From Thecamonas trahens ATCC 50062 (Eukaryota; Protista; Apusomonadida), in the NCBI RefSeq assembly GCF_000142905.1, contig NW_013657669.1:310001-374000 (forward strand): a stretch of 64,000 nucleotides of DNA, in the 5' to 3' direction. The position numbers and the translations under genes were made by a program. Shown piece by piece: positions 1-64,000 of this stretch; positions within the stretch are counted from its first letter, which is position 1; each line of letters starts with the position of its first letter. Below the pieces are notes generated by a model. It did not search any database. It was given only the letters and a program-made list of their open reading frames with translations, and was not told the DNA's origin.

Positions 1-3000
1 TGAAGCGCGAGCACAACCCCAACGCCTTCGACCACCTCTTCGATGTCAGGCTCTGAAAACTCGTCCTCGCGAGTGCGTGCTTCTGGCGCTTTCGGGACCT
101 GAAGCGTGAGAGTAAACCACGCCGGGAGCTCGGTCAACCGCGACCGTGGCGAAGCCAGTTGCGTCTCGCGAGTTGATTGCGAGCAGAGAGACGATGACGG
201 AAACGCCACCGTGCCTCCCACGTCTTTGGCAAGCCGGTAGCAGAGCTCACGAGACTGGAGGTATGCTGCCTTGGCCTGGTCTGGTGACACGGCCGTCAGA
301 TCAGCACCCGACACGTTGAGGTCATTGCTAGCCAAGCTCCGAGGCTGAATTGCCTCCTCGTCCAGGACAGGAGCCATCTCGGTCGGATCAAACGACTGCC
401 GCGACGAGTACCGTCCGACGGTGACAAGTAGCGGAATGGTGGCGCCAACCGGTGCTGACGGCGCTTTGGCTGGCCACCACAGAGAGTTATGTTCCGCCAG
501 CCGACTCTTGATGCCGTCGGCGATGTACACGTGAATGAGGATAGCTGCAGGGTGTGGCTCTTGTGCGCGATCGGCGACCATGTTGCACATGAGCGAAAAG
601 AGAACGCGAGTGTTGACAAGCGCTGGGTCGGGAATGCGAGGATCGACAAGAATGACAACCATGACGTCCTCGAGCGAATGGGTGAGTGCCACAGACGCCA
701 CCGCGTTGCTCAACATCGCGTTGAGCGACACCGGCGCAAGCTGCAGCGGTAGTCCGTCGGCGGCAGCTGTCAGCGATGCGGCCTCTGCTGACGATGATGC
801 CAGCGCCTCGCCATCGCCCGAAGGTGTCGCCAAAAAGTTGGTGAGGACTGAAACAAGCTGGTCGGAGCACGAGTGGAGAATGTCGATCCACCGCTGGCGA
901 GTCACCGAGCTTCCGACCGAGTGGCGCGAGAGAAGATGAGCGAGGCCAACAACCGAGTTGAGCGGGGTGCGGATCGAGTACGAGAGCTGCGCCAGGTACT
1001 CGCGGGCCACAAACTCGGCGTGCCGCGTTGCCGCCATTTGCCGCGTCGCCTCAGCAAGCTCGATCGATGGTTGCGAGACAACCGGGATCGCACCCAGTGG
1101 CGCGGTCTCGAGCGGGACTACCAGCGGCGCGACTGCAAGCCCGTCGCCGGTTCCGGTGCTTTCTGCTGCATCGGTGCTGCCGGGCATGTTGAGTAGGTCG
1201 TCAACGAGGACAATCGTGCCGGTGAACGTCTTGCTAACCTCATCATACCCACCCCACACTTCGACAGCGACGTAGGCAGAGTCGGCCTCGTCCTCGGCTC
1301 GGCGCTCGCTGTCACTCCCAGGTTCGTCGTCCGAGTCAAGCACCGAAGTCGACTCGGCGAGCATGACCATCGAATTGTCTTCGGTTTCGGTCGAGCGATC
1401 GTTGGCGTCGAGCTCGGGCCGTGACAGTTCGGAGGAAGTCTTCTGATTCTCTGACTTTGGCATGCGGAGCCGGGTGCGGAACTTAAAGACCGCTCTGTCG
1501 GTTTTTGAGCCACCAGAGTTGGTCGACATCGGCTTGTTTGTCGACGAACCCAGGACAGTCCCGTCAAAGTTGATGACCATGAGTGAGCCAAGCCGCGAGA
1601 CTTCGCGCCGGATGGTGCGGCGACCGCCATCGTTATCGGAGACTGAATCAATGAATTGCCGCAGTGCTTGCTCGAATGGCTGGCGGTCGGACTTGGGCAG
1701 GAACTGCAGCAAGTGGTTCAGTCGCTCCAGCTTGGACGTTGGATGCACGCCCGCAGTTTCGTCCGACATGGAGGCCACGGACGAGAACACATCCTGCAGC
1801 GAGTCAAAGACCAAAATCGAGTCGTCCTCTACCGACCACTCAAACATGCCAAGGCGGAGCGTCTTGACGAGCGAGTGCAGCTGCCGGTTGCCGTTGAGCG
1901 ACGGTGTGTCTGGCCAGGTAAGGACAACCACAATAGCGCCCGAGTCTGGGGAGACAAGCGTGCACTGAAGATGGACAGGGACCCACGTCGAGCCGATGCC
2001 ACTGTCGACAGCTTTGCGGACCCATGCCATGCCAGAGGCAGACGTGGCAATCGGACCAGAGAGCTTGGCCGCAAGCGCCTTCCACGCCAGCAGCCGCGAC
2101 GCTCGCGTTCCTAGCAGCTCTTCCCGCGTGTAGCCTGCAACTTCGGCTGCGGCGTCATTGACAAACTCAACAATGCCCTTGCGCGAAATGACTAGGACCG
2201 GATCACACGAGGCATGGAGGAGCGCTCGTCCGCTCAGCTTGAGCGGGTGCATCAGAGTCGACGACGAGAGCGAGCACGCGACGGCTGCCAGGCGCGGGGT
2301 GAGAAGCGAGAGGAGCAGCCCGTAGCCGCGCCCACTGGCCACGGGTCTGACGAGGGCGCACAGGACGGTCGCGCCGGTAGCCAGAACGACTGCAGCGGCG
2401 AGACTGACAAAAAACGCTAGGAGCGAGACCGGCGAAGAGAACCAGGCCATGTCTGCCATTGATGCAGCCTTCGTCAGTGCCACGCTCTCGTCCATAACAC
2501 GCTGGGCAGCGGTAAGCGAGGCGACGATAGATGCTGGGTCACCTTCTTTGGTGGCGACAAAGCCAGCCATGGCCAACAGCGAGTCAATCTCGTCTGCCCG
2601 TGGAAGCTGGCGGCATCGCGACGAGATAAGGGACCTAGCTTGCAGCAAGGCCGGCGCCGAGGCCGAGGCCGACGCCACGTGCTTGCCGCTCACACTCCAG
2701 CTGTGTGCGACTTGCACAATAGAGGCAGAGCAAGCGAGCGCGGTGTCGTAGCTCGACACCGCGTTTGGAAGTGCCGTTAATCGGGACGCAAGCTCGAGCG
2801 ACATGGCGAGGGCGGCAGCCGCCATGACAAAAGCAAGGAGGCCAAACCCGATGCGCTGAAGAGCGATGCGTCGCGAGCTTTCCTGAACGGCAGGCGGCTC
2901 CTGGGTGTTGAGAGAGAACTTGCCGCGCGAGCCTTGCATGCTAGCAAACGGTTGCGGAGTCGCAGCGACGTTTGAGCGGCCGCTGCGTCGGCTGGACTCC

Positions 3001-5459
3001 ATTGGGCTCATATCGTCGAGTGACACCAGCGTCACCGACGCGAGAGAGAGCATGCCATCACGAAAGAGAGCAAGGACAGCGGCAAGTTCGGCAGCACGCT
3101 TCGAGTAGGCCGATGCGAGCATGCCCCAGAACGAGGTCGGGGCATGGTAGACTGACTGATCCAGCAGGGTCCGAGCCTGGGCCACTGACGAGAGGACCGG
3201 AAGAACAGCTCCTCGCCAGAGCAGAAGAAGGCAAAGTGCCGCGAGGAGGAGCAAGGCGCTGCACGCAAAGCGAAGCCAGCCGTTGAGCTCAGCAAGCTGG
3301 ATCATGACGCTGCTTGGGTCGTGAGCGGACGATGCCAGACCGCCGATTTCCGCCGAGCACTTTGCCGAGAACGCGGCGTTGCCGCCGGCCTTGAACAGCT
3401 TTCGTGCGAGCGGGTGCTTGAGCCAGAATGCCGTCAAGACAGCATCGGGAAGGGTGCGAGTTGTAGCAAGCATGAGCCGCGGCGAGAGGCCCGAGGTCAG
3501 CACGGCAGTATGGTTGGCAAGGAGCGCATCGAGCGCTGCCGGGCAGTTTCGAGACGAGTGCGAGGCGTGTACAAGCGAGGCGCGGACACCCCATGCGGCT
3601 TCGCGAGCTGCGACAAGCGCGCTGACCGACGACGAGTAGCCAACAACCGCCATAAAGCCGGCGAGGACGACGAGTCCGAGGCAGGCGAGCGGGATCAAGC
3701 TCCGGCAGAGAAGTGTGTGGAGCGAGTACGAAGCAAGCTCGCGCCGCAAGCTTACAAAAACAGGGAGGGATGTGTTGCTTCCGTGGTGGTCGAGGACGGG
3801 AGGCGGCGAGGAGCGCCGAGCGCCCGAACCAGGGGCCGATGTGTCGTCGACAGGATCACAGTTCTCGACAATGGACCGGGTGTCGATCCAAGCTGAGGCT
3901 GCGCACCGGATCTGAGCCGCCGGTGAGTTGCGGAGCGACGATCGCGTGGCAGCATGGGCAACGGTGAGCGGAGAGAAGAACGGGCCAAGGCGGGCTTCGG
4001 CGAGCGCAGCGAGTGCATCGACAGGTGGTGCAGCTGAGATCGATGCGTCGATTGTGGAGGCGAGAGCTGCGCAGGTGTCGAGCGCAGTGATGTGGAGCGA
4101 GGCGAGGTCATCGACAGCGCCACGAACAACGGACGAGTCGGAGACGTGCTTGAGGCAGCCGCGACCGTAGACAGCAATGGCAGCCGCAGCCGGAGACGTG
4201 AGCTTGATGTTGTCCAGCGAGGCGAGGAGGGCGACAAGAACTTTTGGTGGAAGAATTGCACCAGAGACGTTGGCGATGAGGAGCTGGAGCGCGATAGCAG
4301 ACGATGATGGCCATTGCGCCCATGCCAGAGCAAGAACGTCGGCGACTCTTGTGGCGTCTCCAGTTGCACGGTGGAGCTCGGCGGCCGCGGCTGCAAAGGC
4401 GTGCGGTGACGAGCCACAAACAAAGGCGGTGCATGCGGCGCGGAGCTTCATCAGAAGCGGCGACGGCCGGCGGTATTCGGCGACTTGCGAGAGCGAGGCG
4501 AGAGCGCTCCACATGTCGAGCCGCGAGCCGGTCTCCAGCACGTCGGCAAGCTCCCAGTCAACCAGACCAGACGCAAGTCTCGCACGCAGCTTCGCAAGCC
4601 TCGCGTTGACGTTGAGGACGAGGACGACAGCAGCGGCGGCGGCGAGACCATTGAGGAAAGTCTTGATGGCGGCGAGTGCCGAGCGGTCAAAAGAGTCGGC
4701 CGCGAGCGACGAGCCGTGGAGGATGACGACAAAAACTGCAAGGGCGGCGGCAACAGAGTTGGCGGCCCGGGCGTGGGGGTGCGAGAACCAGCGGCGAGCG
4801 AGCGAGACAACCATGACAGCACATGAAAAAGCACCAACTACTGCCACAAACAGTTTGCATGACCGGCTGATGGGCTCGACAGCCGCGGCACAGCCAAGCG
4901 CGATTCCCGACGAGATCGATGTGGCCAGCAGCACGTACAGCATGTCCGTCGGCAGAAGCCATGCGCCGACGACCGAGCTTGCGGCTTGCGGAACAAAGAG
5001 GGCGAGACGATGCGCCAGGAGGAGGATGACAGCGAGGACGATGGCCAATGCTGACGCCACCATATCAATGAGCGTGCACATGGGCGAAGCAGCTGCATAG
5101 CCGAGCATGCCCGATGCCGGGAGGAGAAGCAGTGCTGCCGGGACGTCGAGACCGCGGAGCCAAAGAGGGAGGACCGTCGCTGGCGAGGCGGCGACAGGCG
5201 CGGTGGCAGCACGAGCAAGAGCAAAGACGCAGAGGCCAAGCATGATCACACCTGCCGGCGGGATGCACGGGAGCAAGGCGGTAGCAGTGCTGGCGAGGAT
5301 TGACTGCGGAAGCCAGGTGACCAGCGGGACGACGGCGAGTGTCGCCAGAAGGAACAGCGCCGCTACGCCGGGTGCCAGCCGAAGGAGCAGCGGCTGTATG
5401 GCGACCCATACAGTGACCAGCGACTCTGTCATGCGTTCGCGTGACAAAAGCCACACCAT
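1..5459 (-). CDS. Large multi-TM PAS-domain sensor with degenerate histidine-kinase (HisKA + HATPase-like) core; 3' end runs off the window
   Basis: Not in the ORF track because there is no stop in the window. Manual translation from ATG 5459 (or 5432) shows many hydrophobic segments. It has a PAS motif DPVLVISRKGIVEFVNDAAAEVAGYTREELLG (~2110-2205), an H-box-like EYLAQLSYSIRTPLNSVVGLAHLL (~930-1000), an N-box-like VDPRIPDPALVNTRVLFSLMCNMVAD (~570-650) and a G2-region-like LCYRLAKDVGGTV...WFTLTL (~105-250). Frame checked: codons at 5430, 978 and 3 are in the same frame. Confidence 0.8.
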   Translation of the reverse strand, partial: MVWLLSRERMTESLVTVWVAIQPLLLRLAPGVAALFLLATLAVVPLVTWLPQSILASTATALLPCIPPAGVIMLGLCVFALARAATAPVAASPATVLPLWLRGLDVPAALLLLPASGMLGYAAASPMCTLIDMVASALAIVLAVILLLAHRLALFVPQAASSVVGAWLLPTDMLYVLLATSISSGIALGCAAAVEPISRSCKLFVAVVGAFSCAVMVVSLARRWFSHPHARAANSVAAALAVFVVILHGSSLAADSFDRSALAAIKTFLNGLAAAAAVVLVLNVNARLAKLRARLASGLVDWELADVLETGSRLDMWSALASLSQVAEYRRPSPLLMKLRAACTAFVCGSSPHAFAAAAAELHRATGDATRVADVLALAWAQWPSSSAIALQLLIANVSGAILPPKVLVALLASLDNIKLTSPAAAAIAVYGRGCLKHVSDSSVVRGAVDDLASLHITALDTCAALASTIDASISAAPPVDALAALAEARLGPFFSPLTVAHAATRSSLRNSPAAQIRCAASAWIDTRSIVENCDPVDDTSAPGSGARRSSPPPVLDHHGSNTSLPVFVSLRRELASYSLHTLLCRSLIPLACLGLVVLAGFMAVVGYSSSVSALVAAREAAWGVRASLVHASHSSRNCPAALDALLANHTAVLTSGLSPRLMLATTRTLPDAVLTAFWLKHPLARKLFKAGGNAAFSAKCSAEIGGLASSAHDPSSVMIQLAELNGWLRFACSALLLLAALCLLLLWRGAVLPVLSSVAQARTLLDQSVYHAPTSFWGMLASAYSKRAAELAAVLALFRDGMLSLASVTLVSLDDMSPMESSRRSGRSNVAATPQPFASMQGSRGKFSLNTQEPPAVQESSRRIALQRIGFGLLAFVMAAAALAMSLELASRLTALPNAVSSYDTALACSASIVQVAHSWSVSGKHVASASASAPALLQARSLISSRCRQLPRADEIDSLLAMAGFVATKEGDPASIVASLTAAQRVMDESVALTKAASMADMAWFSSPVSLLAFFVSLAAAVVLATGATVLCALVRPVASGRGYGLLLSLLTPRLAAVACSLSSSTLMHPLKLSGRALLHASCDPVLVISRKGIVEFVNDAAAEVAGYTREELLGTRASRLLAWKALAAKLSGPIATSASGMAWVRKAVDSGIGSTWVPVHLQCTLVSPDSGAIVVVLTWPDTPSLNGNRQLHSLVKTLRLGMFEWSVEDDSILVFDSLQDVFSSVASMSDETAGVHPTSKLERLNHLLQFLPKSDRQPFEQALRQFIDSVSDNDGGRRTIRREVSRLGSLMVINFDGTVLGSSTNKPMSTNSGGSKTDRAVFKFRTRLRMPKSENQKTSSELSRPELDANDRSTETEDNSMVMLAESTSVLDSDDEPGSDSERRAEDEADSAYVAVEVWGGYDEVSKTFTGTIVLVDDLLNMPGSTDAAESTGTGDGLAVAPLVVPLETAPLGAIPVVSQPSIELAEATRQMAATRHAEFVAREYLAQLSYSIRTPLNSVVGLAHLLSRHSVGSSVTRQRWIDILHSCSDQLVSVLTNFLATPSGDGEALASSSAEAASLTAAADGLPLQLAPVSLNAMLSNAVASVALTHSLEDVMVVILVDPRIPDPALVNTRVLFSLMCNMVADRAQEPHPAAILIHVYIADGIKSRLAEHNSLWWPAKAPSAPVGATIPLLVTVGRYSSRQSFDPTEMAPVLDEEAIQPRSLASNDLNVSGADLTAVSPDQAKAAYLQSRELCYRLAKDVGGTVAFPSSSLCSQSTRETQLASPRSRLTELPAWFTLTLQVPKAPEARTREDEFSEPDIEEVVEGVGVVLAL

Positions 5460-5610
5460 TCGTGTGATGTGTGGTATACGGGAAGGGGGGGGGGGGGGTT
5501 AGGTGGGGCGGTGTTTGTGTTGTTGTTGGGGCTATTTGCGGGTTGGGCTGCCTTTGACCAAACCAGTCACGATTTGACGGGTGTGGCAAATGGAGAGCAA
5601 AGCGGCGAAG

Positions 5611-5664
5611 GGGTGGCCGGCGGCCGGAGGTGACGGGTGGCCGGCGGCCGGAGGTGACGGGTGG
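5611..5664. repeat. 24-bp direct tandem repeat GGGTGGCCGGCGGCCGGAGGTGAC x2 (+ partial) in a divergent promoter region
   Basis: Read directly: units at 5611-5634 and 5635-5658, followed by GGGTGG. Confidence 0.9.
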
Positions 5665-5916
5665 TAGGTACGGGTGAGGATATTGGGGCGGGGGCTGCGT
5701 TTGGCTCAGCCCAAGCCCTCAAGCCATATCCCTGCCAACACGCCCACACAGCGACTACACCACTCTGTTCCATACACGCGTACGGAAAAGCGTGTGTACA
5801 CGGGCATTACGTACACGCACACAGACAAACGCCTCGAGTACAACCGTATGGGTGGCGGACAGCGAGGTGCTGGGCAGCCAAGTACGAGTGGCGCAGTGGG
5901 CAAGGAGTGGACGGAG

Positions 5917-7155
5917 ATGGCGGGCAACGCAGAGAGCAAGGAGATCAAGGATGGTGAGAGCAGGTGCAGATCTTGGCGGGCATGGGCGCAGGAGGCCATT
6001 GAGGCAGACTTTGGACGGGTGGCGGCGTTCCAGCGGGCGTGCGGGGTGGGCGCTGACGGCGAGCGCGGCTACCTTCTCCTGCATCTGATCTTCACCGCCG
6101 GCGCTGCGCTCGGCAACGAGCTCTTCTACATTGTGTTTCTCCCGTTCCTGTTCTGGGCTGGCGCGCCGCTGGCCGGACGACGCGTGATGGTCCTCTGGGG
6201 CGTCTCGGGATACATCGGGCAGCTGCTGAAGGACATTGCGCGGCTGCCACGGCCTAGTGCGCCAGCGGTCCGCCTCGAGCATCACTACGCCAACACCGAG
6301 TACGGCATGCCGTCAACTCACGCTATGTTTGCCTTTTCGCTCCCACTTGCGCTCGCCGGCCTCATCAGCACTCACCACCCGCACGTCGGGCTCTCGGACG
6401 AGACGCTGTGGGCCATCGCGGGAACGTGGGCAGTAGCGATGACGCTCTCGCGGTTGTACATGGGCGTCCACTCAACGTATGATGTGGTGGCCGGCATTGG
6501 GCTCGGGCTTGGCTTCTACGCCGCCTTTGCGTACTCGTCGCTTGGTGCCACCATCGACGACTACGTGGTCTCGCACGCGCCGATGTCGCTGCCGTCGGCG
6601 GGCGCGATGGCAAGCTCCCTCGCGGCCCACGGCTGGCACCACCCGGCGGCTGCTGTCGTTGTCGTCAGCGTGGTGGCCACCGCTGCTGTGCCTTATCTCA
6701 ACGGGCACGCCGAGTGGACATCGACGTACGCCGATACCGTGACGATTCTCGGCGCGGTCAATGGGGCGCACCTTGGCTCGGCGCTGTACAACGCAGAGCG
6801 CGACGCTGCGCGCGCGCTCACCTTTGGTTGCCCCGGTGCAGGATGCTCTGGTGTGGTGCAGAGTGCGCAAGCCGCCGGCATCCCGGTGGGTCCGGGCCTC
6901 ACCGCGCTCGGCCTCCTAGCCCGTACGCTTGTTGGATTTGCAGTCCTTGCGGTAACGCGCGAAGTGGCCAAGGCCGTCAGCCTCCCGCTCTGCTTGGCGA
7001 TCGGCCGGAGGGCCGGCGTCGTCCCGCGCACCGGCTGTCCTTCGCTTGCCAAGGCTTACGCCGTCGACACCCCAGCGCGGCTGTTCACCTACACGGCGGT
7101 GGGATGCATGGCGGTTGCCGGCGTACCCCACCTGTTCGCTCATCTAGGCTTGTAG
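5917..7155 (+). CDS. SGPP1: PAP2-superfamily sphingosine-1-phosphate phosphatase-like membrane protein
   Basis: PAP2 motifs KDIARLPRP, YGMPSTH and SRLYMGVHS; LGNELFYIVFLPFLFW and STYADTVTILG are typical of SGPP. The start could also be ATG 5848. Confidence 0.85.
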   Translation: MAGNAESKEIKDGESRCRSWRAWAQEAIEADFGRVAAFQRACGVGADGERGYLLLHLIFTAGAALGNELFYIVFLPFLFWAGAPLAGRRVMVLWGVSGYIGQLLKDIARLPRPSAPAVRLEHHYANTEYGMPSTHAMFAFSLPLALAGLISTHHPHVGLSDETLWAIAGTWAVAMTLSRLYMGVHSTYDVVAGIGLGLGFYAAFAYSSLGATIDDYVVSHAPMSLPSAGAMASSLAAHGWHHPAAAVVVVSVVATAAVPYLNGHAEWTSTYADTVTILGAVNGAHLGSALYNAERDAARALTFGCPGAGCSGVVQSAQAAGIPVGPGLTALGLLARTLVGFAVLAVTREVAKAVSLPLCLAIGRRAGVVPRTGCPSLAKAYAVDTPARLFTYTAVGCMAVAGVPHLFAHLGL

Positions 7156-7282
7156 CGGAATGTTACTGTCGCCGCACAGGAGAGGCTTCTACGCGAAGAA
7201 GCCTGTATGGAGGGGAGGGGAAAGAGAAAGAGAAAGGTCGAGAGCGAGCGCGCGCGCATCGCGCATCAAAGCAGCTTTGCCA

Positions 7283-8756
7283 CTACCATGTGGCGTCGTC
7301 AGCCGACTTCATGTCCCGGTTGTGGGCGCCGATCTCGGGGTGGAAGTACAGCATCTCGTTGTAGATGAGAGCGCGGAGGTCGTCCTCGGTAAGGTCGGCC
7401 TCAACATAGGGCAGCTCAAACTCGGCCGGCGCAGTCGGCTCGACAATGGCCGAGTGGAGGGCGGCGAGGTACGGATGTGAGAGGGCCTCCTCGGCGGTGA
7501 GGCGGTCGGCCGGGTTTGAGGTGAGCAGCTTGGAGAGGAGGTCCTCGGCGAGCGGGTCGAGGCCGGGCAGGATCTCGGAGAACGGGACCGGGTCGTAGCG
7601 CGGCTCGGAGAGCATGTGCTCGCGGGCCATGTCGTTGGTGATGCTCATGATCTCGTCCATCGAGGGCGTGCCGATGATGCGGTAAATGAGCGAGAGCTGG
7701 TGGACGTGGTCCTTGCCCGGGAATAGGGCCTTGCGGCCGATGAGCTCGGCAAAGATGCAGCCGACCGACCACATGTCGACGGCCTTGGTGTATGCGCCGC
7801 GCTCAAAGATGACCTCAGGCGCGCGGTACCACCGCGTGCACACGTACTCGGTGTAGTCGCCGTTGTCCTGCGCAAACGAGTGGTGCGAGGTATCCAGCCG
7901 TGAGAGCCCAAAGTCGCACACCTTGAGATTGCACCGCGAGTCAAGAAGGATGTTGGCCGGCTTGAGATCGCGGTGAATGACGCCTGCAGAGTGCATAAAC
8001 TTAATGGCGCGGAGGAGCTGGTACAGAAAGTACTGGTAGTGCTCGTTAGAGAGAACCTGGTCCGACTTGATCACTTTGCGCATGTCCGTCTCCATCAGCG
8101 ACATCACAATGTACAGATCGTCAAAGTCCTCATCTAGCGGCATCACGTCCAGAATCTCCACAATGTTGTTGTTCTTATGCTTGAGGAACTTGAGCAGCTG
8201 GATCTCGCGCAGGGCACGCTTCGCGTCGAGCATGTTGGCAAACACGTCCTGAATTTTCTTCACGGCAATCTCCTCATGCTCGCCATCCTTGTTCTCGGTG
8301 TCCACGCCACGGCTACCGAGCCCCCACCGCATCATTCTCAGTCTGTGAGCTACCAGCCTCTCCATCCTCCTCTGACGCACCTTTCTGCTTTGTCCTCACG
8401 TCCCTGCTCCTTCTCTTCGCCCGCTCCCGCTCTCCCGCATTTCCGCCGAATGACGTTTGGCAAACGAGCGAACAAACAAACCAACAAACGAACAACAAAC
8501 ACCATTGGCGAGCGAAGAGGCCGAAAAGCAGTCACGCGCAGCGGCTCCACCACCACCGCCGCCCCTACTCAGCAAGCAGGGTTTACCTCCGAGGCAGGGG
8601 GGGAGGGGGGGGGGGGGGGGGGGGGGGGCGACAGCTTCAACTAACGTACCAAATAGTGCCGTAGGCCCCTGTGCCGATGAGATGCTCCAGCTGGTACCGG
8701 GGTGAGACCTCAAACTGAATCGAACAGACCTCAAACACGACCTTGTCTGACGCCAT
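7283..8756 (-). CDS. MAP kinase, TEY activation loop (ERK-like); 2 exons: 8650-8756 and 7283-8312
   Basis: Exon 1 gives MASDKVVFEVCSIQFEVSPRYQLEHLIGTGAYGTI (Gly loop). The intron 8313-8649 runs GTACGT...TAG and joins TG|C into Cys. Exon 2 has IAVKKI, HRDLKPANIL, DFG and TEYVCTRWYRAPE. The spliced product is 378 aa. Confidence 0.93.
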
Positions 8757-8910
8757 GTCGGGTGTCAGACTCACCCAGGAGTGGAGAGAAATGGCGCTCT
8801 TCGGGGAGCACCCACGCTGCTCGCGAACCTGTCACAAGCAAGAACACTGTATTTTTTCTGGGGGAGGGGGGGGCGGGGGGGGGGGGGAGGGGAGGTAAAG
8901 TTTAGGTCCG

Positions 8911-9010
8911 NNNNNNNNNNNNNNNNNNNNNNNNNNNNNNNNNNNNNNNNNNNNNNNNNNNNNNNNNNNNNNNNNNNNNNNNNNNNNNNNNNNNNNNNNN
9001 NNNNNNNNNN
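8911..9010. other. Assembly gap (N run)
   Basis: 100 N flanked by G-rich and C-rich tracts. Confidence 1.
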
Positions 9011-9125
9011 AGGTAAAATTTTGGCCAACTCCGCCCGCACCCCCCCCCCTCCCTTTCCTCTTCCCTTGCCGCGCCACCGCTCGCACCGCATTGACTCGTA
9101 CTCTCGCTCTCGCTCGCCACGACTC

Positions 9126-9211
9126 CACCCCCCCCACGCACACACACACACCTCCTCTACACCAGCACCACCACCACACACACACACACACACATACATA
9201 CATACATACAT
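9126..9211 (+). repeat. (CA)n/(CAC)n/(CATA)n microsatellite leader directly before ATG 9212
   Basis: Read directly from the sequence. Confidence 0.9.
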
Positions 9212-11911
9212 ATGGCCTCCTCGTCCTCACCCTCCACGGACATCCTCGGGCCGCTACAACGCCACCTCAACGCGCTCGCCGGCGACAACAAGAGCGCGAC
9301 CAAGCGCGCGCTGGCGGCACTGTCCAAGGCTCTGCTCCCGCCGCCGGCGTCGGTCTCGTGGGATGAGTACGCTGTCGCCATTTGCACCACCGTCGCGCCA
9401 GCCGTTCTCCGTGTGACGGACGCGGGCTCAGAGCGCAACCGCGAGAACGCGCTGGATCTGGTCGCCGCTCTTGTCGCTCCTATCCCGCCGGCGCCCGCCG
9501 AGTCGGCAGCCGCAGCACCGGCCCTGGCCAGCGACTCGCCGCAGGCGGCGATGCTCGAGACACTAGCTGCGTTGGCGCTTCCGATTCTTGTCCGCCGCTA
9601 CGTCACCCCGCACAAGACGGCGCGCGACGCCGGACGCGCGTACGAGCCCGGAGAGCCGTCGGAAGAGATCCGGGCAACAGTCGGCAGCCTAGTGGTCTCC
9701 CTCGTTCCACGGCTCGCCACTGTCGGTAAGCTCGCCATGTTTGTCGACGATGTGCTGGACGTAGTCCTCGCACTTCTGGCTGACCCGTTCCATGATGTTC
9801 TCCTCCACGGCGCCAAGGCGGTTGTCGCCCTCTGCGCCCACGCGCGCTCGGCCCTCAAGATGCGCATCTCCCAGTCGGTGGTCAACGCCGCCCTCGGCCT
9901 CTTTGCTCATCGCCACTCCAAGGTTCGGGTGGCGGGCGTGGAAGCGCTCGAGGCACTGCTGCTCTGCAAGGACGCGTCGATCTCGACCGACCTGATGAAA
10001 GACCTCAGCCCGTCGCTGGCGACGCTTGTTCTCGACCGGGCGCCCAAAGTCCGATGTGCTGCGCTCCGCATGCTCGCGTCGTGGCTCTCGCTCCTCACCG
10101 ACCGCCACGTCTACACCCGCTACCTCATTCCGCACATGCTTGTTGGTCTCGTCGACGACCTCCCAGACGTCAACGGCCTCGCACGCGATCTCATCGAGTC
10201 CGTCGCGACGCACGCTGCAGCGCCCGAGGCTGAGGAGCTTGCCGAAATCACGGCGTACGGCGACGATCCGGTTGTTGACCCGCGCCTCACGCCCGAGGCC
10301 TTTGCCGGCGTCCGTCCCTCGCTTGCCGCCCGCCGCCTCGTCGGCCGCAAGATGCACGACATGCTCCCGCAGGTCCTCGCGGACATGGCCGACTGGACCG
10401 TCAAGAAGCGGTTTGTTGCCGTACGGCTCATCGGCATCCTCATGGTCTATGGCGAGCGGGGCATGGCCTCGTTTGTCCCGGATATTGTCTCGGCCTTTCT
10501 CGCTGTCGCCCTCGACGAGGACCCTGCCGTCCTGGCTGCGCTCCACGACTCGGCCGCGCTCCTCGGCGCGCTCGTCGATCCTGCGCCCGTCCTCAACCCG
10601 CTCCTTGACATTATCGTCGATGCGCCTGGCACTCGCTCGGCCATTGCCCGGGCCGCCGCTCTCACCGTCCTCGCCTCGGCACTCTCGGGCATGCCGCAGG
10701 AGTCGCTCGCCGCCGCACTTGCGCCCGATGGCTCTCCGCTCTCCGCGGCGCTCCTCGCCACTCTCGCCAATGGGCCAGGCTTTGACATCCAGTCGCCTGA
10801 ACTCCATGTCGGCCTCACCCGGGTGGCCACCGTCCTCATCGAGCACACGCTTGATGACGCCGCCATTGCCTCGTCCACCTTTCTCCTCCTCAAGCTCCTC
10901 CTTGCCCAACTCGCCTGGGCCGCCGAGCCCGAGCTCAAAGCGGCAACTCTTGCGGCTCTCGATGCGCTCGTTTCCCGGCTCGGTGCTCCCTCGCTCGACG
11001 TTCTCGTCTCGGCACATGCGCAAGGCCTCCTCGCCATACTCCTCGACTCTGTCTCGCAGTGGTCGCTCGTCTCACCGCGCTATGTGCTCTACACCCACAT
11101 TCTCGCCCGACTTGTCCCCGCCTCGCTCGAGCTCGCGCTAACGGCTGCCCCTGGTGGCGAAGACGAAGCCGCAGCACCCCCGCTGCGGCTGCTTGTGGAG
11201 TCTGCAGTGGCGACCGCGGATCCCGCAGTAGCGACTGGCATCATCGCGACGCTGGCGGCCGCGCTCGACGCCGCAGCAAGCTCGGATGTCGCGCCGACGG
11301 CTGCCGCCGCCCCGGCCTGGCTCGACTTTCTTGTCAACCTCGTTGCGCCGCTGCTTGTGTGGCGGGCCGGCCTTCCGGCTGCCGAGCTGCGCGCCGCAGC
11401 GCTGGCTGTTGTCGACGCCGTTCTCCGCTGGCGGGCGCTCGGAGTCACCGACGCCATCGCGCTTCTCGCCGCCCTCGGTGCACCGTTCCCCAACCTCGTT
11501 GACGACCGTTTGTCTTCCACGCGCAAGACTGCTGTCGCCGTTGCGTCTCTGCTCTTTGAACTCCTCGCTCCGGTCGACGCCGCCGTTGTCGATGACGTCC
11601 GTGCGCTAGCCGACGCGGTCGTGACACGGCTCAACGACGCCGACGACAGTATCCGTGCTTCGACTGCGCCTGCGCTGGTGGCTCTCGCCGCCTCGGGTGC
11701 TGACCTTGGCACCGAGTACTGGACGACTTTGGCGCGCTCGCTCTTTATCCACCTTGATGACCCGTCGCTCACCATCCGCGACGCCATGGTTGCGCCGTTG
11801 ACGGCCGTCGCTGGTCTGCTCCCGCCAGAGACATGGCGCGAGGTCATTGCCGCCGCGCAAGCGTCGGCGACCAAGGCGGCCACCCAGCTCGCGATCCTCG
11901 ATGCGCTTTGA
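9212..11911 (+). CDS. DNAAF5: HEAT-repeat dynein axonemal assembly factor 5 (HEATR2)
   Basis: All-HEAT 899-aa protein. EPSEEIR, LADPFHDV, RHSKVRVAGVEAL, RPSLAARRLV...LADMADWTVKKR and LFIHLDDP match remembered HEATR2 blocks. Confidence 0.8.
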   Translation: MASSSSPSTDILGPLQRHLNALAGDNKSATKRALAALSKALLPPPASVSWDEYAVAICTTVAPAVLRVTDAGSERNRENALDLVAALVAPIPPAPAESAAAAPALASDSPQAAMLETLAALALPILVRRYVTPHKTARDAGRAYEPGEPSEEIRATVGSLVVSLVPRLATVGKLAMFVDDVLDVVLALLADPFHDVLLHGAKAVVALCAHARSALKMRISQSVVNAALGLFAHRHSKVRVAGVEALEALLLCKDASISTDLMKDLSPSLATLVLDRAPKVRCAALRMLASWLSLLTDRHVYTRYLIPHMLVGLVDDLPDVNGLARDLIESVATHAAAPEAEELAEITAYGDDPVVDPRLTPEAFAGVRPSLAARRLVGRKMHDMLPQVLADMADWTVKKRFVAVRLIGILMVYGERGMASFVPDIVSAFLAVALDEDPAVLAALHDSAALLGALVDPAPVLNPLLDIIVDAPGTRSAIARAAALTVLASALSGMPQESLAAALAPDGSPLSAALLATLANGPGFDIQSPELHVGLTRVATVLIEHTLDDAAIASSTFLLLKLLLAQLAWAAEPELKAATLAALDALVSRLGAPSLDVLVSAHAQGLLAILLDSVSQWSLVSPRYVLYTHILARLVPASLELALTAAPGGEDEAAAPPLRLLVESAVATADPAVATGIIATLAAALDAAASSDVAPTAAAAPAWLDFLVNLVAPLLVWRAGLPAAELRAAALAVVDAVLRWRALGVTDAIALLAALGAPFPNLVDDRLSSTRKTAVAVASLLFELLAPVDAAVVDDVRALADAVVTRLNDADDSIRASTAPALVALAASGADLGTEYWTTLARSLFIHLDDPSLTIRDAMVAPLTAVAGLLPPETWREVIAAAQASATKAATQLAILDAL

Positions 11912-12012
11912 GAGTAAACGCGTAGAGACAATGATTTTACAGGCCGTCCTCGAGCGTCGCATCGGTCGCCCCCGCTTGTGACTCGTGAGCGTCAGCTGGT
12001 GCAGGCGAAGCC

Positions 12013-15000
12013 TCACAGGTCCCACTCGAGCGTCGCATCGGCATCGAGGAGTGTGTGAAAGTAGCTTGCGACGTCATCGGGCTCGACAACCACCCGCCAG
12101 GCCGCACCAGGCGTCGGATGCGGCACGCCTGAGCTCCATGCCGAGATGGCGTCGACGCCCTCGATGCAGAGCGCCCATGGCGAGCCGGCCTGCACTTTGG
12201 CCAATGAAACGAGCATCATGTCGGTATCAGTCAGCGCCCGGAGCGCAGCCACAAGCTCGGCGACCGAATGCGGGCCGTCATCGATGACCAATGCCAGCAC
12301 GTCGGCGACCGGGCCGGGCACAACAGAGCTCGCACCCATGGCATCGTCCGGTGCACGACTCGCGTCGCCAAACGCCACTGCCGCGGACCACTCGCGGACA
12401 AGCGCTGTGACAGCAATACTCCCAGACCGGCCCATCGGACCGAGACGGAGCCAAACTCCGTCGTCGCCAACTGTGCACTGCTCGACGCAGACTTCGGCGT
12501 CTAGATCAAGGATCTGCCCTAGAACCTTGGCGAGGACTGACGCCGAGAGCTGGCCGAGCGTGTTGACGGCCGAGACTATCAACCACGATGGCGGACACGA
12601 TGTGCTGCTGCAGCCCGGCGGTGCGGCGTGCGCCGCAACGAGCGGTGGTGCCGCGGCGCTCAGCAGTGACGCCAAGTCGAGCCCAAGCTCGTTATCCCAA
12701 AACAGGCTGCATATGATCTTGAAAGCAGCAGCCGGCGTCGGCGACAGTAGCGGGCGGACATCCCCGGTCTCCCCTTCGGCAGTGAGCAGGGCGTCGACAA
12801 GTTCAAAGCCGTTGATGACCGAGACAACGGCGGCGGCAGCCGGTCCGGCCTGTAGCGCCTCGACTGACGGCGCCCACGCCGGGTCGCCAACCTCGAACGG
12901 CGTCAGCGCCTTGGCTTGATATGCAGTGAGACGTGCCACAGTCTTGAAGCCGTGGACGGTGGCCAGCGGGAGCCGGGCGGTAAGCCTTCCGAGTAGTGCC
13001 AGGGCGTGGGATCGCGCCGACTGAGCTTGCCACGCGGCCGGCGGAAAGACAAGCGTCAGCGTCTGCGGCGCATGCGGTGCCGGGCGCGGCACTACGTGGC
13101 TGAGGTGAGAGGTGAGTCGCCGCTCGACGTGCGCCCGTGACGGCGCGCGGCCAGGGCTGGGCACCGCGTCGCCGGCGAGCGCAACAATAGCCATGGTCCC
13201 TCGGCCAGACTTGTTCCGCGCGCCCAGCTCGGCGTCGAGAGCGTCCACTACTCCCGCCAGTGCCCGCGATGCATCGGGCCGTTCAAGCACGACGCGCATG
13301 GAAGCGGCGCCAGCGGCGCCCGGCAGCGACTCGATCCCAAGCACGTCAAAGCCGCGACGCGCGAGGGTGTCGAGCACCGCCAGCGTGCGGAACGAGGAGC
13401 AGCTGACAATGTCGAGCGCAACGCGCGCACGCGTGCCCCAGAGCAGAGCCGGGAGCCGCGGTGCGAGGACCTGTTGCTTGACAGCAGCCGAGCGGGCGTT
13501 CGGCAGAGCACCGCCGAACCAGGCTTCGACGGCGTCAGCGCCGCCAAGCACTTGGCCGGCGTCCAGGGTGCCGGTGTAGCCGTCGACAGCTGTGCGTGAG
13601 CCGCCGATTGCCGCCACAATGCTCAGCACCGCCGGTCCCGACTGCGACTCCTCCAGCATCGCCGACCGGAGGCCGACGAGATCGAGACCAAACGACTCGG
13701 CTCGTGCGAGCAGGCTCGTTACGCTCGTCGGTGTCGACGGGATTGCCACGGCAGCGGCGGCAGCATGTGGAAAGCCACGCCCGCTGCCGTTGGCTCTTGC
13801 AGGCCAGGCATGGCCGGTAAACGAGAGTGGCCGCCGGAGTAGATGCGCGAGGCAGAGCGTGTGGGCGCGGGCCGAGACTGCTGACGGGACCGAGATGGCG
13901 TTAGCAGCCTGGACTGCTGCCAACGTGGTTTGCAGTCGAGGAATGGCCTTGGACCGTGCTGTGCTGCTGCCTGGCGCCAAGTCGGCGAGCAGAATGAGAA
14001 GCTCGGGCGTGGCCGACGGCGCAAGATGCGGGGTCATTGCCGCGCGCGAGGTGAGCACCATGCCAGCCAAAACAAGGTCACACTCGACGAGCGCCGTTTC
14101 GAGCACAGCGCCGAGAACCGGCCCGAGTTGGGCACGCGGCACAAGCGCCATGTCGATCCGAACCACCGCCGATGGGCTACGGAGGCTAGCCACCAGCGGC
14201 GGCTGGTCGGCAGCCGCGAGAACAATCATGGGGTCGCGCGCAATGGAAGGGAGGCTGTCAATGACGCTGGGGAGGTCCGGCACGCCCTCACGTGAGGCGA
14301 GGAGTGCAATAGCCGTGGTGCGGACACCGGCGGCGCGGGTACGGGCCGCCTCGGCCTCACGGGCTTCCGACGCTGCGAAAACACCCACGTCGACACCAGA
14401 GTCAGCAGATGGTACGGATGCTGTGAGCGGCGACGGCTTGGCGTGGTCGAGGGCGGTGGCGGAGTGAGCAGCCACCCGGGCGTCGTACTCACGATCGAGC
14501 GCGTCGTCGTCGCTGCCGTCCTCATCGCGTATGGCGGCCACGTCGCTGCCTGTGGATACCCTTGTAGCTTCTGGTGGCGCGGCGGTCGCTGGCTTGGCTT
14601 TGCGGAACTTGAGCGATATGCGAACGGGCTTGGCCTCGGCAGCGGCGGTGGCAGCGGCGGCCTTGCGACGCATCTCGCGGCGGCGCAGGAGCCACTCGTC
14701 GCGAGAGAGAGGGGTATCGTCGCCACCAGAGCACGATTCTGAGTCGGACTCTGAATCAGAGTCCGAGGTGATGTGCGCGAGTGCGGGTGGTCCGGCGCGG
14801 CGTGCGACGGAGTCGCGGCTTGTCGACTTGGCCGCGGCTGACTGGCGGAGGTCGAGGAAGACAGTGGGCGGCTCGGCTGCCTTGCGTGCCGATGGTAGCG
14901 ACGAGGCGGTGAGCGAGCGTGTGCCATTGTGGCGGACGGTGACTGCACGCATGTTGGACTTGGGTGCTCGGCTGAAGGAGACTCGCGAAGCAACGCTGGT

Positions 15001-15594
15001 GACAGAGCCCGCGGTTGGTGACCTTGCCGCAGCACCGGTGCGGTCCGGACCGCGCGACGAGTACGTGCTCGTGGCAGGCCGCGACCGCGAGAGCGTGCGA
15101 ACCGTTGGCGAGTTAGGTCCGACACCGGTCGAGACCTTGGCGGGTGGTTGGGACGTGGCAGAGTCGGCAAGCGTAGCGGAAGCACTGTTGCCCCCGACGT
15201 CGCTGTCGCCGTCGCCGTCGTCGCTGCTTGAGCCGTTGCTGCTCGAGGAGTCAAAGGTAAGAAACGAGGAAAAGGCTGGCTCGGGGCGTGGCAGCGCGTC
15301 GTCGGGTGGGCCGTCGGCCTCGAGCTGCTCCAACAGCTGGTCAAGATCGATACCGCCGAGGAAAGAGTCGAGCGGGCGGAGGCGTACGCCGCCAACCTTA
15401 GGCGGGAGCGGCGCATGGGAGGGGCCTCCAGCTGAGGCCTGGGCGTCGCTACGGCCAGAGGCTATCGACGCAGGCGCAGGCGCGGGCGCGGGCGGCGAAT
15501 CGTCAAACGGCTTCTGTAGCAGGTGGGCCAGCGGGGAGAGGCTGTCGGCGGCGGGGCGGCGCGGCGCGGTCGAGGCGGCCGCGAGAGGTCTCAA
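12013..15594 (-). CDS. Large protein with low-complexity N-half and degenerate NDP-kinase-like C-terminal modules; possibly DNAAF8/C16orf71-like; start lies in or near the gap
   Basis: Long ORF with strong codon bias. The motif GFKTVARLTAYQAKALTPFEVGDPAWAPSVEALQAGP and repeated 'GF/LDLVGLR/GFDVLGIE' segments resemble NDK-like folds. The ORF-track N-terminus (poly-W, X) is an artefact of a microsatellite and the gap. Confidence 0.5.
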   Translation of the reverse strand: MRPLAAASTAPRRPAADSLSPLAHLLQKPFDDSPPAPAPAPASIASGRSDAQASAGGPSHAPLPPKVGGVRLRPLDSFLGGIDLDQLLEQLEADGPPDDALPRPEPAFSSFLTFDSSSSNGSSSDDGDGDSDVGGNSASATLADSATSQPPAKVSTGVGPNSPTVRTLSRSRPATSTYSSRGPDRTGAAARSPTAGSVTSVASRVSFSRAPKSNMRAVTVRHNGTRSLTASSLPSARKAAEPPTVFLDLRQSAAAKSTSRDSVARRAGPPALAHITSDSDSESDSESCSGGDDTPLSRDEWLLRRREMRRKAAAATAAAEAKPVRISLKFRKAKPATAAPPEATRVSTGSDVAAIRDEDGSDDDALDREYDARVAAHSATALDHAKPSPLTASVPSADSGVDVGVFAASEAREAEAARTRAAGVRTTAIALLASREGVPDLPSVIDSLPSIARDPMIVLAAADQPPLVASLRSPSAVVRIDMALVPRAQLGPVLGAVLETALVECDLVLAGMVLTSRAAMTPHLAPSATPELLILLADLAPGSSTARSKAIPRLQTTLAAVQAANAISVPSAVSARAHTLCLAHLLRRPLSFTGHAWPARANGSGRGFPHAAAAAVAIPSTPTSVTSLLARAESFGLDLVGLRSAMLEESQSGPAVLSIVAAIGGSRTAVDGYTGTLDAGQVLGGADAVEAWFGGALPNARSAAVKQQVLAPRLPALLWGTRARVALDIVSCSSFRTLAVLDTLARRGFDVLGIESLPGAAGAASMRVVLERPDASRALAGVVDALDAELGARNKSGRGTMAIVALAGDAVPSPGRAPSRAHVERRLTSHLSHVVPRPAPHAPQTLTLVFPPAAWQAQSARSHALALLGRLTARLPLATVHGFKTVARLTAYQAKALTPFEVGDPAWAPSVEALQAGPAAAAVVSVINGFELVDALLTAEGETGDVRPLLSPTPAAAFKIICSLFWDNELGLDLASLLSAAAPPLVAAHAAPPGCSSTSCPPSWLIVSAVNTLGQLSASVLAKVLGQILDLDAEVCVEQCTVGDDGVWLRLGPMGRSGSIAVTALVREWSAAVAFGDASRAPDDAMGASSVVPGPVADVLALVIDDGPHSVAELVAALRALTDTDMMLVSLAKVQAGSPWALCIEGVDAISAWSSGVPHPTPGAAWRVVVEPDDVASYFHTLLDADATLEWDL

Positions 15595-15842
15595 NNNNNN
15601 NNNNNNNNNNNNNNNNNNNNNNNNNNNNNNNNNNNNNNNNNNNNNNNNNNNNNNNNNNNNNNNNNNNNNNNNNNNNNNNNNNNNNNNNNNNNNNNNNNNN
15701 NNNNNNNNNNNNNNNNNNNNNNNNNNNNNNNNNNNNNNNNNNNNNNNNNNNNNNNNNNNNNNNNNNNNNNNNNNNNNNNNNNNNNNNNNNNNNNNNNNNN
15801 NNNNNNNNNNNNNNNNNNNNNNNNNNNNNNNNNNNNNNNNNN
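15595..15842. other. Assembly gap (N run)
   Basis: N run. Confidence 1.
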
Positions 15843-15979
15843 GGGCGGGGGCGAATAGGCGGCGGGCGAATGGGCGGCGGGCGGAAGCGAATGGGCGGCG
15901 GGCGGGCCACGGACCGCCTGGCCGACCGACCGCCTGCAACCACAGCGGGACGACAGCGACAAGGACCTCTCGACCCAAA

Positions 15980-16033
15980 CACCACCACCACCACCACCAC
16001 CACCACCACCACCACCACCACCACCACCACCAC
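15980..16033 (+). repeat. (CAC)n trinucleotide microsatellite upstream of the LRR gene
   Basis: About 17-18 CAC units read directly. Confidence 0.95.
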
Positions 16034-16054
16034 CCCTCTTCACCACAACCACTC

Positions 16055-17172
16055 ATGTCATCCCTGCCCCCGCCCGGTGTCGTCGCTTACGCCGCGGCCG
16101 ACGACGACTGCCCGCCGCCGGTGCGGACAGCCAATGCCCGACTGGAGGACGCCGTGGCGGCGCTCCGCGAGACGCCGTCCATCACCAGGCTCATCCTGCG
16201 TGGAAATGCGCTCGGCCCGGCAGGCGGTGGCGCGCTGGCCGAGGCGCTGCGCGGAAACACGGCGCTCACCGAGCTCAATCTCGGCAACTGCGAGCTCGGT
16301 GCCTGGGGCTGCGCCGCGCTGGCGTCGGCCGTCGCTGCTGCGCCGCGGCTTAAGCTGCTAGACCTGCGGTCAAACGGGGCAGGAACTGACGACTCGGTTC
16401 CGCAGGGCGCCGACGAGCCGCCGGCAAGCCAGCTCGATCCCGAAGCATGGATCGCGCCCTTTACCGCCGACTCGCCTGCGCTGCACTCTCTGGATCTGCG
16501 GTCAAACGCGCTCGGAACCCGCGCAGGCGTCGCCCTTGCTTCGGGCCTGTGCCTTGCCTCCACTGCCGGAGCAAGCGCGCTGACCTCGCTCAATCTGCGA
16601 AACAACAACATGGGTCAGGCTGTCGGTGCCGCTCTCGCCGACGCGCTCGCCGTCAACACCACCCTCACCGAGCTGATTGTAGCCAACAACGCGATCGGCG
16701 GCGAGGGCGCCGCGGCGCTCGCCCGCGTGCTAGGTGACCCAGCCTCTCTGGTCCCACTTCGCCACCTCAATTTGGCGTACAACAACATCGGCGCCATCGG
16801 CGCCATCGCCTTTGCCAACCTTCTCGCCCTCCGCCTCACTGGGTCGGGAGCTCAGAGCGATGCCGCCAATGCCGACGACGACGCCGACGCCGACGCCGCC
16901 GCCGACGCGCCCGACACCCCGCCGGTCTTCTCGCTCACTTCGCTCAACCTCGTCGGCAACGGCATTCCGTTTATCAACGTCAACCGCACGTCCATTCCGC
17001 CGCTGCACTCGGACTGCCGGCCCAGCTCGGTGGCGGCGCCGAGCTCGTCAACGCCGGTCATTCCTGCTGTTGCTTTGTCGCCACCGCCGACGCCGTGGAC
17101 GGCCTCGCCGTTGATGTCTTTCCGTCGACCACGTGCAGCTCGCTGCTGCAGCATGCTGCGGTGCAGCAGTGA
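16055..17172 (+). CDS. RNI-like leucine-rich repeat protein (NLRC3/RanGAP-type LRRs); probable -1 frameshift near 17020
   Basis: Repeats LILRGNALG, LNLGNCELG, LDLRSN, LNLRNNNMG, LNLAYNNIG. The in-frame ORF ends at 17206, overlapping the next gene. The -1 frame (AQLGGGAELVNAG...AAVQQ*) has typical codon usage and stops at 17172. Confidence 0.8.
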
Positions 17173-17183
17173 GTCACGTCCAT

Positions 17184-18555
17184 TTACTGGCTCTTGCCCG
17201 ACTTGAGCGCGTTCGCAATCTCGGCGACGTCAAAGACGGTGGCGACGACCGATCCGACGGCGCCGAGGACAAAGATGCTGCCGTTGAGGATCTTGTCCCA
17301 CGTAGTCAGCTCGGCCCAGAAGAGCTTGAGGTAGAAGAGGGTGGGCAGGATAAAGACCACGGCCGAGACCGAAAATGCACCCATGAGCGAGGAGAAGAGG
17401 CCAAAGAGAGGGATGGCGATGGCAACGCCAGAGATGATGATGACCTCGACCGCGCGGAGCGCATTCTGCTCCAGCCAATACGTCGGGCGCAGCTTGCGCG
17501 ACGAGAGCAGCGCCTCCTCCATCACACATGTGACTGGGAAGAGCTGGATGGGGAAAGTGCAGGTGAGAACGACACAGAGTGCAATCTTGACCACCGTGAC
17601 CAGGACCGAGTGCGGGAGGTTGAGCGTGATGACTGCCTTGGTCGCAGAGCCAAAAAACAAGTAGCCAAAGAGGCCAAAGGCAGTGTAGATGACAAGCACA
17701 GTACTCACCGCCGCATTGATGGTCGCACCGGAAACCTCGGGCCGTCGCGCAGAGGCGTCGAACGGGAGCACCAGGTTGTGGACGCAAAAGCCAAAGGCGG
17801 CGATGCCCCAGAACAGCGGCAAGCTCGTGACATCGGCCGCCTTGTAGCTCGAGAGCTCGCGGATGCCTTCATGCCGAAAGCCCGACTCGAAAACAACAGC
17901 CACCACCACCATGACGCACACCACAGCCAGAGTCGACGTCGGCGCAAGGACTCGCAGAGAGCGCAGCCAAGAGAGGGCGATGAAGACCGGCGTGACCATG
18001 CCAACCCACTCGTGGGTTGCAAATCGCGGAATGAGCGAGTGCAGGTTGTCTGCCACAAAGATGGTGTAGGCGCAGCAAAAGCCGGCCTGCGTCAGAAACG
18101 CCGCCAGCGACGCCACCCGCGCCCCAGCCTTGCCATACGCCAGCTGTCCAATCTCTGACAGATACAGCACGTTGTGCTTGGGCGCCAGCTTCCGCCGCGT
18201 TCGCACCAGCAAGTGCAGCGTGTGCCCCGACATCGCTGCAAACAGAATGAGGCAGCCGAGTCCCAGCCAGAGCCCAACGTGCGCCACCCCAAACGGCAGC
18301 GCAAGCAGGCCACCACCCACAAACGCCGTCGTCAGCGTCATGTACCCCGGCAGGACACCTTGTCTGTCATAGCCAGAGCAAGGATGCAGATGCAATGCAG
18401 CCAGTCCCCAACCAACAGCCAGCCATTCGAGCCACACAGCAGGCCATCGAATCGCACCCATACCGCACACCATCATCGCTTTGTCGTGAGCCACGCCAAT
18501 GACCGCCGGCCACCAACGTTTGCCTGCCACCCGAGACTTTGCCTCCGCCACCCCC

Positions 18556-18591
<36 letters not shown>

Positions 18592-18844
18592 AACACAAAA
18601 GGAACCCGCGCACGTACTTGGGAGTCTCTTCTTCCTTGGCTTCGGCAGCATGGATCCGCCCGCCGCCCGGAGTCGCCAGCAGCGGCGAGTGCTCGGTGGG
18701 CGAGGGGGTGGGCGAGGCCTGGCCGGGAACAACGTTGATGGACGAAGTGGCCGCCACCGTGGCCACTTGCGGGACGCCCATCTCGGCGTCCACCGCGTTG
18801 GGTCCCATCGCTCCGCTCCGTCCAGTGTGGTACGACCCGAACAT
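17184..18844 (-). CDS. Amino acid transporter, AAAP/SLC36-like (Aa_trans); 2 exons: 18618-18844 and 17184-18363
   Basis: Motifs FVGGGLLALPFG, TQAGFCCAYTIFVADNL and TFPIQLFP, with about 11 TM segments. The intron 18364-18617 (GTACGT...CAG) restores the frame. An N-terminal EHSPLL dileucine motif suggests lysosome/vacuole targeting. Confidence 0.88.
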
Positions 18845-19731
18845 GTTCCGCTCGTTTCCTCTACGCGCACCGTCGAGTGTGCCACCCTCACCTACTTTCC
18901 GCCGATGCTGTGTCTCTGTTGCCGCCCTCGCCGCCCCTTTCGCCCGCTCCACCCATCACTCTCGCTCCCTCAACCGGCCCACCGCTCGGACTGCCTCTAC
19001 TTTCCGCTGCTGTCGCTCAACAAGTCGCCTACATGGTGGTAGACACTATCCCCTTCCGGATCCTCTCATTTCCGCTTCTCTAGTGCATGTCGATCCCGTT
19101 TTCTGCGCCGTCTGCGTCCCACCCTCCCGACGCCTCGCAGCCACTCTCCTCCTCATTTCCCCTGGCTACGTCACATGATGTGAGATGAGGTCATCACCGC
19201 CATTTGCATTGTCCCTACCTCGCACATGCGCCTCGCGGTCAGGCCTCGCCCTCTATCGCCATACATGCCTGCGTTCTCGGTCGTCCCACTCTCCTTCCGG
19301 TGGTCTGCCCCTTCTCCATCGCTCCTTCTCTTGCCCGGCGGTGACTCCCTCGCTGTTCTGAGTTGACCCAAACTCGGCGCAAATGCGACGGCGAATTGCA
19401 GCACAATTTTTTCTGTGATCCGCGGCCGACCGGGACACAGCACCAATCCGACAGACAAGTTGCGGAGCCTTTCCACCGCTCCAGACCACCTTCGGCGCAA
19501 GATTACTCCCATGCACTCCCGTCTGCTATGGGATGGAAGTCTTCATGGAGCCACACTCCTTGGCTGTCCGTCCAAGGTCGACCTTGTTCCTCTTCGCCTC
19601 CGCCCGGCAAGCGGCTGGCACCGGCGCAAGCGACCGCCAGGTTCCACCAAGAGGAACACTCGGCGAGGTCGCCCTCTCCCGGCCACACTTGACACTAGTC
19701 GCCCAGACATCGGCCAGTCAGTCGTTCACAC

Positions 19732-20943
19732 ATGTCAGCAAGTCAGAGCCATAGCCGGCGGGTGGTGTCGGAGAATGAGGCGTCGGCGGCGGCGTCGGCG
19801 GCCATCAAGGCCATGCGGGCAAAGAGGGCTGCCGGCGGCAAGCGACGGGGCGTGAGCATGGCAGCGGACGGCAGAGCGGTGGACCCGGAAGAGGTGGCGG
19901 CGCTGGCGGCGTACGGTGATGTGCCTGTGGGCGAGCTGCGTTCGCGGCTGGAGCATCTGCTGCAGTACCTCTCGGTCTGCGTCTCGCACCTGATGACCTA
20001 CGTCGAGTCGGTTGACGGCGCTGCGGTCTCGTCGCCGTCGGGCGACGCTGCCTCCGTCTCGCGGTTCATGGTCCGCGAGCTGGAGCAGGCTAACGCGCTC
20101 TCGGCCGACATTCGATGCCTGCTACGCGTGCTCAAACTCCGACTCGTTGGCCCGCGTGGCGTTTATGATCCCTCGCTGCTGGCGGACGAACTGCGCCGGT
20201 TCGCCACCTACGGCTCTGCCCTCGCCGATGTCCGCACCACCGTCCAGCGCCACGCCGAGTTTGCGCAGCACTCTGAAGCCTTTCCGGACGCGCCGACAGT
20301 CTCGGACCTGGCGCCGTACGACGAGGATGCAGCCGCTGCGGCAAGCACGCTCCCGGCCGAGCCTACACGCTCGCGACTCTCGTCGTTTGTCTCGTTCTTC
20401 TACCCGTCCAAAGCGCCATCGGCCGACGCTGGCTCGGCCGCCAGCCGTGAACACGATGCTGCCGTCCCACTGCTCGCCGATCCGGCGCGAGTCGGTAGCG
20501 TGGAGCTGCCGCCGGCCGGGCAAGCGCTCGAGCTTGTCTCCATTCCATACACCGAGGCCGACGCAGCGGCCGACGCAGCGGCCGAGGCAGCGCTCCGCTC
20601 CAAGTCGATCGAAGAGATCGAGTCGGACATGGCCGAGCTCCACGCCATGTTCCTCGACGTGGCGGCCATGGTCGAGCAAGATGGCGAGCAGCTGGAAGTC
20701 GCCGCCGCCAACATCGAGGAGGCCGACGCCAATGTCGAAGAGGGGACCCGCACGCTCTCGCTCGCCTCCAAGCTCGCGCACTTTGGCCTCCCGCTGGTCG
20801 GCGCAGGCGTCGGCGGCCTCCTCTTTGGTCCGGTGGGCGCCCTCGCCGGCGCCAAAGGCGCATCTGCCATGGGCGTCACCGCCGCTGGCGCCGGCCTCGG
20901 CTGGGCCTCTGTCAAGGGCATCATCAAGGCCGGCCGCCACTAG
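19732..20943 (+). CDS. STX17: Syntaxin-17-like Qa-SNARE with Gly-rich hairpin membrane anchor
   Basis: SNARE motif IEEIESDMAELHAMFLDVAAMV...NVEEGTRTLSLASK, followed by LPLVGAGVGGLLFGPVGALAGAK...AAGAGLGW, the glycine-zipper double-TM hallmark of STX17. Confidence 0.8.
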   Translation: MSASQSHSRRVVSENEASAAASAAIKAMRAKRAAGGKRRGVSMAADGRAVDPEEVAALAAYGDVPVGELRSRLEHLLQYLSVCVSHLMTYVESVDGAAVSSPSGDAASVSRFMVRELEQANALSADIRCLLRVLKLRLVGPRGVYDPSLLADELRRFATYGSALADVRTTVQRHAEFAQHSEAFPDAPTVSDLAPYDEDAAAAASTLPAEPTRSRLSSFVSFFYPSKAPSADAGSAASREHDAAVPLLADPARVGSVELPPAGQALELVSIPYTEADAAADAAAEAALRSKSIEEIESDMAELHAMFLDVAAMVEQDGEQLEVAAANIEEADANVEEGTRTLSLASKLAHFGLPLVGAGVGGLLFGPVGALAGAKGASAMGVTAAGAGLGWASVKGIIKAGRH

Positions 20944-21146
20944 CGACGTAAACAGCTAGCGCCTCGTCGGGCCGGGTGGCCAGCCATCCCCCCATCCATC
21001 ATGCCATCACTCGCACCACTCTCCCCCGCCGTCCCTGACCATCCCCACGGCCACCCACTCCTCCTCACGCCTCACACGACCACCTCCTCCCCCTCCACCC
21101 CCCCTCCGCCCTCTCCTCTTGCACCCATCACACACCCTCTTTCCTC

Positions 21147-23287
21147 ATGTGGCGCTCCGCCATCGCTGCCGTCCTCCGCCCGCTCGCCCGCCTTCCGCTC
21201 GCCTCGGCCACCTCGGGCGCGTCACGCCCGCACACCCTCGCCTCTGCCGCATCCACCTCTGCCCCTGCTGCCGCCTCGCTCGCCGGTGCACACGTTCCTC
21301 GTGCTTCCCAGCTCGCTCGCCACTGCAGCACCCAGGGCGGACGTGGTGGTCGTGGCGGCCGTAGTGGTCGTGGCGGCCGTGGTCGTGGCCGTGGCCGTGG
21401 CCGCGGTGGCCGCGGTGGTGGCTACTCGGCTCGCGGGGGAGGCCCTTCGCCGCCGCCGGCATCACCCATCCATGCCTTCAACACCAAGCTCGCCGGCATG
21501 CTCCGCTCGCAGCCGGAAAAGGTCGCCGTCGCCTTGAACCAGTTCCCGCCGCCTGCCGCGTCGGATGCGGTCGCTGCGGCGCATCGGATGGCGCCGGGGC
21601 GACGCCCGATGCCGCGCCCGAGCCCATCGTGCCTGATACACGGACGTACAACCTCGTTTTGGCTGCGCTGTCACGGACCCGGCAGCTGGAGCAGATCGAG
21701 GCAACGCTGGGTGAGATGGGGGTCGGCCAGGCGCCCCTGCCGGACGTGGTGAGCTACACCACGGCCATGTCGGCTGCGTTTAGCGCCGGAGAGTATGCCG
21801 CCGGCATGCGCTACTACGCCCAGATGAAGGACGCCGGCATCAGCCCGTCGCACATCACCTACCAAGTTCTGCTTACCTCGTTCCTCGCCCGCGGGCAGAT
21901 GCTCGCCGCGGAGCGAGTGCTTGCTGAGTACGTTCGGACCGAGGTGGCACCCAAGGCTGAGCGGATGGCCGCGCTTGACGCTGTCGCTGGCGACCACGAT
22001 GCTGAGGCGAGTGCGGCGAGCCGGAGCGCAGCAGCGCGCAGAGCCCACGAGCTGGCGGCGTCGCGGGCCAACAAATTTGCCACCTTTGTGGTCTCTGCCT
22101 ACGCCTCGTCGCGTGGAAACGACTCGCTCACCGTCAACGAGATCAGCCGTTTCCTGGACAGGCTGGTCGACGACATGGGTCTGGTCCCGGACGTCAAGCT
22201 CTACACCACCCTAGTCTCGTCCTATGCCAAGGCCGGCAAGATCGAGGCTGCAGAGGCTACCTTTAAGGTCGTCCGCGATGACGCAGCCAAGCACGGGACT
22301 CTGCTCGACGCAGCGGTCTTCAACGCGCTCCTGCACGGCTTGCTGAAGGCTCGCAGGCTCAGCGACGTCCTCGCCTACCTTCAGGACATGAACGAGGCCG
22401 GCATCACCGCGAACACGGTCACGTACTCGATTCTTTTGCAGACCCACCTGCGCGGCGGCGACTTTGCCGCCGCTGACTCGGTCTTTGACGCCTTCCGCGC
22501 CTCGGGCCTCAAGCCCGACGTCATCATGTACAACATCCTCATCGCCGGCCAGCTGCACCGAGTCAAGGCCGCCGCCCGCGCCGCTGCCGCCGCCAATACC
22601 ACGCCGGCTCCGACCGCCGAGAGCGAGCCCACGACGGATGATGCTGCGACAGCCCCGCCGCTCGACGTCGCCGCCTTTTGCCCGCAAATCCTGGAGCTTA
22701 TGAAGGCCGACGACATCGCGCCCAACGTTCGAACGCTTACCGCACTGATGGATCTTGCCGCCGCTGCAGGCGCCCCGCACCTCACCTTTGAGCTGCTCGA
22801 GGGCATGGAGTCGGCCCACGGGCTCAAGCCCAACGTCTACTCTTTCAACGTGGCGCTGCGGACTGCGCTCGCCCTTGGCGACTCGGATCGCGCCGACGCG
22901 CTGCAGGCTGCCATGCAGGACGCCAACATTTTGCCGGACGTCGTCACTTTTACCACGCTTGCCCGTTATGGCCACATTTCGGACGACCACCGGCGGTCGT
23001 TCATCTCGTTCCTTGTTGCCAAGGGCCTCAAGCCCGACCGCGGCTCGTACGCCATTGCCCTGCGCGAACTCCTAGCGGCCGGCATGGTCCAGGAGTCATG
23101 GCTCCTCTACACCTCGATGCCGCCGCACCTCCGCCGTCGCATTCTTGCCCACGGTCTCAAGTCCAAGTTTGAGGCCGCCCTCAGCTCCCTTGATGCCGCG
23201 CGCATGGACGATGGCGTCGCCCGTGACGACGCCTGCGCCGTTGTCCGCGGCGAGTGCAAGCTCGAGGACGTTGCGCCCGAGGCATAA
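21147..23287 (+). CDS. Pentatricopeptide-repeat (PPR) protein with mitochondrial-type presequence and RGG tract; -1 frameshift near 21580
   Basis: ORF 21147 starts MWRSAIAAVLRPLARL and has an RGG run. ORF 21629-23287 has PPR motifs PDTRTYNLVL, PDVVSYTTAM, PDVKLYTTLVSSYAKAG, PDVIMYNILI, PNVYSFN and PDVVTFTTL. The two ORFs join if one base is added near GCTGCGGCGCATCG. Confidence 0.88.
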
Positions 23288-23297
23288 ATACTGCGTC

Positions 23298-23516
23298 TCA
23301 TGAGCTCCCTGTCAGCCGCGCCGTCCGCGGGCCGAGCCGCGCTGTCATAGGCGCACCGGGCGGTCGGACCGGCTTGCGGTTCCTTGGCGGCCGCGCCACG
23401 CTTGCTGTTGCCGGTCGTCCTGGCCGTCCACCCGGCCGCGCTGCCACGCGTGTTCGCATCGACAACCGCGCCGCCTGCGGCGGTGACGGCTGCCGAATGC
23501 TGGTCGGCGCCTGCGC

Positions 23517-23552
<36 letters not shown>

Positions 23553-25634
23553 AATAGCCGCGGCGCGGAGTGCGCGGTTCTCTTCGCGCGCCGATCGCAG
23601 GTGCTCCTGGCACTGCTCCAGCTCGCGCCGGAGCTGGACAAACTGTGCGAACGAGCCGTGACCCTCTCGCACCACCGAAGTGAGGTCGGAGGCGCCGCCT
23701 TCGATTGGGATGCGCGGGACGGCGGCACGACGGGCGCTCGCGGCTGCAGCCCGGGCCTCTGCAGCCTCGGCGCGCGCGGCGGCAGCGGCTTCCTCTGCAG
23801 CTGCATGCGCGACGCGCGTGGTCTTGAGCGCATCCTGAAGCTCGTCGCACAAAGTGCGTACCTCGTTGATCTCAGCCGCTGCTCGCTCGGCCGACTGCTT
23901 ATGAGCAGTTGCGTCGGCAGTGGCGGCCTCAGCGGCAGCCTTGGCCTGATGGAGCTCCGACTCGAGCTCGCGGAGGCGTGCGCTTGGCACGCCTGCGCTC
24001 ATGGCGCCGGACGAGCCTCCCGAGCTCAGCGCCTGCCGCTTCTCGCGGGCAAGCTGCAGCTCGAGCCTTGCAATGTGGGCCTTGGCTTCAGTAGCAGCCT
24101 CGGCCGCGGCGGCAAGCTTAGCCTCGGCGTCGACAACGTGGCGCTGCAGGACGCTCTCGTTGTCGCGCGACTCGGCAAGCTGCTCGTTCAGTTGCTGCAC
24201 ATCCAGCGCCTGTGCCGACCGGTGAGCAGCAGCAGCAGCAGCCTTGGCCGCAGCTGCGCCAGCCGCTGCCTCGCTCTGTGCCAGCTGCCGCTTGGCCGTT
24301 GCTGCTGCCCGCTGCAGGTTGGCCGACGCCTCGGCGCGGACGGCGTCGAGCTCGGCGAGGAGCTCGCGCTCCCGAGCAGCGGCAATGGCGCGTGCTTCCA
24401 GTACACTCGCCTCGATCTGCGCCGACAAGGCGCTGGCGGCCGCATCACGCTCCGATGCAAGAACCTGTGCAGCACGAGCTGCATCGGCGCGAGCGGCGTT
24501 GGCGTCGGCAACAGCTTGCGCAAGCTCGTCGCGGTGGTTGATGCGGGCAAGCTCCGCCTCGCCGACGAGTGAGTTGAGCCGGGCAATCTGATCCTCGGCG
24601 TCGCGATTGGCGTCGAGCCATGTCTCTTTGTCCTTGGCGTACGCGGTAGTGGCTTCGGTCAGCTCGCGCTTGACTGCGTCGAGCTCAGCCTCGAGCACTT
24701 GAATCTGACTTGCCTGCGCGCGCACGTTCTCGGACGTGGCCTCGACCATGGTGTCTTTCTCGGCCTTGAGCTTGGCGATTTTGGACTCAAAGATGCGGAA
24801 GAGCTCCTGCCGGCGCTCGGCCTCGGCAGTTGCCTCGTCTCGGGCCTCGCGCAGCCGTTCCTTGAGCTCTCCAAGCTGGTTGAACCGGTCCTCGCGAGCC
24901 TTGAGGACTTGAGTCTTGAGGGCCTCGCGCTCGTCATCCCAACCGCGCCGAGCGGCAGCCTGTCGCTTCTCCACGTCCTTGGCCTCCTGCATCGCCATGT
25001 CGCGCTCGGCCTCGACCGCAGCCAGGGTACGGCGGAGGTCCGGAACAGCTGCAGCGGCCTCGGCGGCAGCCTGCAACTGCTCCATGTTACGGTGGACGGC
25101 ATCAAGCTCGGCGCGGAGGGCGGCGGCGCTGTCAGCAGCCTCGCGCTCAGCCTTGGCCGCCCGCTCCTCGGCTGCAATGCGGGCGGCTTCGGCAGCCTCG
25201 ACCTCGGCGGCAGCAACCTCCACAGCTTGGCTCAACTTGGCCGAGCTCTCCATCAACTCCTCGTACCGGCTCCGCGACGCCGCAAACTCGGTGCAGAGCG
25301 AGTCGAGCTCGGCGGCGCGGGAGTCAGCCCTGCGACGGGCCAGCGCCAGCTCGTCCTCCTGGGCGGCGCTTCGCGACTCGAGGGCCTTGACTTTGGCGCG
25401 TAGGCTCTCTATTGTCTCTGCCTGCTCAGCTATGGTGGCTGCGTCGGCCGCAGCGCGGACAGCCGCCTCTCCGGCCGCCGCCACCGCCGCCGCCTCGGCC
25501 GTCGACACCGTTGCCGCCGACGCCAGCCGGACACGCAACTCCATGGCCTCGCGCATGTACTCGTCGCGCTGGCTCTGTAGTGTCCTCCGCTCACGCATCC
25601 AGTCGCGCTGCGCTGCAGCCAGCGCGTCGGCCAT
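23298..25634 (-). CDS. Long coiled-coil protein of unknown function
   Basis: A/E/R/L-rich heptad composition over ~650 aa, then a (QT)n tract and basic tail. Start taken at MADALAAAQ, after a CA-rich leader. Confidence 0.8.
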
Positions 25635-25752
25635 GGTGTGCGGCGTGTGTGTGTGTGTGGGGAGGGAGTCGAGTGGGCGTCCGCAGCAGCAGGTGCATGA
25701 GCTCGCTCTTGGGCCACGAAACGGGGTTTGGCAATTTACGCGGGGACAGCCC

Positions 25753-26883
25753 TCATGCGGTGTCCTGGCCAAAGCGAGCGTAGACGCGGGCCCAGAGGTT
25801 GATGTAGTAGTCGTCATCGAGGACGATGGAGAGCGGGTCGACTCGGATCATGGTCTTGCGCAGTTGCGGCTCGACGGGAAGGACGTCGCCAGAGGCGGCG
25901 TCGACCGGGCAGACGATGTTGTCGACGGAGGCATCGTCTGCGTAGTTGATGTTGTCATCAAAGAAAGCTGTGGTGATGCCGGCACTGGCCGGCTCGATGA
26001 CGACCGGAAAGAACTTGCCGCCGGACGGATGCCACTTGGCCGCCGACCACGCAGAGTAGTCGTCACGGAGGGCAAACGAACCGACAGGGCCGGGCATGAG
26101 CGCGAGGAGCGCGTCGAGAAAGGTACCGTCCAGCGCAAGCATGGTTCGATCGGCGCTGACCGGCTCGCTCGTCTCCTCGCCTGAAAGATGACCGGCCTCG
26201 GAGATGACTCGCTTTTGGGTGCCGAGGACGCAGAGGCCGGCGCCGTGGCGGTGGAACGAGCCGACCTGGGTGGCTGGGTCGATCTTGTACGCCGGAAGCG
26301 AGACGCCCGGGAACCGCGGGTCGTTGCCGTCACAAAAGGCGTTGAACTGCGGGATGATCTCTGGCAGATCGGTGCCAAAGGTGCGGAAGACGAGCTTGAT
26401 GTTGAAGGGGACAACGGCGGCGGCGCGCTTGGCCTCGAGGTCGACGAGGGCCTTGAGGAACGAGGTAACAATGAGATGCTCGCCGATGCCGTCGATGAGC
26501 TTCTGGGCGGTGGCGGCAAACTGGGCGCCCGGTGCGCCGTGGCGGGTAAAGGCCTTGACGTGCTTGCGGCGGACGTCTTTGGCGGCGACGTGGCCGGCTG
26601 CGGCGCGGGTTGCGGCGACCTCGGGATGGAAGGCACGGACCCAGTCAACGTAGCTCAGCTCGGCACCGTCGGTCTCTGTCGGGCGCTCAAAAACCAGCTC
26701 CGGATGAGCGAGCTCAAAGGCGGCCGAGTCGGCCTCTGTCCCTGGTACTGTCCTCCCCCACGCCTGCTCGGCAATGACGTCGTTGACCACGTCGTCGACG
26801 GTCTTGCCGCCGGCCGGGTCTGCCATCAGAATGGTCTTGTTCACGTCCATGAACAGCACATACGTGTGTCCTTCCGCCGCCAT
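25753..26883 (-). CDS. Conserved hypothetical protein, HAD-hydrolase-like
   Basis: N-terminal hhhhD motif YVLFMDVNKT, motif II-like LVFRTFG and motif IV-like AFFDDNI. Confidence 0.6.
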   Translation of the reverse strand: MAAEGHTYVLFMDVNKTILMADPAGGKTVDDVVNDVIAEQAWGRTVPGTEADSAAFELAHPELVFERPTETDGAELSYVDWVRAFHPEVAATRAAAGHVAAKDVRRKHVKAFTRHGAPGAQFAATAQKLIDGIGEHLIVTSFLKALVDLEAKRAAAVVPFNIKLVFRTFGTDLPEIIPQFNAFCDGNDPRFPGVSLPAYKIDPATQVGSFHRHGAGLCVLGTQKRVISEAGHLSGEETSEPVSADRTMLALDGTFLDALLALMPGPVGSFALRDDYSAWSAAKWHPSGGKFFPVVIEPASAGITTAFFDDNINYADDASVDNIVCPVDAASGDVLPVEPQLRKTMIRVDPLSIVLDDDYYINLWARVYARFGQDTA

Positions 26884-27014
26884 GGGTGTTGTCTGTGGAG
26901 TCGAGTCTGTGTGTGCGGATGAGGGTTGGGAGAGGGAAAGCCCTTACTCGGTCTCTGCCCGCATCCGCACCGCCATCGGTCTCTGCCCGCACCCGCACAG
27001 CACACACACACACA

Positions 27015-27045
<31 letters not shown>

Positions 27046-27183
27046 CACCACATATCAGGTGTCCGATCGCACCAGATCAAGTGGCCGATCACACACCACG
27101 CCAGACCCTCTCCTCCTCCCTCCCCCCCCACCCCCTCCCGTGCGCCAAATCATTTTCTCCACTTACACCTCACTCTCAGCATC

Positions 27184-28320
27184 ATGTCGTCGTCGGTCTC
27201 GTCGGCGTCGCAGCTGCAAGTGGCCGACCCGGCACTGACTGCCACCATCGAGGGCCTCAAGACAGATACCAAGGACGATGCACTGCGCCTTGTCTACAAG
27301 GTCATGCCGCAGAAGATTGTGTACCTCTCAAACATCTTCCAGGTGCGCCCCACCCCCATCTCTGCCCCCCCCCCCTCGCCATGCCCTGCTCCCCCCATCC
27401 CCGGTCCATCTCCCATCCTTCCACCCCCTCACACTCACCCGGCACACACACACACACACACCCTCTACACGCAGAACCCGGCATTCAACCTCACGCTAGA
27501 GTGCATCAAGAACTTTGCCCTGCCTGAAGCTCTGCAGCCGTCGGGCGTCGAGCCCGAGCACGAGCCAGCAGCCAGCGGACCGGCTTTGGCACGATCCGAG
27601 CTGCCGCCGCTCAACGCGGTCCCGGGCATCGCCGCTGATGTCGTCGGCATGGAGACCGAGGAGTCGACGAGCGGCGCTGCGGCCGGCGGAGGCGAGGATG
27701 CGGGAAAGAAGACTGATGAGAACGGCAAGCCTGCCCTCAAGGTCGAGCTCGGGGCCAATGCAGGACTCACCGCGTCGGCGACCGGCACGCCGTCGAAGAA
27801 GCGCAAGCGCGCCGACGACGACGACGTCGCCTCGGGATCGGTTGCCGCTGTCGCCGAGTACCCGCGCACACTCCCGGTGCCGTCGAACGCCGGCCTCAAG
27901 ACCATCCTCGCCATCATCAAGAAGGAGCTGCTCGAGCTCATCTACACCTGCAACACCATCAAGGTCTGGGTCCAGCTCAACATTCCGCGCATCGAGGACG
28001 GCAACAACTTTGGCGTCTCGGTCCAGGAGGAGATTGTCTCGGAGCTCTCGCGCGCCGAGGAGTCGGGCCTCAACGTTCTCGAGTCCATCACAAAGTACTT
28101 TCTCATGCGCGCTCGCGTCGTCGCAAAGATGCTCAAGTGGCGCCAGGTCGAAGATTATGCCCAGGCCATCCGCGAGCTCGACGAGAAGGAGTTTATCACC
28201 ATGAAGCTCTGCGGCCTCGACCTCCGCAACAACTACCACATCCTCTATGACCTCATCACCAAGAACATGGAGAAGCTCGCCAAGCCGCGTGATGAGTCTG
28301 GAATGGTCACCATGTACTGA
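27184..28320 (+). CDS. PSME3: Proteasome activator PA28/REG (gamma-like); intron 27343-27474
   Basis: Activation loop IPRIEDGNNFGVSVQEE, NLS PSKKRKR, C-terminal LRNNYHILYDLITKNMEKLAKPR...MY. The intron runs GTGCGC...GCAG and is C/CA-rich. Confidence 0.92.
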   Translation: MSSSVSSASQLQVADPALTATIEGLKTDTKDDALRLVYKVMPQKIVYLSNIFQVRPTPISAPPPSPCPAPPIPGPSPILPPPHTHPAHTHTHTLYTQNPAFNLTLECIKNFALPEALQPSGVEPEHEPAASGPALARSELPPLNAVPGIAADVVGMETEESTSGAAAGGGEDAGKKTDENGKPALKVELGANAGLTASATGTPSKKRKRADDDDVASGSVAAVAEYPRTLPVPSNAGLKTILAIIKKELLELIYTCNTIKVWVQLNIPRIEDGNNFGVSVQEEIVSELSRAEESGLNVLESITKYFLMRARVVAKMLKWRQVEDYAQAIRELDEKEFITMKLCGLDLRNNYHILYDLITKNMEKLAKPRDESGMVTMY

Positions 28321-28361
28321 CAAGCCTGCCACCATCCTCCGCCGCTGCCGCGCATCGGTTC

Positions 28362-29399
28362 CTATTCCCCTCGAGTAACAACCCACCGCCCCACCGCCAG
28401 CCACAGCGCTGTCACCGTCGCTGCCACGCTCCCGTTCTCGGCTGCCGTGCCGTCGCCCACGGCGCGCGCCACCTCGCAAGCGACCACCGCCATCACCCGC
28501 GCCAACGCCGCGCCCACGCCCGATGTTCTGCTCTCGCACCCACGCGCCATCCACCCCATCGCCGCCTCGGCTCCTGGCTCCCAAGCCCTGCAGCCTCCGC
28601 TGCAAGCCACCACCTCTCGATACGCCGCCTGGGCGCCCGCCGCCGCCGCCACCTCGCCCGCCCCCTGCCGCGCATCGCCATCGTCGCCGGCTCTCTCGAC
28701 AAGCCACCGCAGATCCGCCAGCGCGCCAGCCACTGCGTCGTGCCCGCCGCCCTCGCCTACGGCATTCAGTGCTGTAAGGACAGCCACGTCGGCGAGGGTC
28801 AGCTCGCTCGCGCTCCCTCGATCCGCATGCCGCTCCCATCCTGGCACCCCAGCGTCGGCCAGCGCCTCACCGGCGTCGTCCGCCGCTGCCGCGTGCGCGC
28901 GCAGAGCCGACAGACTCCGCGCCGACATCAGCGCCCGCCGCCGCTTCCTGCCCCCACCCGCCTCGCTCCGCCCGGCCGATCCACTGTGCCGCCGCCTTTT
29001 CTTGTCTGCGTGCCGGCCGTCTGCCGCCCTCCCGCCGGCCGCCGCCTCTTCGCCGCCATACGTCCCGGCCGCTACCCTCCGCTGCAGCGCACGCACCGCC
29101 CGCGGCGCCACCAGTCCGACTGGCGGCCCGGCACCGGCGGCATACCGGCTCGTCCACACCCCTGGCGCCGCCTCCCACGTCACGTGCGGAAAGGCACAGC
29201 GGGTGCACCGCGGGCCCGTCGCTTCCATCGCCACCAGCAGCGAGCACGCCGGACACGGCCAGACTCTTCGGGTGCACTCGGGGCACACCAGCCGGAGCCA
29301 CAGTCCCGGCGGCGTCGCCTCGTCGTCGCCCTCGTCCACAGCCTCCTCCCGCAAAGGTACCGACGGCACCGCTCCGCACACTGTGCACTCGGCGTTCAT
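28362..29399 (-). CDS. Hypothetical protein with N-terminal double zinc ribbon (4 x CxxC) and basic NLS-like tracts
   Basis: CTVC, CPEC, CPAC and CTRC; KKRRR and RKRRR. Confidence 0.6.
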   Translation of the reverse strand: MNAECTVCGAVPSVPLREEAVDEGDDEATPPGLWLRLVCPECTRRVWPCPACSLLVAMEATGPRCTRCAFPHVTWEAAPGVWTSRYAAGAGPPVGLVAPRAVRALQRRVAAGTYGGEEAAAGGRAADGRHADKKRRRHSGSAGRSEAGGGRKRRRALMSARSLSALRAHAAAADDAGEALADAGVPGWERHADRGSASELTLADVAVLTALNAVGEGGGHDAVAGALADLRWLVERAGDDGDARQGAGEVAAAAGAQAAYREVVACSGGCRAWEPGAEAAMGWMARGCESRTSGVGAALARVMAVVACEVARAVGDGTAAENGSVAATVTALWLAVGRWVVTRGE

Positions 29400-29489
29400 A
29401 AGAGCGCTATGCGTCCCGCTAGAGACAACGTCGAGGCTTCAACAAACCACGACCTTTTCGGGCCGTCGTGCAGGGGGCAATTTCATTGA

Positions 29490-31385
29490 TCAGTCACCCT
29501 GCGTCGCGGCTTCCCCCCCGAGGCCGCGCTTGTGCAGCCGCTTAGCTTGCAGAGCCTGAACAGTATTGGCGGCGACAACAAGCGTTCGCTGGTCGTCCTC
29601 GTCGAGCCGATCGAAGAGGCGATACACCCGCGAGACGACCAAGGCCTTGAGCGCCGCCCGGTCGGACGACTTGAACTTGAACGGAATGTGGTAGCGCGAG
29701 AACTTGCGGAGGTAAAAGTACGAGGCCTCGCCCGCCTTGACCGCCAGCGCAAGAAGGACAACGGCCATGATGCCAGCTACAGCGAGCGCAATGCGCCACA
29801 CCGCGTCGGCATCGGCGCCATCGCCCAATGCTACCAGCGAGAGGCCGAACAGATGGGCAACAAAGGTGGCGATGAGACACGCGATGTGGTACGCATTGAG
29901 CTCCGGCCGCAGATACGGCATGAAGAACGCTTCCGCAAGCAGGACGGCAAACCGGACCATGAGTGAGGCGACCACAACGAGGACCGGCGTGTACGTGGTG
30001 CATGCCAGACCGGCGAGCACCGCCCGGAAGCTCGCCTTGATCGCCACCCACCCGTACATGCTCGGCCGGAACGAGACGTACAACGCACCATACTTGAGTG
30101 CCATGTCGCGGTCGTGCCGCGCATGCCCGACGTGCAAAAGTAGCGCCGCGAGGCCGGCCGGCGCAACCACCGCTCCCAGCGCCGACGCCGCAGCCGCCAC
30201 AGGCATCGCCAGCCACCACGCCCGGTCGTAGCAAGGAATATGAGCCGCAAAGATGAGGCGCGTCCCGGCCGCGCCATGGCCTTCGCATGCAAACAGCGAG
30301 ACAGCCTTGAAAAGAAACAGCGGATGGACAACCAACAGCATGTACACAACTGCGTTCGTTGCGTGCGCGGCACGGTCCGAACGCGCGCCGCCGCCCATCG
30401 TGCTCCGCCTGTTCCCGCTGCCCCCGCCCCCGTTTGAAAACATCCTTGCAACCATCGACCGCCCGCTTCCGCTCCCCTCGCTCCGTCCGCACACCGCCAC
30501 AGCGCTCACATACGCCGTGCTCACTACCGCCACCACAAGCACTGGCCCGAGGAGCGAGACGCCCCACAGCTGGTAGAAAGTCAGGCCCGGAAAGACACAT
30601 TCGAGTGCAAGCAGATCGGCGTTGACCAGCGAGACCGACGCCCACTTGAGCGCCGTACCCACCACCCGCGGCCACACCACCGGCAGCAGATAAACCAGCC
30701 CGATGTCCTGGAGAAAGGCCATCACTAGTGGGAGCCACCCGCGGAGAACGCCCACGGGCACCGTAAGTGTCACCGCGCCCATCACCGCCACGTACCCACC
30801 CAGCACAGCTGCCATCCGCAGTATCGGCGCCGCAGAGCACTCGTGACACTCCCAGTGGATGCGATAGTACCCGCGAGCGCACGCACCACACAGCTCGCCG
30901 GTGTGGCCCGCGTCGCACCCCGAAGGCCCGCCGCACGCCGATCGCGCCGCGCAAGGCGCAAACCGCGTGCCTGCCGCGTCTAGCCGGTACCATCCGGGCG
31001 CTGCAGGGAGCGGCGGCTCAGTGCCGCGCGCACACAGCGCTCCGGGCGGACACGGCTCGCAGCTGAAGACGCTCCCGTCGCCGGCCGGCGCTACAAACGC
31101 GAATCCGCTCGCGCATCGACAGAGCGACACATTCCACGCTCCCGGCAGCGACCACGTCGAGCCGGGTGCGCTTGTTCCCGATGCCTCTGCCTCGCACTCG
31201 CGGCAGCTCGCGCTCTCGCCGCCGCTCGAGTATGTCCCGGCCGGGCAGACCGCACAGAACGTCGTTCCGCCACTTCCGCTCGACGGTGCATGGCCGGGTG
31301 GGCAGTAGAGGCCTGCGACCCCGTCTGCGCACACCAGCACCACGCCCGCCAGAGCCAGCCACAGCACCACAGCCGCAACGCCCAT
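29490..31385 (-). CDS. Signal-peptide protein with Cys-rich (ephrin-receptor-like/GCC) repeats and multi-TM domain
   Basis: Signal peptide MGVAAVVLWLALAGVVLVCA; CPPG, CAVCPAGTYS, CEPCPPGALC and GHTGELCGACARGYY; at least 7 TM segments with KYGALYVSFRP. This is a common protist receptor-like architecture. Confidence 0.8.
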   Translation of the reverse strand: MGVAAVVLWLALAGVVLVCADGVAGLYCPPGHAPSSGSGGTTFCAVCPAGTYSSGGESASCRECEAEASGTSAPGSTWSLPGAWNVSLCRCASGFAFVAPAGDGSVFSCEPCPPGALCARGTEPPLPAAPGWYRLDAAGTRFAPCAARSACGGPSGCDAGHTGELCGACARGYYRIHWECHECSAAPILRMAAVLGGYVAVMGAVTLTVPVGVLRGWLPLVMAFLQDIGLVYLLPVVWPRVVGTALKWASVSLVNADLLALECVFPGLTFYQLWGVSLLGPVLVVAVVSTAYVSAVAVCGRSEGSGSGRSMVARMFSNGGGGSGNRRSTMGGGARSDRAAHATNAVVYMLLVVHPLFLFKAVSLFACEGHGAAGTRLIFAAHIPCYDRAWWLAMPVAAAASALGAVVAPAGLAALLLHVGHARHDRDMALKYGALYVSFRPSMYGWVAIKASFRAVLAGLACTTYTPVLVVVASLMVRFAVLLAEAFFMPYLRPELNAYHIACLIATFVAHLFGLSLVALGDGADADAVWRIALAVAGIMAVVLLALAVKAGEASYFYLRKFSRYHIPFKFKSSDRAALKALVVSRVYRLFDRLDEDDQRTLVVAANTVQALQAKRLHKRGLGGEAATQGD

Positions 31386-31976
31386 CCGCCCCCGTCTTCT
31401 TGCGCCGCAAGTGAGTGAGGTGATCACAGCCTCAAGTCAGTGGCGGCATTGCCGGCTTGAGTTGGCCAGCAGGCGGAAGACGACAAAAAAAAGTGCGGTC
31501 CGCGCTCCTCCTCAATTCGAAACCAGACACCCCCGCATACCGCCTCCATGAGCACGCCGCACCCATCTCTGAACCACAGCCGCGAGCTACAACGCGGAAA
31601 CGCAGCTAGCAGCGCCTGCACAGCGGATACCGAGGGTATAACCACGAGCAAAAGAAGGGGGGCCTCGAGGGCCCCTAGAAATTATGTTTGTGGAGCTGAT
31701 AGCACGTTCACCTTGGACATCAGAGAGAAAAGTTATCCGATGTGTTGTTGTAGGCGACGCCAACTCCAACTCGATCCGTCGTTCGCAGTTGACTATAAAC
31801 CATTCATCCGATTGCACGACCGAACGCGACATGCCGCGTCGTCGTGCAGGCTCGCACTCGCGCTCGCGCCACGTGGTGGCGACGTTGACGCACTCACCAT
31901 CACCTCTCGTCTCGCCCAGACAAGACATTGACCGCTCCACCCGGCTTCTTCTCCGTATCTTTATAGAAAGCCTTTC

Positions 31977-33863
31977 ATGTACCGCCTTCTGCGCCCCCAG
32001 GCCGCGGTAACGCTCGCATCGCTGCGGTCGGCATCGCTGACGTCGTCGGCACCTGCAGCGAGCGACGCGACATCTTCGGCGACGGCGTCGTCGCGAGCGA
32101 CCGGCTCGGGCGGCTCGATGATGGGCGCGCTGTCGATGGCCGGCGTCTCGGCCGCACTCATGGCGGCTTCGGTGACTAACGTTGCGGCGACCGGGGCTGC
32201 TGTCGGGCCCGAGGCTCTCGACGATCCGGTCCTTGCCGCCGTCCTCCGCGATGCCGCTGGCCGCGACACTCGCGACGCCGGCTTTGCCGCCGAGCATGAG
32301 CTCGGCATCAGCGGCTCGCCGGCGCTCGACTTTGATTCGCTCACTGGCTTTGCTGCCGATCACCTCTCTGCGCCGGGCCGCATCGACAGCGCGCCACAGA
32401 CCAAGGCCGCGGCGCGGCAGCAGCGGCGACTGGCGGATGCCGTCGCCGCCGCTCTCGAGTCGCCGCCGGTTGCCTCGTCAGCGGTCTTTGGCCCCGGCTC
32501 GCCGACGGGTAGCTACCTGCGCGAGCATCTGGCGAACGCGGGCAAGCCGAGCGGGTCGTCATCGGGGCGGCTGGTCTTTGACGCCGCCTCACCGGTCCTC
32601 CTTCCCGCCGAGTCTCACACCGCGTTTGGCACGCTCTATGCCGGCGTCATGGACGGCGTCCTCCAGGTCTTTGTGCGGCGCATTCCGGCCGATGTCGCCG
32701 ACATTGCCGCGCTCAAGGCCGAGGCCCGGTCCCTGGCCGCGCACGACGCCGAAGGTTGCTGGCTCTCTTTCCGCGGCATCGAGCGCGACGCCCACTATGT
32801 GTACGTCGTCTACTCCGGGCCGGCGGTCCTGCTGCGGGCGGCGCTTGTTGAGGCGGCGGGTGGGAGCGGGCCGCTGGCGACGCTCGGCGCACGGCTGGCG
32901 TTCTGCGCCTCGCTCCTCCGTGCCATCGGCCCGGCGCCAGACCTGGCCCACATTGCGCCGCACACTGTGATGGTGAACAGCGACGGGCTTGCGGTGCTGA
33001 CCGGCTTTGACCCCGCTACATGCGCCCATGCGGGCGGCTCTGATGGCCATGGCCCGTTCTCGTCGCTCGCGGCCCTGGTGTTCTACATTGTGACGGCTGG
33101 CTCGCGGCTCGGCGCCGGTGCGCGACTGGCCTCGGTCCGGGCCATGTGCCCTGTTGCTGGACCTCAGGCTGCGCACCTGGTGCGGGCGCTAGTCGACGGT
33201 ATGGCGCCGCTCGACAGCCGCGATCCCGCGAGCGTGCTACAGCATCCTGCGTTTCTGGCGGCCGAGGCGCAGATGGCGCTCGTTGCCGCGCTCACCTCGC
33301 GAGTCCGCGCCGCGCGCACCCTCGCGGCCGGGCCACCGTCTCGGTTTGCAGCTGCTGAAGCTGCGTTCCTGGCCTCGGTCGAGTCAGCGCTTGCACCCCT
33401 GGCCGACTCTGAGCTTGCGGCTTTTCTCGCGTCGCCACAGGGATGGAAGGGCGCGTTTGACGAGGCAATTGTGGCGCATCTCGGTGCTTTCCGTGCGTAT
33501 GATAGCGGCTCTGTCCTCGATCTTGTCTTTTTTGTCCGCAACTTTGAGGCGCACGCCTCCGAGTTTCCCGACGAGGTGCTTCGCCTTCTTGCCGACACCG
33601 CCGACACTGCCGACGCTGCGGGCGGCGACGTAGAGGAAGCATGCTACAGGCTCCGGATCGAGGCGCCGCGGCGGCGTGCGGCGGTGGCCAACTTTGTTGT
33701 GGCACGCGTGCCATCGCTTGCGTGCTCGGTCTTTGCTGCGCTGCAGGCCGGCGCTGCAGCGCCTTCGCCTGCACCCGCGGCTGCAGCGCCTGCTCCGGTG
33801 GCACAAACGTCGTGGACGACGGTGGTGGCGCGTGGCCGGCGGCGCGACGGCATGTGCGAATAA
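31977..33863 (+). CDS. IRE1/RNase L-like pseudokinase-KEN ribonuclease
   Basis: IRE1-like N-lobe FGTLYAGVMDGVLQVFVRRI...EARSLAAHD...SFRGIERDAHYVYVV, kinase end VLQHPAFL, and KEN motif FRAYDSGSVLDLVFFVRNFEAHASEFP. Confidence 0.75.
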   Translation: MYRLLRPQAAVTLASLRSASLTSSAPAASDATSSATASSRATGSGGSMMGALSMAGVSAALMAASVTNVAATGAAVGPEALDDPVLAAVLRDAAGRDTRDAGFAAEHELGISGSPALDFDSLTGFAADHLSAPGRIDSAPQTKAAARQQRRLADAVAAALESPPVASSAVFGPGSPTGSYLREHLANAGKPSGSSSGRLVFDAASPVLLPAESHTAFGTLYAGVMDGVLQVFVRRIPADVADIAALKAEARSLAAHDAEGCWLSFRGIERDAHYVYVVYSGPAVLLRAALVEAAGGSGPLATLGARLAFCASLLRAIGPAPDLAHIAPHTVMVNSDGLAVLTGFDPATCAHAGGSDGHGPFSSLAALVFYIVTAGSRLGAGARLASVRAMCPVAGPQAAHLVRALVDGMAPLDSRDPASVLQHPAFLAAEAQMALVAALTSRVRAARTLAAGPPSRFAAAEAAFLASVESALAPLADSELAAFLASPQGWKGAFDEAIVAHLGAFRAYDSGSVLDLVFFVRNFEAHASEFPDEVLRLLADTADTADAAGGDVEEACYRLRIEAPRRRAAVANFVVARVPSLACSVFAALQAGAAAPSPAPAAAAPAPVAQTSWTTVVARGRRRDGMCE

Positions 33864-33923
33864 AGTGAGTATTTGAGAGCATGACGTGGAATGGGGCCGT
33901 TTTACTTGCTTTGCGCTGCGTGC

Positions 33924-35260
33924 TCATGTGCGGTCGCCCCGATCGCCGGCCGCAGTGGCCGAGAACACAAACGGGTCGTCGCGGTCCGAGTTGACGACAG
34001 CAGCGGCGGCAGGCGGGCTGGTAAGGATGACGTCACAGTCAGAGTAGCCTCCGTCGTCGTCGTCATCGTCTGCCCCGTCGTCGTCGTCGTCGACATAGTC
34101 GTTGGCGTGCAGCCACTTGAGCACAGTCTCAAAGGTGAGATACACGCATGCAGTCGAAGGAACAGCCTTGAGGGCGTTGGGCTTGAGGCCGCGGTAGAGG
34201 CCGATGAAGCCCTGCTCGCGGACGATGACCTGGATGCAGTGGGCGACGCCGCGGTACTTGACCCTGCGGTCGTGGACGCCCTGGGTCTGCAGCCGGGTCC
34301 GCACAAGCATCATGGGGTAGGTGACGATCTGCGAGAGGAGCGAGGCCGTGGCACCAAAGGCGAGCGAGGTGATGGACGGCAGGCCGGCGTGCAGCTTGTC
34401 ATCACTCACGTGTTCCATGTAGCGGTCGCGGAGCGTAAAGAAGATGCCCATCTCCAGGGCCGAGTACGGGACGTAGCCGAGGAGGTTGGCGACGAGGCCG
34501 CGGTAGAGCGACTTGAAGCCGCCGGTCTTGACCGACCGCACGTAGCAGTCGAGGATGCCGGCAAACTCGCCCTTGGCAGAGACGGTCATCCTTGTCTTGA
34601 CCACCTCCATCGGGTAGATGACCAGCTGGGTAAAGAGCCCGGCGCCGGCGCCACAGAGCATGTTCTCGTGCGGCGCCGGGGCCTCGGGATCGGCGGCAAA
34701 GGCGTCCGTCAGCACGTCGCGCCAGATGAATCGCGACGCCGTCTCGGGAATGACCTGTGCCCCATGGACCTCCTTGCGTGTGAGTCTTCTCCTGCTCCTG
34801 CTACTCTGGTGTGCGAGGGTGGGCGCATGTGCGCGGCCAAGTGGCGTCAGGCGAGGGATGGGCGGCTGAGAGGGCAAGGCGACGAGCAAGGGCGGGGGGG
34901 GGGGGGGGGGAGGGGGGATTGAGGGCAGAGACAAGGCGAGGAACATACCTTTGTGACGTTGGCAAAGTTGCCGCGCCAGAAGCCGCGGATACCGCCCTCG
35001 CGGTAGATGGCGCGGGCCTTGGCGGCTACACCGTGCTCTGCCCGGTAGAGGCGCTCGTAGGCCGCCAGCGACATCCCGGGCGGCCGGGTGGAGACACCGC
35101 GGCCCTCCTGAAGCAGAAGCTTGAGACGGTCGAGCGGCGCGGTGATGGTTCGCGAGACCGCACCGGCGACGCCTCCGGCAAGGAGGTTGGTCGCCAGAGG
35201 CGAGGTGCGGATGTTCGCCCGGAACTCGTCCAGGAACGCCCCTACGCTACCGGCTGCCAT
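33924..35260 (-). CDS. Mitochondrial carrier (SLC25; SCaMC/CoA-carrier-like, no EF-hands); exons 34949-35260 and 33924-34754
   Basis: Carrier signatures AGGVAGAVSRTITAPLDRLK, FWRGNFANVTK|VIPETA, YPMEVVKTR and YPMMLVRTRLQ. The intron 34755-34948 runs GTATGT...CAG. Confidence 0.92.
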
Positions 35261-35623
35261 GAGTTGGGTGTGGCGGGGCGAGCGGCGGCAAAGGCTGAGG
35301 GAGGGACTGCGGGGCGGCGGCGGGGCGGGGGGGGGGGGGGGGATCGGGCCGGATCGGGGCGATGCGGCCGAAGAGGATGGGTGTCGGTATTAGGGGTAGA
35401 ACGGAGGGTGGAGAGGGTGAGAGGGTGTTGAGGTGGGGCCAAGGAGGGGAGAGATCGCCGGTTGCGTTCGTGAAGGCAGGCGACGGACGAGCCATCGGTG
35501 GGCGGATGGGCGAGTGTATGGCGGGATGGGGAGAGATCGAGAAGAAGATTGTGTGTTACCGTTGGCGCTAGCCAACACGCTCGTGCTGGCTAACTGCGAT
35601 TGACTGGGCGAGACTGGTGGGCG

Positions 35624-36271
35624 CTAGTGATGGCAGCACGACTTCGAAGGACCCTTGGAGCAGGCGTGGAAGCCGTGGCAGACCCAGGTAGCCATGCACG
35701 ACGAGTCGCAGAGCCAGTGGACGAGCATGTCGCAGCCCTTGTTGAGGACGGCGTCGCAGATCGGGGCGCCTGCATCGCAAAAGGTGGAGAGGCCGGCGGA
35801 GAGGCCCTTGCAGAGGTACTTTTCGGACAACTTGATGCCCTCACCGATTGTGTCCTGGCACAGGCCGCACTCGCCCCAGATGGCGGCAACCTTGGGCTGC
35901 GGCGGAGTCGAGGCTTGGCAGATGCCGACGCTGGCGCAGGTCTGGGCCGGCTCGACCGCGTTGGCGGCATCGAGGCAGAGCTGGGCAACAGCGTCGAGAC
36001 AGAGCGCGTCCTCGGTGGCGTCGACGCCAAACGAGCACGACTTGGCCTGCATGTGCGCGGTGCAGGCGGCCACAGTCCGGTTCAGGGCAGCGAACTCGTC
36101 CATCAGCTCCTGCTGCTTGAGCATGCACTTGTCGCACAGCACACCGAGGTACTTTTCCTGCAGGCCGCGGAACATAGCCTCGTCATCGGCCGAGAGGCTT
36201 GCCGGCACGCTGGCTGCCGCCGAGGAGGCGAGCGCGGCAACGAGCACGAGAGCAACAACAAGCTTGAACAT
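35624..36271 (-). CDS. Secreted saposin-like (SAPLIP) protein with two Cys-rich domains
   Basis: Signal peptide; LCDKC...PAQTCASVGIC and ECGLCQ...FC...IC...VCHGFHAC match saposin B Cys spacing. Confidence 0.75.
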   Translation of the reverse strand: MFKLVVALVLVAALASSAAASVPASLSADDEAMFRGLQEKYLGVLCDKCMLKQQELMDEFAALNRTVAACTAHMQAKSCSFGVDATEDALCLDAVAQLCLDAANAVEPAQTCASVGICQASTPPQPKVAAIWGECGLCQDTIGEGIKLSEKYLCKGLSAGLSTFCDAGAPICDAVLNKGCDMLVHWLCDSSCMATWVCHGFHACSKGPSKSCCHH

Positions 36272-36488
36272 AGCGGTTCAGTCTTGCTAAGCGGTTTGAA
36301 GAGTCGAGTGTGGCCGACTTGGCTGTACCCGTACCTCTGCCGCCGGTCGTCGTTGCTGGTTTTTCGCCGGCGGTCACGCGACTTTTCCAAATTGATTGGT
36401 GCGTGCGCATGACTTGTTTTTTTCGGCAAAATTGGCCGCACCGGTCCTGCCACGGCGGAGAGATGGGATGGCCAAGATGTCAGGGATA

Positions 36489-36489
<1 letters not shown>

Positions 36490-36568
<79 letters not shown>
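36490..36568. repeat. (TG)n microsatellite
   Basis: About 39 units read directly. Confidence 0.98.
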
Positions 36569-36569
<1 letters not shown>

Positions 36570-36573
36570 GCGA

Positions 36574-36673
36574 NNNNNNNNNNNNNNNNNNNNNNNNNNN
36601 NNNNNNNNNNNNNNNNNNNNNNNNNNNNNNNNNNNNNNNNNNNNNNNNNNNNNNNNNNNNNNNNNNNNNNNNN
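36574..36673. other. Assembly gap (N run)
   Basis: 100 N. Confidence 1.
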
Positions 36674-36748
36674 ACGGGTGACGGGTGACGGGTGACGGGT
36701 GACGGGTGACGGGTGACGGGTGACGGGTGACGGGTGACGGGTGACGGG
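36674..36748. repeat. (ACGGGTG)n 7-bp tandem repeat, at least 10 perfect copies, truncated by the gap
   Basis: Read directly; it runs into a poly-G tract. Confidence 0.97.
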
Positions 36749-36957
36749 GGGGGGGGGGATTGAGCTGGAAGTGGCTGTCGCTGTGGCTTGTGCGAAGGCG
36801 CCCCTCCCCCTTCCCTTCCACCCACCACCACCACCACCACCACCACCACCACCACCACCACCACTCGTCCGCTCCACACACTCCACCCACTCCACACACT
36901 CCACCCCAATTCCCTCTCCCTTCTACCCTCACCCCCCCACACCCTCACCCTCCACAT

Positions 36958-37848
36958 ATGGCGTTCTCCGGAGGCCAGCAGGTACGCCTCCTTCTCCCCT
37001 CCCGCCAGCCCCTCCTCCTCCTCCTCCTCCTCTCACTCACCCCACCCACCCACCCACCCACCCCTGTACAGTACGGATACGGATCCGGAGGCAACCCGCT
37101 GATGCGCCCGCCACCACCAGGGCTTGGCTCTAACATGGCCTATGGTCGCCCCCAGCGACCAGCGCAGGCACCGGCCCAGGCGCCGCATGTGGCAGGTGCA
37201 AGCAATGGGCTGGCAGAGTCCGAGGAGGTCGAGGAGGTCAAGCTGTGGGCGACGTCGCGCGAGCGCGAAAAGGTTGAGAACATGGCTGATCTATACGCCA
37301 TCATCCTCACGGTCGAGCTGCTGGAGAAGGCGTACATTCGTGATTCGATCTCGGCCGACGAGTACACACCGGCGTGCTCCAAGCTCATTGCCCAGTTCAA
37401 GGCAGCCCAGAACCTGCTCTCGTCGGTAGTCCCAGACATCCAGGTCTTTATGGCAGAGTACCGCATGGAATGCCCGGCGGCGGTCAATCGGCTCCTCACT
37501 ATCGGCGTGCCGGCGACGGTCGAGCATGGCGCGTTGACGTCGGACGACTCGTCCAAGCATGCGCAGCATGTCGCCGAGGCCGTCCACCACTTTATCTCGG
37601 CTCTCGACGCCCTCAAGATCGGCCTCTCGGCCGTCGACGAGATCCACCCGGTCCTCAAAGACCTACTCACCTCGCTCAATGCCGTCGCCTCGCTCCCGCC
37701 CGACTACGACGGCAAGGCCACCGTCAAGCAGTGGCTCACGCAACTCAACCAGATGCAGGCCTCGGACAACTTGTCCGAGACCGAGACCCGCCAGCTGCTC
37801 TTCGATCTCGAGACCGCCTACAACGGCTTCCACACTGCGCTCAAGTAG
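36958..37848 (+). CDS. VPS28: ESCRT-I subunit VPS28; intron 36982-37071
   Basis: EEVKLWATSREREKVENMADLYAII...LEKAYIRD...YTPACSKLIAQFK and RQLLFDLETAYNGF. The intron runs GTACGC...TACAG. Confidence 0.95.
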   Translation: MAFSGGQQVRLLLPSRQPLLLLLLLSLTPPTHPPTPVQYGYGSGGNPLMRPPPPGLGSNMAYGRPQRPAQAPAQAPHVAGASNGLAESEEVEEVKLWATSREREKVENMADLYAIILTVELLEKAYIRDSISADEYTPACSKLIAQFKAAQNLLSSVVPDIQVFMAEYRMECPAAVNRLLTIGVPATVEHGALTSDDSSKHAQHVAEAVHHFISALDALKIGLSAVDEIHPVLKDLLTSLNAVASLPPDYDGKATVKQWLTQLNQMQASDNLSETETRQLLFDLETAYNGFHTALK

Positions 37849-37864
37849 TTTACAGCCCGAGGCG

Positions 37865-40138
37865 TCACGCCAGCCCGACCGAGAGCAGCCGAGTCTTAAA
37901 GTAGTGCTCGAGCGCGTTGGCGCACTTGTAATACGGCGAGTCGACGTCGTTGTAGAAGCGGCAGTTCTTGAAGACCCGCATGACTTCGGTGACAAACAGC
38001 TCGCGTGTCACGTAGTAGCTGCCGGTCTTGAGACGCTCCTCGATCTCGGCAAACGAAATCGGGTTGGGCACCTGCTCGTAGTAGTCGACAATCTCGCGCG
38101 GGACCGGCTGGAGGAATGGGCCGGCCTTGGCGTGACCCTTGAGCTGCTCCATCACAATGGCAAGCTTCTCGTGGAGCTCGGCGACCGACTCGGGCGAGAC
38201 CGTGTCGGCCGGCGTCCACTGCGTCCCGGCCACGCCCGGAATGTCAGCGATCGGGACGGGGCCGCCAGCCGGGAGGCCGTCGTGCTTCACGTGGTTGTTG
38301 CTCCGCATTCTGATGGCAGCCTCGAGGACCTTGCGTGCGTTGGCCACCATGGTGGGAATGTTGAGGTAGTCGACGAGCGGCGAGAACCGGCACTCCATGA
38401 GGGTGCCGCCGTCGTAGTCCTTGATCCGGCCCTCGAACCGGTTGCGAGGAAGAGTGAGGATGGCCGAGAAGCCCTGCTTGCGGAAAAAGCCCGTGGCAAA
38501 GTCGTCGGCGTACGTCAGAAAGTTGTAGATGCCCTGCGCCTTGCACACCTCCTTGAGGTGGTTAATCAGCCTCGAGCCGAGCCCGCGGACCTGCTGCGCA
38601 GACTCGACAGTGAGAAAGACAATCTCGGCAAAGCCGTCGTTGAGGAACGGCCGGTACACCACCGTACCGATGACGTGATTGTCGTCGTCAAGAATGATGA
38701 CTGCGTGGTGCTTGCGGTTAAAGACAAGGCGCGTGATGTAGTCGCGCGGCATTCGCGGCAGGCCGCGCGACACCACGTCCCGCACCTCCCACAGCCAGTA
38801 GATGGTCTGCGTCGCGCCGTCGTTGGTGATGCACTCGAAACGCACGTCCTTGGCCCGCCGCGGCGGCGCCTCCGCCGCGGCGCTGCTACTCGCGTCCGCT
38901 CCACCCGCTGCCGCGCGCGCCAGCTCTGTCGGCGAGCCCATCGAGCCCATGAGGATCGCCGACGGCGCAATGGTCTGCTGCCCGTTGAGCGAGAGGTTCG
39001 AGCGGGAGCCGCCGCCAGCGGCGGCTCCAGCAGCGGCAGCTGCCGCTGCCGTCGGCGGTGCCACCACCCGCCCGGCCTGGTCGGTGTATACGGCGTCGAG
39101 GCCAAACTTGGCCCGCTTCGGCTCGCGTGGCGCGACCGTGCCCGACCACGTATCGGGCGCCTGCCGCTTTGCCGATCGTGACGGGTTGTTGTGGAAGATC
39201 GGCGACGTTGGCTTGACAATTTCCTCCTTGAGCATGGAGAAAAAGTCAGGAATGAGCGGCCGGAGGTCGGCCGGGAGGAGGAAGACCTGCATGACCCGCT
39301 CTTGCGCAAGAGTGAAGACCGAGAGCAGGAACGAGCGGCCAAAGATCTGCGACGCCGCGTAGCGGTAGCCCGCCAGATTCCCGCACTTGGTGCCCTGGCA
39401 AAAGATGAGCCACCGCTTGTAGTTGACCTTGAACGTCGTGTCGCCCGGGTTGTACTCGAGGTACCGCGCAGGCTTGGGCAGCATCTGCTCGTCGATCGCC
39501 GACATGAAGGTCTTGCACAGCTTGCCAATCCGCGCCACCTGCTCGGCCGGGGCGCCGGCGTATTTGTACTCGAGAAAGTTCATCAGAATCTGCTGGATGA
39601 CCGGCCGCTCGAACGGCGGCGTGCCAATCATCTTGAGAAACTCCTCCATGTCTGCCGGAGACGACATCAGCCGCGCCTTGTACTTGTGGATCTTTGCCAC
39701 GTAGCTGTTGCGCTCGTCGCCCGGCGGCATTGATCGAATGGCCGTCACCAGCTTCTTGATGTGGATGACAATGAGGAACTTTTCGTTCATGCTCGCCTTG
39801 TTCAGCTTGCTCAGCCCGCCGTGCAAATGTACCGAGTGCTTGCAGTTCTGGCACTCGATCCGCGCCTCGCGCGCCATCGGCTGCGTCGTCGTCCCGGCCT
39901 TGATCGCCTGCCGCTGCGCCACAGACTGAGCGTCCAGAAACGACTGGCACTTGCAGCTTGGCTGGAGGCACCGAAAGTACGGCGCCACCTGCAGCTGTTT
40001 TTCCAGCATCGGGATCTTCTCCAGCGCCTGCTCCTGCTGCAACCGCTGCTCGCGGGTCGCGGCTGCCGACGCTGCTGCTCTTCCTCCGGCTCCGCCCTTG
40101 GCCCCGGCTGTCGTACTTGACGACGACGAGGACGGCAT
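37865..40138 (-). CDS. GCN5: Histone acetyltransferase GCN5/PCAF (PCAF_N + GNAT + bromodomain)
   Basis: HAT motifs LPRMPRDYITRLVF, FAEIVF, QQVRGLGSRLINHLK, YADDFATGFFRKQGFS and IKDYDGGTLMEC; bromodomain PFLQPV...DYY...NCRFYN...SPYYKCA; PCAF_N-like CKCQSF, C..CKH and PPFERP. Confidence 0.95.
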   Translation of the reverse strand: MPSSSSSSTTAGAKGGAGGRAAASAAATREQRLQQEQALEKIPMLEKQLQVAPYFRCLQPSCKCQSFLDAQSVAQRQAIKAGTTTQPMAREARIECQNCKHSVHLHGGLSKLNKASMNEKFLIVIHIKKLVTAIRSMPPGDERNSYVAKIHKYKARLMSSPADMEEFLKMIGTPPFERPVIQQILMNFLEYKYAGAPAEQVARIGKLCKTFMSAIDEQMLPKPARYLEYNPGDTTFKVNYKRWLIFCQGTKCGNLAGYRYAASQIFGRSFLLSVFTLAQERVMQVFLLPADLRPLIPDFFSMLKEEIVKPTSPIFHNNPSRSAKRQAPDTWSGTVAPREPKRAKFGLDAVYTDQAGRVVAPPTAAAAAAAGAAAGGGSRSNLSLNGQQTIAPSAILMGSMGSPTELARAAAGGADASSSAAAEAPPRRAKDVRFECITNDGATQTIYWLWEVRDVVSRGLPRMPRDYITRLVFNRKHHAVIILDDDNHVIGTVVYRPFLNDGFAEIVFLTVESAQQVRGLGSRLINHLKEVCKAQGIYNFLTYADDFATGFFRKQGFSAILTLPRNRFEGRIKDYDGGTLMECRFSPLVDYLNIPTMVANARKVLEAAIRMRSNNHVKHDGLPAGGPVPIADIPGVAGTQWTPADTVSPESVAELHEKLAIVMEQLKGHAKAGPFLQPVPREIVDYYEQVPNPISFAEIEERLKTGSYYVTRELFVTEVMRVFKNCRFYNDVDSPYYKCANALEHYFKTRLLSVGLA

Positions 40139-40153
40139 GGCGGTAGGCGTGGG

Positions 40154-40252
40154 TGTATGTATGTATGTATGTATGTATGTATGTATGTATGTGAGATGGG
40201 TTGTTGTTGTTGTTGTTGTCGTGGTGGTGGTGGTGGTGGTGGTGGTGGTGGT
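40154..40252 (-). repeat. (CATA)n/(CAA)n/(CAC)n microsatellite leader upstream of the GCN5 ATG
   Basis: On the + strand it reads (TATG)n, (GTT)n and (GGT)n. Confidence 0.95.
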
Positions 40253-40390
40253 ACGGAGGTGTAAGTGGTGAGGTGTGTGCCTCTGCGACTTGAAACTTGC
40301 TGGCCGTGGTCGCTTCTCCCCCGCACCTCACCCCCCCTCCCTTCCCAGCCGGCCCTCCATCCAACTTTTTACACAAACGCACGTAAGACA

Positions 40391-41965
40391 CTAAGCCTTG
40401 GCCCGCTTGGCAGGCCGGGTATCGGTGTCAGCATCGGGCTCGATGGCATCGGATGCCTTGCGGACTGCGCCCGGAATAGTCATTGTTGGCGAGCTGTCGA
40501 ACGGGAGGTCGACGAGCGCCACCGAGTCGAGATAGGCGACGCCGGCAGAGACGCCGCCCTCGTCGACGTCGGCAGGCTTAGTGCGGAGGAGGTAGCCACC
40601 GGCTTTGTTGTCGATCTCGGTGCCCGAGGCGACATCCTTGAAAAAGAGGCCAAAGATGCCAAGCTCTGAAACGCCCTGGATCTCCTTGACCACTCCGCCG
40701 CGGAGAACAAGGTTGCGGGCCAGCGGCGGCACAATGCGCTCCATCAAGATGTATGCCTCGAGCTCATCGCGCGACTTGGTGGCGATGGCCTTGGCGAGCG
40801 CCGCCCGATACAGGTTGTTCCCGCCGCCCTCGCGCTGCGGCTTGAGCACGTAGTCGTCCGGCGCCGCCGCGGCTTGCGCCAGCACCTCGGTCGCCCGTCC
40901 GCTGTCGGCAGGCAAGTCGTAGAGGCCAGCAAAGACCGACGAAGCCGCCGCGGCCTCGGACGGCGACACGTACCGGGTTAGGACCTCCGGGTCGGCAAGC
41001 GCCCGCTGCATGGCCTTGGTTCCCGCCAGCTGGTGCGCAATGTCCGGGATTTTCACCGACGTCGACGCCTCGATAGTTGCGCGGATGTCCCAGTGCGCCT
41101 GGCTCGGATAGTCGTCGGGAGTGTAGCCGGCGCGAAAGTAGAAGACGCTTACCGGTGCACCGTTGAGCTGAACAGTCCCAGCCTCGTCGTCGTGCTCGAG
41201 GTCTGCCATGAGCGAGTCGTGGGTGGCACGGACCATGTTGATGCCCGCAGACTCGAAGAGCAGGTACTGGATCCACCGCTGGTCGTACTGGTTAAGCTCG
41301 CCGGCCTGGACCACCATGACCACCACCGGCGTCGCGGCCGGTGCCTGCCGCGCCACGTACTCTGAGTGCGCCAGCGTGAGCAGGGCCACCAGCTCCTTGA
41401 GCGCTGCGTTCGGCGGCGAGTCAAACTCAAGCGCTGGCTGGACGGCCCCGCGCTTGAGCTGATACTCGTGGAGCGAGCACGCGATCGACGAGAGCGCCGC
41501 GTACGCCACCGAGATGGCGTTCTGCTCCACCTGCAGGATCCGCAACGGGTTGTCCTGCTGCGGCTGATGCAGCAGGTAGTCGGTCCGCCAGATGCCGGCC
41601 ACCACGCCCGATCGCCCACCGGGCACTCCGCCCACGGCCTCGAGGATGGCCAGCTGCGACGCCACAAACGGGTCGCGCTTGGCCACCGGGCGAAGGACCT
41701 TGTGCAGCAGCTCGCTGTCACTCGCCGACGCCGAGAGCAGCCGGTTCATCAGCGGCTGCAGCGCCCACACATGCTCAAAGGCAGCCTTGGGAAACGGCGA
41801 GGGGTACAGTGCGAGCGGTGCGTGCGTCACCCCGGTCCCGGGCACGTCCTTGACCAGACCACGCGTCACTGCCCACTGCCCGGCCTCGCTCGCCAACGTG
41901 GCCACCTCTGTGCTCTGCGCCAGAGGCAGCTCCAGCGGCTCGGGCAACCGTGCATTGCTTGTCAT
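40391..41965 (-). CDS. GSS: Eukaryotic glutathione synthetase
   Basis: THAPLALYPSPFP, RTDYL, QVEQNAIS, YFRAGYTPDDY, QLAGTKAMQ, YVLKPQREGGGNN, SELGIFG and EGGVSAG. Confidence 0.95.
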   Translation of the reverse strand: MTSNARLPEPLELPLAQSTEVATLASEAGQWAVTRGLVKDVPGTGVTHAPLALYPSPFPKAAFEHVWALQPLMNRLLSASASDSELLHKVLRPVAKRDPFVASQLAILEAVGGVPGGRSGVVAGIWRTDYLLHQPQQDNPLRILQVEQNAISVAYAALSSIACSLHEYQLKRGAVQPALEFDSPPNAALKELVALLTLAHSEYVARQAPAATPVVVMVVQAGELNQYDQRWIQYLLFESAGINMVRATHDSLMADLEHDDEAGTVQLNGAPVSVFYFRAGYTPDDYPSQAHWDIRATIEASTSVKIPDIAHQLAGTKAMQRALADPEVLTRYVSPSEAAAASSVFAGLYDLPADSGRATEVLAQAAAAPDDYVLKPQREGGGNNLYRAALAKAIATKSRDELEAYILMERIVPPLARNLVLRGGVVKEIQGVSELGIFGLFFKDVASGTEIDNKAGGYLLRTKPADVDEGGVSAGVAYLDSVALVDLPFDSSPTMTIPGAVRKASDAIEPDADTDTRPAKRAKA

Positions 41966-42216
41966 GATGGAGATGTTTGTGGCGTTGAGTGGCGTGGAAC
42001 GGGGGTTGAGGCCGGGGCGGGAGGCGGGCGGGTGTGGTCGCCTCCGGGCGGGGCCTGCTGACGCCACCTGTTGCTGTCCGGCCGAGCACTCGCCGTATTC
42101 TCGCCGCATACTCGCGCGGCTCAGCAGGCATCGATGTTAGGCATTTACTGTAGTTGCTTGGTGTGGCGTGTTGGTGTGAACGAGTGATGATGGATGCGCA
42201 CCGTAGATGGGCGGCG

Positions 42217-44568
42217 TCACATCTGCGGCTCAAGGATGTGCGCAAAGGGCGAGGCCCGTCCGGAGCAGTCGGCAAAGAGCAGACCGGTGGCAGAGGTCTG
42301 GTCGTGGAGGTCCAGGAACGAGGCATGCCGCGAAACGATCGGCGTGGCAGGCGCCGACGACGACGGTTCGAAGCCGGCAAGGAGCGCACCGAGGCTCGAG
42401 TGGCCGATGGCGCCCGACGCGCCTGGCGCCCGGCAGTGGGCGAGCGCAGGCATCGAGCCGCGCTCCAGCAGCGGGAGCGCCGAGACCGAGCGCTGGACAC
42501 CCGGCGCCGCCGTCTCGGCGGGATCGTCAAAGATCGACGCCAGCTCCGGGTCGCTCGAGCCCATCTCGAGGTCGAGGTAGGATGGGAGCCGCGACCGCGA
42601 CGGCTCGCCGAGCAGGTTGCGCGAGACCTTGAAGAGCGACGCAGCCGAGCCGTCGTCGTCCAGGCCGTCGTCATCGCCGCTGGCGCCGGGCCCACGCTTG
42701 CGCTTGCGGCTCTCGCTCGCCTCGGCCGACGGCTCGCCGAGGCTGGGGAAGAGCTCCTCGGCGACGGCGCCGCTGTTGAACGGACGGAATGGCGCCTCCA
42801 CCGAGGGCTTGGGCGTCGTCACGCTCGCGTAGTCCTCGCGGAGCTGCGCTGCCGTCGGCGTGAGGCGGCCGACTTGCGGCTCGACCATGGTCAGCGACGC
42901 CGAGTCGAGGCCCATCGTGAGCAGCTCCTCGTCGGCAAGGCCCGCCCGTGACGACGAGCGCGACGTCGTCGCTGGCTTCTTGGGCGTCACCCGGTTGGCC
43001 TCGGCGAGGCCCGAGCTAACAGCCGCACGTACATCGGCGCGCGGATGAACAGCAATCTTGGTTGGCGCGGCCATGGTCACGTTCGGGTCGTTGTCCTCGT
43101 CGCCCGGCTGATAGTACCCGGAGCTGGCCTCCAGAGAGGGTTTCAGCCCGTCGTCGTCGCGCGCGGCCTCCAAGGCCGCGGGGCCGGACGGCTCCGCCTC
43201 CACGCCCTCCTCGTACGAGTACGCGTAGTAGTACTCAGCCTCGTCGTGCGGGAGTGGCTTGCTCGGCCATGCGTACGGGTCCAGCTCGCTCACTCGCGAC
43301 GGCTTCTTGAACGCGGATGCCTTGGCGTCGGCGTTGCCCCGGAGCAGCTGCGGCGCCCCGGCCATCGACACCGACCGCCCAAGGTTAACCGGCGGCATAA
43401 ACGTCTGCGGCAATGTGCTCGACGACGACGACTTTTTGCGGATGACACGCCTGCGGATCATTTGCCCACGCGCAGAGTCAGGCGCAGGATGCGGTGGAAC
43501 AAGTGAGGTCATCACTGTCGCCGCCCGCATCGTGTTGGGCGTCGCGAGCTCGACCCGCGTCGCACCCATCGACCCGTTCGCGTTCGGGATCGGGACCGAC
43601 GGCGGCCGCGGCCGCTGCGGGGCCGACCCGGCCTTCGCCTTGGCCTTGGCCTTGGAAGTCTTGGGAGTCTTGGGAGTCTTGGGAGCCTTGGCAGCCTTGG
43701 GAGCCTTGGAAGCCTTTGCGCCTGTCTCTGCCACTGGCTTCCGAGCGGGTGCCGCACCTCCGTGCTGCGGCGTAGCGGCAGCAGCGGCACCGTCGATCGG
43801 CGGCGGGTGCTCGGTCGGCGCAGGGTGCGAAGCGATGCCCTTGCGCTGCTTGGGGCCCTTGGAAAAGTTGATGTCGACATGGTGCCGGACATAGGTCTGG
43901 TGCGGAAGGATAGGAGGGAGCACGGTGAGGCATGCTCTGTTCTGAGCCTCTTTGGAGGCGAGCCTGCGGACCAGCTGGGTCTGGTTCTGCAACCAGTTGG
44001 CCCGCTCGGCCTGCCACGGGCCCGAGATGAGCGACTTGCACATCTCGCATTCACCGCCGCACTCTTCAAAGTGCATGTAGTGGATGGGAAAGGCCATCTC
44101 GTGGCGCTCCACCGCCTGCTTGCGGTTGGCAATGCGCGGCGACGACGAAAAGTACTCGCAGTTTGCATGCCGGCAGATGTGGTCGTCGCGCCCGCCGTCT
44201 ATCGTCCACTCCTCAGCTTCAAAAAGGTCGCGGCATCGCGGGCAGTCGCCGCCGCACTCGGCCACGTGCTGGCTGTGCAGGCCGAAGCGCCGCTCGTGGC
44301 CGGCCATCTGCCGCGGGTCCAGCGAGAGCATCCCGCACCCGGTATGCTGGCACTCATAGTAGACCACCTCGGGCGAACGCGACGCCCGCTTGCGCGCACG
44401 GGTCGTCCCGGTCGGCTTCTTCTTGGTTGTGGGCGCCGCTGCCGTCCCCAAAGCCTTGCCCGCTTTCTTGCTCACGCCGGCCTTCTTCTTGCTCGCCTTC
44501 TTGGACGGCGACCCTGCGGGATTGGGCTTTGCAAGTGCCGACTGCTCCGAACCTGAAACAATCACCAT
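42217..44568 (-). CDS. Putative nuclear protein with two tandem atypical Cys/His zinc-binding modules and long low-complexity regions
   Basis: Lys-rich N-terminus, two C-x4-C...HE...H-x2-H-x3-C-GG-x-C-x2-C modules, (KAP/KTP)n repeat and RKRKR. Confidence 0.75.
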   Translation of the reverse strand: MVIVSGSEQSALAKPNPAGSPSKKASKKKAGVSKKAGKALGTAAAPTTKKKPTGTTRARKRASRSPEVVYYECQHTGCGMLSLDPRQMAGHERRFGLHSQHVAECGGDCPRCRDLFEAEEWTIDGGRDDHICRHANCEYFSSSPRIANRKQAVERHEMAFPIHYMHFEECGGECEMCKSLISGPWQAERANWLQNQTQLVRRLASKEAQNRACLTVLPPILPHQTYVRHHVDINFSKGPKQRKGIASHPAPTEHPPPIDGAAAAATPQHGGAAPARKPVAETGAKASKAPKAAKAPKTPKTPKTSKAKAKAKAGSAPQRPRPPSVPIPNANGSMGATRVELATPNTMRAATVMTSLVPPHPAPDSARGQMIRRRVIRKKSSSSSTLPQTFMPPVNLGRSVSMAGAPQLLRGNADAKASAFKKPSRVSELDPYAWPSKPLPHDEAEYYYAYSYEEGVEAEPSGPAALEAARDDDGLKPSLEASSGYYQPGDEDNDPNVTMAAPTKIAVHPRADVRAAVSSGLAEANRVTPKKPATTSRSSSRAGLADEELLTMGLDSASLTMVEPQVGRLTPTAAQLREDYASVTTPKPSVEAPFRPFNSGAVAEELFPSLGEPSAEASESRKRKRGPGASGDDDGLDDDGSAASLFKVSRNLLGEPSRSRLPSYLDLEMGSSDPELASIFDDPAETAAPGVQRSVSALPLLERGSMPALAHCRAPGASGAIGHSSLGALLAGFEPSSSAPATPIVSRHASFLDLHDQTSATGLLFADCSGRASPFAHILEPQM

Positions 44569-45343
44569 GCTGCTTCCCTGCAGATCAGTGCTCGCAGCCT
44601 TCACCTGTCCCCTATCGCCGCTTCGATTCTCTGTTGCTCGTCCCGCCTGTCGCTCTGTCTTGATACGCACATAGGTGGGTGAGTGGCAGCGCCAGCTGGC
44701 CAGCCGTCACTCGGCAGCATTGATTCTACACCCGAATGTCCCAACGAGGCAGAATCAACAACCAGGCAGCCAGGGGGGGACATTCGCACCCGCACTCACC
44801 CATGACGCTTCTGCACAAGCTGTGGACATAGAGAGGTCTTACCCGCTCCAAGTACTACCCCATTCCGCTCTTGTCCGCTCCCGAACGTGCCTCACACTGA
44901 CTCGGTCCCTCCCAGCAGTGTCGGTTGGAATGCCCCCTCGCCGCAAAATCGACCCTGTTTTTTGGCCTCTCCCCCTCGGCGGCCCCCAGGGGGGGACCAC
45001 GTGGGGCTCCGCCGTGTCTGGGAGGACGACTAGCTGGGCATGGGACCCGGGGCTGTGGCCGTAGTACTGGGTTGTGGTGCGCATGGGTACATAGCCACAA
45101 CCAAGAACTGAAAGGAGGAAGAGGCCGGGGACGTTGGGGGGGCAATATCTGTGCAACGTACGCAAAGGCAATGTTGAGTCGACGACTCGTCGAGAGCACA
45201 GTTGCTGAGTGGCGACCGTGGCGGAGGGGGCGCGGGTGGCGAGTGAAATGTTGATGAACGGCATCATGAAGGCCAGTCACATCCCAGACAAGTATCGTCA
45301 TATTCAATAGACCAGAGCGAGAGCGAGGGGGGGGGGGGGGCGA

Positions 45344-48300
45344 TCAGTTGAGAGCAAGTATGGGCGGGGAGCGGTGCGGCGAGCGGTGGGAAGCGCGGCG
45401 GCGAGCGAGGGCCGAGTGGCACGACTGGGCGATGACCGAGGAGCAGAAGATGTAGATGAGGCAAGCAACGAAGAGGATCCAGCAGCCGTGATCGAGGGTG
45501 GCACGGACGTCCATGCATGTGTTGTCGTTGTGGAGAGGGCTGGAAAAATACTGGGCGAGGAGCGGGTTGATGGCGTTGCACTTGTCGCCGACGATAAAGG
45601 CGGCAAATTGGTGGATCTCAAGGAGGGCGGCTATGACCGAGATGACAAAGACGTCGAGCGACGACCATGCGTTGAGGACTTCGGCGAGCCGAAAGATACG
45701 CTCTTGCTGGTCCTCGGTGAGCGGAGCGAGCCAGAGAATGCCGAGCACAAGGTGGTGGATGACCGGGATGATCATGGCGAACATGAAAAAGGTGAGCTGG
45801 ATGGTGCGGATGCCGATCGAGTCAGGCGCGGTCGACGCGCTTGGCAGAGCAAGGCCGAGCGAAATGAGCGAGTACGACGTGGCGGTCTTCTCGCCCAGAA
45901 AGGCGAGAACGAGCTCGGTGAGGCCGTGGAACTCGAGCTCGAACGACTTGACGACGGCACCTGCGGCGACAAGACCAAATGAGGTGACAAGCAGGAGAGC
46001 GACCGAGCCGGGGAGCCAGGCTGAGGTGGCGCGGGCCGACGAGGCGAGCGCCACTCGGGCCGATGGCAGGATGACTGGGCCGGTGACCGCGTCCGGGTTC
46101 GGATCTGCGGCTTGGTGGACCGCTGCAGCGGCGCGGTGGTAGTGGAGGATGACGTGGGTGAGGCAGAGCGAGACAATGGTGGCTATGAGAAAACCATAAA
46201 AGCCAAAGTACGGGACGACGACAATGTCGATGGCGGTAGCGCCGGCAGGCACGTCGGCGCTTGGGACGGCCGGCGCAGCCATGGTCATACGAAAGGCGAC
46301 CATCATCATGACCAAGACGTACGAGTCAATGAGCGAGTACTTGCCGCAGGCGTCAAGAATGCGGAGGACCCGCTCGCGCCCTGCGTCTGACGAGACCGGG
46401 ATGAGCCATGCTCCGAGCATCATGAGGAGCTTGAGGTACGGCCACGCGCCCGAGAAGACCGCAATGAGGAGCGCAAGCGGGTACACACCGGCCTCCCACA
46501 TGTCGTGGACCGAGTTGGCGAGCGTAAACGAGAAGATCGGCGGCAGCATGACCTTGCCAGTGCCGAGAGTGATGACAACCTCGACCGAGGCGCCGACCGA
46601 GGTGTTCGCCGAGACGAACAGCGCAATGTTGACGAGTATGACGGCCGGGATGGCGTAGCGGGCGAACCACGGGACCGAGTCGTCGACCGAGAGCGAAGCG
46701 CGCCCCGCGCAACATCCTCTCCGCGAGTGCCAGTCGCCGACCCGTGGCGAGGCGAGCGCAAAGCCTGCGCTTGACGACGACTTTTCGTCGAGTCTGCCAC
46801 CCAGCGCCGCAAACGACGATCCCGGTGAGGCTGCGTCGGCAGCAAGCTCGGCGTAGGTGCCGGCGCGCGAGCTGCTTAGCAGCGGGCTCTCCTCGTGAGC
46901 GCCCTTCACCTGCGAGCCGGCCGCCATCGAGTTGCGGACAAGGACAAGGAGAACAACAATGAGGAGCGAGAGGATGAGCGCGCCGAGAAAGGCCTGGAAC
47001 GTCCGGCGGTAGTTGAAGGTCTCGGCAGGCGAAGTCGGCGCCGAGCAGAGGAGCGGCGGGTCCGCGAGCACGCCCGCCATCCACACGTTGAACGTTTCGG
47101 AGAGCGGCGTAGCGATAAAGCAGTCGAAAAAGGCCGGGACGGCGCCGTTGAATGACGACAGCAGCATGCCGACAAACGCGTCGAGCGCCGCATCAAGCTC
47201 GCCCTCGACGCCGTTGGCATTTGTCAGCGGCGTGAGCGAGATACTCTCCACCGTGGTGTTGAACGAGATGTCAGTGACGTTGACGACCGAGAGGAGTGCA
47301 AGGAGACAGCCGGGATCCTCAACCTGCGACGGTGAGAGCGCAACAACCCGCTTCTCGAGAACACCAAGGAGAACGCCAAAGTCCATGATCGAGTCGGCGA
47401 GCGAGACCTCCAGCTGCGCGGCCTCGTAGAGCTCGGCGCCACGAAGGGTAGCGTTCGATGCTGGGATGGAGACGTTGACCGAGACGTCGGCAACCAGCAT
47501 GAGCTTCGAGGTGGCGGTCTGCGAGGTGAGCGTGTACGCACCGGTCGGCACGAGCGCGTCAAACTTGGTCCATGTGTTGAGGCCCGAGACATTGAGCGAG
47601 TGCAGTGTGAGTGTCAGGTTACCGGCCGAGCCGAGCGGAAAAGTAGCCGAGTCAGGCAGGCCAAAGCTTGCCAGGTCGTCGATGTACACCATGCCGGTGC
47701 CTGCGGTGAGGACGTCCACAATCTTGTTAAGTCCGAGCGGGCCGCTGGCGCCGACAACCGAGTCGAGAACGTAGTCGAGGAGCCCGACCACGGGATTGCC
47801 AATCCACTTGATGTTGCCTGGCGGGAGCGGCGGCGGCGGTAACGGGGGCGCGGTGTCTCGCATGGCGCCAGCTTGGCGTTGGCCTCCTGCACCGCCGCGG
47901 TGAGGTTGGTAGCGACAGCGGTCTTCATCTCGGCGCAGATGACCTTGTCAACCTCGCGCTGGATAAACGGAGTAGCGAGCTTAGCAACCTCGTCAAGAAT
48001 GGCGCGCTCGATGAGCGAGCCGGCAAAGGCGACCGACGCAACATGAACCGACGCAAGGCAGTGGGTGAGCTTCGCGGTGTGGGCGAGGCCGTCCGGACCG
48101 GCAACAAGGGCGAGCGTCGCGGCGAGCGAAGACGCGTCGACGACCACCGCCGCCCCGCCGCGAAGATGCAGCTCTTTGTGGCGGGTGTCGCCGATGTAGT
48201 ACGCACCACGGCATGAGACGGCCAGGCCACCGACATCGAGCGAGATGACCGAGCCGCCGGGCGCGTCCGATCCGACCGAGTCGAGGCGCAGGCCGTCACA

Positions 48301-48564
48301 GACGAGTCCGTCGAGCTCGAGCGTGTATCTGTCGTGGTCGAGGCCAAAGGCCATAGCCGGAAAGTGGAGCGAGAGCGAGGCAAGCCAGCATGGCAGGTCG
48401 GTGCATGATGCTGTAGAGAGGGACGTGAGGAGGGACGTGGGGTTGGGCGTGGCGAGAAGCACGGGCGTGGCGAGAGGCGCGGGCGTGGCGCAGGCCGGCG
48501 TTGTCACCGCCACCACCACGACCAACGCGAGCGCCACAAGCTGCGTCCAAGACGCTGTGAGCAT
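45344..48564 (-). CDS. Large membrane protein with lipid-binding-like (BPI/TULIP-like) ectodomain and PqiA-like TM domains; -1 frameshift near 47863
   Basis: Signal peptide MLTASWTQLVALALVVVVAV; beta-rich extracellular repeats; PqiA-type motifs LLIAVFSGAWPYLKL, GKYSLIDSYV and NAWSSLDVF. ORFs 47614-48564 and 45344-47863 join by adding one base. Confidence 0.7.
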
Positions 48565-48633
48565 GTGGTGATGAGTGTGTATGTGTGTGCGTCTGTGTGT
48601 CTGTGTGTCTGTGTGTGTGTGGGGGTGGGGGGG

Positions 48634-48890
48634 NNNNNNNNNNNNNNNNNNNNNNNNNNNNNNNNNNNNNNNNNNNNNNNNNNNNNNNNNNNNNNNNNNN
48701 NNNNNNNNNNNNNNNNNNNNNNNNNNNNNNNNNNNNNNNNNNNNNNNNNNNNNNNNNNNNNNNNNNNNNNNNNNNNNNNNNNNNNNNNNNNNNNNNNNNN
48801 NNNNNNNNNNNNNNNNNNNNNNNNNNNNNNNNNNNNNNNNNNNNNNNNNNNNNNNNNNNNNNNNNNNNNNNNNNNNNNNNNNNNNNNNNN
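48634..48890. other. Assembly gap (N run)
   Basis: N run. Confidence 1.
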
Positions 48891-49416
48891 ACCTAGGCAA
48901 GCGCAGCAGTTATTGGTGGGAGGGTGAAGGGGGCTAGGGGAGGGGGAATGGCGGAAAGGGGGAGGGGGAGCAGGAGGGGAGGGGGAGCAGGAGGGAAGAG
49001 GGGGGGGGGGGGGGTGGGTTGCACATTTTTTTTCCCCGCCCAAACTCTCTCCAACTTGGTGCAAGTCCGCCAGTCAGTCAGCCGAGATCGGTGTCGTCGG
49101 GGGCCACCCCGGGCTTGTAGACTATGCGGTGGTTTGGTTTGCTTCTCGGACGGGGGGATAGAGCAAGAAAGTTGCCCCCGAGTGTGGTTGCTGGATGGAA
49201 GGGAGAGTCCAGTCGTTCGTGTTCGCCTCGGAACGCCACCTTCCTCGTCGCGCCGACACATGTTCGATTCGCAAGTGCGTGAGGCAGCCTGCGACAACCT
49301 GGAAGGTTCGACACGGCTCGACGCCGGGCGCGACGGCGATGACAAAAGCAGGCAATTGGGAGACACGTACGTTGCGTGGATTTCTGGTTGCACCACGCGC
49401 TGCCAGGCTGCGGATC

Positions 49417-51513
49417 ATGGACGGGACGTTCGGCTCGGTGCTGATGGGCACACTCGCGGTAATGGTGTTGACGTCTGCGGGCGGCGCGCTGTACCTCGCG
49501 CTCAAGCTCATTGCCGATCAGGCAACGCGGTACCTGTGTACTTCAGTGACGGTGACCAACCGGGACGAGATGCACGACACGCTCCTGCGCTTCCTCTCGG
49601 CACGGAAAGATTTGTTTGTCTCGGCCGACAAGTTTGTTGCGGAGATCCATAAGGAGAGCACGGCGAAGTGGTGGCAAGACGACGGGACGATGGCCAAGGC
49701 CGACGCCGGGCAGCTTGTGCTTCGGCCGGGGACAGGTCACCACGTCCTTCGGTGGCGTGGGGCAACGATCTGGCTCCATTGCCACTCGCTCGGCTCGCCA
49801 ATGACGCAGGGCTTCCATCGCAAGCCGTTCTTTCCGGCGGCGATCACGCTAACAGCACTGACCCGGTCGCGGGCACCATTGCAGACGCTGCTGGAGGCTG
49901 CGCGGGCGGCAGCGGAGAGCGGAAAAGACGGCAAGACCAAGGTGTACGTGCTTGATGCATGGTGCGAGGGCTGGGATGTGGCGGCGGTCAAGGCTCCGCG
50001 ATCGTTTGACTCGGTCGTTCTTGACGGCAGCCTCGCCGCAAACGTTCTCGCCGATGCGCGCACCTTCTTCAGCTCGCAGGCGTGGTATGTGGCGCGCGGC
50101 ATCCCGTGGCGGCGCGGGTTTCTCCTTCACGGCCCGCCGGGAACCGGCAAGACCTCGTTCGTCCAGGCCCTGGCCGGCGAGCTCGGCAAGCCACTCTGCT
50201 TCCTCTCGTTGTCGTCGCAGCACCTCTCGGACGAGATCCTGACCTCGGTGCTCGCAGTGGCACCGCACAACGCCATTCTGCTGCTGGAGGACGTCGACGC
50301 GGTGTTTGTCGAGCGACGAGCTTCAGATTCCTCCGCCCGCCGCGGCGTCTCGTTCTCGGGCCTGCTCAACGCGCTCGACGGCGTCGCGTCGCAGGAGGGC
50401 CGCCTCCTCATCATGACCACCAACCACAAGGACAAGCTCGATGCGGCCCTCATCCGGCCCGGCCGCGCTGACCGCCACATTGAGCTTGGCTACGCGAGCC
50501 AGGCCCAGGCCACAGCCCTCTTCCGCATCTTCTTTCCGACCGCTCCCGAGCTTGCGCCCGAGTTTGCCGCCGCCGTCCCGCCGTGCGCGCTGTCGATGGC
50601 CCGGCTGCAAGGCCTGTGCATGGAGCACAGGAACGATGCCGTCGCCGCCGTGACCGCCGCGCGCAGCCTCGGCGGCCACGAGTCTGAGCTCGAGTCCAAA
50701 GCATGCCTGCTCAACGACACGCCTATCGACGAGTGGCTGCTCCGGCTCGGGCTCCACCGCTACTTGCCCGCCTTTGCCCGGGCCGGTCTCGACTACGTCT
50801 CGCAGCTGCCAGCCGAGCTCGGCCCGACGTGCGATGCCGTCGGCGTCAAGCATCCAGCTCACGTCGCGCGGATGGCCGGCATGCTCGCTGGTGCCCGCGA
50901 TGTTGTCCGTGGCTACCGCGCCGCCTCCCGCGCTGACATCCGTGCGCTTATACTCCGCCGCTTCCGCTGCAGTGTCGACCCGCCGCAGCTCGAGGCTCTC
51001 GTCAACGACGTTGCCGTCGCCATCACACCGGGCTCGACGCCGATCTCGGTTTTTGAGCTCGAGGCAGCCGTGGCAGCTGCGTCTGAGCCGGAAGACATTG
51101 CCGCTATCGCGGGATCGTGGCGCAAGCTCCCTTTGCGGACACCCGAGCCCATTGCGGCGTTCTGTGCCCGGATGGGCGTGCCTTGCGACGACCTCCTCGT
51201 TGACGATCTCAGCCTGTCAGACTTGCCCCACGGCGTGACGCCCGACATGCTCGCCGATCGCATGGTCGACGGGCTTGCTATTGACTGGGCCGAGCTTGGC
51301 CTCACCGAAGTTGGCGTCCAGTGGCGAGCCGAAGCGGCTGTCAGGGCCATCGCCGCGGCATCGCTCGCCGCCCGCCTTGCCGCCCGCGGCGTGACAGACA
51401 CCGACGCGCTCGCGCTTCTCGCGGATGACGACGTGAGGCGGATGTTTGGCCTGGTCTCCGCCGTGGTGTGTGCCCGAGCTGTTGCCGAGCTGGCTCGGGC
51501 CAAGCTGCTGTAA
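49417..51513 (+). CDS. BCS1: BCS1-family mitochondrial AAA ATPase with C-terminal SAM-like extension
   Basis: N-terminal TM; BCS1_N (PGTGHHVLRWRGATIW); WYVARGIPWRRGFLLHGPPGTGKTS, LLEDVD, SGLLNALDGVASQEGRLLIMTTNH and LIRPGRAD. Confidence 0.9.
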   Translation: MDGTFGSVLMGTLAVMVLTSAGGALYLALKLIADQATRYLCTSVTVTNRDEMHDTLLRFLSARKDLFVSADKFVAEIHKESTAKWWQDDGTMAKADAGQLVLRPGTGHHVLRWRGATIWLHCHSLGSPMTQGFHRKPFFPAAITLTALTRSRAPLQTLLEAARAAAESGKDGKTKVYVLDAWCEGWDVAAVKAPRSFDSVVLDGSLAANVLADARTFFSSQAWYVARGIPWRRGFLLHGPPGTGKTSFVQALAGELGKPLCFLSLSSQHLSDEILTSVLAVAPHNAILLLEDVDAVFVERRASDSSARRGVSFSGLLNALDGVASQEGRLLIMTTNHKDKLDAALIRPGRADRHIELGYASQAQATALFRIFFPTAPELAPEFAAAVPPCALSMARLQGLCMEHRNDAVAAVTAARSLGGHESELESKACLLNDTPIDEWLLRLGLHRYLPAFARAGLDYVSQLPAELGPTCDAVGVKHPAHVARMAGMLAGARDVVRGYRAASRADIRALILRRFRCSVDPPQLEALVNDVAVAITPGSTPISVFELEAAVAAASEPEDIAAIAGSWRKLPLRTPEPIAAFCARMGVPCDDLLVDDLSLSDLPHGVTPDMLADRMVDGLAIDWAELGLTEVGVQWRAEAAVRAIAAASLAARLAARGVTDTDALALLADDDVRRMFGLVSAVVCARAVAELARAKLL

Positions 51514-51849
51514 ACGGTTTGGTCACGCTGCGCGAGCGCGGAAGGCTGGCGGCTGGCGGACATACCCTTAGCGGTGCGGTCGTTCGGACGTGTTGTCGCG
51601 CGTCTCAAAGTGAACAACTCGACGATGCTTGATTTCCAGGTCACCAGCCGACGCCGAGCGACGCCTGCTTGGCCTGCGGCTTGAGGTGGGAGGCGCGCCC
51701 GATGCGTGGCTCGCACGTGGAGTCTACTGCCCGTCGCTCGTCCCGGTGACGCTCTTGTGTGCAACATGGGCGACGCGACGATCACGCTGTTCTCGCGTGG
51801 AAGGACTCGATCGAGTGCCGTTTCATGGCAATCTGCTCTCGTCCTCCAG

Positions 51850-52364
51850 ACTCAACTCGCGCCTGCGCGCCTCGCTCACCACTGCGGCGCCGAGGACGCG
51901 CAAGTGGTGGCACTCCATCTTGTACTGGATGCTGGACGCCGCGCTCATCAGCGCGTACGCGCTCTACGCTGACGCGAGCCCACGCCCCGCCACGGCTCGC
52001 GTGTCTTTTCTCTACGACATCATCGACGCCCTCGCCGCCGGCGCCGACGCCGTCAGCTCGGTGCCGTCACGCAAGCGAAAGCGACCCTCGGCAGCAGCTG
52101 CTCGTCATCACCACCTTCCCCAGCGAGCCGCTTTGCGACGCAACTGCCTCGCTGGCCGGAAGCTTCATGGCAACCGATCGCGGCCGCGGACCTTTGCGCC
52201 GTGCGCGGCGTCCATCTCTGCATCGCTCACTGTTTTCTGCTGTGGCAGCCATCAACACATTGTACTACTCTTTTACAACAATTCATGGACGTTGCGAGGT
52301 CTGTGGAGCGTCGCGGAGTGCCCGCTTGCGCAGTGGACAAATTGTCCATTCCGTAGAGGGCTAA
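51850..52364 (+). mobile_element. Degenerate piggyBac-family transposon 3' remnant (transposase C-terminus + right end)
   Basis: RTRKWWHSILYWMLDAALISAYALY is a DDE_Tnp_1_7 C-terminal motif. The Cys-rich tail RRNC...; CAVRGVHLCIAHCFLLWQ appears after a -1 shift. There is a palindrome TGGACAA-A-TTGTCCA at 52334-52348 and an end AGGG|CTAA at 52357-52364. Confidence 0.75.
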
Positions 52365-52462
52365 GCGCGCCAAACGGGGAAACGCAGGAGGCGCAGGGCG
52401 AGGACGACACCTCTCGCACCTCCACACCCTGCACATTAGACCCCCCAAGAGACCCACACCCT

Positions 52463-53086
52463 ATGCAGAGTATGGAGGCACCGGCTGTGGAGCTCGAGTA
52501 TGGGGCCAAGATTGTGCTCGCCGGGCCGAAGCGTGCGGGCAAGTCGGCCATAGCCAACGTGCTTGCGGAGAACGACATGGACGTCGAGCTGGCCATGCCG
52601 TACCACGCCACAGTGGGGGTGCGGATTCTGGAGTTTGCACGGCTGCTGGACGAGCGGTCGTCGATGGAGGTGCAGCTGTGGGACACGTCGGGCGACATTG
52701 ACGCCTACGTCTCGGCCATGCCTGTGTACATGCGCGACGCCGTCGGCGTCATCCTCGTTCTGGACCCGGCGATGAAGAAGACTGACATGGATGCGTGGTT
52801 CACTACCTTTGTGGAGGACTACATGCTCGAAGACCGCCAGGTTCTCGTCCTCCTGCACATGGGCCCGCCCGGGACTACTCTGCCGTCGGGCGCCACCCCG
52901 CGCTCGCTGCTCCCGCGCCGCATGGCCGGCCTCAACGCCATCATCTCGACCCTCGAGTCCGACGAGGCCCGCGACGACGTCCAAGACGCCTTTGAGGATC
53001 TGCTGCGCAACGTTGCAGACGTCCTCGATGACATGCAAGCCGAGGAAGAGTCGCGTATCATCCAGAGCCAGCAGGGCGGTGCGTGA
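52463..53086 (+). CDS. IFT22: Intraflagellar transport protein 22 (RABL5), atypical small GTPase
   Basis: KIVLAGPKRAGKSAIANVLAE, YHATVGVRILEF and VQLWDTSGD; no NKxD motif; C-terminal EEE..II. Confidence 0.85.
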   Translation: MQSMEAPAVELEYGAKIVLAGPKRAGKSAIANVLAENDMDVELAMPYHATVGVRILEFARLLDERSSMEVQLWDTSGDIDAYVSAMPVYMRDAVGVILVLDPAMKKTDMDAWFTTFVEDYMLEDRQVLVLLHMGPPGTTLPSGATPRSLLPRRMAGLNAIISTLESDEARDDVQDAFEDLLRNVADVLDDMQAEEESRIIQSQQGGA

Positions 53087-53976
53087 GCCGTCTCTGCCAC
53101 ACCGCACGGTGCTGCCATTACGCAGCACCCGCTCCCCTCGCGGCAGCGTCATCCGTCACGCGTTCTGGCCTCCTGCGCCGGATCGCGGGCGTTCCGCTTC
53201 GGCGTTGCCCACCCGCGGCGGCTCCGCCCCGGGCTCGGCAAGCATGCACTGCAGGAAGGCCTTGCCCGGCGCCACCATGTGCGGCGGAAAAGATTGAAAG
53301 ATCGAATGCAGAAAGTCCTCCAGGTACGGATTGCACCGATGCGGCTGCGGTTTTGCTGTTGCCCACACCCCGACCGCCCATGCCGTGCGACCTTGTGAGT
53401 CGTGCCGCGCTCTCGATCCTATCCCCCCACCACCGGGCACCGCAACGGCTCTCAACCCAAAGCCCACGTACATGCCCGTGCATAGTATCTGTTGTGGGCG
53501 TCGGTGTGCAGCACCTCTTCTGTCAGCGGTGACGTCGGCGTCGGCGTCGGCTCTTGGTTCCCGTCGGCAGACATGGGCAGAGTGTGGCGCGAGGTGAGTC
53601 GGGTGAGCTGAGCCCAGTCAACACCGATGGCAGGCGGAGCGGGCAGAAGAGCTCGGAAGCCAGCTGGCCGGCAACAGCCACACACACGCAGTCAATCTAG
53701 GATACAGTACATACTCCAAACGATCAGTGTCATCTCCAACACAGCCGCATGTCCTGGTCCTCTCCCAAGGCCAGGATGCCCATGGCCAGCCGATCAACAG
53801 CCGATCGCCTTCCCTGCCCTCGCCGTCGCCAGCCACCGCAGCCGATCCAGCCTTCGCTCGCTCCACGTGGCGTGGCGTACAGCTCGCGCTCGGGCACGAC
53901 GTCATGCTCCTCACCCAACTCCCCCCCCCCCCTACACTGCCGCCCTCCCTCGCCTCCTTCCTCCCTCCATCCCAGC

Positions 53977-56900
53977 ATGTCGGGTACCCGACGACTCGCC
54001 ACCATTCTAGCAGTGGTGGCGGCCATCTCGCTGCTCCCTCTGGTGCTGCTGCGGTCGGGCGAGCCGTCCGAGCCGCTGCCGGCCACCCTGCGACCTCGCC
54101 CGCGTCCGGCTAGGCCGACATCGGGTACGACGGTGGCACCACGCCCGACACCACGCCCGACACCCACGGCTTCACACTTGCCGCCACCGGCGCGGCGTGT
54201 CCGCTCGCCGCCTCCGCCGGGTGCGCCGCCGTCGCCGCCGTACGGTGCAGTCCTCTCTGAGGCCGCGGCGTCGGCCGCTCAGGAGACGGCCTGCGCCAAG
54301 TCCACGGCTGCCGCCCGTCCGGTTGCAAGCTGGCCGACGGACGCCGACACCATGCCGATGGCGCGCATCCGCCTCTCGTGGCCGATGTTTGAGCCAAAGA
54401 AGAGCCCGGCATGGCTTCGACCGTCGGAGGATGCTCGCGTCGACGCCGCGGCCTTTGCGCCTGGCGCCGGCTGGCGGCTCGACGTCCTGCTCGATGCGCT
54501 CGACAGCTCGGACCCAGAGGTTATCACTCGTCCGCTCCGTGCGTATCCCGTCAATGGCGCCCGCTTTGCTTTTCCTCACGCTGCCGCCTTTCTGCCAACC
54601 GTCGACTCGCCTGCCGCTGCTATGGCATCGCGCGAGCTGCTTGACTTTGTCCGAGTGCTGTTCTCCGGCGCGCCGGTGGCGAGCCCGGCCCGCGACGCCC
54701 TCAAGTTTTCTTTCAACTCGATGTGGCCAGTCCTCAATGTGGATCAGGTGCCTGATCCCACCGTGCCGCCGCTTCTGTTGCTGCTGGACGAGCGTCCCGG
54801 CCGCGCGGCTGAGCTCAAGTACCTGCTTTCTGCGCTCGCCGACGTCGATGACATCGAAACAAGCACGCTAGTCATTGTTGTCGACGGTGACGCTGACCTT
54901 GCAGACATCGCCGACGTTCTCCTCGAGTATGCCATCTTTTCACGGACGTACGTCTTCCTCTTCCCGCGGCTCCTCACCGCGCAAGCCTGGCAGCTCGAGA
55001 GCGGCCTCGAGGAGCCGGTGACAGCGCTCGCCCTCACCGGCCTCCGTATTGTCCACGACGTGCTTGGCGCCGAGACCGCCATCGGTCTCTCACTCTCGCT
55101 CCGCCCGCTCCCGTCGTTCCTCCGCCACACGGCGAGGCTGGCGCCGCTGGTAGCAGACGGCACGCTTTTTGCTGCGGACGCTCTCGCCCGTGGCCAGCTG
55201 CACGACTGCTCGCTACTCGCTGATCGCATTCTGGCGCGTGGCGAGTGCCTCGCCAACGACCCATCGGCAGTCACCGTCGAGACTTCGGCGGTCTTGGCGT
55301 GGACTCTCGCTGCGCAGCCCGCCGACTCGCTCGCTGGACTCGTCTGGGCCGAGCGCCACTATCGGCTCCTCGCCAGCGCTGCGCTTGCATCGACAGACGC
55401 ACTGGCTCTCGGACCGGGTGCGGTCCTTGCTGCCGCAGCCGACGCGCTCGGAAGCGGCATCGCAGTCGCAGTGCCGTGCGCGGCCCATGGAACGTGGGCC
55501 GAGCCTAGTGCGGCGTGGGAGGCCAAGCTTCCGACTGCCCATGTCGCCGCACCAGAGCTCATGCCTGTCGGCGACATGCCGGCTGCCATCAAGGCTGCGC
55601 TGAAAAATGTCCGAGGCGCCGAGACATCGGCAGCGCCATGGCCGAGGACCTGCACGCGCGACGCCCGGCCGCCAACGGCCGCGCCGCTGCGAGACTACCC
55701 ACCACAGCCCAGCAAGGAGCCGGCTTCGTCGGCCAAGACTGGCTACGATCTTGTCGATGCCGGTTCGGACGACGCCGTCCATCCCGAGTACTGGCGCGCC
55801 GCGCCACCGTTTGTCACTGACGGAGTGGCGAGCGCCAAGCAGTCGGCACAATGCGGCGGGTGCCGCGGCGAGGCGGGACGGCTTGCTGGCATTCAGGCCG
55901 AAGTTGGCGACAACCCGGCAAAGACCATGTCGTCAGCGGTTGTCGCCATATCGTGGCCAACGCTTGAACCAGCCGCGCCGCCAGAAATGCTCGAGCCGCC
56001 GGCCGACGACGACGAAGCATTTGTGCCCGGCGTCGGCTGGGATCTTGCCCACCTTGTCCGCGGGCTCTCTAGCTCCATGTCCAAGCCTGGCGACGAGTAC
56101 ACACCGCGGTGGATGGTGGCCGTACCTGACGGGCCGCCGGGAGGTGTGGACGTGGTCAAAGCACTGCTCGCGCCTGAGGATGGACCGCCAAAGGAGAGCC
56201 TCGGTGTAGACATGCTCAAAGCGGCGTGGAACGCGCAATGGCCGGTCCTCAACGCCGCTGCTGTGCCGGCGCGAGACCACGCGCCCATCGGGATGCGTCT
56301 GTTTGCTCGGCTCGACGCGCTGCCGACCTGCCTCGACACGCTTGCTGCCGTTGACGGGCTCGACGAGACCGAGGTCATCATTTCGATCGACGGGACTGAG
56401 AACTTGCTCGCGTTCATTGAGCTGGTGGCAAGCAAAGTGACGCAGACCCGGGTCTACTTTCTCCTGCACGGCTACCTGCCGGACGCTGTCTTACTCGGCG
56501 CCGAGTACGCGACGCAGTACGCCGACGGCCCGCCAACTGGCGGCGGCAAGTACGCGCGGGCCAACGTCAACTTCCTCTACCTCTTCCGGGTCATGTTCGA
56601 CACGCTCGGCTACAACTACGCCGCCTTTACCGCTGACGACATGGTCTTTGCGCCGAGCTACTACAAGTACGTTCACGGGCTTGGCCCGCTCACCGCTGCC
56701 GATCCAAACCTGGTTGCCATCTTCTCCTACCCGCACGGTCTTGCCCACGACTGCAACTACATCGTGAGCGCCATGACCAACTCGGGGGAGTGCAAGATCT
56801 CCGACACCGAGACTGTGTTTGTCGAGCCCGAGTACTTTGTCGACTGGGGCAACGGCATGACCGCGCCCATCTTCTATGACGTCTTCCCAGCCATCATTAC

Positions 56901-57222
56901 GTCCTTGCTCCCAGAGCCGTACGACGGCACCATCTACGTCATGGTCGGCAAGGACCGTTTCGCCATCGGCCCGTGCTCGCACCGTACCCAGTACATCACT
57001 GGCATCACCGGCATTTCCGGCGCCTCCGGTGCTCGCTGGGACACCGGCATGCCGCTCCTCGCCTCGATCGCCAACTACTCGACATTTGGCGATACCTTTG
57101 AGATCATAGGCGAACACGCATCCAAGGTTGCCCACCTCGGCGACGTCGTCCTTGGCGTCTGGCCCAATGATGGCTCGCGGGCTGCGCCCTCGTTTGACCC
57201 CTGCCTCCCGCCTAGTCCCTGA
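53977..57222 (+). CDS. Type II membrane glycosyltransferase with two tandem GT-A (GnT-I/GnT-II-like) domains
   Basis: Short cytosolic tail, TM and Pro-rich stem. Internal duplication SWPMFEP/SWPTLEP, FAPGAGW/FVPGVGW, WPVLN/WPVLN, LVIVVDG/VIISIDG, LHDC/AHDC. ADDMVFAP occurs in repeat 2. Confidence 0.75.
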   Translation: MSGTRRLATILAVVAAISLLPLVLLRSGEPSEPLPATLRPRPRPARPTSGTTVAPRPTPRPTPTASHLPPPARRVRSPPPPGAPPSPPYGAVLSEAAASAAQETACAKSTAAARPVASWPTDADTMPMARIRLSWPMFEPKKSPAWLRPSEDARVDAAAFAPGAGWRLDVLLDALDSSDPEVITRPLRAYPVNGARFAFPHAAAFLPTVDSPAAAMASRELLDFVRVLFSGAPVASPARDALKFSFNSMWPVLNVDQVPDPTVPPLLLLLDERPGRAAELKYLLSALADVDDIETSTLVIVVDGDADLADIADVLLEYAIFSRTYVFLFPRLLTAQAWQLESGLEEPVTALALTGLRIVHDVLGAETAIGLSLSLRPLPSFLRHTARLAPLVADGTLFAADALARGQLHDCSLLADRILARGECLANDPSAVTVETSAVLAWTLAAQPADSLAGLVWAERHYRLLASAALASTDALALGPGAVLAAAADALGSGIAVAVPCAAHGTWAEPSAAWEAKLPTAHVAAPELMPVGDMPAAIKAALKNVRGAETSAAPWPRTCTRDARPPTAAPLRDYPPQPSKEPASSAKTGYDLVDAGSDDAVHPEYWRAAPPFVTDGVASAKQSAQCGGCRGEAGRLAGIQAEVGDNPAKTMSSAVVAISWPTLEPAAPPEMLEPPADDDEAFVPGVGWDLAHLVRGLSSSMSKPGDEYTPRWMVAVPDGPPGGVDVVKALLAPEDGPPKESLGVDMLKAAWNAQWPVLNAAAVPARDHAPIGMRLFARLDALPTCLDTLAAVDGLDETEVIISIDGTENLLAFIELVASKVTQTRVYFLLHGYLPDAVLLGAEYATQYADGPPTGGGKYARANVNFLYLFRVMFDTLGYNYAAFTADDMVFAPSYYKYVHGLGPLTAADPNLVAIFSYPHGLAHDCNYIVSAMTNSGECKISDTETVFVEPEYFVDWGNGMTAPIFYDVFPAIITSLLPEPYDGTIYVMVGKDRFAIGPCSHRTQYITGITGISGASGARWDTGMPLLASIANYSTFGDTFEIIGEHASKVAHLGDVVLGVWPNDGSRAAPSFDPCLPPSP

Positions 57223-57560
57223 CATCGCCTCGCCCGAGACGCATATGCCCCTGGCTGCCGCTGCAACGCCCCGCCTGCCCTCGCCTCTACTAGCTGGCTC
57301 CCTCTGCTTTCATCACACATCCCCACCCCAGTGCAGAACACCCCGTATTCGCCCCGTAATCGCCTTGTGTCAACAAATCCGTTTCTTTTTTCTTTAGGTT
57401 TTTCGGTTGCAAGCGCTCTTTTGTTCCGCCACACCAGCATCCCACGCCCCCACGCACCCGCAGCGCACTGCGGGGCCTTTGGCTTTGCGCAGCCCGTCGC
57501 AGCACAGCTGACTCTTGCAGTGAAGCAGTAAGAAGCAACCAAAGCAGCAGACTCACAGGC

Positions 57561-58625
57561 ATGGCACGTGGAAAGACCTCGCGCGAGGTGCAGAACATGC
57601 GGCGGCGGGCGTCTTCGGCGTCGCGGGGACGGGCCGGGCGGCGCAAGCCGTCGCAGGGCAACTGCTGCAAGGACCCGTATGGACACTACGAGAACGAGTG
57701 GCTGACCTCGCTGTGCGGGGCATGCGCCAACTCGCCAGGAAACTGCTGCTACGGCCTTCTCTGTCCGTGCTGCTTTGCCTACTCGCAGCGCAAGGAGCTG
57801 CTCGACTACGACATGTCGCAGTACAAGTGCTGCGACAACCGCATGGGCTGCCTCTCCAAGATGGTGCCGTGCGTGAGTGGAAACGAGTCGTGCTGCCTCT
57901 GCCTCGAGACATGCTGCTGCTCCAACATTGCGGTTCACATCAACCGCTCCATGGTTCAGGAGAAATATCACGTCAGGAGCTCGTGCTGCGACAAGTCCAT
58001 CATCTGCGCCGCCTACATCTGTGTCTGCATTGACTGCCTGCTCAAGTGCGGCGGCTCCCGCTCCGACGAGAGCGAGTCGTTCGGCTTCATTGCCGACTGC
58101 TTCTTCTGCTCCGTCATGTCGTGCATGCTCTCCCAGCAGCAGTACGAGATCAACAACCGCGATCCGTACTCGGTCTCGTTTGGGGGCTCGGACGACTCGT
58201 ACGGATACGAGTCGGACTCGTACGAGTCCGACTCGCACCCTGGTCGCGGTCGCGGCCACAACAAGGGCCGCGGTCGTGCTCGCGGCCACAACAAGGGACG
58301 CGGCCGAGGCCGCGGTCGCCGCGGCAAGTCCTCGTCGGACGACTCGTCGACAGTAACATACTTCGTTTTTTTCCCCGCTAGCTACTGCCCGATGCCCCAC
58401 GTTGCTCGCGTCCCCGGCCACGCCCGCCGCCGCGCCTGCGCCCGCGCCCGCGCCCACGCCCGCGCCCACGTCGGCGCCCGCGCCCGCGCCCACCCTTCTT
58501 GTCTCTGCGGCCTCGCCCGCGTCTCTCGTCGCGTGATCGGCCACCGTCACGCTCAGCACGGACGCTGCTATTTGCGGGCTCGGCTGCCGTTTCGGCCACC
58601 GCCTCGGCCACCGATGTGGCATTGA
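57561..58625 (+). CDS. PLAC8-family Cys-rich protein; true C-terminus may end near 58356-58381
   Basis: EWLTSLC...CCYGLLCPCC, CLCLETCCC and NRSMVQEKYHV; Ser/Tyr-acidic and RG-rich tail. The last ~80 codons overlap the antisense RWD-RING gene. Confidence 0.8.
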   Translation: MARGKTSREVQNMRRRASSASRGRAGRRKPSQGNCCKDPYGHYENEWLTSLCGACANSPGNCCYGLLCPCCFAYSQRKELLDYDMSQYKCCDNRMGCLSKMVPCVSGNESCCLCLETCCCSNIAVHINRSMVQEKYHVRSSCCDKSIICAAYICVCIDCLLKCGGSRSDESESFGFIADCFFCSVMSCMLSQQQYEINNRDPYSVSFGGSDDSYGYESDSYESDSHPGRGRGHNKGRGRARGHNKGRGRGRGRRGKSSSDDSSTVTYFVFFPASYCPMPHVARVPGHARRRACARARAHARAHVGARARAHPSCLCGLARVSRRVIGHRHAQHGRCYLRARLPFRPPPRPPMWH

Positions 58626-59502
58626 GGGTGGTGACCGAGCCAAAGACGTTGACCACGCCCACGTCAGCGTGGACAGGCTGTGCCTCGTCGGTCCGGGCCG
58701 CCGAGCCACGCTCGGCTTCCCACTCGTAGCGGGCGACAGCGAGTGAGTCAAACCGCCCGCTGCATGCCGCGCGAACGAGCGCTCCATACTCGATCACCAA
58801 GTCTGCGCCGACAAGCGCCCGGCAGACCGGGCAAGTCAGTTCCTCGGCAGACGTTGAAAGCCAGTCGGCAAAGGAGCTTGGCTCAAACAGCGCCACATCC
58901 ATGGCGGCGCAGAACGGCCGCGCCTCTGGCCCATGCGCTGCATAGTTGGCCAGGCACGCTGCGTGAAAGGTGTGCCAGCAGGCGGCCTTGGCGATGCCGA
59001 GCGCCGTCGCATCAGGCGCAATGGGCTCAAGATCGACGTCGTCAAAGGCGCATAGGCAGATCGGGCAGACGCCAAACGGGAGTGAGTGCTCGGCCAGCTC
59101 CTCCTTGGCCATCTCGACAAGCCGAAAGACGACCGGCAGACCCTCGAGCTCATCGGCCACAACCTCTTGCAGCTGGCAGAGCAGAGCGGCGGCGACACTG
59201 TCGTCGACACCGCGGAGCTCGCCAAAAGCAACCTGCGCCTGCCCGGCCTCAGGGTACCCGTGCGGGAGAGCGAGCTCGAGCCCGACTCGCACAAACACCC
59301 TCCGCGCGTCCATGCCCGACGGCGGGGTGATGGTGCAGAGGTAGCGGGCGGTGGCCCCGTCGCTCGCCGCCCACGCTACCCGCACCTCGCTCGGCGGGTA
59401 GATGGCCAGCACCGCCTCCATCTCGTCAGCCGCCTCCTCGCCGTATATCTCGCGCATCCGCTCTACTGCTCCTTCGTCGTCGTGGTCTGTATCATGGCTC
59501 AT
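58378..59502 (-). CDS. RNF25: RWD + RING-H2 E3 ubiquitin ligase (RNF25/AO7-like)
   Basis: RWD motifs DEMEAVLAIYP and LPHGYP; RING CPICL...CWHTFHAACL...CPVCR; RG-rich tail. Confidence 0.8.
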   Translation of the reverse strand: MSHDTDHDDEGAVERMREIYGEEAADEMEAVLAIYPPSEVRVAWAASDGATARYLCTITPPSGMDARRVFVRVGLELALPHGYPEAGQAQVAFGELRGVDDSVAAALLCQLQEVVADELEGLPVVFRLVEMAKEELAEHSLPFGVCPICLCAFDDVDLEPIAPDATALGIAKAACWHTFHAACLANYAAHGPEARPFCAAMDVALFEPSSFADWLSTSAEELTCPVCRALVGADLVIEYGALVRAACSGRFDSLAVARYEWEAERGSAARTDEAQPVHADVGVVNVFGSVTTLNATSVAEAVAETAAEPANSSVRAERDGGRSRDERRGRGRRDKKGGRGRGRRRGRGRGRGRGRRRGGGRGRGREQRGASGSS

Positions 59503-59674
59503 CTGGCTATCCCTTGGCGTCTGCGAGCTCGAGTCGAGTGGCTTGTGGTCAGCCCCGGCCGCACTTTGACGGTGTTGCTGGTTGGACCTGGATCGTTTAT
59601 GCCACGCAACCATGCCGAGTATTGCTTGCACGTACCAGTTCAAAAGCAACTGCGTCGTACCGCTACGAGTCGCG

Positions 59675-62600
59675 CTACATGTCGGAGAACGAGTAGTATC
59701 CGTACGAGTCGGTAAACTCGTCCGACGAGATGATCGGCGGGTGCGGGTCCGGTGCGGCGCCGACGGCAAAGGCGTCGTCGTCGCCGCCACTCAGCTGCGG
59801 CACCACGTCGCCTTCCCAAACCTCGGCCGACGGCTCGGCGTCCGAGTAGTACGAGCCATAGACCGAGGCCGACTCGACGGGGATGGGCGGCTCGGCATCG
59901 GGCGGGAGGACAGCCTCCAGCGAGGCTGCGGCGTCGTCGTCGAGCGACTGCAGGATGGAAATCTTGCCCTCAGCGAGAGCGCGGAGAACGCGTGCGGTGT
60001 TGCGGCCGGTGCCCTTGACAAGCTCATAGAAGAGGCCACGCTGCTTGTTGAGCAGCCGCAGCGGCGAGTCAAACTGCGCTGCCACGCCGTTGTCCATGAC
60101 CAGGATCTTGTCCGAGTCCATGATGGTATGGAGGCGATGCGCAATGGTGAGAGTTGTGATGTCGTCGGTGAACGCGCGCCGGATGGACGACTGGATGAGC
60201 TGGTCCGTCTCGGTGTCGACCGACGCCGTCGCCTCGTCGAGCACAATAATCTTGGCCTTGCGGAGCAGCGCCCGTGCCATGCACAGCAGCTGCCGCTGGC
60301 CAACCGAAAAGTTGGCGCCCTCCTCTTCGACCATGGCCGCGAGTCCGCCCATGTCGACCACGGCCTGCTTCATGTACGCCTGCTCGAGCGCGTACCAGAC
60401 TTCGTCGTCGCTGGCGGCATCAAACGGGTCGAGGTTGGCCCGAACGGTGCCGAGGAACAGCACCGGATCCTGCGGAATAATCGCCATCTGCTTGCGCAGC
60501 TGCTTGAGGCCGATTCCCGCAATGTCGACGCCGTCGATGACGACCGAGCCAGCCGAGAGCTCCACAAGCCGGAACAGGGCCTGGATGGTGGTCGACTTGC
60601 CGGAACCGGTCCGCCCCACAATGCCGATCTTCTCGCCCGCCTTGACCTTGAACGAGAGGCCCTTGAGCACTGGGTCGAGCTCCGGCCGGTACCGAAGCTC
60701 CACGTTCTTGAACTCGATCGCGCCGGTCCGTGGCCAGCCGCGCGGTGGGCCAGGCTCGACTTCGGCGGCGGCCTCCTGCGGGAGCCGCGTGTACTCGTCG
60801 ATCCGCTCGACCGAGTTCATGTTGGCCTCGGACATGGCGAGCATTTGCAGCGAGAACGAGAGGTACTTGGAGAGATTGACCGCATACGCAAGCGCCACGC
60901 CGGCCAGGCCCGGCGAGACCAGCGAGTCGTTCGAGACCATAGCCACCGCCAGAATGGTGACCACAAACGTGCCCAGCATCTCCAGCCGGAACGCGAGCCA
61001 CCGCACAGCGCAGGCCTGCGCCCAGAACCAAGCGTGGTTGGTGTCGATCCGCCGCGCAGACTCGGCCTGGAACTGCGTCACCGCGCCGTAGGCCCGGATC
61101 GACGCCACTCCGGTGAGCGACTCGGAAAAGTGTGCATAAACCGGTGAGCGTGTGGTCGAGTCAAGCCGCTTGAGGTCGCGCGACGACGGCCGGTAGAAGC
61201 CCTGCACAAAGTAATAGACCACAAGCACTGGGACCAGCGGAATGATAAAGTACAGCGAGGCTGACAGCAGCAAGACCATAATCGCCACTGTCTGAAAGAC
61301 CATCGTGCCGAGGAGCGCGAGCGAAAACAGAAGCATCTGGTCGATCGAGTAAAAGTCCTTAGAGAACCGGTTCTGGATCCGACCCATCGGCGTGGTATCA
61401 AAGAACGACATCGGGGCGCGAAGGACCCGACCAAACACGCCCTCAAACAGCTTGCGCGAGGCCTTGATCGAGACCACCATGTTCATGATCTTGAGAATGG
61501 CGACAAGAATCGAACCCGCAACGCCGATGGCGGCGTAGATGCCCAAATAGAACGTCTGTGACTGCTTGAACTCATCGTCGGACCAGAGCGCGAGCCACGC
61601 GTCAGCGCCGACAAGGAACGTCGACTGCAGCGCGGTGAGGCTGATCATGAGCGCCACAAACGGCAGGCCGCCGGCAGCGGTGGCATACGCGCGGAGGACA
61701 CTCCATGAAATTGAGCCCTTGGACCGCCCCTCCTCCTTGACCAGCTTGCCCTTGACGGCGTCGTCGGTGCGGTTGTGGACTCGCGGCGCGTTGCCGTCCG
61801 AGTCGGCAAACATGGCGCCCTCGAGCTCGACCGACGAGTTGAGCTCGAGACTCGAGCCGCGGAGCGAGGTCCGCGACACCTCGCCGGTGGTCCCAAGACT
61901 CTGGGTCGAGAGCCCGGGCGTCGGCGTCGGCGACGGTGACGGCAGGTTGGCCTCGTCGTCCGGGTGGGTGATGGCCGCAATGTCGAGGCCCGAGACTGCG
62001 AGCTCGTCGTGAGTGCCGGCAAACGCTATGGTGCCGCTGTCCATGACATAGATACGGTCGGCAGCGTCGAGAAACTGGAGCTGGTGAGTGACGAGGACCC
62101 GAGTCTTCGACTGCATGGCACCGTTGATGCAGAGCTCAAACAGGTGGGTCCCGACGTGGACGTCAACCGCCGACAGCGGGTCGTCCAGAAGAATGAGATC
62201 GCGGTCGGCGTAGAGCGCGCGCGCAATTGAGACTCGCTGCTTCTGCCCGCCTGACAGGTTGATGCCGCGCTCACCGATCTCGGTCTGGTCACCGCCAGGC
62301 AGGACCTCGAGGTCGGCCTCGAGCGCCGCAGCCTTGATGGCCGCCTTGTAGCGGGCGCTGTCAAACTCGGCGCCAAAAACATGTTGTCGCGGACCGTGGC
62401 GTTGACAATCCAGGCCTCCTGTGGAACGTAAGCAACAGTGCCGTCGCGAGTCACCCGCCCAGAGACCTTCTGCACCTCGCCCAGAATAGCCGAGAGCAGG
62501 GTCGACTTGCCAGAGCCGACCGGCCCAATGATCATGACCAGCTCGCCCTCCTCGACGAAAAAGTTGATGTCCGAGAGATGATTCGGCGGCGGATCAGCGG

Positions 62601-63890
62601 TGACTGGCGCGGCTGAGGCGTCGTCGTCTGCTCCGCCCTTGCGCTTCCGCTTGCCTCTCTTGCGCTTGCTCGAGGACTTGGCTTCCGGCGCGGGCTCGGG
62701 CTCGCTGCTGTCATCCATTCGGGAGGCGCCCCAGGTAAATGTGCCCTCCTCGATGGAAATGGACGGCGGAGCGTTGGGCTCGTCCGAGGTCGGCACCTCC
62801 TCCCGCTCTTCGAGGAGCAAGTGGGCCTGGACTCGGCGGAGCGAGATGATAGCGTCGATGGCCTGGGTGATGACCATGGGCATTTGCCCGATGGGGAAGC
62901 GGAGAATGGCAAAGAGGGCAACAGCCGGGAAGACCACCTTGGCGTCGAGCGAGTTGCCGGCGGCGGCGTAGACGGTAAAGGTGACGACCGAGACCGCAGT
63001 CGGGGCAAAGGCCATGGTGAAGCCAATGACAGCGCGGTAGAGTTGCGACTTGCGGATGTGCTCGAGCTCGCGGGCTCGAGCGGCGAGGACCTTGCTCATG
63101 AACGAGTCCTCCCAGGCGTAGAACTTGACGACGCGGATGCCGACCAGGATCTCACCAATGAGCTTGACGCGCTCATCGGTCTGGGCCTGAATGAGCTTGG
63201 AGATGCGACCGATGGCCTTGCCGGCCGAGCCTTGAGCCGGGACGAGGAGGACCATGACCAGGAGGCCGGCGAGCGCAGACGGGCCCAAAAGCCGGATGAG
63301 GAGGGCCATGGCAACCACAATGAGGATGGGCCCAGCCCACATGAGGTGGAACTGGTCCATCATAACCCGAATACGCTCAGCATCGGACGAGATGATGTTG
63401 ACGATCTTGCCCGAGTCGGCGTCGGGTGAGGCGTGCGGCGCCATGACCAGCGACTTGGAGAAGACCGAGTTGATGATGATGGCCCGCAGCCGCATGCCCA
63501 GCCGCTGCATGCGGTTCATGTGGTGCTGGAACGCGATCGAGTACCCGAGCTGGGTACAGATGAGCAGGAAGATGTAGAAGATGCCCAAGCCGACCGACGG
63601 CTGCTCGCTCGGCGGCTTGCTGTTGCGGTCCTGGAGCCAGCCGATGATGGCGCCGAGGACCATGGGTCCGGCAACCTGCGAGCCGTCCTGTAACGCCTTG
63701 ATCAAACCAGTGGTCACCACCCACCAGCCAAAGACCCGTCGGAGCGTCCGCAGCAGCGATGCCTTCTCGCCGCTCTCCTCCTTCTCGGCCTCCCACTCGG
63801 CGCTAAACTGGCTCATCAGCGGGAGGCAAGCGTCGCGCTCCCGCAGACCAGTCACGTCCGTCGGCACCAGCGCTCGCTTCCGACCGCGGC
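59675..63890 (-). CDS. ABCC/MRP-family ABC transporter; -1 frameshift at ~62375-62379; 5' exon(s) extend beyond the window
   Basis: TMD1; NBD1 GPVGSGKS, then after the shift EIGERGINLSGGQKQR and LDDPLSAVD; TMD2 FFDTTPMGRI; NBD2 VGRTGSGKS, NFSVGQRQLLCMARALL, LDEATASVD and IAHRL. Acceptor ...ACCAG at ~63890 preceded by a C-rich intron. Confidence 0.95.
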
Positions 63891-64000
63891 TGGTGTTTGG
63901 GGCGAGGGGAAGGTGTGAGTAGTAGTGGGGAGGGGGTGGAGGAGGGGGGGGGGAGGGGGGGGGGGGGGAGGTACGCTGGACTTGGCGTGATGATGGCGCT

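What the first reader, a model, noticed from the sequence alone, without database searches (positions are those of the whole stretch)
31977..33863. Sensor-less IRE1/RNase L-like protein: dead kinase, apparently live KEN ribonuclease
Seen in sequence: the KEN segment RAY(33498)DSGSVLDLVFFVR(33537)N(33540)FEAH(33552) keeps Y...RN...H. The spacing is Y+13=R and R+5=H, the same as the IRE1 RNase catalytic residues (human Y892/R905/N906/H910), and it resembles RNase L 'DLLKFIRNLGEH'. The kinase is degenerate: the VAVK Lys is Arg (VFVRR), HRDLKPxN reads DLAHIAPHT, DFG reads LTGF, and the activation loop is very short. There is no signal peptide plus luminal domain (IRE1) and no ankyrin repeats (RNase L). 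The N-terminus MYRLLRPQAAVTLASLRSASL is Arg/Ser/Ala-rich and lacks acidic residues, like a mitochondrial presequence. Inference: this is a third type of pseudokinase-regulated RNase in a unicellular eukaryote. It could be an antiviral or stress RNA-decay effector with an unknown activator, possibly organellar, and so bears on the origin of RNase L-like immunity.
Basis: partly seen in the sequence, partly recalled or inferred. Interest (0 to 1): 0.8.

Follow-up and report, generated by a model that had tools for sequence, protein, structure and literature searches.

The report
Dead-kinase IRE1 relative keeping its RNase
The marine flagellate Thecamonas trahens has a normal IRE1 stress sensor and also a second, very diverged copy that has lost the sensing domain and every kinase catalytic motif but keeps the RNA-cutting site; only one relative turned up in public data, so it is a rare second example of the dead-kinase-plus-RNase design known from vertebrate RNase L.

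Summary
Window 31977-33863(+) is one intact 628-aa ORF. Its C-terminal part passes Pfam's curated cut-off for the KEN/Ribonuc_2-5A RNase domain. Y508, R521, N522 and H526 align with the IRE1 catalytic residues. The domain before it has a kinase fold, but the beta3 Lys is Arg, HRD, DFG and APE are gone, and the C-lobe is shortened. Predicted structures match only IRE1 (Z 19-21) and RNase L (Z about 17) over both domains. There is no luminal domain and no ankyrin repeats, and the flanking genes leave no room for extra exons.

The genome is Thecamonas trahens, and it also encodes a canonical IRE1 (AMSG_10407). An exhaustive search of 1.84 billion representatives found one true relative, a 657-aa metagenome ORF (40% identity over the region searched). 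That ORF keeps the RNase residues, the dead kinase, an N-terminal basic peptide and a C-terminal SWTT motif.

A homodimer prediction passed its controls, with an IRE1-type back-to-back interface. This may partly reflect the model's memory of solved IRE1 structures.

My reading is a lineage-restricted, fast-evolving IRE1-family paralogue that acts as a dimerisation-dependent RNase. Its input is unknown. The link to RNase L immunity is not supported, and mitochondrial targeting is untested. It is a new variant of a known kind, of moderate interest.

The parts
31977..33863 (+). Complete single-exon gene, 628 codons plus stop: an IRE1-family pseudokinase-KEN protein
   Evidence: It is an uninterrupted ORF. 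GC3 is 0.76 against GC2 0.59. It is collinear over its full length with a 657-aa orthologue, L003:1781-3754. The gene is bounded by a divergent gene ending at 31427 and a convergent gene ending at 33924.
31977..32036 (+). Conserved N-terminal basic peptide, aa 1-20 (MYRLLRPQAAVTLASLRSAS); possible targeting signal
   Evidence: The orthologue begins MRSFARPHVLASLRGAAT. Net charge is +3 and the first acidic residue is at position 30 (27 in the orthologue). AF2 predicts a helix at 5-20 with low confidence. A targeting role is inferred only.
32115..32186 (+). Weakly hydrophobic Ala/Gly/Met segment, aa 47-70; it lies roughly where IRE1 has its transmembrane helix
   Evidence: The best 19-residue Kyte-Doolittle mean is 1.64, against 1.27 in the orthologue and 2.51 for the T. 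trahens IRE1 TM. MAFFT places it opposite the IRE1 TM. Membrane insertion is not established.
32208..32261 (+). Conserved acidic helical block, aa 78-95 (E.L.DPV..A.L.D)
   Evidence: Invariant between the two orthologues at E79, L81, D83, P84, V85, A88, L90, D92 and G95. AF2 predicts helices at 78-81 and 84-94. Function unknown.
32262..32567 (+). Low-complexity Ala/Ser/Pro linker, aa 96-197
   Evidence: It has no Pfam hit. pLDDT is mostly below 50. Identity to the orthologue is 30%, with gaps.
32568..33236 (+). Pseudokinase domain, aa 198-420 (beta3 Lys replaced by R234 at 32676-32678; alphaC E249 kept; HRD, DFG and APE lost; C-lobe shortened)
   Evidence: BLASTP against the genome's own IRE1 kinase gives E 4e-4 and 0.013, collinear. 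VIA-align matches to IRE1 span both domains. R234 is identical in the orthologue.
33237..33761 (+). KEN (kinase-extension nuclease, HEPN-type) RNase domain, aa 421-595
   Evidence: Pfam PF06479 scores 31.7 bits against a cut-off of 23.3. BLASTP against the KEN domain of the genome's own IRE1 gives E 8e-8. pLDDT is about 88-96. The VIA alignments to IRE1 structures (Z 19-21) span this domain.
33498..33554 (+). RNase catalytic core: Y508 (33498-33500), R521-N522 (33537-33542), H526 (33552-33554); R-x4-H HEPN motif
   Evidence: These residues are invariant in all 36 aligned sequences, including the orthologue. They align with the human IRE1 FRTY...RNKKHH stretch.
33603..33680 (+). Family-specific helical insertion in KEN, aa 543-568
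   Evidence: The insertion is absent from all 34 IRE1 rows and present in both orthologues. Residues 553, 557, 560, 561 and 563 lie in the predicted KEN-KEN dimer interface.
33810..33851 (+). Conserved C-terminal basic tail motif, aa 612-625 (SWTTVVARGRRRDG; orthologue SWTTIAATARGRKG)
   Evidence: S612, W613, T614, T615, A618, R621, R623 and G625 are identical between the orthologues, although the preceding tail is unalignable. Function unknown.

Best explanation
The gene encodes a lineage-restricted, very fast-evolving paralogue of IRE1. Only Thecamonas trahens and one metagenomic relative are known to carry it.

The protein has lost the luminal stress-sensing domain and all phosphotransfer residues. 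It keeps the kinase fold as a scaffold and keeps a KEN domain with an intact catalytic site.

The most likely mechanism, which is inferred, is this. Two molecules pair back-to-back through the N-lobe (beta2-beta3 loop, helix C, beta4) and through the KEN domains, as in active IRE1 and RNase L. That pairing would bring the two KEN domains together, as in the active forms of IRE1 and RNase L. The RNase would then cut single-stranded RNA without metal, through the Y508/R521/N522/H526 site, leaving 2',3'-cyclic phosphate ends.

Autophosphorylation is impossible, and the conserved R234-E249 pair could hold helix C in place. Activity would therefore be controlled by where the protein is and how concentrated it is. 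The conserved N-terminal basic peptide, the weak hydrophobic segment and the C-terminal basic tail are the candidate localisation or regulatory elements.

Shown here: family membership, the dead kinase motifs, the conserved RNase residues, the lack of a sensor domain, co-existence with a canonical IRE1, and conservation in a second organism. Inferred: RNase activity, dimerisation, localisation, substrates.
For: - KEN domain: the Pfam match is above the curated cut-off in both this protein (31.7 bits) and its orthologue (27.6 bits).
- Catalytic site: the four catalytic residues, plus R506, D515, P531 and P579, are invariant across 36 sequences. The two orthologues share only 38% identity overall.
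- Relation to IRE1: BLASTP matches to the genome's own IRE1 are collinear in both the kinase and KEN domains.
- Fold: the AF2 model has pLDDT of mostly 80-96 (dips to about 50-70 in the 320s-350s) over aa 220-600. Foldseek's listed top hits are all IRE1 or RNase L. VIA-align gives Z 19-21 for IRE1, about 17 for RNase L and at most 11.5 for other kinases.
- Independent fold evidence: the ESM Atlas model, made without my alignment, also matches IRE1 clusters best, with TM 0.68 over aa 198-595.
- Dimer: the homodimer prediction scored 0.57 against a best control of 0.00. That mark was reached by 21 of 30 solved homodimers and 0 of 23 solved monomers. The runs agree in at least 85% of their contacts, and partner pLDDT is at least 83. 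The interface elements (beta2-beta3 loop, helix C, beta4, KEN-KEN) are those described for the IRE1 back-to-back dimer in PMC4536996.
- Canonical IRE1 is present in the same genome: AMSG_10407, with a live kinase.
- Family size: the exhaustive phmmer search found one relative at E 8.5e-56, and after it only canonical IRE1s at about 1e-4.
Against: - No expression, activity or localisation data exist.
- The Lys that follows R-N in nearly all IRE1s (column K523) is Phe here and Leu in the orthologue. From memory, the equivalent human K907A mutant is RNase-dead. Also from memory, RNase L has Leu there and is active. So activity may differ from IRE1.
- The AF2 model was built on an IRE1-rich alignment, and the dimer pass may reflect the model's memory of solved IRE1/RNase L dimers (the tool's own caveat).
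- dS between the two orthologues is saturated, so the dN/dS of 0.38-0.51 is weak evidence of constraint.
- The hydrophobic segment is too weak (KD 1.64 and 1.27) to call a transmembrane helix.
Confidence: 0.7

Rival explanations
1. It is a modulator of the canonical IRE1. The pseudokinase-KEN protein would pair back-to-back with AMSG_10407 and tune its RNase output, either as a dominant-negative cap or as an allosteric activator. Many pseudokinase paralogues do this to their active partners.
For: It derives from the same family and co-exists with one canonical IRE1. The structural elements used for back-to-back pairing are retained and predicted to be interface-competent. A weak hydrophobic segment lies where IRE1 has its TM.
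Against: A pure modulator would not need the catalytic tetrad, yet it is fully conserved in both orthologues. The KEN interface includes a family-specific insertion that IRE1 lacks, which favours self-pairing.
Confidence: 0.12
2. It is an RNase L-like immune effector: a latent RNase switched on by a small-molecule second messenger or viral cue that binds the N-terminal region or the dead nucleotide pocket.
Against: There are no ankyrin repeats and no folded N-terminal ligand-binding domain. Aa 1-197 is low-complexity, with pLDDT mostly below 50. Six-frame scans found no OAS1_C or Mab-21 match, though without a positive control. The nucleotide-pocket motifs differ even between the two orthologues. 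Structural similarity is higher to IRE1 than to RNase L. The gene is single-copy with no lineage-specific expansion.
Confidence: 0.08
3. It is a doubly dead pseudoenzyme: an RNA-binding or scaffolding protein whose KEN domain no longer cleaves, with the conserved residues kept for RNA binding or folding.
For: It lacks the near-invariant IRE1 Lys after R-N. Both domains are extremely diverged, on a branch of about 9.7 substitutions per site.
Against: All four catalytic residues, including the general acid/base His of the R-x4-H motif, are kept in both orthologues despite about 60% divergence. According to PMC3710099, HEPN domains that keep this motif are predicted to be RNases.
Confidence: 0.08
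4. It is an annotation artefact or decaying pseudogene: a chance ORF in GC-rich DNA.
For: High-GC genomes give long spurious ORFs; many overlap this locus. Ala makes up 23% of the protein.
Against: A full-length collinear orthologue exists at E 8.5e-56 in an independent sample. The Pfam hit is above the cut-off. The fold is confident. GC3 exceeds GC2.
Confidence: 0.02

Closest known systems
IRE1 (ERN1/Ire1p), including the T. trahens IRE1 AMSG_10407
   Same: Both have a kinase-fold domain directly followed by a KEN RNase domain. The Y/R/N/H catalytic residues are identical. IRE1 gives the best structural matches (Z 19-21). The predicted dimer uses back-to-back interface elements. A hydrophobic segment lies upstream of the kinase fold.
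   Different: This protein has no signal peptide and no luminal beta-propeller sensor. The beta3 Lys is Arg, and HRD, DFG and APE are absent, so trans-autophosphorylation is impossible. The C-lobe and activation segment are shortened. The KEN domain carries a 26-aa insertion. The Lys after R-N is missing. Sequence identity is only about 20%.
RNase L (vertebrate 2-5A-dependent RNase)
   Same: Both pair a pseudokinase with a catalytically competent KEN domain. RNase L structures match at Z about 17 over both domains.
   Different: This protein has no ankyrin-repeat 2-5A sensor. No OAS was detectable in the genome. The nucleotide-pocket motifs are far more eroded.
Arabidopsis/Brassicaceae IRE1C (sensor-less IRE1; PMC6788458, PMC6883098)
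   Same: Both are IRE1 paralogues that lack the luminal sensor domain and co-exist with canonical IRE1.
   Different: IRE1C clusters with dicot IRE1s as its own group (PMC6788458). The Thecamonas protein is a dead kinase, is extremely diverged, and has only a weak hydrophobic segment.
Other KEN architectures catalogued by Anantharaman et al. 2013 (PMC3710099): solo KEN expansions in Oikopleura and monocots, and fusions to CCCH, ubiquitin and BRCT
   Same: These show that the KEN domain has been redeployed outside the IRE1 and RNase L contexts.
   Different: Those are solo KEN domains or different fusions. None is described as a sensor-less pseudokinase-KEN from a protist.

Membership tests
Pfam PF06479 Ribonuc_2-5A (KEN domain, HEPN superfamily) | Profile score above the curated gathering cut-off | tested here: met
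   The score is 31.7 bits against a cut-off of 23.3, E 1.8e-7, over aa 486-543. The orthologue scores 27.6 bits. A six-frame genome scan gives 34.6 bits.
Pfam PF06479 Ribonuc_2-5A (KEN domain, HEPN superfamily) | R-x4-6-H RNase motif plus the upstream Tyr and the polar residue after Arg | tested here: met
   Y508, R521, N522 and H526 are invariant in the 36-sequence alignment. The motif definition comes from PMC3710099.
Pfam PF06479 Ribonuc_2-5A (KEN domain, HEPN superfamily) | Endoribonuclease activity | not testable with these tools
   This needs an in-vitro cleavage assay with an H526A control.
Canonical IRE1 | N-terminal signal peptide and luminal sensor domain | tested here: not met
   Aa 1-197 has no Pfam hit. 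The flanking genes leave no room for further exons. The orthologue shares the same start.
Canonical IRE1 | Single transmembrane helix between the sensor and kinase domains | tested here: inconclusive
   Aa 47-70 has a KD mean of 1.64, against 1.27 in the orthologue and 2.51 for the T. trahens IRE1 TM.
Canonical IRE1 | Active protein kinase (VAIK Lys, HRD, DFG, activation loop) for trans-autophosphorylation | tested here: not met
   The Lys is replaced by R234, HRD, DFG and APE are absent, and there is no Pkinase Pfam hit.
Canonical IRE1 | Kinase fold directly fused to a KEN domain, with a back-to-back dimer | tested here: met
   VIA-align gives Z 19-21 over 321-346 residues. The homodimer scored 0.57 against a control of 0.00 with an IRE1-type interface; this is a prediction only.
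RNase L | N-terminal ankyrin repeats that bind 2-5A | tested here: not met
   No ankyrin Pfam hit even at E up to 10. The N-terminus is disordered in the AF2 model.
RNase L | Pseudokinase that binds nucleotide but does not phosphorylate | tested here: inconclusive
   The catalytic motifs are dead. Nucleotide binding could not be tested, and the pocket motifs are not conserved between the two orthologues.
RNase L | Partner OAS enzyme that makes 2-5A in the same genome | tested here: inconclusive
   PF10421 and PF03281 gave no match at E up to 1 in six-frame scans, but neither search had a positive control.
RNase L | Phylogenetic grouping with vertebrate RNase L | not tested
The tree contained IRE1s only.

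The most novel reading that the evidence does not exclude
The conserved N-terminal basic peptide followed by a moderately hydrophobic Ala/Gly-rich segment and an acidic block may be a bipartite mitochondrial sorting signal. The protein would then be a KEN/HEPN RNase anchored in or stored behind a mitochondrial membrane. There it would either process organellar RNA or be released as a latent RNA-destroying effector during stress or cell death. No KEN-domain RNase has, to my knowledge, been placed in that compartment or role.
Probability: 0.12. Interest if true: 0.8.

Novelty: new variant of a known kind. Interest (0 to 1): 0.48.

Why it matters
As far as I know, RNase L has been the only characterised case in which a dead kinase controls a KEN RNase, and it is confined to vertebrates. 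A second pseudokinase-KEN protein, of unresolved origin and with no detectable link to RNase L, sits in a protist lineage close to animals and fungi. This suggests that the IRE1 kinase-RNase module can lose both its sensor and its phosphotransfer chemistry and still be kept by selection.

The protein offers a natural test of how much of the kinase is needed to license the RNase. It has no nucleotide-binding motifs, a short C-lobe and an extra helix in the KEN interface. It could also reveal a new input, such as localisation or membrane association, for this class of RNA-decay switches.

It does not, on present evidence, bear on the origin of OAS-RNase L immunity.

Tried and rejected
- Word-index protein searches with the whole protein and with aa 205-580 returned only the query. 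The exhaustive phmmer search replaced them.
- Searches for more family members found none: JGI metagenome contigs by peptide patterns, a degenerate 45-nt FFVRN..AH..EFPD pattern, and IMG/VR viral contigs. The patterns were strict, so distant members could have been missed.
- A 47-row maximum-likelihood tree put the pair on a branch of about 9.7 substitutions per site, outside all IRE1s. The AU test did not reject a clade with the Thecamonas IRE1 (p 0.396). The question of a recent duplication against a deep origin stays open. RNase L could not be included.
- NG86 dN/dS was 0.38-0.51, but dS is 1.2-1.6 and saturated, so the ratio is not informative.
- I tried to compare the N-terminus with genuine T. 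trahens mitochondrial presequences (HSP60, ATP synthase beta, citrate synthase). This failed because their first coding segments are not in frame with the matched exon.
- OAS1_C and Mab-21 scans were blank and had no positive control.
- A literature search for Thecamonas with IRE1 found no paper.
- The neighbouring PIP5K on the orthologue's contig is about 50% identical to a T. trahens gene. That fits a related protist but does not name it. There is no synteny with this window.
Full report
**The object.** Window 31977-33863(+) is an uninterrupted ATG-to-stop ORF of 628 codons. An in-frame stop lies 16 codons upstream. GC3 is 0.76 against GC2 0.59, as expected for coding sequence in this roughly 65% GC genome.

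The gene is boxed in on both sides. A divergently transcribed gene (29490-31427, minus strand) encodes a Cys-rich ectodomain and a TRP-like membrane domain. A convergent mitochondrial-carrier gene has its stop at 33924, 60 bp from this gene's stop. That leaves no room for a luminal-domain or ankyrin exon.

**The organism.** The genome is that of Thecamonas trahens. Earlier agents said so. I confirmed it because the canonical IRE1 on contig C59 of the same assembly is 100% identical to NCBI's AMSG_10407 of T. trahens ATCC 50062.

**The observation.** Y508, R521, N522 and H526 lie at 33498, 33537, 33540 and 33552.
- Pfam Ribonuc_2-5A (KEN) matches aa 486-543 at 31.7 bits, above the curated 23.3-bit cut-off.
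- The only PDB sequences matched at E up to about 0.1, apart from one unrelated chain (9c72, Spindle defective 2, E 0.033), are IRE1 chains. HMMER aligns FRAYDSGSVLDLVFFVRNFEAH with [22 protein letters not shown].
- I aligned this protein, its orthologue, the T. trahens IRE1 and 33 other IRE1s. Only ten columns are invariant, and the four catalytic residues are among them. The others are P424, F426, R506, D515, P531 and P579.

**The kinase-like domain.** No Pkinase profile matches, but BLASTP against the genome's own IRE1 gives collinear matches through the kinase (E 4e-4 and 0.013) and KEN (E 8e-8) domains. Motif by motif:
- The Gly-rich loop is degenerate.
- VAVKR is VFVRR, so the beta3 Lys is R234.
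- The alphaC Glu is kept (E249).
- HRDIKPQN is reduced to AH--IAPHT.
- DFG has no Asp, and APE is gone.
- The activation segment and part of the C-lobe are deleted.

The KEN domain is complete. Its first helices (HPAFLA...LTSRVR) and last helix (FVVARVPSLACSVF) align with IRE1. It carries a 26-residue insertion at aa 543-568.

**Structure.**
- AlphaFold2 on that alignment gives pLDDT of mostly 80-96 (dips to about 50-70 in the 320s-350s) for aa 220-600. Values for aa 1-197 are mostly below 50.
- Foldseek's listed top hits are all IRE1 kinase-RNase or RNase L chains.
- VIA-align gives Z 19-21 over 321-346 residues for IRE1, Z 16.5-17.2 for RNase L and at most 11.5 for other kinases.
- My alignment was rich in IRE1s, so I looked for independent support. 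The ESM Atlas's own model of this protein also matches IRE1 clusters best, with TM 0.68 and 0.67 over aa 198-595. ESMFold2 folded aa 198-600 without my alignment at pLDDT 83-84.

**Relatives.** An exhaustive phmmer search of aa 200-600 against 1.84 billion representatives found one real relative, P0002 (E 8.5e-56, 40% identity). After it came only canonical IRE1s at about 1e-4. P0002 sits on a 4.95-kb ENA metagenome contig. The ORF there actually extends upstream to 657 aa (L003:1781-3754).

The two proteins are collinear end to end at 38% identity. The orthologue shares these features:
- the KEN Pfam hit above the cut-off (27.6 bits);
- the catalytic tetrad and the beta3 Arg;
- loss of HRD and DFG, with a catalytic-loop region that differs from this protein's (which argues against a conserved nucleotide pocket);
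- the KEN insertion;
- the N-terminal peptide (MRSFARPHVLASLRGA against MYRLLRPQAAVTLASLRSA);
- an Ala/Gly/Met-rich weakly hydrophobic stretch;
- an acidic E.L.DPV..A.L.D block;
- a C-terminal SWTT..A..RGR motif.

No further members were found in the T. trahens genome, in JGI metagenomes or in IMG/VR.

**Origin.** In a 47-sequence tree the pair is joined with full support but hangs on a branch of about 9.7 substitutions per site, outside all IRE1s. An AU test does not reject grouping it with the Thecamonas IRE1 (p 0.396). A lineage-specific duplication followed by very fast evolution is therefore compatible with the data, and so is an older origin. RNase L sequences could not be obtained by reference, so the KEN tree lacks them. 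The structural scores favour IRE1 over RNase L.

**Mechanism.** KEN RNases of both IRE1 and RNase L work as back-to-back dimers. A two-copy prediction of aa 198-600 scored 0.57 against 0.00 for the best of three controls. That mark was reached by 21 of 30 solved homodimers and 0 of 23 solved monomers. The runs agree in at least 85% of contacts, and partner pLDDT is at least 83.

The symmetric interface uses the beta2-beta3 loop (225-230), helix C (247-254), beta4 (265-268, within the FRGIE motif invariant between the orthologues) and KEN residues 438-461, 528-529, 553-563 and 592. The N-lobe elements are those described for the human IRE1 back-to-back dimer (PMC4536996). The tool warns that such a pass may reflect memory of solved relatives, so it shows likeness and does not show binding.

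From this I infer a dimerisation-dependent, metal-independent RNase. The dead kinase would serve as a permanent scaffold. Control would lie in localisation or concentration, possibly through the conserved terminal motifs.

The N-terminal features are these: net charge +3; no acidic residue before position 30 (27 in the orthologue); a weak hydrophobic stretch with KD 1.64 (1.27 in the orthologue; 2.51 for the IRE1 TM); then an acidic block. They fit either a degenerate IRE1-type anchor or a bipartite mitochondrial signal. I could not run a targeting predictor, and my attempt to read T. trahens presequences from three mitochondrial genes failed.

**Comparison with what is known.** KEN domains outside IRE1 and RNase L have been catalogued: solo expansions in Oikopleura and monocots, and fusions to CCCH, ubiquitin and BRCT (PMC3710099). 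Sensor-less IRE1C is known in Brassicaceae (PMC6788458). A 2023 survey reports KEN homologues, mostly with a kinase domain, across eukaryotes (PMC10400998). No paper in the searchable library mentions Thecamonas together with IRE1.

The protein fails the IRE1 membership tests for the sensor and for the active kinase. It fails the RNase L test for ankyrin repeats. OAS1_C and Mab-21 scans of the genome were blank but had no positive control. It is best described as a new variant within the IRE1/RNase L family. It works like a stripped-down RNase L but is structurally nearer to IRE1.

**Caveats.**
- Nothing here shows expression or activity.
- The near-invariant IRE1 Lys after R-N is Phe or Leu in this family. 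Its importance in IRE1, and its absence from RNase L, are from my memory and were not checked here.
- dS is saturated, so dN/dS (0.38-0.51) says little.
- The family has only two known members.

**Verdict.** This is a new variant of a known kind, with interest about 0.48.

Noticed in passing
L001:31-1878 (own genome G000:C59, canonical IRE1 AMSG_10407): The canonical T. trahens IRE1 carries an insertion of about 70 aa, rich in Ser/Pro/Arg and low in complexity, inside its KEN domain. It lies just before the conserved W...LGKYRKY segment and is absent from the other 33 aligned IRE1s.
   Followed up: partly
window 33864-33923 and 33924-35260 (-): A mitochondrial-carrier gene (Mito_carr, E 1.3e-46) converges on the KEN gene, with only 60 bp between the two stop codons, so the 3' UTRs probably overlap. 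Its ORF ends in a poly-Asp/Gly tail (DDDDDGADDDDDDGG).
   Followed up: partly
window 29490-31427 (-): The divergent upstream neighbour, about 550 bp of shared promoter region away, encodes a Cys-rich ectodomain (Ephrin_rec_like and DUF7630 hits) joined to a multi-pass domain that weakly resembles TRP channels (PF06011, E 2.5e-4).
   Followed up: partly
L003:127-1617 (+): On the metagenome contig, the orthologue's upstream neighbour is a PIP5K-domain protein about 50% identical to a T. trahens gene on contig C1. There is no synteny with this window, and the source organism is unidentified.
   Followed up: partly
window 33810-33851 (+): A short C-terminal motif, SWTT[VI]..A..RGR, is conserved between the two orthologues although the tail around it is unalignable. 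It matches nothing I know and has no assigned role.
   Followed up: no
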